Shown here: positions 1 through 64,000 of the stretch, piece after piece
Layout of the letters: each line of letters begins with the position of its first letter
How positions within the stretch are numbered: position 1 is the stretch's first letter
Assembly (NCBI GenBank): GCA_905207625.1
Contig: CAJLLT010000003.1
Location: forward strand, 43,924-107,923
From: an uncultured Eubacteriales bacterium
GTDB lineage: Bacteria > Bacillota > Clostridia > Oscillospirales > UBA644
Length of the DNA stretch: 64,000 nucleotides
Direction: 5' to 3'
The notes under the pieces: generated by a model
What the model saw: only the letters and a program-made list of their open reading frames with translations
What the model was told of the DNA's origin: nothing
Database searches by the model: none
Translations under genes and position numbers: made by a program

Positions 1-1274
1 CTGCGTACCAGTTGGCAAAAAGAGGGGTTCATGTCCGTCTTTTTGAGATGAAACCGAAAAAAAAGATCCCGGCACACAACACCGATAATTTCTGTGAACT
101 GTGCTGTTCCAATTCTTTCCGCGCGGAGGGACTGGGCAATGCCGTTGGCGTCCTTAAAGAAGAACTCCGCCGGATGGACAGCCTTGTTATGCGCTGTGCC
201 GACCTGACCCGTGTACCGGCTGGGGGAGCTCTTGCGGTGGACAGGGAGAAGTTCTCTTCCTCCGTTACCGAGGCCCTGCGGGCACAGAAAAATATTGAAA
301 TAATCGAAAAAGAAGTAACCGACCTCGATTTTGAGGAAAACACGATAGTTGCCTCTGGACCGCTTACAAGTGACGCGCTTGCGGCGGCAATACACGGTTT
401 CTTCGGAAGGGATGAGCTTCATTTTTTTGACGCGGCGGCACCGATAGTTCTGGCGGAAAGCGTGGATATGTCGAAGGCGTATCTTGCTTCCCGGTACGGA
501 AAGGGTACGGCTGACTATATAAACTGCCCCATGGATAAGGAGCAGTACGAAGCTTTCTATGCCGCTCTTGTTTCCGCGCAGACGGCACAATTGCACGATT
601 TTGAAAATGATAAGGTTTTTGAGGGCTGCATGCCGGTGGAGGTCATGGCTTCGAGGGGTGAAGAAACTCTGCGCTACGGACCGATGAAGCCCGTGGGTCT
701 GCCGGACCCCCATACCGGAAAGCTTCCCTATGCGGTGGTGCAGTTGCGTAAGGACAACGCCGCTTCCTCCATGTACAACATCGTCGGGTTTCAGACTCAT
801 CTGCTTTTCGGAGAGCAAAGAAGGGTGTTTTCCATGATCCCTGGACTGGAAAATGCGGAATTTGTCCGTTACGGCGTAATGCATCGCAATACGTTTATAA
901 ATTCTCCGGGACAGCTTCGTCCCACATATGAGACGGTGAAGCGTAAGGGACTGTTTTTTGCCGGGCAGATGACCGGTGTTGAGGGTTATATAGAGAGCTG
1001 CAGCTCCGGGTTTGTGGCGGCGCTGAATGCTGTCCCCGGGCTGGAAAAACCGGTGATATTTGATAACCGTACCGCCACGGGAGCCCTGGCTCAGTACATA
1101 AGCAACGAAAGTGTCGAGGCATTCGAGCCGATGAATGTTAATTTCGGAATATTCGCGCCTCTGGAAAAAACCGGACCCAACGGAAAAAAACTCCGCAAAG
1201 CCGACCGCAAAGCGGCTTATGCCGAAAGAGCCCTTGAAGTTATTGACGGCATGAAGGCGGAGTTTGGTATATAA
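1..1274 (+). CDS. trmFO: Methylenetetrahydrofolate--tRNA-(uracil54-C5)-methyltransferase TrmFO, N-terminus cut by window edge
   Basis: Frame 3 is open to the window edge. The 420 aa in the track (12..1274) match TrmFO/Gid along their length from memory ([48 protein letters not shown]). The FAD-binding N-terminus lies upstream of the window. Confidence 0.9.
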
Positions 1275-1295
1275 TTCCTCAAAAGGGGGACATTA

Positions 1296-2318
1296 ATGAT
1301 GAAACTGATAATAGACGTAATGGGCGGCGACAACGCGCCGGATGCCGTTCTTGAGGCCTGTGCGGCGGCAAGGGACGAGTTTCCGGAAGTGGAATTCATT
1401 CTGGTGGGGAAAAGCGATGTTATAAAACAGCGCACGGAAGCCCTCGGTATTGCACCGAAGCTTTCCGGCTGCACCGTGGAAGACGCCCCAGATGAGATCA
1501 CAATGTGCGATGAGCCTATATCCGTAAGGCACAAAAAGGATTCCTCCATGGCTGTGGCTCTGAGACTTCTCAAGGAAGGGCAGGGTGACGCTCTGGTCAG
1601 CGCCGGGAACACCGGTGCCCTGCTTGTGGGTGCGACGCTTTTCGTCCGCTGTATCGACGGTATAAAGAGGGCAGCCCTTTGCCCCATGTTTCCCACAAAA
1701 ACGGGGAAAATGATGATAGTTGACAGCGGTGCAAACCTGGACTGCAAGCCGGAAATGCTGAATCAGTTCGCCGTGATGGGAAGCGAATATATGCGGTGCA
1801 TGGAGGGGCTTGAGTCTCCCCGTGTCGGTCTTGCCAACAACGGCGAGGAGGAAACAAAGGGCCCCGAGCTGTACGTTGAGGCCTATAAACTGCTTAAGGC
1901 AAACAAAAACATCAACTTTATAGGAAATGTTGAGGGCAGGGGCGTCATGATGGGACAGTGCGACGTGCTTGTCTGCGACGGGTTTACGGGGAATCTTATA
2001 CTGAAGAGCTGTGAGGGTACCGGGCTCCTGTTTATCGGTGAACTCAAGGATATCTTCTACAAGAACCTCATTACGAAACTGGGTGCGGCGCTGGTATATA
2101 AGGGGCTGAAACAGTTTAAAAAGAGAATGGATTACAAGGAGATCGGCGGCGCGGTGCTTCTGGGTATACGCAAGCCGGTGGTCAAAGCCCACGGAAGCAG
2201 TGATGCAAGGGCTTACCGCAGTGCCATAAGACAGGCGGTGAATTTTGCCCGTGCGGGGGTAATTGACCGTATCTCCGCCGTGGCGGCTACGCTTTCCGAT
2301 GCCGGAAAGGCGGAATAA
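1296..2318 (+). CDS. plsX: Phosphate acyltransferase PlsX
   Basis: 340 aa. N-terminus MKLIIDVMGGDNAP and the SAGNTGA motif are typical of PlsX. SD AAAGGGGGA lies upstream. Conserved plsX-acp-rnc gene order. Confidence 0.95.
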   Translation: MMKLIIDVMGGDNAPDAVLEACAAARDEFPEVEFILVGKSDVIKQRTEALGIAPKLSGCTVEDAPDEITMCDEPISVRHKKDSSMAVALRLLKEGQGDALVSAGNTGALLVGATLFVRCIDGIKRAALCPMFPTKTGKMMIVDSGANLDCKPEMLNQFAVMGSEYMRCMEGLESPRVGLANNGEEETKGPELYVEAYKLLKANKNINFIGNVEGRGVMMGQCDVLVCDGFTGNLILKSCEGTGLLFIGELKDIFYKNLITKLGAALVYKGLKQFKKRMDYKEIGGAVLLGIRKPVVKAHGSSDARAYRSAIRQAVNFARAGVIDRISAVAATLSDAGKAE

Positions 2319-2331
2319 GAAAGGGTTTTAC

Positions 2332-2574
2332 ATGAGCAGGGAAGAAGTTTTTGAAAGGCTTCTGCCGGAACTTGCGGATGTTTTCGGTGTGGAGCCGGAT
2401 GAGATTACCGTGCAGACCGATATGTTCGAAGAACTTGGCGCGGACAGGTTCGATATGACGGAAATATCGATGATAATCGAGGAAGAGTTTGATATTCTTA
2501 CCGACGACGAGGTCTTTTCCGGAATAAAGACTGTCCGGCAACTGTGCGATTATGTGTGCGACAAGGCGGAATAG
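2332..2574 (+). CDS. acpP: Acyl carrier protein homologue (attachment-site Ser replaced by Arg)
   Basis: 80 aa from ATG 2332; the track ORF start at 2263 lies inside plsX. ACP helix-II pattern EELGAD-R-FDMTEISMIIEEEFD aligns with canonical [21 protein letters not shown]. Position between plsX and rnc fits. Confidence 0.8.
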   Translation: MSREEVFERLLPELADVFGVEPDEITVQTDMFEELGADRFDMTEISMIIEEEFDILTDDEVFSGIKTVRQLCDYVCDKAE

Positions 2575-2586
2575 CCGGAGGATAAC

Positions 2587-3291
2587 ATGAACGATCATAT
2601 TCCCGAGGAATTACGGCAGGCGGTGGTGCTCCTGGAAGAGAAAACCGGGTATGTTTTCTCTGACAAGTCCCTTGCCGCGAATGCTCTGACTCATTCCTCA
2701 TTCTACAATGAACATAAGAAAAACTCCGTCTCCAACGAAAGACTGGAGTTTCTGGGGGATTCCGTCCTGTCCCTGATAATGTGCGAGTATCTTTATCTTC
2801 ACGATGACCGTGACGAGGGAAGACTGACAAAGATCAAGGCGGCGCTGGTGTGCGAGGAAAGCCTGTACGGCTTTGCCAGAAAGATAGGGCTGGGGGACTG
2901 TATCTGTTTCGGAAAGGGCGACAGGGAAGAGGGGCGCACAAGGCCTTCCTCCCTTGCGGATGCGGTAGAGGCGGTCCTTGGCGCGATATACCTTGACGGG
3001 GGCATGGAAAAGGCACGGGAGCTGATCCTTCCTTATCTCTCGGAAAGTCTTGCGGAGTATGACACCGGGTCGGATTATAAGACCATGCTTCAGGAAGTGG
3101 TGCAGAAAAACAAGGGTGAACGTCTTACATATGAGATTACTTCCGAGTCCGGTCCGTCCCATGACAAACAGTTTGAGTGCAACGTGCTTATAAACAGCAA
3201 TGTCATTGCCCGGGGCAGCGGCCATTCCAAAAAGGCGGCGGAACAGGCGGCTGCCCGGGAGGCTCTGTCTCTTATGGGGATAACCAAATGA
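2587..3291 (+). CDS. rnc: Ribonuclease III
   Basis: 234 aa. RNase III signature ERLEFLGDSVL and a C-terminal dsRNA-binding motif (GSGHSKKAAEQAAAREAL). Confidence 0.95.
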   Translation: MNDHIPEELRQAVVLLEEKTGYVFSDKSLAANALTHSSFYNEHKKNSVSNERLEFLGDSVLSLIMCEYLYLHDDRDEGRLTKIKAALVCEESLYGFARKIGLGDCICFGKGDREEGRTRPSSLADAVEAVLGAIYLDGGMEKARELILPYLSESLAEYDTGSDYKTMLQEVVQKNKGERLTYEITSESGPSHDKQFECNVLINSNVIARGSGHSKKAAEQAAAREALSLMGITK

Positions 3292-4325
3292 CTCCGGAGG
3301 GAAAACATGCCACAGTCCCGGTTTTTGTACCCCATATGGCGTGTCCTAACGACTGTGTTTTCTGCAATCAGCGCCGCATAGCCGGAACTGAAAAGCCGAT
3401 AGAAGATGTGTACGGCTGCCTCCGGGACGAAATGTCCAAGATGTCAAAGCAGTTCCGGGAAGTGGATATTGCCTTCTTCGGCGGAAGTTTTACCGGTATA
3501 GGAGAGGCTGAAATGCGCCGTTACCTATCCGCCGCCGCGAAAATAAGGCAGCAGGACGGCAGAATAACCGGAATAAGGCTTTCCACACGTCCGGATTATA
3601 TTGACCCGGATATACTGGGAATACTGAAGGAATACGGCGTTACTGCGGTGGAACTCGGGGCGCAGAGCATGGACGACGGTGTTCTTGCCCTTGCCGGGCG
3701 GGGACATACCGCATCCGATACCGTAAGAGCCGCCGGAATGATCCGTGATGCGGGCTTTGAGCTCGTTCTGCAGATCATGCCGGGATTGCCGGGAAGCGAT
3801 GAGAAAAAAGACCTGGAAACTGCCGATGCGGTGTTCGCACTTAAGCCGGACGGGATACGGATATATCCCTGCACCGTTATAAAGCAGACGAAACTGGAGG
3901 ATATGTATCTGCGGGGGGAATACATTCCCTATACTGTGGAACAGGCGGTGGATGTCTGTGCAAAAATAGCCGGAAAGGCTCAGTCGGAAGGGGTAAAGAT
4001 CCTCCGTATGGGACTCCACAGCTCCGACCTTGTCCGGGATAACTCCGTTACTGCGGGGCCCTTTCATCCGGCATTCGGAGAACTTGTGACACAGAGAATA
4101 TATCTCTCAAGGGCTGAAAAGCTTCTTGATGAGGTCTTCCGGGAGAAAAAACCGGAAAAAATACGTCTTGCGGTGGCAAAGGGCCACACCTCGAAAATGA
4201 CGGGGCAGAAAAGACGGAACATTACTTATCTTGAGGGGAAATACAGCGTGAAGATCACCGTTTGCGAGGATGAAAACCTTGCTCCGGGGGAGATCGGGGT
4301 GCTTGAAAATGACGATGAAAAATAA
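3288..4325 (+). CDS. Radical SAM protein (ELP3-like family, function unknown)
   Basis: ATG 3288 overlaps the rnc stop (ATGA). CPNDCVFCNQ is a CxxxCxxC cluster motif near the N-terminus. The track ORF start at 3177 lies inside rnc and is rejected. Confidence 0.8.
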   Translation: MTPEGKHATVPVFVPHMACPNDCVFCNQRRIAGTEKPIEDVYGCLRDEMSKMSKQFREVDIAFFGGSFTGIGEAEMRRYLSAAAKIRQQDGRITGIRLSTRPDYIDPDILGILKEYGVTAVELGAQSMDDGVLALAGRGHTASDTVRAAGMIRDAGFELVLQIMPGLPGSDEKKDLETADAVFALKPDGIRIYPCTVIKQTKLEDMYLRGEYIPYTVEQAVDVCAKIAGKAQSEGVKILRMGLHSSDLVRDNSVTAGPFHPAFGELVTQRIYLSRAEKLLDEVFREKKPEKIRLAVAKGHTSKMTGQKRRNITYLEGKYSVKITVCEDENLAPGEIGVLENDDEK

Positions 4326-5316
4326 ACTCAGAGCTGCAGTGATCGGCTGCGGTGCCGTTGCCGGACAGCATCTGTATTCCATAGCGGATATGGCGGACGC
4401 GGAACTTGTGGCGGTATGTGACATAAAAGAAGAACGGGCGAAAAAAGCTTCTGAACTCGGGGAAAATGTAGCGGTATATACCGACTGGGAAAAAATGATC
4501 CGGGAGGCGGATATAGATGTCTGCCATATATGTACCCCCCATTATCTGCATGTTCCGATGGCTGTGGAATGTCTGCGCCGGGGAATAAACGTTCTGACCG
4601 AAAAACCCTGCGCGGATAATGTGGAAAACGGCGAAAAACTTCTCCGTGAAGCGGAAAAAAGTACGGCGCAATGCGGGGTATGCTTTCAGAACAGATATAA
4701 CCTTACCAGCCGTGTACTCAAACAGAAGTTGGACAGCGGTGAATACGGGAAAATTCTCGGCGCGAGGGCGTTTGTTACCTGGCACCGGGAGGACGGGTAC
4801 TATACCGAAAGCGGCTGGAGAGGAAAGATAGCCACAGAGGGCGGCGGGGTGATGATGAATCAGGCAATACATACCCTTGACCTGGTCCGGTGGCTTCTCG
4901 GGGATGTGGAACAGGTTCAGGGCAAGGTGGCATCTCACTGGTTCGGGCATATAAATGATACGGAGGATACCGCCGAGATTGCGATACGTTTCAAAAGCGG
5001 GGCGAGAGGAATTGTGTTCGCAACGGTCGGATATGTTACCGATTCTCCGGTATTTATTGAAATCGTGACCGAAAAAGCCGTGTTTACCCTTTGCGATACC
5101 CTTACGGTGAAAGGCTGTGACGGTCAGACAGAGGTCTTCCGCAATCTTCCCGGAAAAGTCGGGGCAAAGGCGTACTGGGGCACCTGCCACGAAGAGCTTA
5201 TACAGGACTTTTACCGTTGCGTGGAACAGAACAAACCCTTTCCTATACCCGTCCGGGAGGCAATGAAGAGCCTCAGAATGATCGATCAGCTTTATACTTC
5301 GAGCCGAAAGGAGTAA
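4309..5316 (+). CDS. Gfo/Idh/MocA family NAD(P)-dependent oxidoreductase
   Basis: N-terminal Rossmann motif LRAAVIGCGAVAGQH, then LTEKP and a C-terminal alpha/beta domain typical of the family. ATG 4309 lies 7 nt after GGGGTG and overlaps the upstream gene end. Confidence 0.85.
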   Translation: MTMKNKLRAAVIGCGAVAGQHLYSIADMADAELVAVCDIKEERAKKASELGENVAVYTDWEKMIREADIDVCHICTPHYLHVPMAVECLRRGINVLTEKPCADNVENGEKLLREAEKSTAQCGVCFQNRYNLTSRVLKQKLDSGEYGKILGARAFVTWHREDGYYTESGWRGKIATEGGGVMMNQAIHTLDLVRWLLGDVEQVQGKVASHWFGHINDTEDTAEIAIRFKSGARGIVFATVGYVTDSPVFIEIVTEKAVFTLCDTLTVKGCDGQTEVFRNLPGKVGAKAYWGTCHEELIQDFYRCVEQNKPFPIPVREAMKSLRMIDQLYTSSRKE

Positions 5317-5319
5317 CGG

Positions 5320-5904
5320 ATGCAGTACATAATCGTCGGTTTTCTTTTTACTCTCATCAATTTTGCCTGGCCTGTGAAAAGTGCGGAAGGGGCAACGTAT
5401 ATTGTTGATATCCTTCCGGATTTTATCGGATATCTCCTTATCTGGTTTGCCCTTGAAAAGCGAGCTGATGTAAACCGCATCTGCAAGGCTGGTCTGAATG
5501 TTGCCGCAGTCCTTACCGGCGTAACGTTTGTACATTTCCTTTGCCAGATAAGGTTTCTCTTCATGCCCATGCTGGGGGACCGTTCCCTTGTTTTTGTTAA
5601 AAACGCTTATGAATGGCTCGGCAAAGGTTTTGAGTATATTTCAGGAATAGTCACCGCCTGCGGCTTCGGCTTTGCGGTTCTGTTCCTGCTCGGAGTCCGT
5701 CTGCGGACGAAAACGCTCGGACTCAGGGGCCGGATTCCGCTGATATTCGTTTGTGTGGGACTGTGCGGAGTTACCGCGGCGGGATATATCGTTTCGGTCT
5801 GGGTCACCTTACCCTTTAGTCTGACATACATGGCGGTCATGACTGCCGCAGCGGTCACGGCGACCACATACCTGTGCTTGAATAAGGATGAAAGATTCCG
5901 ATAA
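5320..5904 (+). CDS. Hypothetical polytopic membrane protein
   Basis: 194 aa with about six hydrophobic segments. Starts 3 nt after the upstream stop. No recognisable motif. Confidence 0.55.
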   Translation: MQYIIVGFLFTLINFAWPVKSAEGATYIVDILPDFIGYLLIWFALEKRADVNRICKAGLNVAAVLTGVTFVHFLCQIRFLFMPMLGDRSLVFVKNAYEWLGKGFEYISGIVTACGFGFAVLFLLGVRLRTKTLGLRGRIPLIFVCVGLCGVTAAGYIVSVWVTLPFSLTYMAVMTAAAVTATTYLCLNKDERFR

Positions 5905-5916
5905 GAAAGGCAAAAT

Positions 5917-7299
5917 ATGAATATTCTTGATAATGTGAAAAAGGTCTGGTTCATTGGCATTGGCGGCTCCTCCATGAGCAGCCTTGCGGAGATCCTGATG
6001 CGCCGGGGCTTCTCTGTAGCAGGCTCCGATATGCAGTCCTCCGCCATGACGGATAAGCTTTCCGGGGACGGAATAAAGGTCTGCATCGGTCACGATGCCG
6101 AAAATCTGAAAAAAGAAAACCCCGATATCGTGGTGCGTACCGATGCCATAGCAATGACGAATCCCGAAGTTGTCTACGCTTCGGAAAACGGAATTCCCGT
6201 TTATCGCCGGGCTGAGCTTCTGGGAACGATCCTTGCGGGATATGAAAAGACCGTCGGGGTTGCCGGAACTCACGGCAAGACCACGACCAGTTCCATGATC
6301 ACCTCCGTTTTTATGGAGCAGTACCCTGATGTTTCCGCCATTATCGGCGGTAAAATGAAGCGGATAGATTCTTCTTATAAGATCGGCTCGGATAAGTTCT
6401 GTGTTTTCGAGAGCTGTGAATTCCGGGACTCTTTTCTGCATTTTCATCCCGATATTTCCGTTGTGCTGAACATAGCAGAAGATCATATGGAGTATTTCAA
6501 GACTCTGGAGAATCTTATTTCTTCTTTCAGGAAATATCTTTCCAATACCCGGCCGGGGGGTACGGTGGTGTATAACGCGGAATGCCCCAATTCCGCAAAG
6601 ATGATAGAAGGATATCAGGGTAATAAAATATCTTTCGGAGTTGAGCGGGGGGATGTTCACGCCCGGAATATTGAGGATGAACACGGGATATACTCCTTTG
6701 ACTGCATAATCCACGGAAAGTTCTTCACCCGTATCAGACTTTCCGTCCCGGGGTATCATAATGTAAAAAATGCCCTTGCCACCGCCGCCGCAAGCTATGT
6801 TGCGGGTATAGATGCCGCTGCCGTAAGTTCCGGAATTGCCCACTATACGGGGGCCGGACGGCGGTTTGAGTACCACTGTACCGTTAACGGCGCAGTTATT
6901 GCGGACGATTACGGCCACCATCCCGATGCCTACCGCGTAACCTTCGCCACTGCCCGTGAACTGGGGTTCAAGCGGATAATCGCTATCCACCAGCCCCATA
7001 CCTATTCCCGGACCAAAATGCTTATGGATGAGTTTGTTGAAGTCCTTTCCACGGTGGATAAGGTCCTAATTCCGCCGATCTATGCCGCCCGGGAGACGAA
7101 TGATGAGTACCGGGTGTATTCCCAGGATCTCGTCGCCCGTTTGCCCAATGCCGAATATATGGAGGATTTTGAACATATCGCCCGCAGGGTCAAGCAACTT
7201 GCGCAACCCGGGGATCTGTTTATTACCCTGGGATGCGGTGATATCTATAAGGCGGCGGAGCTTATAACAAAGCTGTACGGAGAAAAAAAATTCCTTTAA
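5917..7299 (+). CDS. murC: UDP-N-acetylmuramate--L-alanine ligase MurC
   Basis: 460 aa. N-terminal FIGIGGSSMSSLA, ATP-binding GVAGTHGKTTTSSM, and Mur ligase central and C-terminal domains. Confidence 0.95.
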   Translation: MNILDNVKKVWFIGIGGSSMSSLAEILMRRGFSVAGSDMQSSAMTDKLSGDGIKVCIGHDAENLKKENPDIVVRTDAIAMTNPEVVYASENGIPVYRRAELLGTILAGYEKTVGVAGTHGKTTTSSMITSVFMEQYPDVSAIIGGKMKRIDSSYKIGSDKFCVFESCEFRDSFLHFHPDISVVLNIAEDHMEYFKTLENLISSFRKYLSNTRPGGTVVYNAECPNSAKMIEGYQGNKISFGVERGDVHARNIEDEHGIYSFDCIIHGKFFTRIRLSVPGYHNVKNALATAAASYVAGIDAAAVSSGIAHYTGAGRRFEYHCTVNGAVIADDYGHHPDAYRVTFATARELGFKRIIAIHQPHTYSRTKMLMDEFVEVLSTVDKVLIPPIYAARETNDEYRVYSQDLVARLPNAEYMEDFEHIARRVKQLAQPGDLFITLGCGDIYKAAELITKLYGEKKFL

Positions 7300-7308
7300 G
7301 AGAGAAAG

Positions 7309-7332
7309 AACGTCGCTGTTGCGGCGTTTTTT
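7309..7332 (+). terminator. Rho-independent terminator after murC
   Basis: AACGTCGC-TGTT-GCGGCGTT hairpin (one G-T pair) followed by a T run at 7327-7332. Confidence 0.7.
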
Positions 7333-7501
7333 CGTTTTAATAAAATCTTAAGGGAAATAAGGGTTTCTTTTTCAGAAAAACAGTGGTATAATATGCGTGA
7401 GGATGTCCGGAAGGCTTTTCCGGACGCAAAGTACATTTCTGCCGGGCTGGGGCGGATCTCCGTTTTCAGCGTGTCGGGAATCCAGAGGAAGGACCGGAAA
7501 T

Positions 7502-8203
7502 ATGCCGAACATACTTGTCTGTGACGATGAAAGGGATATTGTCTCCGCGCTGAAGATATATCTTACCGCCGAGGGATACGAGGTCTTTACCGCCTACGAC
7601 GGTATGGATGCGGTACGGGTGACAGAGGAAAAAGAGGTTCATCTGATACTGATGGATATAATGATGCCGGTCATGGACGGGGTAGAAGCGGTATCAAGGA
7701 TCCGGCAGGAGTATAACGTCCCGATAATTTTTCTCAGTGCCAAAGGCGAGGACACGGATAAGATAATAGGGCTCAATATCGGTGCGGACGATTATATCAC
7801 GAAACCGTTTAATCCCGTAGAGCTCGTGGCACGGGTAAAAGCCTCCCTCCGCCGGTACATGAAGTTCGGCGGCGTGCCATCCGTTTCGCCTTCAAGGCTT
7901 GAAGTCGGCGGAATAGTGATAAACGACGATGAAAAGACCGTTACCGCAGAGGGAGAGCCGGTGACTCTTACTCCTACGGAGTACGATATTCTCAAACTGC
8001 TCATGGCAAGCCCCGGCAAGGTCTTTTCGATAAAGGATATTTACCGTAATGTCTGGGGCGATTCGCCTTACGGCGCGGAAAATACTGTTGCCGTTCACAT
8101 ACGGCATCTTCGGGAAAAGCTGGAGATAAACCCTGCCGAGCCACGGTATCTGAAGGTGGTCTGGGGGCAGGGATATAAAGTTGATGGGGGCAATGTGAAA
8201 TGA
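7502..8203 (+). CDS. OmpR/PhoB-family two-component response regulator
   Basis: Receiver domain (ILVCDDE...DIMMP...K) plus winged-helix output domain (LTPTEYDILKLL...VWG). ATG 7502 is chosen over the track start 7397, which adds a non-homologous extension. Confidence 0.9.
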   Translation: MPNILVCDDERDIVSALKIYLTAEGYEVFTAYDGMDAVRVTEEKEVHLILMDIMMPVMDGVEAVSRIRQEYNVPIIFLSAKGEDTDKIIGLNIGADDYITKPFNPVELVARVKASLRRYMKFGGVPSVSPSRLEVGGIVINDDEKTVTAEGEPVTLTPTEYDILKLLMASPGKVFSIKDIYRNVWGDSPYGAENTVAVHIRHLREKLEINPAEPRYLKVVWGQGYKVDGGNVK

Positions 8204-10071
8204 ACAGAATAAAGGGCAATCTTGCGGTAAAGACCCTGGTGATGATACTCAGCGTATTGCTTCCGATTGCGGCTTTGCTTTCCGTTTCGGGCTTTGTCTA
8301 TATGTTCCGGGAGGAATACTATTCCGCACCCTGGTCGGAAAAAGAAGCGTCAATTCTCATGGAACACGCTTATCAAATGGTCAGACCGGCGCTTCAGTAT
8401 CCGGATAATCCCGAATACTGGGGACCGGATCACTCAAATATTCTCCTTGAAATTGAGGATGAGACTGGGACGACCCTTGCCTCGTCCGCACGGGATGATA
8501 TTGTTGTTTCGACAACGACGGAGCGGGAATACCCTTTGGAGATGTTTACCGAGAATGGAGACAGTTATCTGCTTGAAATAAATGTCAGGGCATCCGTGGT
8601 GAGTCCTTTTCAGGCCCGGACCCGGTTCACTATAGAATATGAAAGGCTTCATCTGCTGTACAGATCCAGGTATATTATTCCCGTAGCGGGTTGTGTGTTC
8701 GCCGTACTTACCGTGGTTTGCTGGGTATTTCTGATCTGTGCCGCCGGACACAGGAAGGGAACAGCGGAGGTTTGCGACGGTCCGTTTTCAAAAATACCCT
8801 TTGATGTTGTCACCGCAGTGGTTGCAGGGAGTATCACTCTGCTGTTTCTCTGTATGCGCGGAAGCTACATCGACAGAGTTGTCCGGAACTTTGTTTTTCT
8901 CCTCACGGTGTACGTTATTTCAGAGTTTTATATAATGAGCTTTGCGGTGAGGCTGAAACGGGGAACTCTGGTCCGGGAAAGCCTGATCTATAAACTTCTC
9001 CTTCTCCTGTTCCGGGGTATCCGTTCCGCCGGAAGGTTCATCGGAAGAGCGTTCCTTAACATAGGTTTCGGCTGGAAAGCGGTTATTTTTGTTCTCGGAA
9101 TGATGGCGGCGGAGTTTTTCATCGCAAATGCGGGGCAGTCTTCAGGACGGTATACATTTGCGGTTCTGTGGATCCTTATATGGCTCGGAGTTCTGATATT
9201 CCTGCTTTATGCGGCGGGAAATATGCAACAGCTCAAAAAAAGCGGCAGGAGACTTGCCGAAGGTGACTTCGATTATAAAACGGATACCAGAAAGATGCTT
9301 CCGGATTTCAGGGAGTACGGGCTTGATCTGAACTGCATTGCGCTTGGAATGAACCGGGCTGTTGAGGAAAAGACAAAGAGTGAGAGGCTGAAGGCGGAAC
9401 TTATAACCAATGTCTCTCATGATATTAAAACTCCTCTCACGGCAATTATATCCTATATGGATCTGATGAAGAAAGAACACACGGATAATGAAAAACTCCG
9501 GGAATATATCGAAATCGCGGCAAAGCAGTCGGAAAGACTGAAAAAACTTACGGAGGATCTTGTTGAGGCGTCGAAGGCCTCTACAGGAAACCTGCCGGTG
9601 GAATCCGTGGAGTGCGATCTTAACGAATTCGTCCTGCAACTCGATGGGGAATACCGTGAAAGGCTGGCGGCGAAAAATCTTGAACTTGTGACCTGCGTTC
9701 CGGAGAAAAAAACCCTGATCATGGCGGATCGGAGACATCTATGGAGGATATGCGATAATCTGATGAATAATGCGGTCAAGTATTCCCAGCGCGGCACCCG
9801 TGTGTATCTTACGCTTCAGACCCGTGGTGGTGAGGCGGTCATCGGTTTCCGCAACATTTCCTCCCAACCCCTTAATATTCCCGTGGAAGAGCTGACCGAA
9901 AGGTTTGTCCGGGGCGATTCTTCAAGACATACGGAAGGCAGCGGTCTGGGGCTTTCCATTGCCCGGAGTCTCGTTTGCCTTCAGGGAGGGAATCTTGAGC
10001 TGAGTGTGGACGGGGACCTGTTCAAAGCCGAGGTTCTGTTTCCCCTTGTTCTGAAAAATGAAGAAAACTGA
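8200..10071 (+). CDS. Sensor histidine kinase with large multi-TM N-terminal domain
   Basis: ATGA overlap with the response regulator gene. H-box ITNVSHDIKTPLTAI, and N, G1 and G2 boxes (NLMNNAVKY, GSGLGLSIA). Confidence 0.9.
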   Translation: MNRIKGNLAVKTLVMILSVLLPIAALLSVSGFVYMFREEYYSAPWSEKEASILMEHAYQMVRPALQYPDNPEYWGPDHSNILLEIEDETGTTLASSARDDIVVSTTTEREYPLEMFTENGDSYLLEINVRASVVSPFQARTRFTIEYERLHLLYRSRYIIPVAGCVFAVLTVVCWVFLICAAGHRKGTAEVCDGPFSKIPFDVVTAVVAGSITLLFLCMRGSYIDRVVRNFVFLLTVYVISEFYIMSFAVRLKRGTLVRESLIYKLLLLLFRGIRSAGRFIGRAFLNIGFGWKAVIFVLGMMAAEFFIANAGQSSGRYTFAVLWILIWLGVLIFLLYAAGNMQQLKKSGRRLAEGDFDYKTDTRKMLPDFREYGLDLNCIALGMNRAVEEKTKSERLKAELITNVSHDIKTPLTAIISYMDLMKKEHTDNEKLREYIEIAAKQSERLKKLTEDLVEASKASTGNLPVESVECDLNEFVLQLDGEYRERLAAKNLELVTCVPEKKTLIMADRRHLWRICDNLMNNAVKYSQRGTRVYLTLQTRGGEAVIGFRNISSQPLNIPVEELTERFVRGDSSRHTEGSGLGLSIARSLVCLQGGNLELSVDGDLFKAEVLFPLVLKNEEN

Positions 10072-10493
10072 AAAAAGAAATATGTCGGACGGTGTCGGAA
10101 AATTTCCCGGCGCCGTTTTTGTTGTCGGAAAATCTGGTACGGACAGGTAAAAATCCGAACTTACAGTGTCAAAAAACGTAATTTTACTTTTTTGGCGTTC
10201 CGGATTATGTGGCAATTCGATGAAAAAAAGAATCAGGAACGTTTTTTGGTGATTTTGCACAAGCGTTTTGAAAAGTAAAAAAAGTATGTACTCAATATAT
10301 AGATAAATGAGGGGATAATTGGCTTTTGACGCAATATATATGGTTGAAATTTTTAACCGACAGCAAAAGTGACAAAAAATCCACGGGTAAAATTGTCTAA
10401 AGTCGCTTGTTTAATATATGGTATTTTTAGTGTAAATGACGAAGAGTGCGTCCCGTTTTTCTCTTTTTCAAAGGGGGAAAGTCAGAAAAGTTA

Positions 10494-10522
10494 TTGACAT
10501 TGCCCGAAAAAATCATTATAAT
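10494..10522 (+). promoter_or_regulatory. Consensus sigma-A-type promoter of the envelope operon
   Basis: TTGACA (10494-10499), 17-bp spacer, TATAAT (10517-10522), about 90 nt upstream of the first gene. Confidence 0.7.
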
Positions 10523-10611
10523 TATCAGTACGAACCAATATGTTTGAATTGTAGGCGGCTCCTGCCGGCGTCGCCTGCCAGATGAATCAAGGAAAAGGAA
10601 GGTGCTTTGCA

Positions 10612-13509
10612 GTGCGAATCCGCAAAACAAGGGCCGTTGCGACGGCGCTCGCCGCAGTGTTGATGATGCAGATTTTCCCCGCCGCGACCCTGGCTGCTGC
10701 GTCTATCTCCGATACTACGACAAGCTCCGTATTCGTGCCTATATACGCCGAGGGCTCTTACGGCGAATATCTGCAGAATTACGCCAGAGAGAAAACCCCG
10801 ACGACAAAAATAAATCTTGACATCACCGACTTCGAAGGCAGCGAAAACGTCACCGTCGAAACCGTTGAGGGAAGAGAAAATGTCGTTGTCACCCAGGAGG
10901 ACAGCGTTATTACCTACAGGATCAACGTCGAATCCTCCGGACTTTACGCCATCGGCATCAATTATTATCCCATGGAGGGCAAGAGCGCCCACATACAGAG
11001 ACGGATACTGGTAAACGGTGAACTGCTTTATTCCGAAGCCGGAACGGCGATGATCCCCCGTCGGTTTGTGGATGACGTTGCCGATCCTTCGGATAAGGAA
11101 AACTACTTCCCCACCGACACTCTGGGCGGACAAGTAAGACCGGCTCAGAAAGAGATCCGGAAGTGGTTCGATGATGAGTATTTCATTGATTCCTCCGGTG
11201 TTTACGGTACCCCTCTGAAGTTTTATCTGGACAGAGGCGAAAACACGATTACCTTCGAGTCCATCCGGGAACCTCTGGCATATTCCGAGATGTGGATATG
11301 CGGCTATGAGGAGACCCAGTCCTACGAGGATATGCTGCTGAACAATTCCCAGTTCACCGCTTCCGGAGACCGGATAATGGCCACAGCTCAGGCGGAGATG
11401 CCCTCCTCAAAATCCAGTTCCTCCCTTGTTGCCGGTACTGATAAATCCTCTTCCGCCACCGTACCTTCCAGCAGCGGAAGCACGAAGCTCAACATTATGG
11501 GAAGCCTTTACGGCGAACCTACATGGGAAGCCGCCGGCGAGTGGGTCGAGTATACCGTGAATGTTGAAGAGGCCGGTCTTTACAAACTGGTCCTGCGTTC
11601 CCGGCAGAATGTAAATACGGGTATGTTTTCCAGCCGTGAGATAACGGTAAACGGGGAGAAACCCTATAAAGGCATGACAGCCACCCAGTTCGCCTACAGT
11701 TCTTCCTGGCAGTTTGTAACTCCCTGTGACGAGTACGGAGACCCTCTGCTCTACAAATTTAATAAAGGCGAGAACACTATCCGGATCAAAGTCGTTTACG
11801 GCGCGATGAGCGAAGTTATAAACGCGGTGGACTCCGTTATAGAAAAACTGAATGCGGACTACCGTCGTCTGCTGATGATAATCGGTTATTCCCCCGACCT
11901 CTATTACGATTATGAGCTTGATCAGAACGCCCCCGAGGTGGTCGCAGACCTCAAGGCTCAGGCGGATGTTCTGAAAAGGATCTACAACGAGGTTATTTCC
12001 GTTACCGGAGAGCTCGGAGAACTGACCGCTCAGTTGCAGTCTCTTTACAGTGCGCTTTACAGCATGTATGAGAATCCCGACAGTATTCCCGCAAACTTTG
12101 CAAACCTTTCCACCAACATTGGTACTCTCGGTCAGTGGCAGTCCAACATCAGCTCTCAGCCCCTTGAATTGGACTACATAATGGTTACCGAAAAGGATTA
12201 CACCCCCGGAAAAGCGGAAAACGGCTTTTTTGCGGATCTGGGACATCAGATCCAGCTGTTTTTCTCCTCTTTCTTTACCGATGTCAATGCCATTTCCAGT
12301 TCCAACGCCAGCGAGTATACCAATAAAATAAAGGTATGGATGACTTCCTCCAGAGATGAAGCGACCATCCTCCGCTCTCTTATCGACCGTACTTTTGTTG
12401 AGCAGAACAAGGTCTATGTTCAGCTTGACTTGGTCAATGACGGAGCCATATACCCCTCCATTCTTGCACAGATAGGACCGGATGTGGTTCTGGATCAGGC
12501 TTCCCCGATAGGTCTTGCATGTCGTAATGCGCTCCAGGATCTTAACGGTTTTGAAAATATCGAAGAGGTAAAGAGCTGGTTCCTGCCCGAGGCTTTTGTC
12601 GGTCTGACCCTTGACTGGGACGAAGAAAGATCCGGTCTTTACGGTCTCCCCACCACGGAAAGCCTTCTGATGGCGTTTTACCGTGAGGATGTCTTTAAGG
12701 AACTCGGTGTTGAAATTCCCAAGACCTGGGATGAGGTTTATGAAATACTGATTCCTCTTCTGCAGAAAAGAAACATGCAGCTGCTGGCGCCTTCCTATGA
12801 GCTGCTTCTGTATCAGAACGGAGGAAGCTATTACCGCAACAACGGTACCTATACCGATATAGATTCCGCTGTCGGCATATCCTCCTTTATTGAGTGGACG
12901 GACTTTTATGTGGCGTATAAGAGCCCCATTACCGCCAACTTTGACAACCGTTTCCGTTACGGTGAAATGCCCTACGGTCTTCAGGATATAAGCTACTACG
13001 GCACGATCAGCCTGTTCGCTCCCGAAATAGTCGGACTCTGGACTATCGGTCAGGTTCCCGGAAAAGTCAGGGAGGACGGCTCGGTCTACAACAGCGTCGG
13101 CTATTCCACCAAGTGCGACATAATGCTTGACTGCTCAAAGGATAAGGAAAGCGCGTGGAAGTTTATGGTATGGCGCGCAACGGCCGATACCCAGGCTTCT
13201 CTCGCAAGAGATATGGAAAGCCTTCTCGGCGTCGGCGGACGCAGATACTCGGCAAACACCGAAGCACTTCAGCAGGGTAACTGGACCGCAGCTGAACTCA
13301 AGGCAATAATGGCTCAGAGAGAAAACGTTTATGCTATCCCCAGCTACGTCGGAACATATCTGATGGACCGTTACATAACCATGACCTTCAACTCCGTGGT
13401 AAATGACGATAAGGATGTGCGTGAAACTCTCCTGGACTACATAAAAGAAATCAACGACGAGATCGTCCGTAAACGTGAAGAATACGGCATCAAAGTCTAT
13501 ACTGACTGA
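10612..13509 (+). CDS. Giant secreted ABC substrate-binding protein: two CBM-like modules, helical spacer, C-terminal family-1 SBP core
   Basis: GTG 10612 lies 9 nt after AAGGAAGG and gives signal peptide MRIRKTRAVATALAAVLMMQIFPAATLAAAS; the track ATG 10582 has no SD. Duplicated motif Y-x-[IV]-NVE-x-[SA]-GLY. The C-terminal 400 aa look like an extracellular solute-binding protein (KIKVWMTSSRDEA..., GLPTTES). Confidence 0.8.
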   Translation: MRIRKTRAVATALAAVLMMQIFPAATLAAASISDTTTSSVFVPIYAEGSYGEYLQNYAREKTPTTKINLDITDFEGSENVTVETVEGRENVVVTQEDSVITYRINVESSGLYAIGINYYPMEGKSAHIQRRILVNGELLYSEAGTAMIPRRFVDDVADPSDKENYFPTDTLGGQVRPAQKEIRKWFDDEYFIDSSGVYGTPLKFYLDRGENTITFESIREPLAYSEMWICGYEETQSYEDMLLNNSQFTASGDRIMATAQAEMPSSKSSSSLVAGTDKSSSATVPSSSGSTKLNIMGSLYGEPTWEAAGEWVEYTVNVEEAGLYKLVLRSRQNVNTGMFSSREITVNGEKPYKGMTATQFAYSSSWQFVTPCDEYGDPLLYKFNKGENTIRIKVVYGAMSEVINAVDSVIEKLNADYRRLLMIIGYSPDLYYDYELDQNAPEVVADLKAQADVLKRIYNEVISVTGELGELTAQLQSLYSALYSMYENPDSIPANFANLSTNIGTLGQWQSNISSQPLELDYIMVTEKDYTPGKAENGFFADLGHQIQLFFSSFFTDVNAISSSNASEYTNKIKVWMTSSRDEATILRSLIDRTFVEQNKVYVQLDLVNDGAIYPSILAQIGPDVVLDQASPIGLACRNALQDLNGFENIEEVKSWFLPEAFVGLTLDWDEERSGLYGLPTTESLLMAFYREDVFKELGVEIPKTWDEVYEILIPLLQKRNMQLLAPSYELLLYQNGGSYYRNNGTYTDIDSAVGISSFIEWTDFYVAYKSPITANFDNRFRYGEMPYGLQDISYYGTISLFAPEIVGLWTIGQVPGKVREDGSVYNSVGYSTKCDIMLDCSKDKESAWKFMVWRATADTQASLARDMESLLGVGGRRYSANTEALQQGNWTAAELKAIMAQRENVYAIPSYVGTYLMDRYITMTFNSVVNDDKDVRETLLDYIKEINDEIVRKREEYGIKVYTD

Positions 13510-13527
13510 AAGGAGGTCCCTGCGGAA

Positions 13528-14442
13528 ATGTCTTCACTGGCAAAAAAAGCTGCTGTCAGATCCGGTAGAAAGAAGAAATTCGGAAATCTTGATCTGATAA
13601 TATTCATGGGACCGTTCCTTGTGACCTTCTTCCTGTTCACGGTCGCTCCGGTCTTCGTTTCCTGGTTCGTGGGATTCACCAACTTCAATATGCTTGAATT
13701 TCCGGACTGGGTATGGTTTGACAATTACCAGCGTCTTCTGATCAATGACAGCCTTTTCTATACGGCTCTTCAGAATACACTGATAATCGCTGTTCTGGTC
13801 GGACCTCTGGGGTATATAATCAACTTCGCTTTCGCCTGGCTGATAAACGAAGTTCCCGCAAAGCCCCGTGCATTCCTGACCTTTCTGTTCTACGCTCCGT
13901 CCCTGGGCGGAGGATTCGGGTTCCTTTTCAATCTGCTTTTCTCCGGCGACCGTTACGGACTTCTCAACGGTTTCCTTCTCAGATTCGGACTGATAAATGA
14001 CCCGATACAGTTCTACGTTACAAAATCCTGGATGTATCCGATACTGCTCATAACCACCCTGTGGGGCGGACTCGGAACCACGTTCCTGACCTTTATCGCC
14101 GGCTTCCAGACCGTTGACCGTTCTCTTTACGAGGCGGGGGCTATGGACGGTATCAAAAACAGATGGCAGGAACTGTACTTCATTACTCTTCCCGCAATGC
14201 GCGGCGAGCTGATGTTCGGTGCCATTATGGCGGTTTCCACCGCATTCGGTGTGGATCCCTCGGGTCTGTTCGGAAATCCGTCTCAGGATTATTATATGTA
14301 CACGCTGTCGATGCACCTGAGTGACTACAGCGGACAGCGAATGGAGATGGGCTATGCCTGCGCAATAGCCACGATACTGTTCTTCCTGTCCTTTGCGATG
14401 AACAAGGTGTTCCAGTTCGTGATATCGAGAATAGGTAAGTAA
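13528..14442 (+). CDS. ABC transporter permease (CUT1/MalF-like), pair 1
   Basis: 304 aa, six TM segments, EAA loop YEAGAMDGIKNRWQELYFITLP. Confidence 0.9.
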   Translation: MSSLAKKAAVRSGRKKKFGNLDLIIFMGPFLVTFFLFTVAPVFVSWFVGFTNFNMLEFPDWVWFDNYQRLLINDSLFYTALQNTLIIAVLVGPLGYIINFAFAWLINEVPAKPRAFLTFLFYAPSLGGGFGFLFNLLFSGDRYGLLNGFLLRFGLINDPIQFYVTKSWMYPILLITTLWGGLGTTFLTFIAGFQTVDRSLYEAGAMDGIKNRWQELYFITLPAMRGELMFGAIMAVSTAFGVDPSGLFGNPSQDYYMYTLSMHLSDYSGQRMEMGYACAIATILFFLSFAMNKVFQFVISRIGK

Positions 14443-14455
14443 GGAGGTCGGAAAA

Positions 14456-15418
14456 ATGGCTGAAAAAATCAAAAAAGAAGACCTCCCCGAGCAGGAGTAC
14501 ATAGGTCTGTTCAAAAACAAACCGAAGTACGACTCAGAAGGCCGTGAGATTTACTACAAGAAAAAGAGACTGTTCAAACACCGTGTGAACCGCGGTGCGG
14601 GCGGCGACCTTGTGATGCTTATCTTCCTTGCCGTCGGCGGATGTTTTATGGCGTTCCCCCTGCTGTATACCGTAAGTAACTCCCTCAAGGATATTTCAGA
14701 GCTTTACAAATTCCCCCCCACTATGATAGTGCAGAACCCCACGGTCAAGAATTACACCGACCTGTGGAACGTTATGTCCAACACGCTCATACCGATCTCA
14801 AAGTACATTTTCAACACTCTGTTCATCACTGTGTCATGTACTTTCCTCCGTATAATTTCGGCGTGTATGTGCGCGTATCCGCTGTCCAAAAGACAGTTCA
14901 AGAGCAAGAAGCTTGTGTTCGGTCTGATCACGATCTCCCTGATGTTTGCCTCTCCCGCCGCTGCCACCGCTACATATATAATCATGGCACTGCTGGGTCT
15001 GGTGGATACTTTCTGGGTGTATCTGCTTCCCACTATGGGATCCGCCTTTGCCGTTTATCTGGTCAAGAACCATGTGGACGGCTTCCCGGATTCGGTTCTT
15101 GAGGCTGCCCGTATTGACGGTGCCGGAGAGTTCCGCATTTTCTGGCGCATACTCATGCCCGCGGTAAAACCCGCCTGGGTAACGCTTATAGTGTTCTGCG
15201 TTCAGGAGTATTGGGCTGCGGGATCAAGCGCATATATTTTCCGCGAAGAGCTGAAAACCCTGAACTACGCTCTGGGACAGATAACCGCCGTAGGTATCAC
15301 AAGAGCCGGCGTTGCAAACGCTATCGGTGTGGTAATGATGATAGTTCCCATTATAACCTTCATCGTATCCCAGAGTAACATTGTTGAGACCATGGCGTCC
15401 GCCGGTCTGAAGGATTGA
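14456..15418 (+). CDS. ABC transporter permease (CUT1/MalG-like), pair 1
   Basis: 320 aa, EAA loop LEAARIDGAGEFRIFWRILMP. Confidence 0.9.
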   Translation: MAEKIKKEDLPEQEYIGLFKNKPKYDSEGREIYYKKKRLFKHRVNRGAGGDLVMLIFLAVGGCFMAFPLLYTVSNSLKDISELYKFPPTMIVQNPTVKNYTDLWNVMSNTLIPISKYIFNTLFITVSCTFLRIISACMCAYPLSKRQFKSKKLVFGLITISLMFASPAAATATYIIMALLGLVDTFWVYLLPTMGSAFAVYLVKNHVDGFPDSVLEAARIDGAGEFRIFWRILMPAVKPAWVTLIVFCVQEYWAAGSSAYIFREELKTLNYALGQITAVGITRAGVANAIGVVMMIVPIITFIVSQSNIVETMASAGLKD

Positions 15419-15419
15419 G

Positions 15420-17054
15420 GTGGCGCAGATGAAGAAAAAACTACTGAAATCGGCTCTTGCTCTTACCATAGCCTTTGTTTCGGCTACGGTACTTGCAATA
15501 CCGTGCTTTGCCCTTCCTTATAATACGGAGATCACCTCCAACTATAACTACGATTATTGGAAATATGCCGTTGAGGCACCCGTGGCATATACCACCGAAA
15601 AGGTCTATTCCATGGAGGATCTTGGGCTCTCCGGACTGTTTCAGCCTGTGGATCTGTTTTCCCGCAACGGAAAGCTGTATGTCGTGGATCAGGCAGGAAA
15701 CCGGGTTCTTGTATATGACGAAAAGATGCAACTGATCTCTTCCATCAAGACTCTCCGGGATACCGACGACTATTCCATTCCTGCGCTGAACATGTCCTAT
15801 ACCAACGACAAGGGCGAGATCATCTACGATACGGAGATGACCAGTGCGGATAAATACTCCCTCAATGCCCCTGAAGGTATATATGTCACCGATGAAGACG
15901 TACTTTATATTGCCGATACGGAAAACCGCCGTGTGGTCGTCTGCGATATGTACGGAAATGTATCCAATATATATCAGCATCTGAAAGTATCCTTCATTTC
16001 GAATTTTGTATTCAAACCTCAGAAGATCACCGTTGACGGACTCGGAGCCATGCAGGTGATTGCGAAAAACGTCAACCGCGGTATGCTGGAGATCGATTCC
16101 GACGGCGTGTTCCAGACATTTATAGGAACTCCGAAGGTCACCGTTTCCGCAAGCGACTGGTTCTGGCGGTCGATAGCCTCTGAGGAACAGAAAAAGAACT
16201 TTGTGAAGTATGTTCCCACTCAGTACAGTAATATAACGACAGATAAAAGAGGCTTCATCTATTCGACCATCAGCACAATAGATTACAGCCAGCTCAAAAC
16301 CGCCGCCGGCGGCGGCTCCGTTTCCGGAAGTACCGCTCCGGTCGCGAAGCTCACTCCCGACGGTTCGGATATCATGCGGCGTCTGGGAGAGTTTCCGCCG
16401 ATGGGTGACGTTATCTTTACCGAAAGCGGAAGCCCGAAGATAGTCGACTGTGCCGTGGATAATGAAAGCGGTCTTTATACGATTCTCGACCAGGCTTCGG
16501 GAAGATTCTTCACTTACGACCAGGACGGGCGGCTGTTCTTTATCGGAGGCGGTTCCTCCAATGGTCAGTACGGAAGATTCAGGACCCCTACCTCCATAGT
16601 CTGTGACGGGGATTACATATATGTCTCGGACTCCGGAAACAAGACCATAACTTCCTTCTGCATGACCGACTACGCGAAACTTGTCCGGAGCGCTCTTGCC
16701 GCCGATTCCATCGGTGAGTTTGAATCCGCCTCCAAACTTTGGACAGAAGTCGCGGCCTACAACTCCAATCTTTACGTTGCCTATATCGGTATCGGCAAGG
16801 CGGAGATGAGATACGCGGCAAAACAGACCGATAAGGAAACCATGCTCGGTCACTACGAAAAGGCGATGTACTATTTCTCTCTCGCCAATGAGAAAACAAA
16901 TTATTCAAAGGCTTTCACCGCACTCAGAACCGAAAAACTTACCCAGTACTTTACCCTGATAGTTATAGTTGTACTGGTCATCATAGCCGGGATAATTGTT
17001 TTGTCCGTGATAAACAAGAGAAAATCAAAGAAGAAAGGAGCGGGAGCTGAATGA
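15420..17054 (+). CDS. Surface NHL-repeat beta-propeller protein with TPR-like tail and C-terminal TM anchor
   Basis: Signal peptide. Repeated NHL-like strings (GNRVLVYD, YIADTENRRVVVCD, YVSDSGNKTITSF). C-terminal FTLIVIVVLVIIAGIIVLSVI followed by a KRKSKKK stop-transfer. GTG 15420 lies 1 nt after the upstream stop; alternative ATG at 15429. Confidence 0.75.
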   Translation: MAQMKKKLLKSALALTIAFVSATVLAIPCFALPYNTEITSNYNYDYWKYAVEAPVAYTTEKVYSMEDLGLSGLFQPVDLFSRNGKLYVVDQAGNRVLVYDEKMQLISSIKTLRDTDDYSIPALNMSYTNDKGEIIYDTEMTSADKYSLNAPEGIYVTDEDVLYIADTENRRVVVCDMYGNVSNIYQHLKVSFISNFVFKPQKITVDGLGAMQVIAKNVNRGMLEIDSDGVFQTFIGTPKVTVSASDWFWRSIASEEQKKNFVKYVPTQYSNITTDKRGFIYSTISTIDYSQLKTAAGGGSVSGSTAPVAKLTPDGSDIMRRLGEFPPMGDVIFTESGSPKIVDCAVDNESGLYTILDQASGRFFTYDQDGRLFFIGGGSSNGQYGRFRTPTSIVCDGDYIYVSDSGNKTITSFCMTDYAKLVRSALAADSIGEFESASKLWTEVAAYNSNLYVAYIGIGKAEMRYAAKQTDKETMLGHYEKAMYYFSLANEKTNYSKAFTALRTEKLTQYFTLIVIVVLVIIAGIIVLSVINKRKSKKKGAGAE

Positions 17055-17734
17055 GCGCTGTACTCGGTCATCTGAAAAATTTCTGGCACGGTTTCGTGGA
17101 AATGCTTAAACGCGGGCTTTTTGCCTTCCAGATCTTCGGACACCCGTTCCAGGGCTTCTACGATCTTAAAAACGATCCCAAACGCAGATCCGTTCCGGCT
17201 GCCGTGATGTGGCTCGTTCTTCTGGGACTTTCCGCCATATTCCGTGAGTTGCTTACGGGTTATCTGTATTCCGAGAGCGAATACGCAAAGCTGAACATCA
17301 ATATCCCGGTAATCCTTCTTACTGCGGTATTGCCGTATCTGCTCTTCACCATATCCAACTGGTGCTTCACCTCTCTTATGGACGGTGACGGTTCCCTTAC
17401 GGATATCTTCTGCGCCACGGCTTTTGCGACTGTTCCCATGACCATCTGCAATATCATTGCGATTCCCGTAAGCAATTTTGCTTCCCTCGGCGAATCCAGC
17501 ACATATTCGTTCATTCTGACCATGGGATCCGTTCTGACATACCTCATGATCTTCCTCGGAATGATCCAGACTCATCAGTACTCCGTTGGTAAAGGTCTTG
17601 TAACCGCCGTTCTCACCATTGTGGGTATGGCTGTCATCGCCTTTATCGCCATACTTATCTTCTTCCTGATACAGCAGGTTGCGGGCTTCGTCGGAAGCCT
17701 GTACACGGAGATAAGCTACAGGCTTAACGAATAG
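17051..17734 (+). CDS. Yip1-domain-like five-TM membrane protein
   Basis: ATGA overlap with the NHL gene. 227 aa. N-terminal HPFQGFYDLKNDP followed by five hydrophobic helices, as I recall for bacterial YIP1 family proteins. Confidence 0.7.
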   Translation: MSAVLGHLKNFWHGFVEMLKRGLFAFQIFGHPFQGFYDLKNDPKRRSVPAAVMWLVLLGLSAIFRELLTGYLYSESEYAKLNINIPVILLTAVLPYLLFTISNWCFTSLMDGDGSLTDIFCATAFATVPMTICNIIAIPVSNFASLGESSTYSFILTMGSVLTYLMIFLGMIQTHQYSVGKGLVTAVLTIVGMAVIAFIAILIFFLIQQVAGFVGSLYTEISYRLNE

Positions 17735-17745
17735 GGGGCGAAGAA

Positions 17746-20640
17746 ATGAAAAGAATTATATCCGTTATCCTTGTTCTCGCCCTTATGGCTTCCGTTGCGG
17801 TGGTGCTTTCTTCCTGTAAAGGCGCTTCCGATAAGAGCGGCTCCTATATCACCGACGAACAGCGTGCGGCTCATATAGCAAAGCTTGTGGGCGACGGGCT
17901 GATTATTGCCGAAAACGTGGAGCATGTCTCCACTCAGAAGGATCCGATCACCGGTGAAGATGTGGATTATTATACCTACATCTGGACCATAGATCCCGAT
18001 TACCGCGACGTCGTGGGACAGACCGGCAAGACTCCCACCTCCAAAAGTAAAAACGGTCTCGACGAGATGACGCTCATAACCGAAAACAGCAAATATGCGC
18101 TGTATATGAACGTATCCGCCAAGAATCCGGGGGATATAGCCGTTCTGGATAAAGCCACAGAAAACGTTTATCACTCCAATCCCACGATATCCAACAGTGA
18201 TTATACGAATCTCAGCGTCGGCGATGAATCTCTGAAAAATCTTCTGATCTCTGCCCTGTCTATTGAGGCGTACGACATTTCCAACAAGAAGTACGAGTTC
18301 AATACCCGGACCGACTGCATCGAAGATCTCAATCTGAAGATAGTCAAGACTGCCGAGGACTCGGTCAGAATAATCTATACCCTTGGTAAAGACCCCGATA
18401 AGGAACTCGTTCCTACGGTCATGACCGAAAAGACCTGGGATTGGGTCATGAGCAAGCTTTCTTTGCTTGGACTCGAGGGTGAGCTTTACATGAGCGACCT
18501 TGAGTTCAACTACAAGCACGTCACTCCCTCCACCCTTACCACAGAGGAAAGAGATTCCCTGGTCAAGTATTTCCCCACAATTGAAACGGACAATATGTAC
18601 ATTGCCCGCAGCATGGGTACCAAGCAGAAGCAGCTGGTCAGAGAAGCTCTGACGGCAGCGGGCTTTACCGTGGAAATGCTGAAAAGAGAAATGGAAAATG
18701 TGGAGTACAGCGGTCCCGCAAGAGCCGTTATGTATACCATTCCCGTTGATCTGAAACTGGATGACAACGGTCTTTCCGTTACTGTTGATACGGCCCTTGT
18801 TCAGGGTCCGTCCAAGCAGAAACTGTATAAGATTTATCTGTACCGTTCTCTGGGCGCGTTCACCCCAAGTGCAAAGCTTAAAAACAGCCAGTACATGATA
18901 ATCCCCGACGGATCCGGCGCGATAATGCCGGCGGAGGGAAATCTGACCACAGAGGCGTTTTCCTCCCGGGTCTACGGTGATGACTACACCTTCCAGGCGG
19001 ATCTTTCCACCTCCAGAACCGAGCAGGTGCTTTCCCCGTTCCTGATCTATGACAGATCTGATATGGGAGGTCTGATGGCGGTTGTGGAAAGCGGTGCGGC
19101 GCAGACATATGCTACCGCGCGTCCCGCCAACAAGTCCAATAACCCCGCGGCTTCCATAAACTTCGATCTTATATATACCGAGCGTGACTACCGTACCTAT
19201 TCCAACGGCCAGGGTGCTGACACTTCGTCCTCCGACGGCAGTTCTTCAACAGCCTCCGGGTCCTCCGGTATAGTTCTTTCCAAGGAAGAGCCTGATGTTG
19301 TGTTCACGGTTCGCTATATACCCACAGCCGGAAATAAGACTTATTCCGAATATGCTGAGCTTTACCGTAATTACCTTATAAATAGCGGCAAGCTTCCCGC
19401 AAACGGAAAGGCTGATACCACAACTCCTCTCTATGTGGAACTTATGGGCTCGGTCAACCGTACGGAATCCGTTGCCGGAATTCCGGCTGACAAACAGAAA
19501 TCCCTGACGGGATATGCCGACGTGAAAACCATTGTCGACAAACTTCTGGATGCGGGCATAAGCAACATCGATGTCCGGTACACCGCCTGGGCAAACGGCG
19601 GCTTCTATAACAGCATCAACGATAAACTGCGGACTCTGAAGGTCCTCGGTTCCGAGAGTGAACTCAAGGAACTTACAAATTACCTCAAGAGTGCCAATGT
19701 CGGATTCTACACTGATGCGGATTTCCTTTACATATACAAGGACGAGACCTTTGATTCCCTGAATTACACTCAGGATACGGCGAGACGTCTTGACATGCGC
19801 ATCGGAAAGAAATACAAGCGCAATTTCTCCTCCGGAGAGGTTGAATCCTCCCTGACAAATATCCGGACAATCCTTGCGGCTGATCTTATACCGGTGATTG
19901 CCGGCAGCTATAAGACATCCCTTGAGAAAGTCATAGACACCAAGCAGATATCCTTCGGTGATATAGGTGCGGACATAAACTCCAACTATAAAACCGGACG
20001 GATCAGCAGCCGTGACGATGCCCTTGCATATCAGCTCCAGGTTCTGAAACTTTACGACGGCTATGAGAAGATGTTTACCACCGGCAATGACTATGTCTGG
20101 GCTGAGGCAACACATATAATCAATCTGCCCATGGGGTCAAGCGACTATATGTCCACGACTTATTCCATCCCCTTTATCCAGATGCTTCTGCACGGGTATG
20201 TGAACTATACCGGCAAGGCCGTAAACAGAAATGCGGATTATCAGAATCAGCTTCTTCTCTGCCTTGAAACGGGAAGCGGGGTTGCGGTGAGATGGATGGC
20301 TGCCGACAACAGCATCTTTGATAACACCGATATGGTGGACTATTACTCCATGCACTATGAAGATTCTTTTGATAAAGTCGTTGATTTCTACAAAAAGGTC
20401 TCGGCGGTGCTGGATAAAGTCTCTACCCTTAAAATAACCGAGCACAAGTATGTTGACGTTTACGCGGCGGCTCCCGACGTGGCTGAGGACGGTACGGTCT
20501 CCGGCAGAGGCGCGGGCACGGTGGCTGCGACTACCTACGGCGGTAAGTATACCGTTTACGTCAACTACGGAAACAGCGACGTCTATCTTGCCGACGGTAC
20601 GGCAATTCCCGCAAAGGGCTATGTGGAGGTGACAAAATGA
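17746..20640 (+). CDS. Large lipoprotein of unknown function (DUF5696-like by recollection)
   Basis: 964 aa. Lipobox VVLSSC at residues 19-24. No catalytic motif recognised. The family assignment is from memory of neighbourhood annotations and needs an HMM check. Confidence 0.65.
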   Translation: MKRIISVILVLALMASVAVVLSSCKGASDKSGSYITDEQRAAHIAKLVGDGLIIAENVEHVSTQKDPITGEDVDYYTYIWTIDPDYRDVVGQTGKTPTSKSKNGLDEMTLITENSKYALYMNVSAKNPGDIAVLDKATENVYHSNPTISNSDYTNLSVGDESLKNLLISALSIEAYDISNKKYEFNTRTDCIEDLNLKIVKTAEDSVRIIYTLGKDPDKELVPTVMTEKTWDWVMSKLSLLGLEGELYMSDLEFNYKHVTPSTLTTEERDSLVKYFPTIETDNMYIARSMGTKQKQLVREALTAAGFTVEMLKREMENVEYSGPARAVMYTIPVDLKLDDNGLSVTVDTALVQGPSKQKLYKIYLYRSLGAFTPSAKLKNSQYMIIPDGSGAIMPAEGNLTTEAFSSRVYGDDYTFQADLSTSRTEQVLSPFLIYDRSDMGGLMAVVESGAAQTYATARPANKSNNPAASINFDLIYTERDYRTYSNGQGADTSSSDGSSSTASGSSGIVLSKEEPDVVFTVRYIPTAGNKTYSEYAELYRNYLINSGKLPANGKADTTTPLYVELMGSVNRTESVAGIPADKQKSLTGYADVKTIVDKLLDAGISNIDVRYTAWANGGFYNSINDKLRTLKVLGSESELKELTNYLKSANVGFYTDADFLYIYKDETFDSLNYTQDTARRLDMRIGKKYKRNFSSGEVESSLTNIRTILAADLIPVIAGSYKTSLEKVIDTKQISFGDIGADINSNYKTGRISSRDDALAYQLQVLKLYDGYEKMFTTGNDYVWAEATHIINLPMGSSDYMSTTYSIPFIQMLLHGYVNYTGKAVNRNADYQNQLLLCLETGSGVAVRWMAADNSIFDNTDMVDYYSMHYEDSFDKVVDFYKKVSAVLDKVSTLKITEHKYVDVYAAAPDVAEDGTVSGRGAGTVAATTYGGKYTVYVNYGNSDVYLADGTAIPAKGYVEVTK

Positions 20641-21593
20641 GTTCTAAAAGCCGAACCGGCGCGATTAAAACGCCGAAAAGAGGGCTCTTCCACGTTTCCC
20701 TCGAGAGGAAACAGAATCTATACGGATATATCTTCGTACTTCCTATTATAATAGGTTTCGTTGCTCTGTATATCCCGGTTCTGATTCAGTCCTTCATCTA
20801 TTCCGTCAGTGAGATCCAGACCACCGGCGGCGCGGGTTTCAAAACCGTGTTTGTCGGTTGGGAAAACTACAACCAGGCTCTGTTCGTAGAGGACGGATTC
20901 CTGAGAACTGTGGTTGAGTCCACCGGAAGCCTGATAGCTCAGATCCCGGTCGTTCTGATCTTTGCATTCTTCATGGCAAATATCCTGAATCAGAAATTTG
21001 TCGGACGCGCCGTCGCACGTGTTATATTTTTCATTCCCGTTATAGTTTCCACCGGTATAATAACCCAGATGGAAAGCATGAATGCCACCATGACCGACAT
21101 TTATGCGGCGGGAACGAAAATGGAAGTGGGCGCTGCGGCTTCGATATTCAATTATTCCCAGCTGGAGTCGATTATTTCCGAATCCCTCGGAAACTCCGAT
21201 CTTGCGGGGATAGTTGTGGGGGCGGTCAACGGACTGAATTCAGTCGTAACTTCTTCCGGAGTTCAGATGCTCATATTCCTTGCCGGACTGCAGGGAATAT
21301 CCGTAAGTATGTATGAATCCGCAAAGGTTGAGGGTGCGACCGGTTGGGAGACCTTCTGGAAGATATCCTTCCCCATGATCAGCCCGCTGATATTGGTTAA
21401 CCTTATATATACCGTAATAGATCTGTTTACCAAGTCCGACAATGACGCTATTCAGTATATAAACGCCAAACTCGCGGAATCAAGTTCTTACGCCCTCAGT
21501 TCTGCTCTGTCCTGGATCTATGCCGCCGTAGTGCTTGTGTTCGTCGGCGTGGTGTATATGCTGGTACAGAAGCTGATAGTCTATCAGGATTAG
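20637..21593 (+). CDS. ABC transporter permease (CUT1-type), pair 2
   Basis: ATGA overlap with the upstream gene. 318 aa. EAA loop YESAKVEGATGWETFWKISFP. Confidence 0.85.
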   Translation: MSSKSRTGAIKTPKRGLFHVSLERKQNLYGYIFVLPIIIGFVALYIPVLIQSFIYSVSEIQTTGGAGFKTVFVGWENYNQALFVEDGFLRTVVESTGSLIAQIPVVLIFAFFMANILNQKFVGRAVARVIFFIPVIVSTGIITQMESMNATMTDIYAAGTKMEVGAAASIFNYSQLESIISESLGNSDLAGIVVGAVNGLNSVVTSSGVQMLIFLAGLQGISVSMYESAKVEGATGWETFWKISFPMISPLILVNLIYTVIDLFTKSDNDAIQYINAKLAESSSYALSSALSWIYAAVVLVFVGVVYMLVQKLIVYQD

Positions 21594-21604
21594 GAGGCGT
21601 AAAG

Positions 21605-22588
21605 ATGAAACAGATAAATTACGAATCCGAAATCAAGGTAGCCGAAAAGAAGAACTTTTTCGAGCGTTTTCTTGAAAAGGTCAATCCGAAACGTTTCAAG
21701 GGCTTTGACTGGGCCCGTTGGAAACGGAAGAACCTTAACTGGAACGGTGTCGGAAGATTCGGTTGGTCGATACTGAGATTCATAATAATATTCGGTATAT
21801 CCTTTATGATTCTCTATCCCTTCCTGGTTAAGATCATAGTTTCTCTCATGTCGGTAAATGACCTTGCGGATAACACTGTAATGTATATTCCCCGTGAAGG
21901 ATCCACATATTTCTTCACCCGTGCGGCGAACAATATTTCTTACTGGTCTTCACTGTTGTATACATTCCTGTTGTCGCTGATAGTGGCTGTCGCACAGCTG
22001 TTTGTTGCGTCCTTCGTGGGCTATGGCTTTGCCCGGTTCAAGTTCAAGGGCTCCAACCTGCTGTTCTTCATTGTTCTGCTGACGCTGCTGATCCCGGCGG
22101 AGGTTATAAAGCTTCCGTTGTATGTACGTTTCAATTCCATGGGTATGCTCAACACCTTCTGGCCCCTGACCATAATGTCCTTTACGGGACTGGGCCTGAA
22201 GAACGGTCTTTACATATACCTTATGAGACAGTTCTTCCGCGGAATGCCGAAGGAGCTTGAGATGTCCGCATACATTGACGGTGCGGGATGCTTCAGAACC
22301 TTCTTCCAGATAATGCTTCCCAACGCTTTCAATATGATGATAACGGTTTTCCTCTTTGCCTTCACCTGGCAATGGACGGACACCACCTATAACTCCATGC
22401 TGATGCCGGATATGTCCATACTTTCCAACACCATTGTAAATGTTACAAAGGGTGTTACGGATGTGGCGCAGCAGAGTGCTCTGGTGGATACCGCAACGCT
22501 GATCGTTATCGCGCCCCTGCTTATAGTATTCCTGTTTGCTCAGAGACACTTTATTCAGGGTATTGAGCGCAGCGGTCTGGTAGAGTAA
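21605..22588 (+). CDS. ABC transporter permease (CUT1-type), pair 2
   Basis: 327 aa. EAA-like loop EMSAYIDGAGCFRTFFQIMLP. Long cytoplasmic N-terminus. Confidence 0.85.
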   Translation: MKQINYESEIKVAEKKNFFERFLEKVNPKRFKGFDWARWKRKNLNWNGVGRFGWSILRFIIIFGISFMILYPFLVKIIVSLMSVNDLADNTVMYIPREGSTYFFTRAANNISYWSSLLYTFLLSLIVAVAQLFVASFVGYGFARFKFKGSNLLFFIVLLTLLIPAEVIKLPLYVRFNSMGMLNTFWPLTIMSFTGLGLKNGLYIYLMRQFFRGMPKELEMSAYIDGAGCFRTFFQIMLPNAFNMMITVFLFAFTWQWTDTTYNSMLMPDMSILSNTIVNVTKGVTDVAQQSALVDTATLIVIAPLLIVFLFAQRHFIQGIERSGLVE

Positions 22589-22685
22589 TTCTCTTCCGGT
22601 TCCAGGCTTTTATCATCGGACAGAAGATTTCCCCTCGGGTATGTTCGGGTCCGGCTGCCCGCTGTTATCAAATGTAATAATTACG

Positions 22686-22724
22686 GCGTTTTCCCTTTTC
22701 ATCAAAAGGGAGAACGCTGTTTTT
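22686..22724 (+). terminator. Rho-independent terminator ending the eight-gene operon
   Basis: 14-bp stem GCGTTTTCCCTTTT / AAAAGGGAGAACGC (one G-T pair), loop CATC, then TGTTTTTGTTTC. Confidence 0.8.
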
Positions 22725-22947
22725 GTTTCTTTTGTAATATATTACAGCGGGCCGGTGACATAAAAAGGTCCCCGGAGGGGGTGGGACAGCCTGTCTTTTG
22801 CCCCCGGAAAGGGTTCCCTGACAGTGAAAATTGCGGAAGAAGTTACCCGGGATTGTGTAAATAGCTAATATGTAACGGTTTTTAGTATTAAAATTTTGTG
22901 CAAACATACAAATTACAGACTCATTACAAAAATATTTCAATTTGGTA

Positions 22948-22976
22948 TTGACAATTCCGGGGTTTTAAGGTATAAT
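22948..22976 (+). promoter_or_regulatory. Perfect consensus promoter of the giant secreted-protein gene
   Basis: TTGACA (22948-22953), 17 bp, TATAAT (22971-22976). Predicted leader of about 155 nt before ATG 23136. Confidence 0.75.
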
Positions 22977-23135
22977 GTGTACAAGGCAAAGGGGCGTAGT
23001 GCCACCAAACCGCATGAAATCACGGAAATTACACTGAGTAAGCGCTGTGTAATCTTTATGACGGAGGCGGGGAGGGTCATTACAAACCGCAGGCCGAAAG
23101 TTATTTTTTTCTATCTTAACAGGAGGAAACCCTTA

Positions 23136-26100
23136 ATGAGCAAGAAAATTCTGTCTGCAATCATAGCGATTGCGATGGTTGTTTCTATTCTTGCGACCGG
23201 CTTCGTTGCTTCCACAGGTGCCGCTGTAGAAGCCAGCGACTATGCTTCCATGCTCACCAAATATGAGCAGAAGCACGAACAGCTGTTCGCAAATGGACCT
23301 TTCTGGTCTATGAGAGCAACCATTATGTCCGCTTCCGTCGGTCTTCTGAAGAATAAGTCCGGCGCGAAGAAAGGCCTTGCTGACTACTATGGCGAAAGCA
23401 AGTCCGATCTTATGGGTACGTCCGATGCTCTGGCTGCCCGTAACTCTATTCTTTCCGCCCTCGACCTTCTCAAACTGGTCGCTGACGATGGTAACTCTCT
23501 GGGATTCTTTGGTGTAAATCCCAAGTTTGTATGGATGAACGGACTTTCCGTTAGCAAGGGCGAGTTCGAGTTCGGTTACAACTGGGGTGCCAATGATACA
23601 GGTGTAACCGCCGAAGACTTCCTGAAAGTTGTTGCTGAGTTCAATAAAGTAGCTTCCAGAGACGACAAGATTGACACTGCCAGTGCAAGAGCAGTTGCCA
23701 AGATCTGGGGTGCTTCCAACTGGGCTGAAGCTTATGCTGCTTTCGGTCTGGATCTGCCCGATGGTATTGTCCCCGCTTACAACAATGCTATCTACCTGGC
23801 TGATCAGATTATTATAATGGAGACCGGTTCCGACGCTTATGCTACCACTCTTTCCGGTGAAGCTGCGTTCTATACCTGGTTCATGAACCTCCTCGTTGAG
23901 AAGGGACTCGTTCTCGGTAACGATGACGACGAAGCCCTCCGCAACACCGCAAGAGATGAGCAGAAGGTTCTGAACGCTCGTGTTCTTTACAGCGAGTATG
24001 ACAGCAGCGAGTGGAACTCCATAGTTGATGTTATCGCACTTGATGCTGACAGAGGCGCTTATTCCTCTTACGCATTCCAGGGCACCGGCAATGTTTACAA
24101 TCAGATGGGCGTTGAACTTCTCAACTCTCAGCTCGGTGAGTTCATTGTTTATGCCGACTCCGTTTACTACTTCCTGAAGAGAGCTATCGAAGAGAACATG
24201 GACGCAGCTGTTGTTGCTCCTGTTGCCAAAGAGCTCCAGGTTTGTATCGATGTCATCAATACCGTTCTTAAGTATCTTGAGCAGCAGGTAAGAACCGGCT
24301 ACAACAAGCCCGGTGCTGTTCCTCAGATCGCTTTCAACTTCCAGGGTGAAGAAAACGATGCTCAGATCGCTACCTATGACCAGATTCTGAACAACTATCC
24401 CGGCAGCGAAAACCCCTATAAAATGTTTAACTATGCTACCGGTGAGAGCGACAGATCCACCGACACGGATTTCGAGTTCGGTACTGTCTGGCTGGGCAGC
24501 AAGAGCAACTTTGACAACGGCAATTATGGTACCATAGTTTATGAGCCCGCTAATGACGTAGCCGTTGAAGGTCTCTCCGGTTATGCCGCAGAGCTCTACA
24601 ACTATAAGAACTGGGTCGAAAAGGTTGACCGTGAAGATTATTATGATGCTGAACGTGGCTTTATTAATCTGTACGCTCTTGACCAGACCGGCCGCTACAA
24701 TGTAGGCGCTGTTTACGGCTGGACCTCCTTCGCTCAGATCCGCAATATCCCCGAACTGAAGGATTATTTCCACGTATTTGAAACCGCTCTGAAGAATGCT
24801 GAAAACTACAGAGGTAACGGCGTTCTTTACACCGATTTCTACAAGATCAAGGGTTCCGTTGACAAGGCTTGGAATGATTTCGTAACTGCGGTCAATGCCT
24901 ACCTGTCCAAGGGATTCATTGATACCACCTTCACCGATTCCGCTGCTGAAGAGGCTGCTTACTACGGTGATCTTGTAAAGATCCTTGAATTCTACGAGAA
25001 TAACCTTGAAGGCATTTATAGTAGCAGTTCTTACTTCAAGCTCAACGCTGCTGTTTCCAGAGCGGAAACCATCGTTAACCTGATAAAGGATACCGAAGAG
25101 CTTGATCCCAAGAATACCTATATCATTCTTAAGGGCATTGGCAACGAGACTTTCGTTTCCATCATCAATGATCTTCTTTCCGAGATCGCAGCTCTTGATC
25201 CCGCTGCCGACAGACTTGAAGTCAGCCAGTCTGACCTCGATGAAGCTTATGCTCTCATCAGAAAAGCTCTGTTTATCCAGCAGTACAAGAACCTTGATAA
25301 GGCTACCAATGAGGCGGTTACCGAACTCATCGAGAACCTGAAGTCCCTCCTTCCCACTGAGGCTGGTGTGGCTTCCAACTATGTCATCGCCAAGGATACC
25401 CTTGACAAGAAGGCTGACGGTGTTCACTATGAGTACGGCAGCTCCGATGACTACTACAGCAATGAGGACACCAAGTCCAACCTCAACCACGCTATAACCA
25501 TTAAGTTCAATCTCCATTACTTCTCTTTCATCAATTGTCTGTATACTCTCGAAGACGTAGTATTCGAACTCGAGAATATGGATACCGAAGATCCTTCCTC
25601 CGAAATCATTGTGGTTCCCGAAGGTTCTTCCAATAACGGCGACCAGCTTGCTCAGCTCGCAGGTAGATTCTTCTTCCTGTACAACGCTGATGTCATCGGC
25701 GCTGACGTTAACGGCAGAAAGCTTGCCGAAAGCGTAATCGGCGAATATCGTACCAACCAGCAGGGTCTTACCTATCTGGCTGACAACACCATGATAGACG
25801 CCAACACCATCGCAGCTGAAAACCTCAAGACCGGCAAGGCTTGGGACTACGGCTTCAACATGATGGATAAATCCACCTGGGCTGAAATGTGCTGGTGGTA
25901 CTTCCCCTACAACTTCCATGGCCACCACGGCGAAAACAACAACCGGTCTTCTTATGAACCCCAGCCCTATCGTATGTACACCGATAACGTGAAGATCCTC
26001 GCTGCCATCGCATTTGGCGAAGGCACCGGCGACGCTCCCGTTAACTACGGTTACGCTTACGATATGTATGCTTACTTCCTGGAAGTTCTCGGCCAGGCTC

Positions 26101-28118
26101 TCTCTGTCAGATACTTCGGTAACGCAGACGCCGACCGTTGGAACGAATGGGCAAACTACAGCAAACTGACCAATGGTCAGGGTACTGAAGCAAATGCATT
26201 TACCATTGCAAGCCGTGTTGACGGTGATCAGACTCTTACCTCCGTATTCTATGAGTGGGATAAGAAGTATGACATCTCCTCCGGTTGGGATTGGGAAAAT
26301 GAGACCATGGGTGCTTCCGCAGACGTTCTGACCAAGGTCAGAGACTATGTCCTGAACCTGTTCGGCTATCTGTCCGGTAAGGTATCCTCCTCTATCGGCG
26401 TTGTTGCTTACAAGGTAGTCAGTGTTGCCGGACTCTTCGACCTCTTCAGCGAACAGGGCGATATGATTCCTGCAAGATTCGAAGATACCGAGTATGCGCA
26501 TGACGCAGCTCCCATGATCAACACTAAGTACGCTAAGGCCCTTCATAAGGCTCTCCGCGCCGCTTATGTACTGCTCTGGGGCGACGTTGCATACAACACC
26601 TCCAACAACATCACCGTAAGCGCTCCTCTCGCCGTTAAGGCCTATGAGGATGTTCTGGTTGCTCTTAAGGCCGTTCTGACCGAGAGAGGCATTCAGCAGT
26701 TCGCCAACTTCGAAGCTGACGTTGACCAGACCTCCAGAACCTTCAATCTCGCTGATCTTGCTGCTATGGATGTATTCACCAAGCTTGTTGAGACAGCTAC
26801 TCCCCTTTCTTATTACCTCACGGTAGGTCCTATCTACAACAACGTTAAGGTTAACGCTGCTTGGGTTATGGATTCCTATGAGACCGAAGTTAACAGCTAT
26901 TTCGGTCAGCTGATGTGGATCAACGTTGTTAGACCCATCATCGAAGGCGGTATGGTACTCCAGCTCGAAGACGTTGCAGTTTACGACTGGCAGTACGCTA
27001 TGAACCTCACTTCTGCAAGACAGAAGATCGCAAACATCTCCACCCTGTTCTCCTATGATCTGGCTGCTAATCAGCTTTACAGCATCAGAAGCGACGTTCC
27101 TCTGAGCTATCTGTTCGGAGTAGTTGCTGAAGTTGAAAATCTGAGAGTTGACCAGGATAAGCACAGCGATCCCTATCTGGCTGATTATGCCGAAGAGAAG
27201 CTGGCTGCCCTCATCGCTGAGGCTCACGGACTTGAAGTAGGCGTTTACGCCGACAACGGTCTGTCCGAGGCTATGATCAATGCAGATACCATCTACTATT
27301 CTCGTAAGTCCACCCACAACTTCTCCGTTGCTGAGAAGGCTATGGGTTACAACAAGTGCCTGCCCACTGCTGAGGAAATCGACGCTGCTGCTGAAGCACT
27401 TGCTGCTGCAATCAAAGCCGCTAAGGATTCTTACCTTGGTGGTTCCAAAGAAGAATTCGAAGCTATAGTTGCGGAAGCTCGCGCTATCTGCGCTCAGTAC
27501 ACCGGAGCTGAATATGCTGAACTCGTTGCTGCTGTTGAGAAGGCTATTGCTGATGCAAGAACCATCCTTAACTACAACGACCTCGAATACTTCACCGCTA
27601 ATGTTACCTGGGTTAAGTGGAACGAACTGATCGATTCCATCAACAAGGCTCTCGCTGCTCTTGAAGGTCAGGCTCTGACTGCAGATGAACTGGCTCTCTA
27701 TGCAGACGCTGCTCTTGCAAATCATCACGCTTCCGCTTACACCGAAGAGTCCTACAAAGCCCTCACCGAAGCTGTTGCTGCCGCTAAGGCCGTTGCTGCT
27801 AAGGGTGCTGAAGCTACCGTTTCCGAAATCGCCGCTGCTAAGAGAGCTATCGATGATGCCATCGCTAACCTCGTTAAGACCGACATTTCTGAGATCATGG
27901 CTGCAGCTATCGAGAAGTTTGCAGAACTCAAGGCTGAATTCGAAGCTCTGAACGAAAAAGAGTATGACGCTAAGTCCTACAAGGCTCTTAAGGATGCTCT
28001 TGACGCTCTCGAAGCCGGCATCAACAACAAGGTCAGCGACGATGAGATCCTCGATCTCCTCCTTAAAGTTATGAACTCTAAGGCTAGCCTGAAGAACGTT
28101 GATACCTGTGACGACTAA
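23136..28118 (+). CDS. Giant secreted protein of unknown family (1,660 aa) with Ala-rich FIVAR-like C-terminal helical repeats
   Basis: AGGAGG lies 9 nt upstream of ATG 23136. Signal peptide MSKKILSAIIAIAMVVSILATGFVASTGAAVEA. Natural-looking composition, in contrast to the mirror ORF. The track start 22896 would read through the promoter and is rejected. Confidence 0.85.
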   Translation: MSKKILSAIIAIAMVVSILATGFVASTGAAVEASDYASMLTKYEQKHEQLFANGPFWSMRATIMSASVGLLKNKSGAKKGLADYYGESKSDLMGTSDALAARNSILSALDLLKLVADDGNSLGFFGVNPKFVWMNGLSVSKGEFEFGYNWGANDTGVTAEDFLKVVAEFNKVASRDDKIDTASARAVAKIWGASNWAEAYAAFGLDLPDGIVPAYNNAIYLADQIIIMETGSDAYATTLSGEAAFYTWFMNLLVEKGLVLGNDDDEALRNTARDEQKVLNARVLYSEYDSSEWNSIVDVIALDADRGAYSSYAFQGTGNVYNQMGVELLNSQLGEFIVYADSVYYFLKRAIEENMDAAVVAPVAKELQVCIDVINTVLKYLEQQVRTGYNKPGAVPQIAFNFQGEENDAQIATYDQILNNYPGSENPYKMFNYATGESDRSTDTDFEFGTVWLGSKSNFDNGNYGTIVYEPANDVAVEGLSGYAAELYNYKNWVEKVDREDYYDAERGFINLYALDQTGRYNVGAVYGWTSFAQIRNIPELKDYFHVFETALKNAENYRGNGVLYTDFYKIKGSVDKAWNDFVTAVNAYLSKGFIDTTFTDSAAEEAAYYGDLVKILEFYENNLEGIYSSSSYFKLNAAVSRAETIVNLIKDTEELDPKNTYIILKGIGNETFVSIINDLLSEIAALDPAADRLEVSQSDLDEAYALIRKALFIQQYKNLDKATNEAVTELIENLKSLLPTEAGVASNYVIAKDTLDKKADGVHYEYGSSDDYYSNEDTKSNLNHAITIKFNLHYFSFINCLYTLEDVVFELENMDTEDPSSEIIVVPEGSSNNGDQLAQLAGRFFFLYNADVIGADVNGRKLAESVIGEYRTNQQGLTYLADNTMIDANTIAAENLKTGKAWDYGFNMMDKSTWAEMCWWYFPYNFHGHHGENNNRSSYEPQPYRMYTDNVKILAAIAFGEGTGDAPVNYGYAYDMYAYFLEVLGQALSVRYFGNADADRWNEWANYSKLTNGQGTEANAFTIASRVDGDQTLTSVFYEWDKKYDISSGWDWENETMGASADVLTKVRDYVLNLFGYLSGKVSSSIGVVAYKVVSVAGLFDLFSEQGDMIPARFEDTEYAHDAAPMINTKYAKALHKALRAAYVLLWGDVAYNTSNNITVSAPLAVKAYEDVLVALKAVLTERGIQQFANFEADVDQTSRTFNLADLAAMDVFTKLVETATPLSYYLTVGPIYNNVKVNAAWVMDSYETEVNSYFGQLMWINVVRPIIEGGMVLQLEDVAVYDWQYAMNLTSARQKIANISTLFSYDLAANQLYSIRSDVPLSYLFGVVAEVENLRVDQDKHSDPYLADYAEEKLAALIAEAHGLEVGVYADNGLSEAMINADTIYYSRKSTHNFSVAEKAMGYNKCLPTAEEIDAAAEALAAAIKAAKDSYLGGSKEEFEAIVAEARAICAQYTGAEYAELVAAVEKAIADARTILNYNDLEYFTANVTWVKWNELIDSINKALAALEGQALTADELALYADAALANHHASAYTEESYKALTEAVAAAKAVAAKGAEATVSEIAAAKRAIDDAIANLVKTDISEIMAAAIEKFAELKAEFEALNEKEYDAKSYKALKDALDALEAGINNKVSDDEILDLLLKVMNSKASLKNVDTCDD

Positions 28119-28226
28119 GAGTTTTTCTCCACTCTTATGTATGATCTGCGGGTGACCGCCTCTCTGTCCCGGCAACGGACGGATGTGCATACGTAGGAAA
28201 AAAGATTAGAAAAGGCTTTTAGCTTC

Positions 28227-28256
28227 GACCCCTGCGGACTTTCGTCCGCAGGGGTC
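28227..28256 (+). terminator. Hairpin terminator after the giant gene
   Basis: Perfect 13-bp stem GACCCCTGCGGAC / GTCCGCAGGGGTC with loop TTTC. The downstream U tract is weak (GGTTATTATAT). Confidence 0.6.
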
Positions 28257-28383
28257 GGTTATTATATCCGGTACTTTATTTGGATAAAAAATCACAAATT
28301 ACATATTGAAATATCAAATAAAATATGGTATACTGAATCGTATATAAATATAACCGGCGAAAAGCCGAAACAGAGGGGTTTTT

Positions 28384-29391
28384 ATGGCATTACTCATACC
28401 GAAGGGCTATCAGCCCTCTCTTACCGTCCGACAGACACTGAAAGCGGTAAAAATAATAAAAGATATTTTCGAAATAGAGCTTGCCAAAGCCCTTAATCTT
28501 GAACGGGTCTCCGCACCTTTGTTTGTTACCAGGGACAGCGGTCTCAACGATGACCTGAACGGGGTGGAGGTTCCTGTACGCTTTGAATTCGAGGGAAAGA
28601 CCGCCGAGATCGTTCATTCTCTTGCCAAGTGGAAGCGTCTTGCGCTTAAGGAATACGGTTTTGAGCCTCATCGTGGACTTTATACGGATATGAACGCTAT
28701 CCGTGCCTGTGAGGAGCCGGATAATTTTCATTCCATTTATGTTGACCAGTGGGACTGGGAAGTAGTCATAGACCGGCAGGACAGAAACCTTGAGTATCTC
28801 AAACAAACGGTGCGCAATATTGCCTCTGCGATTTCAGATACACAGCAGCTTCTTACCAAAACCTATGCGAAAGCCCAGACAATGTTTCTGCCGGACAGCG
28901 AGGTTCTGTTTATTTCTTCCTCAGAACTTGAGGCCAGATATCCGGATCTCTCTGCCAAAGAAAGGGAAAACGCGATCGTACGGGAGCATTCCCCTGTATT
29001 TATAACTCAGATAGGCGATGTTCTGCCTCTTTCCGGTAAACCCCACGACGGGAGGGCGCCGGACTACGATGACTGGTCTCTGAACGGAGATCTCCTCTAT
29101 TATTTCGCACCTCTTGATTGTGCTATTGAGGTCTCAAGTATGGGTATCCGCGTGGATGAAAAATCCCTGGATGAGCAGCTTAAAAAGGCTCATGCCGAGT
29201 CCAGACGGGATCTGCCGTTCCACAAAGCTCTGCTTTCAGGCCAGTTACCACTGACCATAGGTGGAGGTATCGGACAGTCCAGGATCTGTATGCTCATGTT
29301 GCAGAAAGCTCATATCGGAGAGGTCCAGGTGTCGCTCTGGCCCGAAGATATGAAAAAAGAATGCCTTGCAAATAATATAAATATACTCTAA
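28384..29391 (+). CDS. asnA: Aspartate--ammonia ligase (asparagine synthetase A)
   Basis: 335 aa. N-terminus [26 protein letters not shown] and class-II-synthetase-like core motifs typical of AsnA. Confidence 0.93.
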
Positions 29392-29413
29392 ATCAACAGA
29401 AAGGAGCAGTTTC

Positions 29414-30802
29414 ATGGTTTCCATTAAAGAACTTTATACGGATATTGCCGCCTATGACGGTAAGACAGTGGATGTCTGCGGTTGGGTCAGAACCGTCCGC
29501 GACTCCAAATCCTTCGGCTTCATCGAACTTAACGACGGAAGCTTTTTCCGTTCCGCCCAGATCGTTTTCGAGGAGGCGGTGATCAATAATTATAAACAGA
29601 TAGCAAAACTCAACGTGGGTTCTTCTCTCCGTGTCACCGGTACTGTGGTTGCGACCCCCACCATGAAGCAGCCCTTTGAAATAAAAGCCGCTTCAATAGA
29701 GATAGAAGGGGCTTCCACTGCGGACTATCCGTTGCAGAAAAAGAGACATTCCCTTGAGTTTCTCCGGGAGATTGCACATTTGCGACCCAGAACAAACACT
29801 TTTTCCGCAGTTTTCCGTGTTCGTTCCGTTGCCGCTCAGGCGATCCACCGTTTCTTCGGTGACAGAGGTTTTGTGTATGTGAATACACCCCTTATTACCG
29901 GCAGCGACTGTGAAGGTGCGGGGGAAATGTTCAGAGTCACGACCCTCGATCTTGATAACCTGCCCAGAACAGAGGACGGAAAGGTCGATTTTACCCAGGA
30001 CTTTTTCCATAAATCCACCAACCTTACCGTTTCCGGACAGCTTGAGGGCGAATGCTTTGCCATGGCTTTCGGAAAAATATATACCTTCGGTCCGACTTTT
30101 CGTGCCGAGAATTCCAATACAGCCCGTCATGCGGCTGAGTTCTGGATGATCGAGCCAGAAATTGCTTTTGCGGATCTCGGGGACGATATGCAGCTTGCTC
30201 AGGACATGATCAAGTATGTTATCCGGGATGTACTGGAAAAATGTCCGGAGGACATGAAATTTTTCAATGACTTTGTGGACAAGGGGCTTCTTGACCGGCT
30301 TAACGGCCTTGTAAACTCAGATTTTGCCCATGTTACATATACTGAAGCAGTGAAGCTTCTCGAGCAGCACAGGGATAAGTTTGAGTATCCCGTATTCTGG
30401 GGCTGTGACCTGCAGACGGAACACGAAAGATATCTCACCGAACAGATATTCAAATGCCCCGTTTTCGTTACCGATTATCCCAAGGAAATCAAAGCTTTCT
30501 ATATGCGCCTGAATGACGACGGAAAAACCGTTGCGGCTATGGATATGCTCGTTCCCGGAGTCGGGGAGATCATCGGCGGAAGCCAGCGTGAAGAACGCTT
30601 TGAGGTCCTTACCGAAAGAATGGAACAACTGGGGCTGAAGCAGGAGGATTACAGCTGGTATCTGGATCTTCGCCGTTATGGCGGAACAAAACATGCCGGT
30701 TTCGGTCTGGGATTTGAAAGACTGATAATGTATTTAACCGGAATTTCAAACATAAGAGACGTGCTGCCCTTCCCCAGAACAGTGGGCAACGCTGAGTATT
30801 AA
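29414..30802 (+). CDS. asnS: Asparagine--tRNA ligase
   Basis: 462 aa. OB-fold N-terminus ([23 protein letters not shown]). Class II motifs ([36 protein letters not shown]). Confidence 0.95.
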
Positions 30803-30827
30803 AGAGAGAATCAGAGAGGGAACAGAG

Positions 30828-32111
30828 ATGAAAAACGACATTACCGCACTTTCCGTGCCGGAGCTTGAGGCTCTCGCGGCGGAACTGAGAAAGCAATATG
30901 ACGGGTATAAGTCCCGTGGGCTGAAACTTGATATGTCCAGGGGAAAACCCTGTACGGCACAGCTTGATCTTTCCGAAAAAATGCTGACGGTTCTTTCGGA
31001 CAATGCCTCCTGTGTGGATGCCACCGGATTTGACTGCCGCAATTACGGAGTCATGGACGGTATTGCGGAAGCAAAACAGATGTTTGCCCAGCTTTTCGGA
31101 GTAGAGGCCGATGAGGTGATAGTCGGCGGCAACAGCAGTCTGAACATGATGTACGATCAGATTGTCCGCGGTCTGCTTCTCGGTGTATACGGAGGCGAGA
31201 AACCCTGGTCAGCTCAGGGAAAAATCAGATTTATCTGTCCCGTTCCGGGCTATGACAGACATTTTTCCATCTGTGAAAGCCTCGGTATAGAGATGGTGAA
31301 TGTTGCCCTCACTCCCAACGGTCCGGATATGGACGTGGTCGAAAAGCTTATCAAAGACCCCTCCGTAAAAGGAATGTGGAATATCCCGAAATACAGCAAT
31401 CCCACGGGAATTACCTATAGCGATGAGACCGTCCGACGTATCGCACGGATGAAACCCGCCGCAAAGGATTTCAGGGTCTTCTGGGATAATGCCTATGCTC
31501 TTCATGACTTCGGTCCTAACCCCGACACCTTGCTTGATCTTATGGCGGAGGCGAAGAAAGCGGGCAATGAGGACATGATCTTCATGTATATGTCCACCTC
31601 CAAAATATCCTTCCCGGGTGCCGGTGTGGCAGCCATGGCAGCAAGTAAGGCAAATATAGATCTTATTAAAAAGCAGATGTTTTTCCAGACAATCGGTCCG
31701 GATAAACTGAACCAGCTGCGTCATGTACGCTACTTCGGTTCCGCAGACGGACTTAAGGCATACATGAAAAAACACGCGGCGATAATCAAGCCCCATTTCG
31801 ACGTGGCTCTTTCCACCCTTGACCGGGAACTTAAAGGCACCGGGGCTGCGGATTGGTATGCGCCCAACGGCGGTTATTTTATTTCCTGCAACGTGCTTCC
31901 CGGCTGCGCGAAGAAAGTCGTGGCGATGATGAAGGATGCCGGAGTGACCGTTACCGGTGCCGGCTCCGCCTTCCCGTACGGCAAAGATCCGGACGACAAA
32001 AACATTCGTCTTGCTCCTACTTATCCCTCTCTGGAGGAGTTGCAGACGGCTATGGATATACTTTGTGTCTGCACAAAGCTTGCGGCGGCAGAAAAGCTGC
32101 TGGGACTGTAA
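30828..32111 (+). CDS. Class Ib aspartate aminotransferase (Corynebacterium AspT-type)
   Basis: 427 aa. Strong recalled similarity to C. glutamicum-type AspT (LKLDMSRGKP, ICPVPGYDRHFSI, FWDNAYALH, STSKISFPGAG, NIRLAPTYP). Confidence 0.88.
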   Translation: MKNDITALSVPELEALAAELRKQYDGYKSRGLKLDMSRGKPCTAQLDLSEKMLTVLSDNASCVDATGFDCRNYGVMDGIAEAKQMFAQLFGVEADEVIVGGNSSLNMMYDQIVRGLLLGVYGGEKPWSAQGKIRFICPVPGYDRHFSICESLGIEMVNVALTPNGPDMDVVEKLIKDPSVKGMWNIPKYSNPTGITYSDETVRRIARMKPAAKDFRVFWDNAYALHDFGPNPDTLLDLMAEAKKAGNEDMIFMYMSTSKISFPGAGVAAMAASKANIDLIKKQMFFQTIGPDKLNQLRHVRYFGSADGLKAYMKKHAAIIKPHFDVALSTLDRELKGTGAADWYAPNGGYFISCNVLPGCAKKVVAMMKDAGVTVTGAGSAFPYGKDPDDKNIRLAPTYPSLEELQTAMDILCVCTKLAAAEKLLGL

Positions 32112-32132
32112 TCGGAAAGGAAAATTCAACGG

Positions 32133-33578
32133 ATGAGCAACCAGAACTACGAAAGCCCCTTCAACAGCCGGTACGCCAGTGCGGAAATGCAGTATATCTT
32201 TTCCGCCGATAATAAGTTCAGAACCTGGCGCAGACTCTGGATCGCCCTTGCCCGGGCTGAGAAAAACCTGGGGCTGCCGATAACCGATGAGCAGATAGCA
32301 GAACTTGAAAAGTATAAGGATGATATAAATTACGATGTGGCACAGGCAAGGGAAAAGGAAGTCCGCCACGATGTAATGAGTCATGTTTATGCTTACGGCG
32401 AGCAGGCAAAAAGCGCCAAAGGTATCATCCACCTTGGGGCAACGTCCTGCTATGTGGGCGACAATACGGACATAATCGTTATGCGTCAGGCCATGGAGCT
32501 TATCCGTACCAAACTTGTGTCGGTGATAAGAAATCTTTCCGGATTCGCCGAAGAATACAAGTCCATGCCCTGCCTTGCGTATACTCACTTACAGCCGGCA
32601 CAGCTTACGACTGTGGGCAAACGCGCGACTTTATGGATAAATGAGCTATTGTACGATTTTGATGAGCTTCAGTTCCGGCTTGACAATCTCAAGCTTCTTG
32701 GGCAGAAGGGAACTACCGGTACTCAGGCGAGTTTTGTGGAGCTTTTCGGCGGGGAAGACTGTACTGAAAAAATAAAGAAACTTGAGGCTGATATTGCCCG
32801 GGAAATGGGCTTTGCCGCAGATAAGGTCGTCCCCGTCTCCGGACAGACCTACAGCCGTAAGGTGGACAGCCAGATCCTGGCGACTCTTTCCGGAATAGCT
32901 CAATCTGCGTATAAGTTTGCCAACGATCTGCGTATTCTCGCAAACTTCAAGGAGATTGAAGAGCCTTTTGAAAAGAATCAGATCGGCTCTTCTGCCATGC
33001 CCTATAAGCGCAACCCCATGCGGAGCGAGCGTATCTGCGCTCTCGCCCGGTATGTTATAACCGATTCCCTCAATTCCGCCTTTACAGCGGCGACACAGTG
33101 GTTTGAGCGGACACTTGATGATTCGGCAAATAAACGTATCGCAGTGGCTGAAGCATTCCTTGCGGTGGATGCGATACTGAATATTTATATCAACGTCACA
33201 AACGGTCTTGTGGTATATCCGAAAATGATCCGTCGCAGAGTGATGACGGAGCTTCCCTTTATGGCAACCGAGAACATTATGATGGAAGCCGTCAAGAGGG
33301 GCGGAGACCGTCAGCAGCTTCATGAAAAGATCCGTCAGTACAGCCTTAAGGCAGCGGCAAGAGTAAAGCAGGAGGGACTTGACAATGACCTTCTGGAACG
33401 CATAGCCGCGGACCCCGCATTCGGGTTGGATGCTTCCGAACTTTCTTCTCTTCTTGAACCTTCGGCATATATCGGAAGAAGTGTTGAGCAGGTGGATGAG
33501 TTCCTTCGCGGATTTGTCGGACCGGTTCTGGATAAGTACGGCAAAGGCGCAATAAAAGATGTTTCCCTCAATGTGTAG
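32133..33578 (+). CDS. purB: Adenylosuccinate lyase
   Basis: 481 aa. N-terminus YESPFNSRYAS.EM and fumarate-lyase signature GSSAMPYKRNP. Confidence 0.95.
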   Translation: MSNQNYESPFNSRYASAEMQYIFSADNKFRTWRRLWIALARAEKNLGLPITDEQIAELEKYKDDINYDVAQAREKEVRHDVMSHVYAYGEQAKSAKGIIHLGATSCYVGDNTDIIVMRQAMELIRTKLVSVIRNLSGFAEEYKSMPCLAYTHLQPAQLTTVGKRATLWINELLYDFDELQFRLDNLKLLGQKGTTGTQASFVELFGGEDCTEKIKKLEADIAREMGFAADKVVPVSGQTYSRKVDSQILATLSGIAQSAYKFANDLRILANFKEIEEPFEKNQIGSSAMPYKRNPMRSERICALARYVITDSLNSAFTAATQWFERTLDDSANKRIAVAEAFLAVDAILNIYINVTNGLVVYPKMIRRRVMTELPFMATENIMMEAVKRGGDRQQLHEKIRQYSLKAAARVKQEGLDNDLLERIAADPAFGLDASELSSLLEPSAYIGRSVEQVDEFLRGFVGPVLDKYGKGAIKDVSLNV

Positions 33579-33599
33579 GAATACCTGAGATGAGTAAAA

Positions 33600-33626
33600 G
33601 GTTCCGCAAACCGCGGAACCTTTTTT
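33600..33626 (+). terminator. Rho-independent terminator after purB
   Basis: GGTTCCGC / GCGGAACC stem followed by TTTTTTGTTT. Confidence 0.8.
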
Positions 33627-33663
33627 GTTTCTGCCGCCAATGAGGGCTGAATCTAAAAAGGAA

Positions 33664-33688
33664 GCTGCCCGATCCCGGATCGGGCAGC
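33664..33688. terminator. Bidirectional hairpin terminator (serves the minus-strand surface-protein gene)
   Basis: GCTGCCCGATC-CCG-GATCGGGCAGC, flanked by an A run (33655-33659) and a T run (33691-33695). Confidence 0.7.
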
Positions 33689-33711
33689 TCTTTTTATAAC
33701 CTTGTGGGGTT

Positions 33712-36700
33712 TTACGATTTCTTTTTCCTGCTTACGAGAATTATGACAACTATTATCGCAATAATGATCACAGCCGCTATAACGATGATAATAATTGTCG
33801 GGAATGTCTGTACCGCGCTGACAGAGAATTCGGTTGTCGCATCTCCGCTCGCGGAACGTATTGTGAGCGTGTGCTGTCCCTCAGCAAGGGTCTCCAGGAA
33901 CGCCTCGTTCAGCTCTATCACTATACCGCCATTGCCGCTCTTTGTATAGTTTTTCGCATCAACGGTCTTTCCGTCGACAATAACTTCAATAAAGTCGGAA
34001 ATATCCGCATCGGACACAAAGCGGAGAGTCTTGCCGCTGTTTTTTGTCCAGGACTTGCTCTTTCCCTCAGTAATTACGGGCGGGATCTTCGGGGTAACCG
34101 TATCCGCAACGGTGATTTCAGCTCCCGCTGTCGCATCTTTGAAAAGCTTTCCGCAATCGGCACAGCTGTAGTATTCGATGTGTCCCTCTGATGCGGCGGT
34201 AGCGGGGACAGAGCTTATTTTCTTCAGGGATGCATGGTTGGAGCTGTCCTTGTCACCGTATTTTTCTCCGCAATATTGACAAATTGCCTGTTCGGAACAG
34301 GTCGCGACACCTCCGGAGTGTTCGCAGGTGTATCCGCAATCGGCACAAACGCCGCTGTTCCAGGTATGAGACTGACGTTCAACAGTCACTTCTCCGCAAC
34401 AGGAGTAAACCTGCTCGTGTTCGGATTCAGTCTGTACAGTCCAGACTTTTGAACCGGTATGATTTCCGGCATCGACTTCGCCGTATTTTTCGCCGCAGAA
34501 CTTGCAGGTCGCTTTTTCGGTGCAAGTCGCTTCTCCTCCGGTATGTCTGCAGGTGTATCCGCATTCGGAGCAGACACCGTTAACCCAGGTATGATCTTCC
34601 TTCGGAACGGCTGTGGCACCGCAGCAGGAATAGTTCTGTTCATGCTTTGTTTCCGACTGGGTGGTCCACATCTTCGTTCCGGTATGATTTGAGGAATCAA
34701 CTTTTCCGTATTTCTCCCCGCAGATCTCGCAGGTTGCTTTTTCGGTGCAGGTTGCCGTTCCTCCGGAGTGCTTGCAGGAATAGCCGCATTCGGAGCAGAC
34801 GCCGTTGACCCAGGTGTGGTCCGAACTTTCAACAGTCACTTTACCGCAGCAGGAGTATTTCTGCTCATGCTTTGATTCGTTCAGAGCTGTCCAGACTTTT
34901 GTGCCGGTGTGCTTTTCGGGGTCCGCCTCGCCGTATTTCTCGCCGCAAACTTCGCAGACAGCGCCGTTGGTGCAGGTTGCGCTTCCTCCGAAGTGTACAC
35001 AGACATAATCGCACTCTGAGCAAACGCCGTTTCTCCAATGATGTCTTTCTTCGGCTACCACGACTTTGTTGCAGCAATAGTAATAAGCCTCATGAGTGGT
35101 TTCTGTTCTTACGTATATAACGCTTCCGGTGTGATTTGCGGGATTTATGCCGCCGTATTCTTTACCGCAGAGCTGACATATTGCCGCCTGGGTGCAGGTA
35201 GCCGTTCCGCCGCTGTGCCGGCATTCGTAGAGACATTCGGTGCAGACACCGTTTGACCACTCGTGGCCTTCTTCCGCAACAACCGTAGTGTTGCAGCAGT
35301 CATAGTGGGATTCGTGCGTTGTTTCGGTGTATGTATAGATCACATTTCCGGTGTGGTTTTCAAGGTCCTTTTCACCGTATACGGTCTGGCATACCGAGCA
35401 TACCGGAGCCTGGGTGCAGGTCGCCGTACCTCCGGAGTGTCCGGTGCAGTCAATCGTTCCGTTGTTTATGATGCTGCCGTTGACGGTGATGCTTCCTCTG
35501 TTCGTAAATGTTGTTCCCGCAGGAATCGTCAGGGTGCAGTTTTCGGGGATGGTGAGAGTCATGTCACTTGCCACGGTAACGTCTCCGGGCAATATGGGGT
35601 TTCCTGTGACCGATCCTACTTTGTTGCAGAACAGCACGCTGTCGGTGACGGATTCGTATGTATCATCGCAGGAGGATTCTATCCAGGACCCGGATACGGA
35701 GGTGCTGTTGCTTGCGTATATGCCGTATCCGTCGCCGGTCGCTTTGACGATACTGTTTATAATTGTTATGTCGTTGGAGTAAATTGCGACGTCAAAAACG
35801 GATTCCGCGGTCACAGTACTGTCGGAAATGGAGATGGATCCGTTTGCGCGCAATGTGGGATAATATCCCGTTGTTTTTATCTCCGCTCCGTTGGAGATGG
35901 ACAGCGTGTTTCCGGAGAATATACCGGCACCCTTGGGAGCAGAGGCGGTTATTTTTCCTCCGTTTACGCTTATGGTGTCTCCGTAGACGGCGATGTCATT
36001 GCCTTTTGCCTTTATGGTCGCCCGGTCACTTACGGATATATTTCCGTAGCAACTGAGACCGAGGCTGTTGTAGTTTTCGTTATTTGAATTGTTTCCCTCG
36101 ACCTCAAGATAACTGTCTCCGGTCATCGTAAGGTCGCCGCTCCACATGTCTATACCGTCAACGACATAGCTCATCTCGGTATCGGGATCCGGCTGCAGAC
36201 AGTAGAGTCTGGAACTGTCCTCAAGTCTGAGGGAATGGGTTATTCCTGATTTTACACCTATCTGCAGGGGTGCGGAGTTTCCGGTTCCGGTTATTCTGAC
36301 ACATGCCGATCCGGAGAGAATGCAGTCTCCGTTCCATTCACAGTTTCTCGAAAGGAGGTTTACCACAATATTCGTGTCCGTGATATGAAGCGCATTGGGC
36401 ATATATGAGGTTTGCTGAATAACGCTGAGATCTTTCGTGTTAAGGGTTCCCTTTCCGTGGATGGTGATGTTTTCCGCTCTGACTTTTTCCAGGGTGTTCA
36501 CCGTATTCTCGGGAACCTCAATGTTAAGTCTGACGGGGCTGTTTTTGACGCTGATTCCACCGGATACGGTTACATTGTCCAGTTTCAGCCAGAACGCCTG
36601 CTCGACATCCGCAGAGTTGTTGCTTCCCCAGAGCCCGATGGTTTTGTCGGTACTCCCCGAAAGGACATAGACAACGTCTCTTTTTCTCAGGATGATAAGG

Positions 36701-36855
36701 TTTCCGCTGATCTTGTAATTCTCGTTTTCCGTGTCCTCGCCGCCTACGTCTATGAAAACGGTTTCCATATCGGAAGGAGCGGCGAAAAATTTCACAGGAG
36801 CGAGTACAAGCATCAGACAGAGCGCGAAAATGATGCACAGAACCTGTTTCTTCAT
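33712..36855 (-). CDS. Surface protein: signal peptide, parallel beta-helix-like region, 5.5 Cys/His-rich 75-aa repeats, Ig-like domain, C-terminal TM anchor
   Basis: 1,047 aa. Signal peptide MKKQVLCIIFALCLMLVLAPVKFFA. Repetitive G/N/S/T-rich strands (GNDIAVYGDTISVNGGKITASA...). Repeats at aa 470-905. C-terminal TFPTIIIIVIAAVIIIAIIVVIILV followed by SRKKKS. Confidence 0.85.
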   Translation of the reverse strand: MKKQVLCIIFALCLMLVLAPVKFFAAPSDMETVFIDVGGEDTENENYKISGNLIILRKRDVVYVLSGSTDKTIGLWGSNNSADVEQAFWLKLDNVTVSGGISVKNSPVRLNIEVPENTVNTLEKVRAENITIHGKGTLNTKDLSVIQQTSYMPNALHITDTNIVVNLLSRNCEWNGDCILSGSACVRITGTGNSAPLQIGVKSGITHSLRLEDSSRLYCLQPDPDTEMSYVVDGIDMWSGDLTMTGDSYLEVEGNNSNNENYNSLGLSCYGNISVSDRATIKAKGNDIAVYGDTISVNGGKITASAPKGAGIFSGNTLSISNGAEIKTTGYYPTLRANGSISISDSTVTAESVFDVAIYSNDITIINSIVKATGDGYGIYASNSTSVSGSWIESSCDDTYESVTDSVLFCNKVGSVTGNPILPGDVTVASDMTLTIPENCTLTIPAGTTFTNRGSITVNGSIINNGTIDCTGHSGGTATCTQAPVCSVCQTVYGEKDLENHTGNVIYTYTETTHESHYDCCNTTVVAEEGHEWSNGVCTECLYECRHSGGTATCTQAAICQLCGKEYGGINPANHTGSVIYVRTETTHEAYYYCCNKVVVAEERHHWRNGVCSECDYVCVHFGGSATCTNGAVCEVCGEKYGEADPEKHTGTKVWTALNESKHEQKYSCCGKVTVESSDHTWVNGVCSECGYSCKHSGGTATCTEKATCEICGEKYGKVDSSNHTGTKMWTTQSETKHEQNYSCCGATAVPKEDHTWVNGVCSECGYTCRHTGGEATCTEKATCKFCGEKYGEVDAGNHTGSKVWTVQTESEHEQVYSCCGEVTVERQSHTWNSGVCADCGYTCEHSGGVATCSEQAICQYCGEKYGDKDSSNHASLKKISSVPATAASEGHIEYYSCADCGKLFKDATAGAEITVADTVTPKIPPVITEGKSKSWTKNSGKTLRFVSDADISDFIEVIVDGKTVDAKNYTKSGNGGIVIELNEAFLETLAEGQHTLTIRSASGDATTEFSVSAVQTFPTIIIIVIAAVIIIAIIVVIILVSRKKKS
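34141..35448 (-). repeat. Tandem coding repeats (about 222-225 bp unit, 5 full copies plus 1 variant) encoding Cys8/His4 modules
   Basis: Repeat-initial Cys at aa 470, 545, 619, 694, 769 and 844. Copies 3-5 are nearly identical in pattern (C.H.GG.ATCTEKATC..CGEKYG...NHTG.K.WT....KHEQ.YSCCG.......H.W.NGVCSECGY). Confidence 0.85.
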
Positions 36856-36973
36856 TTTTTTTCTCCAAACTCAAAGCCAAGAGGCTTCTTTATTTCTCTA
36901 CATTAAATATATCAGAAAAGATTGAAAAACAATGTTAATATTTTCAAAGTTTTTTAAAAGTTTTGTCGAACTC

Positions 36974-37007
36974 ACAGGGGAAGGAAAAAACTTTTTCCTT
37001 CCCCTGT
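36974..37007 (-). terminator. Terminator after the ABC exporter pair
   Basis: Perfect 16-bp inverted repeat ACAGGGGAAGGAAAAA / TTTTTCCTTCCCCTGT, 5 nt beyond the stop at 37012. Confidence 0.8.
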
Positions 37008-37011
37008 ATCA

Positions 37012-38922
37012 TTATTGCCCGGAGGGTTTGAGCGAGGCCTTTCTGCGTGCCTGCTCACGGTCATATTGGAGCATATACAGGCTGTAGTACCTGCCCTTCT
37101 TCTCCAGCAGCTCAAAGTGGGATCCCTGCTCAATTATCTGCCCGTGGGACAGAACAATTATATTATCGGCGTGCTGAATGGTTGAAAGTCTGTGGGCGAC
37201 CATGAGCATCGTACCGATATTCATCAGCTTTTCGAGCGAATCCTGGATCAGAATTTCCGTTTCGGTGTCAATGTTCGCGGTTGCTTCGTCCAGGATCATG
37301 ACCTCGGGCTTGTGAATTATCGTTCTCGCAAAGGAAAGCAGCTGGCGCTGCCCCGCCGAGAAGTTGTTGCCTCTTTCCCGGACCTCTTCGTCCAGTCCGT
37401 CCCGGAGCTTGTTGATAAATTTATCCGCATTGACATAGCGGCACGCCTGCATTATCTCTTCGTCGCTGACACCCTCCTTATTCAGCAGAATATTGCTGCG
37501 GATGGTTCCCGAGAAGAGAAATACGTCCTGAAGCATCTGTCCGAAATGGCTCCGCAGGGAATCGATTTTGATCTTGCGGATATCTATTCCGTCAATGAGT
37601 ATCTCGCCTTTCTGAATATCGTAATTACGGCATATCAGAGACAGTATTGTGGTTTTGCCCGATCCGGTCGATCCCACGAAAGCCACAGTCTGTCCGGCTT
37701 TTACGGTGAATGAAACGTCCTTGAGGATCCATTCTCCGGGAATATAGCTGAACCAGACGTTCCTGAATTCTATATTTCCTTTGACCTCCGGAAGCTCGAT
37801 TGCGTCCGGCGCATCGACCACATCCGGTCTGATATCGAAGATCGTGAATATTTTTTCGGCAGAGGCAAAAGCGGACTGGAGCCAGTTGAACTGTTCTGCA
37901 AGGCTCTGAATCGGGTTGAAAAACTTTGAAATATACATGTAGAAGGTAACGACCGTCCCTCCGTCTATCACCTGTCCGAGGAATGGCGTGTCTTTTATAT
38001 ACCCTCTTCCGCCCAGGTACAGCAGGCAAAGTACCGAGGTTATATAAAGCATGTATATTGTGGGACGGAAAACGGCGAAAACAAAGATCTCTTCCTTCAT
38101 TGCCCTGTACAGACCTTCGTTTTTGCTGTCAAACTCCGCCTTTTTGTGCTCTTCCCGGTTGAATATCCTGATAATCTTCATTCCGGAAAGGTTCTCCGAG
38201 AGGAATGTATTTATATCCGTTGTTCTGTCCTTGACTCTGCGGTATGCCCTTCGGGAAAACTTCCTGAAAATGAGGGTAAACAGAATTATGAACGGGACAA
38301 AACACAGTATCATCAGTGTCAGGGTGTAATTCAGGCAGAGCATCGCGGTGAGAACGCCGGCAATGATGAAGCAGTTTTTTATCAGATTCACGATAATGTT
38401 CGTGAACATTCTGGAAATCGCGTCCGTATCGTTGGTAACACGGGTGACGAGTTTTCCTACGGGAATGGTATTCAGCTGCGCGTGGGAAAGGTTTTCGATA
38501 TGTGCGAAAAGGTCTTCACGGAGTTTGGAGATTATCTTCTGTCCCGTTTTCTGAAGTGTGATCGCCTGTACATAGGAACTCGCCAGGGAAAGGAGGAGAA
38601 TAGTTCCGTACACGATAACTGCGGCAAAAAGCCGGGACATTTCGAAATCGTCCTTGATCATTTTTTCTATATTGCCTATTATCAGAGGGGAGAGAATATC
38701 GTAGGCAATGGAAAAAATCATTACTATCAGCACAAAAAGGAAATTCTTCCAGTAAGGACGGGCATATCCCAGAAGGCGGCGGATTATTTCCGTATCCTTC
38801 ATGTTCCGGTCAAAACCGATGGATTCCTTTTTATCTTTCATGCAAAGGAATGCGATTATGAAGAACAGGGAAAAGGTTCCGATCACCGCTCCGGCGATCA
38901 GGAGGGGGTAGTATTCATGCAT
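37012..38922 (-). CDS. ABC exporter, fused permease/ATPase (heterodimer subunit B)
   Basis: 636 aa from ATG 38922, an 8-nt overlap with the upstream gene. Six-TM exporter domain. Walker A GSTGSGKTT, signature FSAGQRQ, Walker B ILDEAT. One extra N-terminal hydrophobic helix. Confidence 0.9.
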   Translation of the reverse strand: MHEYYPLLIAGAVIGTFSLFFIIAFLCMKDKKESIGFDRNMKDTEIIRRLLGYARPYWKNFLFVLIVMIFSIAYDILSPLIIGNIEKMIKDDFEMSRLFAAVIVYGTILLLSLASSYVQAITLQKTGQKIISKLREDLFAHIENLSHAQLNTIPVGKLVTRVTNDTDAISRMFTNIIVNLIKNCFIIAGVLTAMLCLNYTLTLMILCFVPFIILFTLIFRKFSRRAYRRVKDRTTDINTFLSENLSGMKIIRIFNREEHKKAEFDSKNEGLYRAMKEEIFVFAVFRPTIYMLYITSVLCLLYLGGRGYIKDTPFLGQVIDGGTVVTFYMYISKFFNPIQSLAEQFNWLQSAFASAEKIFTIFDIRPDVVDAPDAIELPEVKGNIEFRNVWFSYIPGEWILKDVSFTVKAGQTVAFVGSTGSGKTTILSLICRNYDIQKGEILIDGIDIRKIKIDSLRSHFGQMLQDVFLFSGTIRSNILLNKEGVSDEEIMQACRYVNADKFINKLRDGLDEEVRERGNNFSAGQRQLLSFARTIIHKPEVMILDEATANIDTETEILIQDSLEKLMNIGTMLMVAHRLSTIQHADNIIVLSHGQIIEQGSHFELLEKKGRYYSLYMLQYDREQARRKASLKPSGQ

Positions 38923-40696
38923 TTTCCTTTTCCTCCTTTTCGTCCAGTTTCTGCAGATCCACCATCGTCTTGTATTCGGGGCAGGTGTTGCAGAGTTGTT
39001 CATGGGATCCGACCGCGACTATTCTGCCGTCGTCCACAAAAATTATTTTGTCCATCTTCTCAACGGTGGTTATCCGGTGGGCGATGAGGATAGTCGTCTT
39101 ACCCTTGCGCAGTTTCCTGAGATTTTCCAGTATGGACTTTTCTGTTTTCACGTCCACAGCGGAAACCGAGTCATCGAGAATGAGAATGGAGGCATCTTTC
39201 ATCAGCGCTCTGGCTATGGAAATACGTTGTTTCTGACCGCCGGAAACGGTGACGCCGCGTTCTCCGAGAACTGTCTGGTAACCTAATGCGAAATCTCTGA
39301 TATTGTCGTCCACATCGGACATTTTTGCCGCCTGTATCACGTCTTCGGAGTCCCCTCCGTCGGTGGCGAAGGCAATGTTGTTTTCTATGGTGTCGCTGAA
39401 AAGGAAATTGTCCTGAGGCACATAAGCGGAGAATTTCCGTACGGTATGTATGGGAATGGTGTTTATATCCCTTCCGTCCAGGAATACAGTCCCGTCGGGA
39501 ACATTATATGTTCGGAGAAGAAGATCCACTATGGTGGTCTTTCCCGCACCGGTCTTGCCGATTATACCCACATTTTCCCCCGCGTTTATCACGAAGGAAA
39601 CGTTTTGCAGTACGTCGTATTCTCCTCCGGGATAACGGAAGGTCAGATTACGGAACTCAATGTTTCCGTAGATAAAGTCCATATCCGTTACATCCGGTCT
39701 GTCTTCCACATCCGAGGTGGAGTCGAGTAACCGGCTGATCCTTTGCAAAGAAGCCTTGCCTCTGGAACGCATTTCTATGAGTTCGGAAACAGCCATTACG
39801 GGCCATACGGCGGAATTGAAGTAGGCTATGAATTCCACCAGCTGTCCGGCATCAAATATCTTTTCATGGACGAGCCAGCCGCCGTAGCCGAGTATGACGC
39901 AGATTACCGATTCCACAAAGAGAGTAACGAGGATATTGAGAAGGGTGGATGCTTTGGTATAGTTTACGTTTGCTTTTTCATTGTTTTTGTTGAGCTTACG
40001 GAAATTCATCAGTTCCTTTGTGTTCTTGACAAAGGCTTTGATCACCGCGATTCCGGAAAAGCTTTCCTGCGAGAAGTCGGAAAGGTCGGAAAAAGCCTGC
40101 TGTCTTTCCGCCCATCTTGCGGTCATGTGTTTTCCCACGACCGTTCCCACCGCAAGCAGGAGCCCCAGGGGTACCATGCATAAAAGTGCGAGGAAAGCGT
40201 TCATGCTGACCATTTTCCAGATTGCGAGGGTTCCCAGGAAGAGAGCGTCGCAAAACATCATTACTCCGGAGCCGAAGCATTCTCTTACCGTTTCCAGATC
40301 ATTGGTAAAAAGAGACATAAGGTTTCCGACCTTGTTTACCTGGTAATACTGTTGCGAGAGGCTTTCACACTTGCCGAACATTCTTCCTCGGAGATCGGTA
40401 GCCACCTTGAGAGCAGAACCGAAAAAGCAGATACGCCAGAGGAATCTTCCGATTACAAGCGAAAGGATGACAAAAAGGAGCGGGCGGCAGACACTGTCAA
40501 GTAAAAACTCCATATCAAAGGGAACGGTTACTCCGTCCGATGTCACCAATCCCGTATTTATCCCGTTTACAACGAGTTTGTAGAGTTCCGGGACTATAAG
40601 CTGAACATAGTCCACCGCAATAAGCGCGGCGGTGCCCAGAAGCAGAACATGAAGGTATCGCAGATAGTATTTATTTATGTGTTTCCCGAAAAGCAT
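38915..40696 (-). CDS. ABC exporter, fused permease/ATPase (heterodimer subunit A)
   Basis: 593 aa. Walker A GKTGAGKTT, signature VSGGQKQR, Walker B LILDDS. Confidence 0.9.
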   Translation of the reverse strand: MLFGKHINKYYLRYLHVLLLGTAALIAVDYVQLIVPELYKLVVNGINTGLVTSDGVTVPFDMEFLLDSVCRPLLFVILSLVIGRFLWRICFFGSALKVATDLRGRMFGKCESLSQQYYQVNKVGNLMSLFTNDLETVRECFGSGVMMFCDALFLGTLAIWKMVSMNAFLALLCMVPLGLLLAVGTVVGKHMTARWAERQQAFSDLSDFSQESFSGIAVIKAFVKNTKELMNFRKLNKNNEKANVNYTKASTLLNILVTLFVESVICVILGYGGWLVHEKIFDAGQLVEFIAYFNSAVWPVMAVSELIEMRSRGKASLQRISRLLDSTSDVEDRPDVTDMDFIYGNIEFRNLTFRYPGGEYDVLQNVSFVINAGENVGIIGKTGAGKTTIVDLLLRTYNVPDGTVFLDGRDINTIPIHTVRKFSAYVPQDNFLFSDTIENNIAFATDGGDSEDVIQAAKMSDVDDNIRDFALGYQTVLGERGVTVSGGQKQRISIARALMKDASILILDDSVSAVDVKTEKSILENLRKLRKGKTTILIAHRITTVEKMDKIIFVDDGRIVAVGSHEQLCNTCPEYKTMVDLQKLDEKEEKENA

Positions 40697-40804
40697 AATG
40701 CCCCCTGATACTATTATAGGTACAATAACGGGAAAAGTATATCACATTTGTCCGGTAAAGTCAATGAAATAAGAGTGAAAAAAGTCGGAATAGCACGGAA
40801 GTTC

Positions 40805-40833
40805 TTGACTTATGGGGAGGAATGGTGTATAAT
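40805..40833 (+). promoter_or_regulatory. Near-consensus promoter facing the MATE gene
   Basis: TTGACT (40805-40810), 17 bp, TATAAT (40828-40833). The MATE ATG is about 265 nt downstream. Confidence 0.6.
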
Positions 40834-40835
40834 AC

Positions 40836-40895
40836 GCACAGCGGCGCGAAGCGCCCCGATGCTTTGCATCGCACCGACGGAGCCGGTGGCTGTGC
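40836..40895. other. 60-nt perfect four-way-junction (cloverleaf-like) element, function and strand unknown
   Basis: Closing helix GCACAGC / GCTGTGC encloses three abutting hairpins: GGCGC-GAA-GCGCC, CGATGC-TTT-GCATCG and CACCG-ACGGAGC-CGGTG. 23 Watson-Crick pairs, no mismatch. Confidence 0.35.
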
Positions 40896-40910
40896 TTTTG
40901 ACGGCGTCGT

Positions 40911-40938
40911 AAAAATGCCCTTGCGAGCAAGCATTTTT
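40911..40938. terminator. A5/T5-flanked hairpin (attenuator or bidirectional terminator candidate)
   Basis: AAAAATGC(CC)TTG-CGAG-CAAGCATTTTT, in the leader between the promoter and the MATE gene. Confidence 0.45.
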
Positions 40939-41103
40939 ACTCCTGGTGTGATATGTACCCGGCCAATCTTCCTGCAAAAGGTTCATGGCTTCGCTTCTGT
41001 GCGCTCAGTTCAACAATGGACCCGGATTTGCCGCCGAAGTGCCGTTGCGGACAGGGAAATCATTATTATCAGACGCTTACTGAAAAGAGAAAGAAGTGAA
41101 AAG

Positions 41104-42477
41104 ATGAATATACATTCGGAGTCTGCGGTCAAGGACCTTACGGTAGGAAATCCGTATTCTGTTATAGTGACCTTTGCGCTCCCGATTTTCCTCAGCCAGG
41201 TTTTTCAGCAGCTTTATAACACTGCCGATACATTTATTGTCGGAAAATTCCTCGGTACCGATGCTTTTGCCGCAGTGAGCTCTTCCGGGACCCTGATTTT
41301 TCTACTTGTAAGTTTCTTCAACGGTACAGCGATGGGTGCCGGTGTTGTTATCTCCCGGTATTTCGGTGCGGGAAACAGGGACTGCGTTTGCCGGGCTGTA
41401 CATACGAACATAGCCTTAGGGATCACGGGCGGGCTTATTCTTACCGTGTTCGGGGTCGTGTTCACTCCTACGCTGTTGGTCTGGATGAATACCGATCCTG
41501 ATGTCCTGCCGCAGGCGGTAGAATACTTCCGGTACTACTTTTCCGGCGCGCTTGCCATGATAATGTATAATGTGTGCTGCGGAATAATGAATGCTGTAGG
41601 GGACAGCGAGAGACCTCTCTATTATCTGATATTTTCATCGCTGCTGAATGTTTTGCTCGACCTTATTTTTGTTGCGGTGTTCCGCTGGGGAGTCTGGTCT
41701 GCCGCTATCGCAACGGTAATATCTCAGGCGTCAAGTGTCGTTCTTTGTTTCATCCATCTTACAAAAAAAGGACATATCTTCACCGTCGAGCTGAAAAAAA
41801 TAAAGTTTCACGGGGATATGCTGAAGCAGATAATCCGATTCGGTCTTCCCTCAGGGGTTCAGAATTCCGTAATAGGTCTTGCGAACGTAATTGTTCAGAC
41901 CAACATCAATTCCTTCGGTAAGTTTGCCACAGCGGCTTATGGCGCACATGCGAAAATAGAGGGTTTTGCGTTCCTTCCCATAACCAGCTTCAATATGGCG
42001 ATAACAACATTCATTGGGCAGAATCTGGGTGCGAAACTCTATGACCGGGCAAAGACCGGGGCGCGTTTCGGTATCCTTTCCGCGGTTATAATGGCTCAGA
42101 TCATCGGAATAATCTATTATATTTTTGCGGAATCCTTTATAGGATTCTTTGACTCTTCTCCGGAAGTCGTTGCGCTGGGTGCCCAACAGGCGCACACCGC
42201 CACACTGTTTTATTTTCTCCTTGCTTATTCCCACGCTGTTGCCGCTGTCTGCCGGGGGGCGGGAAAAGCTTTTGTGCCGATGTTGGTCATGCTTTCGGTA
42301 TGGTGTGTTCTGAGAATAGGATATATAGAGCTGGTGATGAGTCTTTTCGGAAAGATAGAATATATCTACTGGGCTTATCCTCTGACCTGGGCAATAAGTT
42401 CGGTGATATATTTCATATATTATCATGCCTCGGACTGGATCCACGGTTTTGAGAAAAAAAGGGAGAAAACCCTGTAA
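41104..42477 (+). CDS. MATE family efflux transporter
   Basis: 457 aa from ATG 41104. N-terminus GNPYSVIVTFALPIFLSQVFQQLYNTADTFIVGKFLG is typical of MATE, with 12 TM segments. The track start 40822 adds a non-homologous extension across the promoter. Confidence 0.9.
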   Translation: MNIHSESAVKDLTVGNPYSVIVTFALPIFLSQVFQQLYNTADTFIVGKFLGTDAFAAVSSSGTLIFLLVSFFNGTAMGAGVVISRYFGAGNRDCVCRAVHTNIALGITGGLILTVFGVVFTPTLLVWMNTDPDVLPQAVEYFRYYFSGALAMIMYNVCCGIMNAVGDSERPLYYLIFSSLLNVLLDLIFVAVFRWGVWSAAIATVISQASSVVLCFIHLTKKGHIFTVELKKIKFHGDMLKQIIRFGLPSGVQNSVIGLANVIVQTNINSFGKFATAAYGAHAKIEGFAFLPITSFNMAITTFIGQNLGAKLYDRAKTGARFGILSAVIMAQIIGIIYYIFAESFIGFFDSSPEVVALGAQQAHTATLFYFLLAYSHAVAAVCRGAGKAFVPMLVMLSVWCVLRIGYIELVMSLFGKIEYIYWAYPLTWAISSVIYFIYYHASDWIHGFEKKREKTL

Positions 42478-42503
42478 GACACATATTCTGTTCCACACAG
42501 TGA

Positions 42504-42537
42504 GGAGCCGCCGGAATAAGTCCGGCGGCTCCTTTTA
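42504..42537 (+). terminator. Rho-independent terminator after the MATE gene
   Basis: 12-bp stem GGAGCCGCCGGA / TCCGGCGGCTCC followed by TTTTAT. Confidence 0.8.
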
Positions 42538-42556
42538 TGTCTGCATTTTCAGCTAC

Positions 42557-43102
42557 TCAATAATTCTCCGCGTGAATCTCGAAATAACTCTGAGGATGAT
42601 TGCATGTGGGGCAGACCTCCGGGGCGGAGGTTCCCACTATAATATGTCCGCAGTTGCGGCACTCCCAGATCTTTACCTCGCTTTTTTCAAACACGGCTGC
42701 GGTTTCAACGTTTTTCAGAAGAGCACGGTATCTCTCTTCGTGATGCTTTTCAATGGCTGCAACCAGTCTGAACTTCTTTGCAAGTTCCGGAAAGCCTTCT
42801 TCTTCCGCTGTTTTTGCAAACCCTTCGTACATATCGGTCCACTCATAGTTTTCACCTTCTGCGGCGGCATCAAGGTTCTGGGCGGTGTTTCCTATTCCCT
42901 GCAGTTCTCTGAACCACATTTTCGCGTGTTCCTTTTCATTGTCGGCTGTCTTCAGAAACAGGGCTGCAATCTGCTCGTATCCCTCTTTCTTTGCCGTGGA
43001 CGCGAAATATGTATACTTGTTTCTTGCCTGGCTTTCGCCTGCGAAAGCCGCCTGAAGATTTTTCTCGGTCCGGGTCCCTGTATACTTTGTTTTCTTTTCC
43101 AT
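42557..43102 (-). CDS. rbr: Rubrerythrin
   Basis: 181 aa. Ferritin-like diiron domain ([24 protein letters not shown]) plus C-terminal rubredoxin CRNCG...CPTCN. Confidence 0.93.
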
Positions 43103-43149
43103 GAAACTTACCTCCGATACTGAAGATCAATATTTGACATTTCGCCGGG

Positions 43150-43470
43150 TCATATCAGCGGTTGGATCATCTGCATGAGTTCCGCCTTATTTTTGAACCC
43201 GACGGATGTTTCGGCGATTTCACCGTCTTTGAAAAGAATAAGGGTCGGGATGCTCATTATTCCGAATTTTGCCGCGAGATCCCTGTTTTCGTCCACGTTT
43301 ACCTTACCCACGGTCAGCTTTCCTTCGCATTGCTGCGCGATGTCAGCCACTACGGGGCCGAGCATTTTGCAGGGTCCGCACCAGGGTGCCCAGAAATCCA
43401 CCAGTACCGGTGTACCGGAGGAGTATACCTCGGATTCGAAATTTTCTTCATTCAAAATGATTTCAGCCAT
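43150..43470 (-). CDS. trxA: Thioredoxin
   Basis: 106 aa with active site WAPWCGPCK. Confidence 0.95.
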   Translation of the reverse strand: MAEIILNEENFESEVYSSGTPVLVDFWAPWCGPCKMLGPVVADIAQQCEGKLTVGKVNVDENRDLAAKFGIMSIPTLILFKDGEIAETSVGFKNKAELMQMIQPLI

Positions 43471-43591
43471 GACTGCATCCTCCTTGTCTGTTTTTCATTA
43501 TGTGCATTACTTCCCGGAATATACTCCGCGATGGATGTCTATATCCGCAATTCCGGGTCTTTCCGTATGGCAGGAATATATTCCCGGAACG

Positions 43592-43620
43592 ATTATAGCA
43601 TTTTCTCCGAGGATTGTCAA
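43592..43620 (-). promoter_or_regulatory. Perfect consensus promoter for trx-rubrerythrin (minus strand)
   Basis: On the minus strand: TTGACA (43620-43615), 17 bp, TATAAT (43597-43592). Leader of about 115 nt. Confidence 0.7.
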
Positions 43621-43654
43621 GAACCGGGGTTGGTGTAAAATAAACAACAAGAAG

Positions 43655-43670
43655 GTTAGTGTGTGCTAAC
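43655..43670 (+). promoter_or_regulatory. Dyad site S1 (GTTAGT-GTGT-GCTAAC)
   Basis: Copy 1 of six GTTAGY-N4-GCTAAY dyads. Lies between the divergent trx and feo promoters. Confidence 0.55.
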
Positions 43671-43725
43671 TCTTTGGGCAGACTGCCGAATTTGTTAAAA
43701 AATCGGAAAATGAAGGAAAAACCTA

Positions 43726-43754
43726 TTGACAAACCCGCGTTTCTATAGTATAAT
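43726..43754 (+). promoter_or_regulatory. Perfect consensus promoter of the feo operon
   Basis: TTGACA (43726-43731), 17 bp, TATAAT (43749-43754). Confidence 0.75.
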
Positions 43755-43762
43755 ACGAGTCG

Positions 43763-43880
43763 GTTAGCGGAAGCTAATCAATTTTAAAGGTTTATGGTTA
43801 GTCGGTGCTAATTATTTTTTAAGGGTTCGGGTTAGCTTTTGCTAATCATTTTGTTTCCCGGCGGGTTAGCACCTGCTAAT
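43763..43880 (+). promoter_or_regulatory. Array of four phased dyads S2-S5 (34-bp period) in the feo initial transcribed region and 5' UTR
   Basis: GTTAGCGGAAGCTAAT (43763), GTTAGTCGGTGCTAAT (43797), GTTAGCTTTTGCTAAT (43831) and GTTAGCACCTGCTAAT (43865). The start-to-start distance is exactly 34 bp, three times. Confidence 0.6.
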
Positions 43881-43898
43881 TGAAAGGGAGGGATTCGT

Positions 43899-44111
43899 AT
43901 GATGCCGCTCTGTCTGGCAGACGTGGGAGAGGAAAACATCATAAGAAAGATCGGCGGAAGCCCGGAGATAAAAAAACATCTTGAAAATCTGGGGTTTGTC
44001 GTCGGCGGAACAGTGACCGTGGTCAACACTCTTGCGGGTAACGTGATAGTGAATGTCAAAGAATCCAGGGTTGCCATAAGCGAAGAAATGGCAAGGAAGA
44101 TAATGGTATGA
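43899..44111 (+). CDS. feoA: FeoA family protein (copy 1)
   Basis: 70 aa SH3-like FeoA pattern (L.....G....I..I.G.......L...G...G....V). SD GGGAGGG upstream. Confidence 0.9.
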   Translation: MMPLCLADVGEENIIRKIGGSPEIKKHLENLGFVVGGTVTVVNTLAGNVIVNVKESRVAISEEMARKIMV

Positions 44112-44159
44112 CCCGGAGCTCCCGGTGAACAAGTAATTTATTTAAGGAGGATACAGGCA

Positions 44160-44381
44160 ATGAAGACTCTAAGACAGGCGGAAGTCGGGCAGACCGTAAA
44201 GGTAGTCAGACTTCACGGCGAGGGCGCGGTGAAGCGTCGTATTATGGATATGGGCCTGACAAAAGGTGTTGAGGTTTACGTCCGTAAAGTGGCGCCTCTC
44301 GGAGATCCCATAGAGCTGACTGTCCGCGGATATGAGCTTTCGCTGAGAAAAGCCGATGCGGAAATGGTAGAGGTTGAGTAA
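44160..44381 (+). CDS. feoA: FeoA family protein (copy 2)
   Basis: 73 aa (LRQAEVGQTVKVVRLHGEGAVKRRIMDMGLTKGVEVYV...). SD AAGGAGG upstream. Confidence 0.9.
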   Translation: MKTLRQAEVGQTVKVVRLHGEGAVKRRIMDMGLTKGVEVYVRKVAPLGDPIELTVRGYELSLRKADAEMVEVE

Positions 44382-44424
44382 GACCGTATGGGGAAGGAGG
44401 CTTCCCGTATTTTTGAGATCAGCG

Positions 44425-44440
44425 GTTAGCAAAAGCTAAT
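44425..44440 (+). promoter_or_regulatory. Dyad site S6 (GTTAGC-AAAA-GCTAAT) between feoA2 and feoB
   Basis: Same 16-mer as S1-S5. Ends 6 nt before the feoB SD AAGGAG, mirroring S5, which ends 5 nt before the feoA1 SD. Confidence 0.55.
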
Positions 44441-44454
44441 TGCGGTAAGGAGAA

Positions 44455-46968
44455 ATGCAAGAAATGGAACTGAAAATTGCCCTTGCGGGTAACCCGAACA
44501 GCGGTAAGACCACACTGTTCAACGCTCTTACCGGCTCCAACCAGTTCGTAGGTAACTGGCCCGGTGTAACGGTGGAGAAAAAGGAAGGTAAACTCAAGAA
44601 ACACGATGACGTGAAAATAGTTGACCTTCCCGGTATATACTCTCTTTCCCCCTATACTCTGGAGGAAGTTGTTGCAAGAAATTATCTTATAAGCGAAAGA
44701 CCGAATGCCATCCTCAATATTATCGACGGTACCAACCTGGAAAGAAACCTGTACCTGACCACTCAGCTGGTGGAACTCGGTATCCCGGTTGTCATAGCCA
44801 TCAACATGATGGACGTTGTCCGCAAGAACGGCGACAAGATAGATACTGCTGAGCTTTCCCGTCAGCTCGGATGCAAGATAGTTGAGATCTCCGCGCTTAA
44901 AGGAACCGGTATCATGGAGGCTGCCGAAGCTGCCATTGACGCCGCGAAGAATGGCAAGACCATTCCCCAGCATAGCTTTTCCGGCTGTGTTGAGCATGCC
45001 ATTGCCCATATTGAGGAGGCAGCAGTTCACGGGCTTCCCGAGGAGCAGCAGAGATGGTATGCCATAAAGATTTTCGAGCGTGACGACAAGGTTCTCGGTT
45101 CCCTGAACATAAAGAAAGAGACCCTTGATCATATCGAACAGGATATCAAGGCTGCCGAAAAAGAGCTTGACGATGACGCCGAATCTATCATAACCAATGA
45201 AAGATACGTTTACATAGCGTCCATAATCAAGTCCTGCTATAAGAAAAAGAATGTAGGAAAGCTTTCCGCTTCCGATAAAATAGACCGTGTCGTCACTAAC
45301 CGCTGGCTGGGTCTTCCCATATTTGCGGTAATCATGTTCCTGGTTTATTATCTGTCCATGGTAACTGTAGGCGCGTCTGCCACAGACTGGGCAAACGACG
45401 GACTTTTCGGTGACGGTTGGCATCTGCTGGGCATAGGCTCAAAGCAGTATGAGGAAGTTTCCGGTGAATACGAAGACGCCCTCAATGCCATAAACGGTTT
45501 TGTTGAGATCGATCCCGAAGCGGAGGACTTTGATGCCGCCGCTGCCCTTGAAGCTATCAGAAACTTCAGACCCGAAAGCGACAATGCCACGGGTACGGTA
45601 ACGGTAGAGGATGAAGAGACCCTCGAACGTGCGGAAATGACTGTCTACTATTCCGAAATTCCCGAGTCGGTAAAGAATGATAAGGAAAACGACAGCTATA
45701 TTTCCGTGACCTATCTTGAAGCAAAGGAATACTTTGAGACCAAGAACAGTGAATTTGCAGCTCCTGATCCGGCGGATTACGGTGTCTGGGTTCCCGGTGT
45801 ACCGGTTCTTATCGGTACCGGTCTTGAGGCTGCCAATGCCCCCGAATGGCTGTCCGGACTTATCCTTGACGGTATAGTTGCCGGTGTCGGTGCGGTTCTC
45901 GGATTTGTTCCCCAGATGCTGGTTCTGTTCCTGCTGCTTGCATTCCTTGAAGCCTGCGGCTACATGGCCCGTATCGCTTTCGTTCTCGACCGTATATTCC
46001 GTAAGTTCGGTCTGTCCGGTAAGTCCTTTATTCCTATGCTTATCGGTACCGGCTGCGGTATTCCGGGTATTATGGCTTCCCGTACGATAGAAAACGAACG
46101 TGACCGTCGTATGACGATAATGACAACGACCTTTATACCCTGCGGCGCAAAAGTTCCCTTTATTGCAATGATTGCCGGCGCGCTTTTCGGCGGTTCTGCC
46201 TGGGTTGCGACCTCCGCATACTTTATCGGTATGGCGGCAATAATAGTTTCCGGTATCATGCTTAAAAAGACCAAGATGTTCTCCGGCGAACCCGCACCCT
46301 TCGTTATGGAGCTTCCCGCATATCACTGGCCGACGGTCGGAAACGTTCTCCGTTCCATGTGGGAGCGTGGCTGGTCCTTCATCAAGAAGGCCGGTACGGT
46401 CATTCTCCTGTCTACCATCTTTGTCTGGTTCACCACCTATTTCGGTTTTGTGGACGGAACCTTCCGTATGCTGTCCGAGGATGAACTGAATATGTCTATT
46501 CTTGCGGCTATCGGTTCCGCTATCGCCTGGATCTTCAAGCCTCTGGGCTGGGGCACCTGGCAGGCTGCCGTTGCCTCCATTACCGGACTTGTGGCGAAGG
46601 AAAACATCGTCGGTACAATGGGTATCCTTTATCCCGAAGGCTGGCCCGAGATCGCACAGGCATTCAACGGCATCACCGGATATTCTTTCCTGGTATTCAA
46701 TCTGCTGTGCGCACCTTGCTTTGCAGCCATCGGTGCTATCAAGCGTGAAATGAACAGTGCCAAATGGACCTGGTTTGCCATTGGTTATCAGTGCGGATTT
46801 GCGTATGCTATTGCCCTCATGATAAATCAGTTCGGCGGACTGTTCACCGGCAATGTAAATGTTATCGGTCTTATCTTCTCCGTGGCTATCCTTGCGGGTA
46901 TGATCTATATGCTGGTCCGTCCTTATAAGGAAGCAACGAAGCTGACGGCCAAAGTGAAGGTAAAATAA
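44455..46968 (+). CDS. feoB: Ferrous iron transporter FeoB (with about 140-aa acidic extracytoplasmic insert)
   Basis: 837 aa. G-domain motifs GNPNSGKTT, DLPG and NMMD, and a polytopic C-terminal domain. Alternative ATG at 44464. Confidence 0.93.
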   Translation: MQEMELKIALAGNPNSGKTTLFNALTGSNQFVGNWPGVTVEKKEGKLKKHDDVKIVDLPGIYSLSPYTLEEVVARNYLISERPNAILNIIDGTNLERNLYLTTQLVELGIPVVIAINMMDVVRKNGDKIDTAELSRQLGCKIVEISALKGTGIMEAAEAAIDAAKNGKTIPQHSFSGCVEHAIAHIEEAAVHGLPEEQQRWYAIKIFERDDKVLGSLNIKKETLDHIEQDIKAAEKELDDDAESIITNERYVYIASIIKSCYKKKNVGKLSASDKIDRVVTNRWLGLPIFAVIMFLVYYLSMVTVGASATDWANDGLFGDGWHLLGIGSKQYEEVSGEYEDALNAINGFVEIDPEAEDFDAAAALEAIRNFRPESDNATGTVTVEDEETLERAEMTVYYSEIPESVKNDKENDSYISVTYLEAKEYFETKNSEFAAPDPADYGVWVPGVPVLIGTGLEAANAPEWLSGLILDGIVAGVGAVLGFVPQMLVLFLLLAFLEACGYMARIAFVLDRIFRKFGLSGKSFIPMLIGTGCGIPGIMASRTIENERDRRMTIMTTTFIPCGAKVPFIAMIAGALFGGSAWVATSAYFIGMAAIIVSGIMLKKTKMFSGEPAPFVMELPAYHWPTVGNVLRSMWERGWSFIKKAGTVILLSTIFVWFTTYFGFVDGTFRMLSEDELNMSILAAIGSAIAWIFKPLGWGTWQAAVASITGLVAKENIVGTMGILYPEGWPEIAQAFNGITGYSFLVFNLLCAPCFAAIGAIKREMNSAKWTWFAIGYQCGFAYAIALMINQFGGLFTGNVNVIGLIFSVAILAGMIYMLVRPYKEATKLTAKVKVK

Positions 46969-46997
46969 CAGTCACAGCGTGAAAGGAGTCGGTCTTT

Positions 46998-47171
46998 ATG
47001 TTTGCCTGGATAACGGCAAATCTGGCAACCATCATAATTTGTCTGGTACTTATACTTATTGTGGCAGCGATAATCGTCGGCCTGGTCAAGGATAAGAAAA
47101 AAGGCAAATCCACTTGTGGATGCAACTGTGCCCACTGCGCAATGGCGGGCTCCTGCCACAAAAAGAAATGA
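46998..47171 (+). CDS. FeoB-associated Cys-rich small membrane protein
   Basis: 57 aa, below the track cutoff: MFAWITANLATIIICLVLILIVAAIIVGLVKDKKKGKSTCGCNCAHCAMAGSCHKKK. One TM helix plus a Cys cluster. SD AAAGGAG lies 9 nt upstream. Position directly after feoB fits. Confidence 0.7.
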   Translation: MFAWITANLATIIICLVLILIVAAIIVGLVKDKKKGKSTCGCNCAHCAMAGSCHKKK

Positions 47172-47176
47172 CACGC

Positions 47177-47204
47177 AGGGAGCGCAACGAAAGTTTGCGC
47201 TCCC
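47177..47204 (+). terminator. Hairpin terminator between the feo genes and the regulator gene
   Basis: AGGGAGCGCAA-CGAAAG-TTGCGCTCCCT followed by TATTT. Only about 24 nt separate it from ATG 47229. Confidence 0.65.
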
Positions 47205-47228
47205 TTATTTCAGGAGAGGAGGTAAGCG

Positions 47229-47621
47229 ATGGCTAACCAAAAAAACCTTACTCCGTCCAATATCAGGTATCTGCTTGCCATGAAGCAATTGGACAAGAAC
47301 GGTTCCGGAGTCCGGAGCGTGGATATTGCCACTTGCCTGGGACTGTCAAGACCGAGTGTCCATAACATGATGAAGACCCTCATTGAAATGGGCTTTATCA
47401 GAAAAACGGCTTACGGTGTTGCCTTTCTGACGGAAGAGGGAGAGCAGACCGCACGGAGATACGGAAAGTATTATCTTTCGGTCTCGGAATTTCTCCGGGA
47501 CGGTTTTCCCGGGTTGAAGCCGGTATGTCCCGCTGTTTTTGCTCTTCTTGCGGAGATTCCGGAGACGGATCTTGAAAAGCTCTGCGACAGCAGACAGATG
47601 TCAGGTGAGGTTACAGTATAA
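47229..47621 (+). CDS. DtxR/MntR-family winged-helix regulator lacking canonical metal ligands
   Basis: 130 aa. Aligns with the MntR N-terminal half (PS...Y......L.......R..DIA..L....PSV..M...L...G.I.....G...LT..G) and helix ...EFL. Positions of MntR Asp8, Glu11 and His77 read Arg, Leu and Tyr. Confidence 0.75.
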   Translation: MANQKNLTPSNIRYLLAMKQLDKNGSGVRSVDIATCLGLSRPSVHNMMKTLIEMGFIRKTAYGVAFLTEEGEQTARRYGKYYLSVSEFLRDGFPGLKPVCPAVFALLAEIPETDLEKLCDSRQMSGEVTV

Positions 47622-47634
47622 AGGAGTTTCGGTT

Positions 47635-48336
47635 ATGGCAATAGTTGAATTCAAAAACGTAAGCCGTGTTTATACCAGCGGCGATCATGAGCTTAAAGCT
47701 CTGGATAATGTGAACATGACCCTTGATGAGGGGAAGTTTGTGGTTATTCTCGGCCCCAGCGGTGCGGGAAAAAGCACTTTGCTGAATCTTCTGGGAGGAC
47801 TTGACAGTCCCACGGAAGGAAAGATCCTGGTGGAGGGCAAGGATATTTCGGAGCTTTCAAACGACGAACTTGCGGAATACCGGGCGGCGAAGGTAGGGTT
47901 TGTTTTCCAGTTTTACAATCTCGTCCCGACACTGACCGTACACGAAAACGTTGCTTTGGTTAAAGATATTTCTCCGGATCCTCTTTCCGCCACGGAGATG
48001 ATAAAACAGGTCGGTCTTTCCGATCATCTCAAGAATTTTCCCGCCGAACTTTCCGGCGGCGAACAGCAGCGGGTTTCAATTGCCAGGGCTCTGGCAAAGA
48101 ATCCGAAAATTTTGCTTTGTGACGAACCCACCGGGGCTCTTGACTCCGAAACGGGGGTCGTTGTGCTGAAACTTTTGCTGAAAATGGCGAGGGATTACGG
48201 TAAAACCATAGTTATTGTAACACATAACCAGAATATTGCGAAAATGGCTGACGTTGTTATCCGGGTAAGAAACGGCCGGATCGTTTCACAGCAACAGCAG
48301 TCGGATCCCGCATCAGCCGACGATATCGAGTGGTAA
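47635..48336 (+). CDS. ABC transporter ATP-binding protein (MacB/FtsE/LolD type)
   Basis: 233 aa from ATG 47635, 13 nt after the regulator stop. Walker [10 protein letters not shown], signature LSGGEQQR, Walker [12 protein letters not shown]. Confidence 0.92.
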
Positions 48337-48348
48337 GGGGGATAAGGT

Positions 48349-50628
48349 ATGCTCTTCAGAAAATTGTGGAGAACAATGGGTCTTTACAAAGCCCAGTTTA
48401 TCTCCATGATAATCATGATAGCCCTCGGTATAGGTATTTTCGTCGGTTTCAATATGGAATGGTACAGTATCGAAACGAATACCGGGAATTTTTTTGACCT
48501 TACCGGTTACGCCGATTACCGTATAATTTCCGAAAAAGGCTTCAGTCCGGAGCAACTTCAGAAAATATCCGGCATTGACGGAGTCGACGCTGCGGCAAGG
48601 TTTCTTGCGGTAAGCGCGGACGTGAAAGGGAGCAACGGAGACAGTGTTTCCCTTACCATCACCACCGATGAAAACGTTTCCGGATTTTTCCTTGTTGAAG
48701 GGGAAAAATACGATGCCGGCTGTGAAGACGGAATATGGCTTTCGGATAAGTTCGCTGCCGCCAACGGACTTTTTTTGGGGGATAATATTACCCTTACATA
48801 TAAAAACCTGGAAATAAGCGGAAAGATAAGGGGTCTTGTCAAGTCCGGAGAATATCTTGTCTGTGTCCGGGATTCAAGTCAGCTTATGCCGGATTATGAC
48901 ACCCACGGATTTGCATACATATCTCCCGCCATGTACCGGAAAGTCGCCGGATATGAGTTTTATCCTCAGATCCATGTGATCTCAGACATGGCAAAGAAAG
49001 ATTTTGTTGAGGCTGCCGACACCGCTCTCGGGAATACGGCGATGATACTTACGAAGGACGAATCCGCCTCATACTCCGCCGCAAACGGCGAGGCTGAAGA
49101 GGGAAAGACCATGGGTTCCATTCTTCCCGTTCTGTTTTTGCTTATTGCGGTGCTGACCATGGTCACGACCATGCACCGTCTTACCGCAAAGGAAAAGACG
49201 CAGATCGGGACTCTCAAAGCCCTGGGCTTCAAGGACAGGCGTATTCTTGCGCACTATACCTGCTACGCCTTCATGATAGGGCTTATAGGTTCCGCCATAG
49301 GTATAGCTCTCGGTTACGGAATAAGTTACTTTATAATGAATCCCAACGGGATGATGGGAACATATTTCGATATGCCGCAGTGGAATATGCCGCTCCCCTG
49401 GTTCTGCGGACTCGCCGTAATCGGGATAATCGGGCTTCTTACGCTCATAGGTCTGCTTTCCGTCAGACAAATGCTCAGGGGGACTGCGGCCGATGCCCTC
49501 CGTCCTTATTCCCCGAAAAAAATGAAGCCCATGCTTATAGAAAGAACGAAGTGGTTCCACCGCCTGGGATTCGGTACCCGGTGGAATATGCGGGACGTGA
49601 TAAGGCATAAATCCAGAACTGCCATGAGCCTTGTGGGTATTGTGGGCTGTACCGTCCTGATTGTCGGATCTTTGGGCATGAGGGATACTATGGATGAATT
49701 CCTCAATCTTTATTATGACGGGGCGACCAATTATTCTTCCCGTATATTCCTTTCCGAGGAGGCTACTCCCGAACAGCGCCGGCAGATCATCGACGAATAT
49801 GACGGAGACTGGAGCAGCTCGGTAAGTGTCCAGATAGAAGAGAAAGCGGTTTCCCTTGATATTTACGGAGTTGAACACGATAAGGTCCGTTTCCCGGGAC
49901 AGAAGTCGGGGTATACCCGCATCGGTGATGACGGGGCGTATATCTGCGTCCGGATAGCCGATGAATTCGGTCTTTCGGCGGGCGATGTGTTTATCCTCAG
50001 TCCCTACGGCTCTGAGGACAGTTATACCGTAAAGGTCGCCGGTGTGATACGGAGTGTTTCGGAGAGTATAGTCATAAGTCCTGCGTACGCCGATTCCCTC
50101 GGTCTGGCATACTCTGCCGATTCGGTCTATACCGATACGGCAAAGGAGAATATAAAAACCGACGGGGCGGTCAAAAGCGTTCAGTCCAAGCAGATGATAA
50201 TGGATTCCTTTGATACTTTTACCGAGCTGATGGATTCCATGATAATAGTTCTTGTGGTCGGTGCTCTTATACTCGGTGTTGTCGTCCTTTACAATCTCGG
50301 TGTAATGAGTTATACCGAAAGATACAGAGAAATGGCTACACTTAAAGTTGTTGGATTCAAAGACCGGAAGATAGGGAGCCTCCTTGTGGGACAGAATCTG
50401 TGGCTGAGCCTTATTGGTGTCATTATAGGACTTCCTGCCGGAATAGGTGTTTTGGACTATCTGCTGAAGGCTCTTGCCGGCGAATATGAAATGAAGCTGG
50501 CGATAAGCCCGCTGAGTATAGCTGTAAGTGTAGTTCTTACTTTCGGGATGTCTTTGCTGGTAAGCCTCATGGTTGCCCGTAAGAATAAGCACATAGACAT
50601 GGTGGAAGCCCTGAAGGGTGCGGAGTGA
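48349..50628 (+). CDS. ABC transporter permease with two FtsX domains (MacB-like)
   Basis: 759 aa. Two 4-TM FtsX-type modules (TLKALGF.DR..., TLKVVGFKDR...) separated by large extracytoplasmic domains. Confidence 0.88.
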   Translation: MLFRKLWRTMGLYKAQFISMIIMIALGIGIFVGFNMEWYSIETNTGNFFDLTGYADYRIISEKGFSPEQLQKISGIDGVDAAARFLAVSADVKGSNGDSVSLTITTDENVSGFFLVEGEKYDAGCEDGIWLSDKFAAANGLFLGDNITLTYKNLEISGKIRGLVKSGEYLVCVRDSSQLMPDYDTHGFAYISPAMYRKVAGYEFYPQIHVISDMAKKDFVEAADTALGNTAMILTKDESASYSAANGEAEEGKTMGSILPVLFLLIAVLTMVTTMHRLTAKEKTQIGTLKALGFKDRRILAHYTCYAFMIGLIGSAIGIALGYGISYFIMNPNGMMGTYFDMPQWNMPLPWFCGLAVIGIIGLLTLIGLLSVRQMLRGTAADALRPYSPKKMKPMLIERTKWFHRLGFGTRWNMRDVIRHKSRTAMSLVGIVGCTVLIVGSLGMRDTMDEFLNLYYDGATNYSSRIFLSEEATPEQRRQIIDEYDGDWSSSVSVQIEEKAVSLDIYGVEHDKVRFPGQKSGYTRIGDDGAYICVRIADEFGLSAGDVFILSPYGSEDSYTVKVAGVIRSVSESIVISPAYADSLGLAYSADSVYTDTAKENIKTDGAVKSVQSKQMIMDSFDTFTELMDSMIIVLVVGALILGVVVLYNLGVMSYTERYREMATLKVVGFKDRKIGSLLVGQNLWLSLIGVIIGLPAGIGVLDYLLKALAGEYEMKLAISPLSIAVSVVLTFGMSLLVSLMVARKNKHIDMVEALKGAE

Positions 50629-50684
50629 TCTGAAAAATATTTCCGGGGAAAAAGTTTTCCCCGGTGAGAAAGAAGGAACATAAA

Positions 50685-50951
50685 ATGGTTAGAATGACGC
50701 TTAAGATCGACGGAATGATGTGTCAGATGTGCCAGAGTCACGTCAATGATCTTATCCGACGGGATTTTGATGTAAAAAAGGTTTCTTCGTCTTTTTCAAA
50801 GGGAGAAGCCGTAATTATCTGCAAAGAGCCTCTTGACGAGGGGAAGCTGCGCAAGTCTCTGGAGGGGATAGGGTATAAACTGCTCTCCTGCACAACAGAG
50901 CCTGAAGAGGAAAAGCACGGTTTCCTGGGATTATTCGGCATGAAAAAATAG
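50685..50951 (+). CDS. Heavy-metal-associated (HMA) domain protein
   Basis: 88 aa from ATG 50685. MTLKIDGMMCQMCQSHV contains the GMxCxxC metal-binding loop of the ferredoxin-like HMA fold. Confidence 0.8.
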   Translation: MVRMTLKIDGMMCQMCQSHVNDLIRRDFDVKKVSSSFSKGEAVIICKEPLDEGKLRKSLEGIGYKLLSCTTEPEEEKHGFLGLFGMKK

Positions 50952-51063
50952 AGTATTCCATGACTCCGGCTGAATCTTCCGGTTGCTGCGGATACCCGGA
51001 TGCGTGCCATATGTCAAAGAGTTTTCCTCGTGCCTTCAGGTCTGAGCCGGCACGGGGAAAATA

Positions 51064-51699
51064 TTATTTTATTCCGTTGATATCGCCGCTCTGTATTGCG
51101 GCTATGTTTTTCTTTATCCTTTCCTCGTTCCAGTCCCACCAACGCATCCGCAGAAGTTCCGACACCGTTTCTCCGTCGAAACGTTTGCGTATCGGCCTTG
51201 CGGGAATTCCGGCAACGATGGTATACGGTTCGACGTCACGGGTCACAATGGCTCTTGTGCCTATCACAGCTCCGTCTCCGATTGTGACTCCCGCCATTAT
51301 AACCGCCTCGTAGCCGATCCATACGTCGTTGCCTATAACGATATCGCCCTTGTTATCCCATGCTCCGGATATGGAGCCGGGGTCCGCCGGCAGTCCCCAT
51401 TCCTCAAAGAAAATGGGGAACGGATATGTGGAAAGACTGCCCAATACGTGATTTGCGGCATTGAATATAAACTTTGCGCCGCAGGCAATGGAGCAGAATT
51501 TTCCTATCTTCAGCCGGTCATTGTTGCATTCCGGATAATGGTAAAGGACGTTGTTCCGTTGAAAATCTCTGGGGTCGTTGACAAAATCGTCGTAAGTGGT
51601 GTACTCTCCGACTTCAATTGAAGGATCGTTTATCACCTTGTTCAGATAAACCGTGGTTTTCCCCTGTGAACGGGGATATATTTTCCAGTCCGGTATCAT
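51064..51699 (-). CDS. Vat-family (XAT hexapeptide) streptogramin A O-acetyltransferase-like protein
   Basis: 211 aa. Recalled Vat/XAT pattern: VEVGEYT.YD, ILYHYP..NDRLKIGKFCSIA, ANH...STYPF, hexapeptide repeats, WWDW tail. Confidence 0.8.
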   Translation of the reverse strand: MIPDWKIYPRSQGKTTVYLNKVINDPSIEVGEYTTYDDFVNDPRDFQRNNVLYHYPECNNDRLKIGKFCSIACGAKFIFNAANHVLGSLSTYPFPIFFEEWGLPADPGSISGAWDNKGDIVIGNDVWIGYEAVIMAGVTIGDGAVIGTRAIVTRDVEPYTIVAGIPARPIRKRFDGETVSELLRMRWWDWNEERIKKNIAAIQSGDINGIK

Positions 51700-51814
51700 T
51701 TTTTTTCCTCCGAATGTTTTGTTTTTTCAATCCATCCGGAACCGTGCAATGCAAAGCTTCAGGGCATACCACCTCTCTTTTCGGTGCTGTTATCCCGGGT
51801 CTGAGGTTTTTTCC

Positions 51815-52252
51815 TTATCTCTTTTTATACAGCACGATCTCCGGCTCGCTGCCGTCTACACTGTAACTGCATATGAGTATAAAATCCATGTCCGCAACTA
51901 CTCCGTAGCAGATGCCCATGTCGGCAAATTCGATCTGTGTTCCGAGATATATGTTTTCGTCTTTGAGAAACCTGACGGTATCGCCGCACGGAAGACGGTA
52001 TTCCAGGTTTACCAGGTGCCCCGGAAGTTCATGCAGCGTATCCGCGCGGGGGATCCCCGCAGCTTCAAGCAGTTTGTTGATTTCGGCAAGGAGCCTGATC
52101 CTGAATGCGGTATAGGCGGCTTTCCCTCCCGTTTTTATGTATTCCGCGGCAATGCAATTTCCTCCGAACGGGCTTGCACAGGTTTCGGCACAACCCTTGC
52201 AGTCCTCCTTCATTTTGCATTCGTCGCAGTTTGCTCCGCATACTGATGTCAT
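51815..52252 (-). CDS. Cys-rich DUF3795-like protein
   Basis: 145 aa. N-terminal CGANCDECKMKEDCKGCAETC cluster as recalled for DUF3795. Assignment from memory. Confidence 0.6.
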   Translation of the reverse strand: MTSVCGANCDECKMKEDCKGCAETCASPFGGNCIAAEYIKTGGKAAYTAFRIRLLAEINKLLEAAGIPRADTLHELPGHLVNLEYRLPCGDTVRFLKDENIYLGTQIEFADMGICYGVVADMDFILICSYSVDGSEPEIVLYKKR

Positions 52253-52332
52253 TTGTTTTTCCTTTCATTTCCGGGTAAAGGTGCGTTCCGGCCCGGCTTC
52301 ACGGTTTTAGCCGTGTTTTACGTGATTTACGG

Positions 52333-52734
52333 TTATGTACTAGGCTGATCTGTCTGTTTTTGTATGCGTATTACTCCCTTTGCTGAGACTCCCGTAACAG
52401 AGAAGGTGTAAACGCCGCTTTTTTGAATGTCAAGCACGAAATCGGAGCAGACTTTTCCATCCCCGCTGTAGACGGACGTTCCGTTTCCGTCCGCAATGTC
52501 AAGTCTGAGTTCTCCCTGCTCCGTCCGGAAATGCACTTCAAGGCTGTCCGAAGCTTCCAGTTCCATTGTGTGGCTGTCCGTTCCGTTCATCAGGTCCGCT
52601 TCGAGGATGTATTTGTCTTCGTTCTTGATTCTATTGCCGTTAAATGTTGCGTGTCCGCATGCCGCTGTGTGCAACGCAAGGAAAGCAAACAGCAGCAGCG
52701 CCGCGGCTGATCTTATTCTTTTCCCCGTTTTCAT
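52333..52734 (-). CDS. Small lipoprotein, unknown function
   Basis: 133 aa from ATG 52734. Signal peptide with lipobox LHTAAC. The track ORF extends to 53079 across a promoter and is rejected. Confidence 0.65.
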   Translation of the reverse strand: MKTGKRIRSAAALLLFAFLALHTAACGHATFNGNRIKNEDKYILEADLMNGTDSHTMELEASDSLEVHFRTEQGELRLDIADGNGTSVYSGDGKVCSDFVLDIQKSGVYTFSVTGVSAKGVIRIQKQTDQPST

Positions 52735-52768
52735 ATATTTCCGTCCCGAAAGTATATCTTTTGAGGGT

Positions 52769-52797
52769 ATTTTACACCAAACAGCCTGTTTTGTCAA
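52769..52797 (-). promoter_or_regulatory. Promoter of lipoprotein-DUF3795-vat unit (minus strand)
   Basis: On the minus strand: TTGACA (52797-52792), 17 bp, TAAAAT (52774-52769). Confidence 0.6.
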
Positions 52798-52900
52798 GAG
52801 TTCCGGACACGGCGTATTACTTTTTGGCCGTCGGAACATACCCCGGTCCGGCCTTTGTACGGAAACACAAAAAGGTCGGAAAAAAATCGGTGTATCCCTC

Positions 52901-52929
52901 TTGACTGGATCCGGAACAGGTGCTATACT
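52901..52929 (+). promoter_or_regulatory. Promoter upstream of the flavin reductase gene
   Basis: TTGACT (52901-52906), 17 bp, TATACT (52924-52929), followed by a GC-rich leader of about 165 nt. Confidence 0.55.
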
Positions 52930-53099
52930 GTACGGGATAAAGCGTATGATTCGTTTGTCGGTGCCGGGTGAGGCATCTGCGTTTCCGCCGGTGCCGGCGA
53001 GACGATCTTTGCGTTCGCAAGAATACCGCGGTTCCGGCGATTCGGGGAAGATTCCCCGCAACCCCGGAGCTGACGGCAAAAAATAAAGGAGTGCTTGTT

Positions 53100-53657
53100 A
53101 TGAGAAAAAATTTCGGTGCGGAATCCTGGTTCTATCCTCTGCCGGTACTGATCGTGGGTACCTATGATGAAAACGGCAATGCGGATGCCATGAACGCGGC
53201 ATGGGGCGGACTGTATGATGCCGATAAGGTTGTACTGTGCCTGAGTGCAGGTCATAAGACTACCCGCAACATCAAAGCAAATGGCGCCTTTACCGTGAGT
53301 TTTGCCGATGCGGCTCATGTGGCGGAGGCGGATTATGTCGGAATAGTTTCCGCAAACAAAGAACCCCGTAAAATGGAAAAATCCGGATTCCATGTTTACA
53401 GAAGCGAAAAAGTAAACGCTCCTGTTATCGAAGAACTTCCGGTGACTCTGGAGTGCGAACTGATCAGAATCAACGAGGACGGCAACGTTATCGGAAAGAT
53501 CGTAAACGTAAGTGCTGATGAGTCCGTTCTCGGCGCTGACGGAAGCATTGATATGTCAAAATTCCGTCCCATATCCTTTGAGCCCGCCCACAGCAGATAC
53601 CATGTGCTGGGTGATGTGGTCGGAACAGCTTTTCAGGACGGGGAGAAACTGAAATAA
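53100..53657 (+). CDS. Flavin reductase-like (FMN-binding split-barrel) protein
   Basis: 185 aa from ATG 53100 (SD AAAGGAG). PLPVLIVGTYDENGNADAMNAAWGG is typical of the family. Confidence 0.85.
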   Translation: MRKNFGAESWFYPLPVLIVGTYDENGNADAMNAAWGGLYDADKVVLCLSAGHKTTRNIKANGAFTVSFADAAHVAEADYVGIVSANKEPRKMEKSGFHVYRSEKVNAPVIEELPVTLECELIRINEDGNVIGKIVNVSADESVLGADGSIDMSKFRPISFEPAHSRYHVLGDVVGTAFQDGEKLK

Positions 53658-53727
53658 AAGCCCTCCGGGGCTTATCTTTGCGCCCGGAAGGGACGGGCGG
53701 AGAAAAAGAAAGAAGCGTAGCGGTGTG

Positions 53728-55128
53728 ATGGGAACGGAAATCAGAAAACGGCAGATGGATATGATCCACGGGCCGATATGGAAAAAAATACTGCTGTTTG
53801 CGTTGCCTGTTGCCGCAACCGCAATTCTTGAGCAGCTGTTCAATGCCTCCGACGTGGCTGTGGTAGGTAATTTTACCGGAGAAATGCGCAATGCCGCGGT
53901 TGCGGCCGTCGGAGCGAACAGCCCCATAATTTCCCTGATAGTAAACCTGTTTATCGGTATAGCCCTCGGGGCAAACGTGGTTATAGCCCATGATATCGGT
54001 AACGGAGACAGGGATTCCGTGCGGAAAACCGTTCATACCTCCATTCTCGTTGCGCTTATCGGCGGGGTACTGGTGGGTATTATCGGCGAACTGGTTGCCG
54101 CCCCTCTGCTGGGGATCCTCCAGGTGCCCGAAGATGTCTTTCCTCTTGCCCTGACGTATCTGCGGATATATTTTCTGGGACTGCCCGTGATACTTCTCTA
54201 CAATTTCGAAGCTGCGATTTTCAGGAGTATCGGGCAGACCCGTATCCCTCTGATCGCGCTTGCAGCGTCCGGAGTTCTCAATGTGCTGCTTAATCTGTTC
54301 TTCGTTATTGTGCTTCATATGACGGTTGACGGGGTGGCGATAGCGACCGTTGTTTCCAACGCCGTGAGTTCCGTTATCCTGTATTGCATATTGCGGCGTA
54401 CAACTCAGGTGATCCGTGTGGAACCGAAGGAGTTGAGGATAGATCCCAAGAGCCTGAAACGTGTTCTGCGGATAGGTCTTCCGGCGGGGATCCAGAGCGC
54501 TGTGTTCTCAGTTGCCAATATTATAATCCAGTCCGCTATAAACAGCCTCGGAACGGTTGTGATGGCGGCGTCAAGTGCCGCATATAACATCGAAATAATC
54601 ACATACGATATTCTGAATTCATTCAGCCAGGCGTGCACCACTTTTGTCGGGCAGAATTTCGGCGCCCATGAACTGAAGAGATGCCGGAAGACCCTTGCCC
54701 TTTGCCTTGCTGAAGGGCTGGCTGTACTTCTGGCTGCCATTGTCCTCATCCTGTTTTTCGGCAAACCCCTGCTGTCGGTCTTCAACAAGGATCCCGAAGT
54801 TATCTCTGTCGGATATACGCGGTTGGCTCTTTTGATGACGGCTCATATCTTCAGCCTTTTCTATGAGGTACTGTCCGGTTATCTGCGCGGCTTCGGAATA
54901 TCGCTCCTTCCTGCCACTCTGACCATGCTCGGTGTCTGCGGAGTCCGGCTTAGCTGGATATACCTTGTTTTTCCGAAGCACAGAACCTTCGGAACCATTA
55001 TGATGGCATTTCCGATCAGTCTTGCGGTCACGGCACTTTTCATGCTGATAGCCGTGGTGTGTTGCCGTCCGTCGCACAGACATGCCGCGGACAGGAATGC
55101 TCCGGAGAAGGATCTGATCCATCAGTAA
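53728..55128 (+). CDS. MATE family efflux transporter (second copy)
   Basis: About 466 aa. GPIWKKILLFALPVAATAILEQLFNASDVAVVG and 12 TM segments. GTG 53725 or ATG 53728. Confidence 0.9.
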   Translation: MGTEIRKRQMDMIHGPIWKKILLFALPVAATAILEQLFNASDVAVVGNFTGEMRNAAVAAVGANSPIISLIVNLFIGIALGANVVIAHDIGNGDRDSVRKTVHTSILVALIGGVLVGIIGELVAAPLLGILQVPEDVFPLALTYLRIYFLGLPVILLYNFEAAIFRSIGQTRIPLIALAASGVLNVLLNLFFVIVLHMTVDGVAIATVVSNAVSSVILYCILRRTTQVIRVEPKELRIDPKSLKRVLRIGLPAGIQSAVFSVANIIIQSAINSLGTVVMAASSAAYNIEIITYDILNSFSQACTTFVGQNFGAHELKRCRKTLALCLAEGLAVLLAAIVLILFFGKPLLSVFNKDPEVISVGYTRLALLMTAHIFSLFYEVLSGYLRGFGISLLPATLTMLGVCGVRLSWIYLVFPKHRTFGTIMMAFPISLAVTALFMLIAVVCCRPSHRHAADRNAPEKDLIHQ

Positions 55129-55153
55129 GCAACCTTTGATTTAAGGAAAACAA

Positions 55154-55190
55154 CAGCAGAAAGGGAACGCCCTTTCTGCTGAATTTTTAT
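55154..55190 (+). terminator. Rho-independent terminator after MATE-2
   Basis: 12-bp stem CAGCAGAAAGGG / CCCTTTCTGCTG, loop AACG, then AATTTTTAT. Confidence 0.8.
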
Positions 55191-55374
55191 GTCCGTTTGT
55201 GTGTTTATCCGATTTATCTGAAATGATGCCGGATGGCAAAAATAATGGTTTACAGAAGAATGCCGGCGGATATCATGCCCGAAATGTAAAACCTTATTTT
55301 CAGGCGATCTCCGTGGTATGTGTGCCTTTAGGCACTTTTACTTTCTTGTTCAACAGATCAAAACTTTTCAGAAG

Positions 55375-55857
55375 TTATATTTCAGTGTATTCCGCTGTAT
55401 TTCCGTGCTCCAGGATCAATTCCAGCAAATCGTCTGACTTCATCCAGACCGTTGCCGTGTTATCATTGGGATGAACGCCGATCTTGTTCCCGGCAAACTC
55501 TTTGTCCAAATAAAAATGAATACGGCACTCCTCATCATTTAGAAATCCAAGGGGAGTGACCGAGCCCGGTGTCAATCCCATAATGGAAAGCAATTCCTCC
55601 GCAGATGCAAATGAAAGGGCTCGCAAACCGTGGTTTTTGCGGAACTCCTTCAGATTTACTCTTTTGTCACCTTTAACGGAAATAAGGTAGTAATTGTGTT
55701 TTTTGTCGTCCCGGACGGATAAATTCTTCGCGTCCCATTCGGGGTAAGGCAATTCGACAGAAGCCAGTTCCTCCATGCTGAACACTGCTTTATGCTCGGT
55801 CACTTCATAGGATATTTTCTTGTCTGTCAGAAATCTGTAAGTCTGTGTCTTGTTCAT
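55375..55857 (-). CDS. YbaK/ProX-type aminoacyl-tRNA editing domain protein
   Basis: 160 aa. YbaK/prolyl-tRNA synthetase-associated pattern (K.L...D.K.....I....D.RV.L........L..A..EE......G...G.V.P.G). Confidence 0.8.
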   Translation of the reverse strand: MNKTQTYRFLTDKKISYEVTEHKAVFSMEELASVELPYPEWDAKNLSVRDDKKHNYYLISVKGDKRVNLKEFRKNHGLRALSFASAEELLSIMGLTPGSVTPLGFLNDEECRIHFYLDKEFAGNKIGVHPNDNTATVWMKSDDLLELILEHGNTAEYTEI

Positions 55858-56117
55858 GTTGTGTTGTCAACCTTTACCACGCTGAATTTTCATGTATTTT
55901 TGTGAGTATTCTTTCGTTCATCCGTTTAATTGTAAATACTGAATATATCAAAAAACGGTCTGTGAAGAAAAGATTCGAGGACCGCCTCTTGCATATACGG
56001 CAAAATCCGGTTTTCGGAGCATTTTCCGGGAGTGTGCCGGACGATATGTGTTTTTTGTACATGCATTCGCCTGCCAGAGGGTGTTTTCATTAAGGGATCC
56101 TGTGGTCTCTAAATTAT

Positions 56118-56564
56118 CTACTTTTCCATTACATAATTCACAAGCGAAATTCCATGTCGTATGACGGACTGCTCCTTAACAACACGATATCCCCGGTGAA
56201 TAAAAAACGGTTTTGCAGTGATGGAGGCATGTGTGGTAATAAGTTTTCCAGTCGCGAACTGTTCCAATTTATTGCAAATGGCAGATGCAATGCCTCTGCC
56301 CTGATAGTCTTTGTGAACATAAAGCCTATTCAAATAGCCGGTTTTATCCATATCTCCAAAGCCTACGATTTGTTCTTTTTCCATTGCAACAATTGTCTCA
56401 TTTTTCAGGAACGATCGATTCCATTCCTGCAAGTCTATCGTTCCGGTAGCCCAGGCATTCAACTGTGCGGGGGTGTAATCTCTTGCGTTTACATTGTGAA
56501 CGGTTTGGTAGAATAGCTCTGCCAATTGTTCGCAGTCGGATGTTTCATATTTTCGAAGCCGCAT
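56118..56564 (-). CDS. GNAT family N-acetyltransferase
   Basis: 148 aa. Acetyl-CoA binding motif A: RLYVHKDYQGRGIASAI. Confidence 0.85.
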   Translation of the reverse strand: MRLRKYETSDCEQLAELFYQTVHNVNARDYTPAQLNAWATGTIDLQEWNRSFLKNETIVAMEKEQIVGFGDMDKTGYLNRLYVHKDYQGRGIASAICNKLEQFATGKLITTHASITAKPFFIHRGYRVVKEQSVIRHGISLVNYVMEK

Positions 56565-56643
56565 TTTCAGTCCTCCACAAATTCGTCTTTGTCTTCATAG
56601 TAACATATCCCTGGGAATTTTTCAACCCATCACACAACTGCAA

Positions 56644-56693
56644 ACAAAAAATAGCGGTCTGTAAGAAAAGACTTACAGACCGTTACTCTTGGC
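56644..56693 (-). terminator. Terminator / left copy of the 50-bp islet-flanking repeat
   Basis: CGGTCTGTAAG-AAAA-GACTTACAGACCG hairpin with a T run on the minus strand (rc CTATTTTTTGTTTG). Homologous to 59650-59698. Confidence 0.75.
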
Positions 56694-56889
56694 TTTCTAA
56701 TACGAAATAGCTACATATGCGAATTTTGATTTTTCAAAATAGCACTTATAAAAATGATTAAAGACGGTCTTTCAATTGTCCCGAAAAGATTGATAAGTCA
56801 GCCGTTTTAGACTCCACGCTATTTTCGATATTGCCTAAAACATAATCTGCCACTTCAGGTTGCCAATAAACTTTAGTTGCTTTTAGGAT

Positions 56890-58050
56890 TTATGAAATAA
56901 TACCGTTAATTCTTTTCGCATTCTCGCTCAAAGACTTCGACTGACCGATTAACGTCTTGAAAAAAGATTTTACGTCATTGTCTTTCAACACTCCAAACAC
57001 CTGACTGTTTTCGACAGCGATTTTAAATAATTCTTCACGTTCATCTGCCGCCCAATTGTCAATTTTATTCAAATTTTCAACAGCGATATGCGTCGCCGCA
57101 TAACTGAAACTGTTTTTCAGCTTTAAAATCGCGTCGACCTTGTTTCTTTTTTCTTCGCCCTGCTCTTTATCGTTATCCATTTGTTCTTTTTGTTGCTTAT
57201 AAAACAGGTCTTCCAATTTTTCGTTCGCGCAAGTTCTGTCTATTATCGCTTTAACTATCTTGTCCAATTCCGTCCCATCGGAATAGTCTGCGGGCGCGAA
57301 AAATTTAATTCTTTTTTCGCGCATCATTTTATAAGCCTTATTTTTATCTTTAGTTTCGGGATCGTATACCGCGATAGAATACCCGCCGTTTACCGTAATC
57401 AGCTTCATGCACGGAATATCGGTATCGCTGTCACCTATGTAAATCATATTTCTGAAAGGCACTCTTATTTCTGACGGATCGAAGCTATCATTTACACCGG
57501 GGTCGTTAATGTCGAGGACGCCTTTTTCTATTCTGAACAAAAACTGTGTTTTGTTCGTATAATTTACCGCCTGTGCCGGCCAGACGGCTACTCCTTTGTC
57601 GTTATAATAAAATGAGGTCGCATATATTTTTTCAAATTCATCGGCGACTTTCGTCCCCTCTATCATTTCTTTTAATCCGGAGGAAATTATATAATGTTTG
57701 ACAATAACTCCATGTTCTTCGCCATACCGTTTTATTCTTTTAAACCACGTATCCACACCTTTAAAAAGTTCAACGGTCTTTCCGTATTCTATCAGTTTAT
57801 CTCTTGTAAAAAGAACCTTCCCCTCGGATTTTTGTTGCATCGTCAACATATACGCAAGGTTTTGATCCATATCGTTTTTTTCACCGAGCGCATTCGACTC
57901 CGTCCAAAATTCATTTACGTCGCACCCCACGGATTGAATGAACCCCTGCGCCTGCATATCCGTCGGAGAAAGCGTCTTATCGAAGTCATAGCATATCGCA
58001 ATAACAGGCCTTTCTTCTTTATGTTTTCTGCTGTCAATATATTTATTCAT
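56890..58050 (-). CDS. HAD-superfamily (subfamily IB-like) hydrolase with about 110-aa helical C-terminal extension
   Basis: 386 aa. HAD motif I ICYDFDKTL, motif II IISSG, motif IV IYIGDSDTDIPCM. A/T-rich codon usage unlike the neighbouring genes. Confidence 0.75.
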   Translation of the reverse strand: MNKYIDSRKHKEERPVIAICYDFDKTLSPTDMQAQGFIQSVGCDVNEFWTESNALGEKNDMDQNLAYMLTMQQKSEGKVLFTRDKLIEYGKTVELFKGVDTWFKRIKRYGEEHGVIVKHYIISSGLKEMIEGTKVADEFEKIYATSFYYNDKGVAVWPAQAVNYTNKTQFLFRIEKGVLDINDPGVNDSFDPSEIRVPFRNMIYIGDSDTDIPCMKLITVNGGYSIAVYDPETKDKNKAYKMMREKRIKFFAPADYSDGTELDKIVKAIIDRTCANEKLEDLFYKQQKEQMDNDKEQGEEKRNKVDAILKLKNSFSYAATHIAVENLNKIDNWAADEREELFKIAVENSQVFGVLKDNDVKSFFKTLIGQSKSLSENAKRINGIIS

Positions 58051-58180
58051 TTTTACCTCTTTGCGGTTTATATTTTATAATTATACCTATAAAATGATTA
58101 TACCATAATCAGTCAATAATTTCAAGTCGTTTTGTCTTTCACACAACAACAATTTTCATTCTCACAAAAAGGGGTTTATA

Positions 58181-58209
58181 TTGACATATCTTCTTTTTTA
58201 TGTTACAAT
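58181..58209 (+). promoter_or_regulatory. Orphan near-consensus promoter inside the AT-rich islet
   Basis: TTGACA (58181-58186), 17 bp, TACAAT (58204-58209). No convincing ORF downstream before the terminator at 58622. Confidence 0.5.
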
Positions 58210-58621
58210 ATAAGGGAAGTTGCCCATTACACGAATAGGCGGCTTTATTTCGTTTCTTATTCGTTCTATCTCTAACACCTAAAACCCGTTGCAGATGCCT
58301 AAATTTTGCCCTGATTCTTAATATTATCCGCTATGTTCAAATCGAAACACCGAGTTCCTATGCATGCTTATAGCATTTATACGCACCGCCATAATCACGC
58401 TTGATATAGACGATCATCAAATCACCCCCTCGAAATGGCATAAAAAAGAGAGAACATTTATCCTTGTTCTCTCTTAAAGGATTTGTCTTAAATTGTATGT
58501 GTCAGGCGGAGATTAAAACAAAGTCGTCAGTTCGAGTCCTCTTTTTCAAAAAGCAGGTCAGAATGCAGCTCTTAAATTCAAACATTCCGAGAAGTGCGCA
58601 AAACACTAAATATAGTAACAG

Positions 58622-58655
58622 AAAAGCACAAGACCTACTAAATCTTGTGCTTTTT
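58622..58655. terminator. Bidirectional hairpin terminator
   Basis: AAAAGCACAAGA-(9 nt)-TCTTGTGCTTTT, with T runs on both strands. Confidence 0.7.
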
Positions 58656-58781
58656 ATGTTTTGTAGCTTTTTCGTACTACAAAGATGTGTGTGCGACAAA
58701 ATCTTGTTTTTTAGGCTGTTTTCGAGAGTGTGTCGGACGATAAGTATTCTTTAACTCGTACCGTTGTGTAAGACTTCTTCA

Positions 58782-59483
58782 TCAAAAGTAAAATGGATTT
58801 TCAATGCTTTCCGCACCAAAGACTTTTGTTGCCATTCGATACATCGCCTTAGCGTGAATTCGGTCATGCCAGATGAATCGACGAAGAACCTTGCGAAGAG
58901 ACCAATCTTCTCCATAGCTCCCTGTGACAACTGTATTATCAAGGAAATCAGGCTTTGCTTCAAGCAATTCAAATCCGCGTTTGCGACACGAATAAATGCT
59001 TCCGTCATTGTCAGCATCAACATGTATTTCCGAAAAATAATAACTGTTTACATTCTTTGTATGCGCATACATTTCATCAGCCGAGCGCGCAACTTTGCCG
59101 TAAAAGGTCATGCGTTCTGGAGAAGCCGTTGCATTCTTGTCGGGAACGGAATTATATAAGGAAAGAAAATCCTGCGCTGATTTCAGCGCAAGTGCCTTTA
59201 ACTTTCTATATTCTTCCGCTTTCAGCGGCGCTTTTTCGCTTTCAAAAAGCACATCTGAATCTGCGTCGCAAATCGCAAGTGCGGAAACCTTTTCTTCGAT
59301 GATAGCGATATCCATACTTGTTTCTGCTTTTTCACCGCACCACTTTAGATAAGAGGTTATTTCTACTTGCATTTTTCGAACAGCCGCTTCCAATGTTTCT
59401 CCACGAGTATATGCGCCTACAAAATCCGCCGCATAAAGCAAGGTGTCATTGCCGTTATGCTCCCATATACAATTGACCGTCAT
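58782..59483 (-). CDS. Fusion protein: HicB-like N-terminal domain plus DinB-superfamily four-helix-bundle domain
   Basis: 233 aa. N-terminus LLYAADFVGAYTRGETLEAAVRKMQVEI resembles HicB/UPF0150. C-terminus WSLRKVLRRFIWHDRIHAKAM resembles DinB_2-type His-containing helices. Confidence 0.6.
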   Translation of the reverse strand: MTVNCIWEHNGNDTLLYAADFVGAYTRGETLEAAVRKMQVEITSYLKWCGEKAETSMDIAIIEEKVSALAICDADSDVLFESEKAPLKAEEYRKLKALALKSAQDFLSLYNSVPDKNATASPERMTFYGKVARSADEMYAHTKNVNSYYFSEIHVDADNDGSIYSCRKRGFELLEAKPDFLDNTVVTGSYGEDWSLRKVLRRFIWHDRIHAKAMYRMATKVFGAESIENPFYF

Positions 59484-59649
59484 AATAGTTCTCCAATCGT
59501 TTTCTCTTATATATTATAGCATACGTCTCTTATTTTTTCAACATTTCGCCGTCGCCTACAACACCAAAAGTCCTTTGGTTGTTTTATCTGGCATACAATT
59601 TCCCATAAAGTTACTTAAAAAAGGGCGAGGCAAAAATGCCCTAAAGGAC

Positions 59650-59698
59650 ACAAAAATAGTGGTCTATAAGAAAAGACTTATAGACCACTACACTTGGC
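59650..59698 (-). terminator. tRNA-Asn terminator / right copy of the 50-bp repeat
   Basis: TGGTCTATAAG-AAAA-GACTTATAGACCA hairpin immediately 3' of the tRNA, followed by a T run on the minus strand. Confidence 0.75.
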
Positions 59699-59770
59699 GC
59701 CCACTGTAGGGCTCGAACCTACGACCCTGCGGTTAACAGCCGCATGCTCTACCGACTGAGCTAAGTGGGC
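59695..59770 (-). tRNA. tRNA-Asn (anticodon GTT), CCA encoded
   Basis: The reverse complement folds as a cloverleaf: acceptor GCCCACT/AGTGGGC, D arm GCTC-AGTCGGTA-GAGC, anticodon arm TGCGG-CTGTTAA-CCGCA, T arm GTAGG-TTCGAGC-CCTAC, discriminator G, then CCA. Confidence 0.95.
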
Positions 59771-59805
59771 AAATATTATTGTCAACTGATTTTTTCGACT
59801 GCCAT

Positions 59806-59834
59806 ATTATATCACAGTTTTCCTGGTTTGTAAA
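59806..59834 (-). promoter_or_regulatory. Promoter of tRNA-Asn (minus strand)
   Basis: On the minus strand: TTTACA (59834-59829), 17 bp, TATAAT (59811-59806). About 29-nt leader before the mature 5' end. Confidence 0.6.
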
Positions 59835-59935
59835 GCCCCCGGACCGGAAATCCACAATTTGTTCAAATTTACTTTTCCCCAACCCGTTTCCACCGCATCT
59901 TTCGGGGTAATGGAACCCGGGACCGGAGAATTTTT

Positions 59936-60412
59936 TCAGTCCGGGGTTTTCCCCGGGGCCAGTTTTACGGCGTCAATACGCAACTGAATGGCGTATTTCA
60001 GGGTTTCGACCGGTATATTTATATTCCGCTGTTTTATATTTATGACCGTACCGTCTCCGGCTGTAACAAAAAGATTCCGGCACTTGCTGTCCGTTTCCAT
60101 ATCAGCAATATCCGAAACGGACAGAGGCTCGAATCCGTAGACGCGGAGCGAAGTTCCGTCAAGAATTACCGACGGGCTGCAAAAGAGATCCCGCACCGCA
60201 CTCAGGGCGAATGCGGAGGCAAGAAGCGCACAGATCCAGAGGAGAACGAAGCAGACGCTGTTAAGTATCCTTCCGGTAAGGTTTCCGGGGTTGATCCCCG
60301 CAACAAAAATCATCAGCCGGATAACTGCGGCTGCGACCGGAAAGCCGACAGCCAAGGTGATAACGGCTCTCGGTTTCGGACGTTTCAGTATAAGCGTCTG
60401 CTTTGTGTTCAT
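59936..60412 (-). CDS. Hypothetical membrane protein (two TM helices plus soluble C-terminal domain)
   Basis: 158 aa. Two hydrophobic helices. Follows the aminotransferase gene on the same strand after a 65-nt gap. No motif recognised. Confidence 0.55.
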   Translation of the reverse strand: MNTKQTLILKRPKPRAVITLAVGFPVAAAVIRLMIFVAGINPGNLTGRILNSVCFVLLWICALLASAFALSAVRDLFCSPSVILDGTSLRVYGFEPLSVSDIADMETDSKCRNLFVTAGDGTVINIKQRNINIPVETLKYAIQLRIDAVKLAPGKTPD

Positions 60413-60477
60413 TGTCTTTTCTTCCTTTATCCGGAACAGTATCCCGGTTTTTATTCACAGTCGCCGGAGTCGGATTT

Positions 60478-61659
60478 TCAAAGAGATTTTTTTATCGCTT
60501 CTCCGAGGATCCTGCATCCCTGCTGTATCTGCTCAAAGGCAGGCATGGAATAATTGAGTCTGATGCAGGAGGTCTTTTTCGTCTCGTCGGGCATAAACGC
60601 CGAACCGGGGACAACCGCCAGTTTTTCTTTGACCAGCTGCTTTGAAAACACGTCCGCGTCAATGCTTTCCGGCAAGCGGCACCAGACAAAAAGCCCTCCC
60701 TGGGGACTGGTATGGGAGCAACCCTTCGGAAGATTTTCATCCAGACCGTCCAGCATGGCTTTGCATTTGTCTCTGTAAAGAGCTCTTATTTTCGTTATAT
60801 GCTGATCCAGGTCATATTGCTCAATGAATTCGGACACGACCATCTGGAAGAATATATTTGTGTGCACGTCCGTGACCTGTTTGCCGATGGTCATTTTTGC
60901 GGCAATTTCCTTCGGAGCGCAGACAAAACCTATGCGCATTCCGGGGGAAAGTATTTTTGAAAAGGATCCGCAGTAAACAACGATACCGTCGGTGTCCATG
61001 CTCTTTATTGTCGGAATGTCTTCTCCGGCAAAGCGGAGTTCGCCGTAGGGGTTGTCCTCAAGGATCGTTACCCCGTATCTTTTCGCCAGTTCATATACTT
61101 TTTTGCGTTTTTCCGCGGACATCGTTATTCCCGCGGGGTTCTGGAAGGTTGGTATGAGATAGAGAAGTTTCGCGTTTTTCTCCGTTTCAAGAGTTTTCTC
61201 CAGTTTTTCAATATTTATTCCGTCTTCGTCCAGGGGAACACCGCAGAGTCTGGTCTTGTATGTTCTGAAGGCGTTGAGCGCCCCGATAAAACTTGGTTCT
61301 TCGCATATTACCACGTCTCCCTCGTTACACAGGACTTTGCAGGTAAGGTCTATGCCCTGCTGCCCTCCGGTAAGGACCATAACCGTGTCGTTGTCGGAGC
61401 CCACATTGAATTTTGTTTTCAGCCTGTCCGCTATCTGCTGACGCAGCCGGGGATAACCCTCGGTAACGCTGTACTGCAACGCAGAGGCGGAATTTGTACG
61501 GAAAAGCCTCTCGGAGATCTCAGCCATCTGCTCCGCCGGAAAAGTGGAAGGATCGGGATTGCCACCCGCAAATGATATGATTGACGGGTCCCCGAGTACT
61601 TTGAATATTTCTCTTATTGCCGACGGGTGTACCCCCGAGATTCTGTCTGCAAACTGCAT
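60478..61659 (-). CDS. PLP-dependent aminotransferase (class I/II, 2-aminoadipate/aromatic aminotransferase-like)
   Basis: 393 aa from ATG 61659. FAGGNPDPSTFP, the LIPTFQNPAG motif and SFSKILSPGMRIG (PLP lysine). The track start 61740 adds 27 poorly coding residues. Confidence 0.85.
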   Translation of the reverse strand: MQFADRISGVHPSAIREIFKVLGDPSIISFAGGNPDPSTFPAEQMAEISERLFRTNSASALQYSVTEGYPRLRQQIADRLKTKFNVGSDNDTVMVLTGGQQGIDLTCKVLCNEGDVVICEEPSFIGALNAFRTYKTRLCGVPLDEDGINIEKLEKTLETEKNAKLLYLIPTFQNPAGITMSAEKRKKVYELAKRYGVTILEDNPYGELRFAGEDIPTIKSMDTDGIVVYCGSFSKILSPGMRIGFVCAPKEIAAKMTIGKQVTDVHTNIFFQMVVSEFIEQYDLDQHITKIRALYRDKCKAMLDGLDENLPKGCSHTSPQGGLFVWCRLPESIDADVFSKQLVKEKLAVVPGSAFMPDETKKTSCIRLNYSMPAFEQIQQGCRILGEAIKKSL

Positions 61660-61775
61660 AAATAGCCCTCTCTGTCTGTATTTCTTTCTATACAAAATAT
61701 AATAGCACAAAAAATCCTTCTTGTCAATTTTTTCGGACAAAAATCGTCAAAAAACCTATATATTTCGAAAATATA

Positions 61776-61804
61776 TTGACTTTGACATCGGAAAATGCTA
61801 TACT
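61776..61804 (+). promoter_or_regulatory. Promoter of the dinB-DUF2461 unit
   Basis: TTGACT (61776-61781), 17 bp, TATACT (61799-61804). Confidence 0.55.
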
Positions 61805-61825
61805 TAAATATAGTGTGAAAGGCGA

Positions 61826-63055
61826 GTGAGCATCGTGGACAGGGTCATACTTCATTGCGACTGTAACGGATTTTTTGCCTCGGTGGAATGTGCTTCCAGA
61901 CCGGAACTGAAGTCCGTTCCGATGATAGTGGGCGGGGATCAGCAGGCCCGGCACGGCATAGTCCTCGCGAAGAATGAACTTGCCAAAAAGTACGGGATAC
62001 AGACGGCGGAGACCGTCTGGCAGGCGAAGAAGAAATGCCCTCATCTGGTTATAGTTCCGCCCCATCATGACAGGTATATTTACTATTCACGTATGATAAA
62101 CCGGGTATATGCGGAGTATACGGACCTTGTGGAACCTTTCGGGATCGATGAGAGCTGGCTCGATGTCACGGGAAGCCTTCGTCTTTTCGGGTCCGGCAAG
62201 CAGATAGCGGATGAACTCCGTCGAAGAATAAGGGAGACTTTCGGAATAACTATCTCCGTCGGCGTCTCTTTCAACAAGGTGTTTGCCAAGCTTGGCAGTG
62301 ATTATAAGAAGCCCGATGCCACCACCGTTATTGACCGTGAGAATTATAAAAGCATAGTCTGGCCGCTGCCCGTGTCGGATATGCTGTTTGCCGGGAGGAG
62401 TTCCGCCGGAGCTTTGCGGCAGATGGGTATCTTTACGATAGGGGATATTGCCGGCGCAGACTGTTCAAAGCTTGAAAAGCGTCTCGGAAAAGCGGGAAGG
62501 TCCCTTTATGAGTATGCCAACGGGCTTGACGAAAGTCCCGTGCGCCGTGTCGGAGAAAAAAGCGATCCGAAAAGCATAGGCCGGGGGATGACGTATCCCC
62601 GGGATCTCACCGGGCGCAGTCAGATAAAATCCGCTGTTTCAGCTCTTGCCGACGATGTGGCAATGAGGCTCAGAAAGAGCGGAAAAATGTGTAAAACGGT
62701 GCATCTGACCGTGCGGGCCTGCGATATGAAAACTTTTCAGAAACAGAAGTCCGTTGTTGCTACCGATTCCGTGTCGGTGATAGCCGACACCGCTATGGAA
62801 ATTGCCGGTCAGATAATACCTTCGGGTATGCCCGTAAGGGCCCTGACCGTAACTGTGAGCAATTTCACCGATCCGGATGAGGCTCTGGCTCAGACAAGTC
62901 TGTTTATGACCGAAGAGGAAGCCTCCGCCGTTGCCAGGCGGGACCGGGATTCCCGTCTCGGAAAGGCGATGGATGATATAAGGGAAAAATACGGCAGATC
63001 GGCTGTAAGCCGGGGCGCGCCGGATAAAGAAATTTTCGGGGAAGGAGACGATTGA
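61826..63055 (+). CDS. dinB: DNA polymerase IV (Y-family)
   Basis: 409 aa. ILHCDCNGFFASVE, SIDE-type catalytic motif GIDESWLDVTG, and little-finger domain. GTG start 4 nt after GAAAGG. Confidence 0.92.
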   Translation: MSIVDRVILHCDCNGFFASVECASRPELKSVPMIVGGDQQARHGIVLAKNELAKKYGIQTAETVWQAKKKCPHLVIVPPHHDRYIYYSRMINRVYAEYTDLVEPFGIDESWLDVTGSLRLFGSGKQIADELRRRIRETFGITISVGVSFNKVFAKLGSDYKKPDATTVIDRENYKSIVWPLPVSDMLFAGRSSAGALRQMGIFTIGDIAGADCSKLEKRLGKAGRSLYEYANGLDESPVRRVGEKSDPKSIGRGMTYPRDLTGRSQIKSAVSALADDVAMRLRKSGKMCKTVHLTVRACDMKTFQKQKSVVATDSVSVIADTAMEIAGQIIPSGMPVRALTVTVSNFTDPDEALAQTSLFMTEEEASAVARRDRDSRLGKAMDDIREKYGRSAVSRGAPDKEIFGEGDD

Positions 63056-63787
63056 ATGTTGTTTACCGGATTTTCCGCCGAAGCCTGCGCTTTTCTGCGT
63101 CAGGTAGAGGATAACAATAGCAAACAGTGGTATCAGGAAAACAAGGACAGGTATGTCAGGTATGTCAAGGAACCTTATGCGGAGCTTATTATGGCTCTTT
63201 CTCCGCTTTTGCGCGACATAGATAAACAGATCGTCCTTGAGCCTGCAAGATGCCTTTCCCGTATTTACCGTGATACAAGGTTTTCCAAATGCAAACTACT
63301 GTACCGCAGCAGTACCTGGGTAACGTTCAAAAGACAGAGCGATGATTCTCTGGCACAACCTTGTTTCTATGTGGAGTTTACCGACTGTTCCTGCGATGTG
63401 GGAATGGGATACTGGAGTGCGAAGGCCTCGTCGATGGCGGCTTACCGGAAGATGATAAGCGATGATCCGCAGGCTTTCATGAAGACCGTCGCCCCCATAC
63501 TCCGGGACAGGGATCTTTCCGTCCGTGGAATCGATTATCAGAGGATTCCTGCGGGTTGTCCCGATGTTGACGGGATCGATGTCTGGTACCGTAAAAAGAA
63601 CGTCCATGTTTCCACCGGGAATATGCCTCCGCAAAAGGCGTTTGACAGCTCCTTCGCGGATTTTGCCGCAGAAAAGATCCGGGCTGCGGCTCCGCTTTAC
63701 AAGAAACTTCTTGAGGTGGAGGCTCACCGGGTTGACGGTGAAACAGTGCAGACAAAGCGGATCATCCGGCAGGAATTTGAGTGGTGA
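63056..63787 (+). CDS. DUF2461 (TIGR02453-like) protein
   Basis: 243 aa. F..FL..VEDNNSKQWYQENKDRY and SRIYRDTRFSK match the family as I recall it. The ATG directly abuts the dinB stop (TGAATG). Confidence 0.75.
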   Translation: MLFTGFSAEACAFLRQVEDNNSKQWYQENKDRYVRYVKEPYAELIMALSPLLRDIDKQIVLEPARCLSRIYRDTRFSKCKLLYRSSTWVTFKRQSDDSLAQPCFYVEFTDCSCDVGMGYWSAKASSMAAYRKMISDDPQAFMKTVAPILRDRDLSVRGIDYQRIPAGCPDVDGIDVWYRKKNVHVSTGNMPPQKAFDSSFADFAAEKIRAAAPLYKKLLEVEAHRVDGETVQTKRIIRQEFEW

Positions 63788-63799
63788 AGGGGCAAGGAT

Positions 63800-64000
63800 A
63801 TGGTTATTGATTTTCATATGCATACTTTCCCGGACGCCATTGCCGGGAGGGTCATAAAAGCCCTTGCTGAGGCTTCTTCCCTCAAGCCGTATACAAACGG
63901 GACCGTATCCGATACGGAACGGAAGATGAAACAGTGGGGCATCGATCGGGGAGTCCTGCTGAATATCGCGACCACCCCTTCTCAGGAAAAAACAATAAAT
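63800..64000 (+). CDS. Amidohydrolase-family (TIM-barrel metal hydrolase) protein, 3' end beyond window
   Basis: ATG 63800 after GGCAAGGA. MVIDFHMHTFPD carries the H-x-H metal motif. The frame is open to the window end and is not in the track because no stop is reached. Confidence 0.65.
   Translation, partial: MVIDFHMHTFPDAIAGRVIKALAEASSLKPYTNGTVSDTERKMKQWGIDRGVLLNIATTPSQEKTIN

Follow-up and report, generated by a model that had tools for sequence, protein, structure and literature searches.

The enterobacterial MntR consensus is AACATAGCnnnnGCTATGTT, with the core TAGC-N4-GCTA (PMC1698941), and in B. subtilis a single MntR dimer binds each 18-bp site of two 9-bp inverted repeats (PMC11882963). 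In Haloferax volcanii, iron-uptake genes are often preceded by two TroR sites (TTTAGGC-N3-CCTAAA) in tandem at a distance of about 30 bp, and either copy suffices for repression (PMC10783522). Roadblock repression by PurR, GalR, CcpA and CodY is established, as are the rescue by trailing polymerases and the release driven by Mfd (PMC10310618). It is also known that NusG causes pausing at TTNTTT in Firmicutes, and that weak terminators are stimulated by NusG (PMC12288461, PMC8060035).

We analysed a 64-kb stretch of DNA, hereafter the window, in which dyads with the dimensions of MntR-type sites (18-20 bp palindromes, half-sites of 7-9 bp and a 4-bp centre) are placed around a feoA-feoA-feoB operon. 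The comparisons described below indicate that the dyads are probably 18-bp operators of the MntR type for an Fe(II)-responsive DtxR/MntR repressor, which would govern an iron-starvation regulon in the Clostridia, and that the later sites may serve as roadblocks at hairpin/T-runs.

Dyads, promoters and terminators of the feo operon

A search with GTTAGY-N4-GCTAAY gave six exact matches, all on the + strand (starts 43655, 43763, 43797, 43831, 43865 and 44425), as had been reported in a sequence-only reading of this DNA. The dinucleotide-preserving shuffle gave an expectation of 0.01, and six or more matches were reached in 0 of 100 shuffles. Each of the six dyads is preceded by G and their 4-nt centres are GTGT, GGAA, CGGT, TTTT, ACCT and AAAA, in agreement with the earlier description of invariant arms around differing centres. 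The complete repeat unit is the 18-bp palindrome GGTTAGC-N4-GCTAACC, not 16 bp. A seventh dyad with one mismatch, S7 (GGTAAGCgatgGCTAACC, equal to GGTAAGCgATGGCTAACC), was found over the start codon of a regulator gene. The centre is 4 bp long in all seven dyads of the window and in the cross-species matrix, which was built from more than 250 sites of other species. The features of the locus are as follows.

43620-43592, minus strand: divergent trx promoter (predicted), 12/12 consensus match
43654..43671, no strand assigned: S1, putative upstream operator GGTTAGTgtgtGCTAACT, flanked by the divergent promoters of trx and feo, 108 bp ahead of S2
43726..43754, + strand: feo promoter TTGACA-17-TATAAT (predicted), 12/12 consensus match
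43762..43779, no strand assigned: S2 (site 1), putative operator covering about +1 to +18, with the T-run AATTTTAAAGG behind it
43796..43813, no strand assigned: S3, putative leader operator at 34-bp spacing, followed by the T-run ATTTTTT
43830..43847, no strand assigned: S4, putative leader operator followed by ATTTTGTTT, terminator-like in the pattern scan
43864..43881, no strand assigned: S5, putative last leader operator, right arm GCTAATT, no T-run, feoA1 SD next
43899..44111, + strand: feoA1, Pfam FeoA 1.8e-15
44160..44381, + strand: feoA2, Pfam FeoA 3.7e-22
44391..44414, + strand: terminator-like hairpin GGGAAGgaggCTTCCC with GTATTTTT in the feoA2/feoB gap, -8.6 kcal/mol
44424..44441, no strand assigned: S6, putative operator, 9 nt past the T-run of the terminator, with the feoB SD following after 5-6 nt
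44455..46968, + strand: feoB, Pfam FeoB_N, Gate and FeoB_C
46998..47171, + strand: FeoB-associated Cys-rich membrane protein, Pfam PF12669, 2e-13
47177..47211, + strand: strong terminator hairpin (predicted) with TTATTT after the Cys-rich gene, -20 kcal/mol
47221..47238, no strand assigned: S7, putative operator with the regulator ATG in its centre, right arm coding for Ala-Asn
47229..47621, + strand: 130-aa winged-helix DtxR/MntR-like paralogue without any metal ligand, E. coli MntR 2h09 6e-7
47635..50628, + strand: ABC ATPase and FtsX permease (gene calls), 3' of the regulator gene

The start-to-start distances of S2-S5 were measured as 34, 34 and 34 bp, leaving 16-bp gaps between the 18-bp units, and a T-rich run is present after each of S2-S4; both features had been pointed out before, as had the positions of S5 and S6 directly ahead of the feoA1 and feoB SDs, which were seen again here. 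Tandem Repeats Finder did not find a 34-bp repeat in the feo leader, and therefore only the dyads are conserved and recent duplication is ruled out as the origin of the phasing. The pattern search gave no dyad copies away from the feo operon in the rest of the window. A dispersed repeat of the REP/MITE type was rejected on this distribution within 64 kb and on the gene-specific placement of the dyads in other genomes.

All promoters, transcription starts and terminators of this work are predicted from sequence. S1 has a 12/12 promoter match on either side, for trx and for feo in divergent orientation, which confirms its claimed position. The perfect TTGACA-17-TATAAT promoter of feo was likewise found where it had been described; the transcription start beside S2 is a prediction from the 7 nt that separate this promoter from the GG of S2. 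A conserved box is present downstream of S1, and its reading as a sigma-54 element was rejected because the GG-to-GC spacing is wrong. No internal promoter was found ahead of feoB or the regulator gene. The T-run taken as a -35 with GCTAAT as a -10 gives at most 3-4/6 matches, lacks the key A at position 2, and was also rejected.

Judging from the SD distance, the feoB start at 44464 (MELK...) is more likely than the one at 44455. The hairpins at 44391-44414 and 47177-47211 both have the form of an intrinsic terminator, i.e., a GC hairpin with a sense U-tract, and their counterparts in other species vary in stem sequence with the pairing kept. The terminator module after the Cys-rich gene recurs in loci L021, L053, L060, L071, L099 and L116 of the cross-species sample, and an S7-type dyad over the regulator start codon is also found in L053, L071 and L116. 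The ABC ATPase/FtsX genes are probably expressed through read-through past S7. In L050, an ATPase homologous to the window ABC ATPase sits after a dyad-controlled DUF3793 gene.

Spread of the dyad and the candidate regulator

Using a two-dyad pattern with the pair about 34 bp apart, at least 119 loci/species with a dyad pair were retrieved, nearly all from Clostridia; these species share ancestry, and the cross-species counts are not independent. One match from Bacteroidales (L010) was a GC-rich repeat and was discarded as a false positive. Culturable carriers of the motif include Intestinimonas, Flavonifractor, Roseburia and Lachnospiraceae YSD2013. The feo genes adjoin the dyads in 80 of the 119 motif-found loci, where the dyads mostly lie ahead of feoA-feoA-feoB, and the non-feo loci carry DUF3793 (about 15), flavodoxin, ZIP, NEAT, ABC and nitroreductase genes. 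The sites are thus located at metal-homeostasis genes across many genomes, as expected of a regulon. In a comparison of feo leaders, which had been recommended from the sequence alone, GGTTAGC-N4-GCTAACC is kept, and different orders of Clostridia have the same arms without compensatory change, unlike the nearby terminator stems. In full-text literature searches by motif letters, by feo/DtxR/Clostridia and by DUF3793, no description of the motif or regulon was found.

In other genomes, a DtxR-family protein of about 125 aa with two domains (PF01325 and PF02742) is often encoded divergently beside feo. Its ligands are conserved and of the Fe type (E..M..E / H / E-D-A-C-x-x-E-H), and its nearest solved structures are DtxR, IdeR and MntR. 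In the reverse test, 74 loci were retrieved by this canonical regulator alone. At least one dyad was found within 450 bp in 32 of the 74 loci against about 0.002 expected per locus, and almost all of the regulator loci that adjoin feo carry intergenic dyads; the dyads thus co-occur in other genomes with a DtxR-family gene that has an intact metal site. By tblastn, the canonical regulator was not found in the 64-kb window, where the 130-aa paralogue gave the sole matches, and its presence in the source genome is therefore assumed. From this co-occurrence, the cognate regulator of the dyads is likely to be the canonical DtxR/MntR protein of about 125 aa, which the window lacks.

The leaders share one layout across species: a consensus sigma-A promoter comes first, site 1 covers about +1 to +18, and after a T-run there is site 2, at a distance of 34 bp from site 1. 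Among 74 classified leaders, a consensus promoter with at most two mismatches precedes site 1 in 72, and site 1 begins 6-9 nt past the -10 in 69. The spacing between dyads is 34 bp in 61 cases, 35 bp in 13 and 33 bp in 8. Most species have two leader dyads, whereas the window has four, which is unusually many. An 'up' dyad 102-111 bp before site 1 (about -100) is present in about 17 other species besides the window. The leaders of L120-L123, which are strains of one species, are nearly identical, and their comparison is uninformative. In addition, a promoter of the form TTGACA-AGTTAGCnnnnGCTAACT-ATAAT, in which the dyad exactly fills the -35/-10 spacer, was found in 6-7 genomes of each sample, motif-found and regulator-found. 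Since these promoter spacers are untranscribed, such sites would act as DNA operators. Because of the linkage of motif and genes, the co-localisation of the repressor gene, the conserved layout and the untranscribed spacer sites, the dyads almost certainly serve as DNA operators for an iron-sensing repressor of the DtxR/MntR type that many gut Clostridia have in common.

How the dominant gut Clostridia (Oscillospiraceae, Ruminococcaceae and Lachnospiraceae) control iron is essentially uncharted. The motif provides a ready-made map of the putative regulon (feoAAB, DUF3793-flavodoxin, ZIP, NEAT and ABC/FtsX), supplies hundreds of uncultured species with a candidate DtxR/MntR regulator that would sense Fe, and places DUF3793 in the context of iron starvation.

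Hairpins, T-runs and the proposed mechanism

Every non-first dyad lies 7-10 nt past a hairpin with a T-run, formed either by the transcript of the previous dyad or by a dedicated GC-rich terminator. At site positions 21-25, T makes up 62-76% if another dyad follows, against 19-22% for last dyads, and a T-run at -14 to -9 with G at -6 precedes every non-first dyad in the motif-found and regulator-found samples alike. A pre-feoB dyad is present in about 35-36 leaders/species, with a gap of mostly 7-9 nt from the T-run. When the feoA2-feoB gaps were scored for the hairpin with T-run and for the dyad, 21 had both, 16 neither, 14 the dyad only and 3 the terminator only. The strict TTNTTT was found at 21/36 pre-feoB dyads and 24/102 downstream dyads as compared with 1/22 upstream controls. 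The long-spacer leaders L013, L043 and L078 carry an additional hairpin with T-run.

In the window, S2-S4 have weak 7-bp stems (-2.8 to -7.3 kcal/mol) with T-runs 2-3 nt past the stem; the sense hairpin of S2 has a GGAA loop and -7.3 kcal/mol, that of S3 has -2.8 kcal/mol, and S4 alone passes a simple terminator scan. The cross-species consensus dyad hairpin (-9.9 kcal/mol) is comparable to the pre-feoB terminator. An elongating polymerase stops about 14 bp short of an EcoRI-Q111 block. With such a stall distance, the active site would have reached only the start of the T-run, and this may be too early for release by the hairpin in the canonical way.

The fixed distance of the dyads behind a hairpin and T-run suggests that the bound repressor also stops elongating polymerases, i.e., that termination would be assisted by roadblocks. 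One repressor dimer would bind per dyad throughout the regulon of feoAAB, DUF3793/flavodoxin, ZIP, NEAT and ABC genes. With iron bound, the dimer on site 1 (about +1 to +18) would block initiation or promoter escape, and the dimers on S3-S5, on S6 for feoB and on S7 for the regulator/ABC genes would be roadblocks to elongating polymerase. Each roadblock, placed 7-10 bp past a hairpin with T-run, would stall polymerase at a weak pause/terminator of the NusA/NusG type, and the stalled polymerase would be released there before trailing polymerases could drive it past the block. Departure of the repressor at low iron would allow read-through of the weak terminators. The 34-bp period could then be the sum of the 18 bp of an operator/hairpin, some 2 nt, the T-run with its roughly 5-6 nt, and a stretch of about 8 nt ahead of the next operator, and the four leader dyads of the window would form a long roadblock cascade.

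A possible but less probable reading is that the dyads are operators only. Repression would then come from promoter occlusion with cooperative or looped binding, the AT-rich spacers would bend DNA, the terminators would be unrelated punctuation, and the distances would result from compact intergenic regions. All of the support for DNA binding fits this reading equally, and the window hairpins are weak. Moreover, the middle-site spacers of some species, e.g., L020, are A-rich and not T-rich, as would be expected of bent DNA or of simple AT-richness rather than of U-tracts, and no terminator role has been proposed for the tandem TroR sites about 30 bp apart (PMC10783522). On the other hand, the T-run is polar, lies nearly always on the sense strand, and has no mirrored A-run after the dyads. 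Single dyads before feoB and before the regulator gene, which have no partner operator upstream, keep the same T-run offset and are preceded by covarying GC hairpins, the internal dyads have no promoter to occlude, and the gap is 16 bp instead of the 1 bp of contacting MntR dimers.

Taking the roadblock reading further, we tentatively propose an undescribed module of the Clostridia, namely roadblock-gated intrinsic termination, in which an operator would bind the repressor as DNA and form a weak-terminator hairpin as RNA, and the next bound operator would trigger release. The same logic may be reused with dedicated terminators before feoB and before the gene of the DtxR paralogue with the start-codon dyad. 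If true, this would be a hybrid of repressor and attenuator. Owing to the fixed distance between hairpin/T-run and operator, cooperation between a DNA-bound repressor and an intrinsic terminator can be tested directly here, and the coupling, if confirmed, would offer a new route to leak-proof roadblocks as well as a compact layout for synthetic circuits. With a non-functional coupling, the finding is a new but ordinary operator of the DtxR family.

The 130-aa protein encoded at 47229 is, as judged from its sequence, a degenerate DtxR/MntR paralogue, with a real HTH similarity but scores below the curated cut-offs for PF01325 (20.9 bits, cut-off 26) and NF008273 (49.6 bits, cut-off 153) and a match to 2h09 at 6e-7. 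In the alignment with the canonical regulator, every metal-ligand position is replaced, and therefore the protein is unlikely to be an iron sensor. The sequence-only reading had proposed a DtxR-like repressor and had named this protein for binding experiments: the assignment to DtxR-family operators largely stands, given the iron-gene linkage in more than 100 species, the co-localised regulator and the spacer sites, whereas the 47229 protein is an unlikely iron sensor for lack of ligands. We consider it unlikely, though compatible with the canonical repressor, that the factor binding the dyads in the source organism is the 130-aa protein, which could repress constitutively or under some other control, or could compete for the sites as an anti-repressor. 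At least four species have its gene within the operon and a dyad across the start codon of that gene, it has the HTH motif VRSxDIA..LG.SKPSV in common with the canonical regulator, and the tblastn result above favours it. Conversely, no more than about 6 of the 80 feo loci contain the gene, whereas all of them have the motif, the family is small (5 clusters in the protein search), the recognition-helix residues past SKPSV differ (HN(M/T)M against SRA(V/M) in the canonical protein), and an iron response by the protein itself is impossible without ligands.

Deviations in the arms are single-sided, G-U or A-C. The sense-strand asymmetry described for the window is moderate but real, and in other species it ranges from 2:1 to 13:1 with the sample and the class of site: G-U to A-C was 39:3 for site 1 and 83:23 for the downstream sites in the motif-found sample, and 15:9 and 16:5, about 2:1, in the independent sample. 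The site-1 centres are 82% purine, with GNRA in 20/74 against 1/74 on the reverse complement. The G-U bias, the T-runs and the GNRA-rich site-1 loops point to a secondary constraint on the transcript. This much remains of the earlier proposal of RNA hairpins; a primary RNA role is disfavoured by the invariant, non-covarying arms and the untranscribed sites.

It is improbable that the operators moonlight in mRNA stability or processing, with a 5' stem-loop from site 1 that would protect against 5'-end-dependent decay, and RNase Y-type cleavage at U-run-G-N5-hairpin ahead of feoB and the regulator gene that would leave hairpin-capped, stable downstream mRNAs. Site 1 starts from 6-7 nt past the -10, so that the transcript would begin at the stem; the purine- and GNRA-rich centres and the sense G-U excess are also in favour, as is the enrichment of G at -6 ahead of non-first dyads for processing. 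In S. aureus, RNase Y preferentially cuts 3' of a G, with a stem some 6 nt further downstream as its guide. However, the G-U bias is restricted to outer positions of the right arm, the loop-closing pair 7/12 being symmetric (28:24), and it is about 2:1 in the unbiased sample and present at upstream, supposedly untranscribed dyads as well (8:0). The required GC hairpin ahead of the T-run would also be left unexplained. The cross-species position matrix did not support a longer site-1 stem in which flanking bases would pair.

A primary RNA element without a DNA role, whose hairpins would be bound by an RNA-binding protein or act alone in translation or attenuation, is hardly credible: the G-U bias, the T-runs, the closeness to SDs and the leader folding (z = -4.9 against shuffles, trivial given the repeated arms) agree with it, but identical dyads fill promoter spacers or stand some 100 bp ahead of promoters, the arms lack the compensatory changes of the neighbouring terminators, a multi-gene regulon stands next to a DNA-binding regulator, a hairpin 3' of the U-tract is unable to serve as an antiterminator, and the leader gave no Rfam match at the gathering threshold or even at E <= 1. 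The dyads thus show neither the covariance-model match nor the compensatory changes of a structured RNA family.

Comparison with known systems

The DtxR/IdeR iron box TTAGGTTAGGCTAACCTAA has the half-site letters GGTTAG/CTAACC in common with the dyads, as stated in the sequence-only reading, and the putative dyad system resembles DtxR/IdeR in the iron-responsive repression of iron-uptake genes and in the regulator, whose N-terminal domains and ligands are the closest match. However, the dyad centre of 4 bp implies a single dimer, in contrast to the 19-bp iron box with its 1-bp centre and two dimers on opposite faces, and the dyad regulator is without the SH3-like third domain of DtxR/IdeR. Identity with the iron box was rejected on this 4-bp centre, found in 7/7 dyads of the window, and the earlier view of a DtxR box lengthened by half a turn gives way to the 18-bp geometry of the MntR type.

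MntR operators are like the dyads in the TAGC-N4-GCTA core with its 4-bp centre and in their location at promoters of metal-uptake genes, and MntR, like the canonical dyad regulator, consists of two domains without an SH3/FeoA domain. The outer bases of the half-site differ (GGTTAGC in the dyads, ACATAGC in enterobacterial MntR). The dyad regulator would have Met/Cys ligands of the DtxR/IdeR type and iron-gene targets, as opposed to manganese genes for MntR. Cooperative MntR arrays have a 19-bp period with 1-bp gaps, whereas the dyads are 34 bp apart with 16-bp gaps, and the cooperative binding along the leader that had been suggested earlier finds no support in these arrays. Dyads past the -10 and inside the operon, behind a hairpin with T-run, are also unlike MntR sites.

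TroR, like the putative regulator of the dyads, is an iron regulator of the DtxR family with semi-palindromic tandem sites. It differs in that it is archaeal, has another half-site and centre and binds upstream of the TATA box/start, with no association with a hairpin or T-run reported.

In the roadblock systems of CcpA, CodY, PurR, GalR and LacI, operators lie 3' of the promoter or within the operon, like the dyads, and they stop elongation, as we propose for the dyads, with an efficiency set by how the stalled polymerase is released (PMC10310618). For the known roadblocks this release is attributed to Mfd or Rho, and a dedicated intrinsic terminator at a fixed distance upstream is undescribed for them, whereas the dyads have a hairpin and T-run to which we would assign this function. 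Weak terminators that depend on NusA/NusG resemble the dyads in having a short hairpin followed by a T-rich non-template tract. Unlike in these terminators, the leader hairpin of the dyads is itself a putative, invariant protein operator, and the tract is placed relative to a downstream DNA site.

Dyads and predicted promoters in the window

A pattern search of the 64-kb window with GTTAGYNNNNGCTAAY gave six matches, all on the + strand, while 0.01 were expected from dinucleotide-preserving shuffles, and they coincide exactly with the six dyads reported in the sequence-only reading. Its further observations, i.e., the G ahead of each dyad, the six unlike centres, the 34/34/34-bp spacing of S2-S5, the T-runs behind S2-S4, and S5 and S6 directly ahead of Shine-Dalgarno (SD) sequences, were seen in the sequence, and S1 does lie between the divergent trx and feo promoters. 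When mismatches were allowed, an extra site, S7, was obtained, with the ATG of the regulator gene (47229) inside its centre. This makes the true unit a palindrome of 18 bp, GGTTAGC-N4-GCTAACC. No 34-bp repeat was detected by Tandem Repeats Finder, and thus the dyads alone are conserved and the spacers are not.

Features of the window
43511-43527 and 43573-43589: 17-nt inverted repeat, TTCCCGGAATATACTCC / GGAATATATTCCCGGAA, 88% complementary, 45 nt between arms
Far side of S1, divergent: trx promoter, pattern match 12/12
43654-43671 (+): S1
43672-43695: box ctttGGGCagactGCCGAAttt behind S1, window copy of ttGGGC-N5-GC(C/T)GAAA
End 7 nt ahead of S2: feo promoter, TTGACA-17-TATAAT, pattern match 12/12
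43762-43779, 43796-43813, 43830-43847 and 43864-43881 (+): S2-S5 of the feo leader
44391-44414: predicted hairpin and T-run, GGGAAGgaggCTTCCC-GTATTTTT, 9 nt to S6
44424-44441 (+): S6, before feoB
47221-47238: S7, GGTAAGCgatgGCTAACC

The operon runs feoA-feoA-feoB, FeoB-associated Cys-rich peptide, terminator, 130-aa winged-helix protein, ABC ATPase and FtsX permease, with thioredoxin and rubrerythrin genes upstream and divergent; human gut metagenomes are the source of identical contigs. The ORF finder started feoB at ATG 44455, just 2 nt past the AAGGAG SD; ATG 44464 (MELKIALAG...) has normal SD spacing and agrees with homologue starts.

Several other elements were observed around S1. A weaker promoter-like sequence, TTGTCA-16-TAAAAT (43614-43641, +), ends 12 nt before S1 and overlaps the divergent trx promoter at its -35; were it active, S1 would be the first site of an upstream feo promoter. 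The ttGGGC-N5-GC(C/T)GAAA box is conserved directly 3' of the upstream operator in the window and in six loci of other genomes (L053, L072, L114, L099, L023 and L084). The box does not resemble a sigma-54 promoter and is not obviously a sigma-A one. A TTGCA(C/T)-like hexamer often stands 8-10 nt ahead of the upstream operator. The TTCCCGGAATATACTCC / GGAATATATTCCCGGAA repeat is located just past the promoter of the thioredoxin gene, in its predicted 5' leader, where it may form a stem or serve a redox regulator as operator.

Leader architecture, candidate regulator and probable RNA constraint

One genome per species was scanned for two dyads 10-40 nt apart, and at least 119 loci were obtained, mostly from MAGs. 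Almost all listed loci are from Clostridia (Oscillospiraceae, Ruminococcaceae, Acutalibacteraceae, Lachnospiraceae, Christensenellaceae), with one Erysipelotrichales and one Selenomonadales genome. By tblastn, from which gene starts were also taken, feoA/feoB is directly beside the dyads in 80 of the 119 listed loci; the species are phylogenetically related, so such counts overstate independence. Promoters, transcription starts and terminators are pattern predictions, and sites were sorted into classes by simple rules.

Nearly every leader carries a near-consensus sigma-A promoter (at most one mismatch in 12 in 60/74). Site 1, which is S2 in the window, starts 6-9 nt past the predicted -10 in 69/74 leaders, and would therefore span about +1 to +18. 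The spacing to the second site is 34 bp (61 cases), 35 bp (13) or 33 bp (8), and that site is followed by the first gene's SD. In six or seven genomes an extra site occupies the promoter spacer exactly, TTGACA-AGTTAGCnnnnGCTAACT-ATAAT, and in about 17, including the window with S1, an additional site lies 102-111 bp upstream. Both positions are outside the feo transcript, so the element must be recognised as DNA. Its arms do not vary among the distant lineages listed.

A gene of about 125 aa (PF01325 and PF02742) is divergent to feo in about 30 of the loci found by motif; the 64-kb window encodes none. The best solved relatives of this canonical regulator are DtxR, IdeR and E. coli MntR. Its conserved residues (E-x-x-E-M-Y-L-E, E-R-H, E-D-A-C-(K/R)-x-E-H) are the Met/Cys/Glu/His combination characteristic of Fe-sensing DtxR/IdeR. 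In a reverse test, 80 metagenomic loci were fetched via this protein alone. Dyads fill the intergenic region wherever feo neighbours the regulator, and at least one site is present within 450 bp in 32/74 loci, as compared with roughly 0.002 expected per locus. No site was found in these loci at regulators not adjoining feo, and the regulator is therefore not generally autoregulated. The untranscribed sites, invariant arms, iron genes and adjoining regulator gene bear out the core of the sequence-only reading, that the dyads are operators for a DtxR-like repressor, which we consider very probable.

RNA hairpins had been proposed as the alternative, from deviations giving G-U pairs on the transcript and A-C mismatches on the other strand. 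This asymmetry holds outside the window in two cross-species sets.

G-U:A-C counts in the motif-ascertained and regulator-ascertained sets
Site 1: 39:3 and 15:9
Downstream sites: 83:23 and 16:5
Pre-feoB sites: 20:9 and 5:4
Upstream sites: 10:8 and 8:0

Only the two outer positions of the right arm are biased, the pair that closes the loop being symmetric (28:24), and the argument is weakened because the independent set gives just about 2:1 at transcribed sites and the upstream sites are biased too. Site-1 centres are strongly strand-biased (82% purine; GNRA in 20/74 versus 1/74 for the reverse complement), and the feo transcript should, from the predicted start, begin at the site-1 stem. A secondary RNA constraint, as terminator hairpin or 5'-terminal stabiliser, is therefore likely. 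That much of the hairpin proposal stands; the untranscribed sites, the unvarying arms, the organisation as a regulon and the lack of any Rfam match exclude an element that works through RNA alone.

Putative regulon genes and the 130-aa protein

The remaining 39 listed loci mostly have tandem dyads ahead of non-feo genes: DUF3793 in about 15 (one Pfam-checked, one followed by flavodoxin), and also flavodoxin, ZIP transporter, NEAT-domain protein, ABC transporter and nitroreductase genes. This predicted gene content is as expected for an iron-starvation regulon, which rules out a REP-like dispersed repeat.

DUF3793, an uncharacterised family, ranks second in frequency among the genes behind the tandem operator in the matches listed (L004, L025, L032, L037, L043, L050, L058, L074, L098, L100, L101, L104, L108 and others), and this link puts it in the iron-starvation response. 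The flavodoxin follows in L104; in L050 an ABC ATPase homologous to window 47635-48336 follows. One pattern-scan match, L010 (Bacteroidales MAG, 2156-2260), was rejected as a chance look-alike outside the regulon: GGTTAGTcgggGCTAACG recurs there within a direct repeat, GC-rich and about 25 bp long, that has no connection with feo.

The 130-aa protein and the canonical regulator have a common VRSxDIA..LG.SKPSV helix-turn-helix. In the alignment, all metal-ligand positions are replaced and the remainder of the recognition helix differs. It scores under curated family cut-offs, its closest structure is E. coli MntR, and it is found downstream of feoB in only about six loci, with few relatives. 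It is probably a target, and perhaps a modulator, rather than the iron sensor. The small DtxR/MntR-like family encoded after feoB (126-137 aa; window 47229-47621, L053, L039, L062, L071 and L116) keeps the SKPSV helix-turn-helix and has lost every metal ligand. Its conserved Met-Ala-Asn N-terminus is due to the operator overlapping the start codon, GGT(A/T)AGC-gATG-GCTAA(C/T).

Proposed terminator coupling and comparison with known operators

Where another site follows, positions 21-25 of a site hold a T-run on the sense strand (62-76% T), whereas last sites lack one (19-22% T). Counted from the downstream site, positions -14 to -9 hold a T-run and position -6 a G, at leader sites and the isolated pre-feoB site alike, and both features replicate in the regulator-ascertained sample. 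The pre-feoB dyad, 5-30 nt ahead of the feoB SD between feoA2 and feoB in 36 species, has a short GC-rich hairpin and T-run ahead, mostly with a 7-9-nt gap; the stem sequences vary across species and the pairing is kept. Site and hairpin/T-run occurred together in 21 cases, neither in 16, the site only in 14 and the terminator only in three. Behind the Cys-rich gene, a strong predicted terminator is followed after 8-10 nt by a dyad, which contains the regulator start codon in four species. Leaders with 45-56 bp between sites (L013, L043, L078) have an additional hairpin and T-run in the gap, and the promoter/site 1/T-run/site 2 layout is common to other regulon members. The Firmicute NusG pause motif is TTNTTT (PMC12288461); strictly matched, it precedes 21/36 pre-feoB sites and 24/102 downstream sites, but only 1/22 upstream control sites.

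We propose that holo-repressor at site 1 would block initiation or promoter escape, and at every later site would act as a roadblock just past a weak hairpin/U-tract, so that the stalled polymerase would be released, not rescued by trailing polymerases. Such rescue is the known weakness of roadblocks, which are otherwise Mfd-dependent (PMC10310618), and weak terminators stimulated by NusG have been described in Firmicutes (PMC8060035). The proposal would account jointly for the 34-bp period, the T-run polarity with no T-run after the last site, the same offset at dedicated terminators, and operators within the operon, where no promoter exists. On the other side, the window hairpins are weak (only -2.8 to -7.3 kcal/mol) and some leaders have A-rich middle spacers. 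Polymerase reportedly stalls about 14 bp ahead of the block in EcoRI-Q111 work, and the expected stall may thus fall at the start, not the end, of the U-tract. We advance terminator coupling tentatively, as somewhat less probable than its absence.

No description of the motif, the regulon or the module was found in the searchable literature. The operator itself adds a member to a familiar class; the conserved terminator-operator module, and the ligand-less paralogue whose start codon falls within an operator, are novel variations and deserve experiments. The enterobacterial MntR consensus is AACATAGCnnnnGCTATGTT (PMC1698941), and one B. subtilis MntR dimer binds each 18-bp site of two 9-bp inverted repeats (PMC11882963). 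The TAGC-N4-GCTA core and the length are common to the MntR site and the window dyad, which thus appears to be an operator of the MntR type for a single dimer, its outer bases resembling those of DtxR boxes, and not the half-turn-longer DtxR box suggested earlier. The cooperative binding along the leader suggested with it is not supported by MntR contact-type cooperativity, which does not explain the 16-bp gaps between the leader dyads: contacting MntR dimers occupy sites 1 bp apart (PMC11882963). In Haloferax, the DtxR-family protein TroR has tandem sites at a spacing of about 30 bp (PMC10783522).
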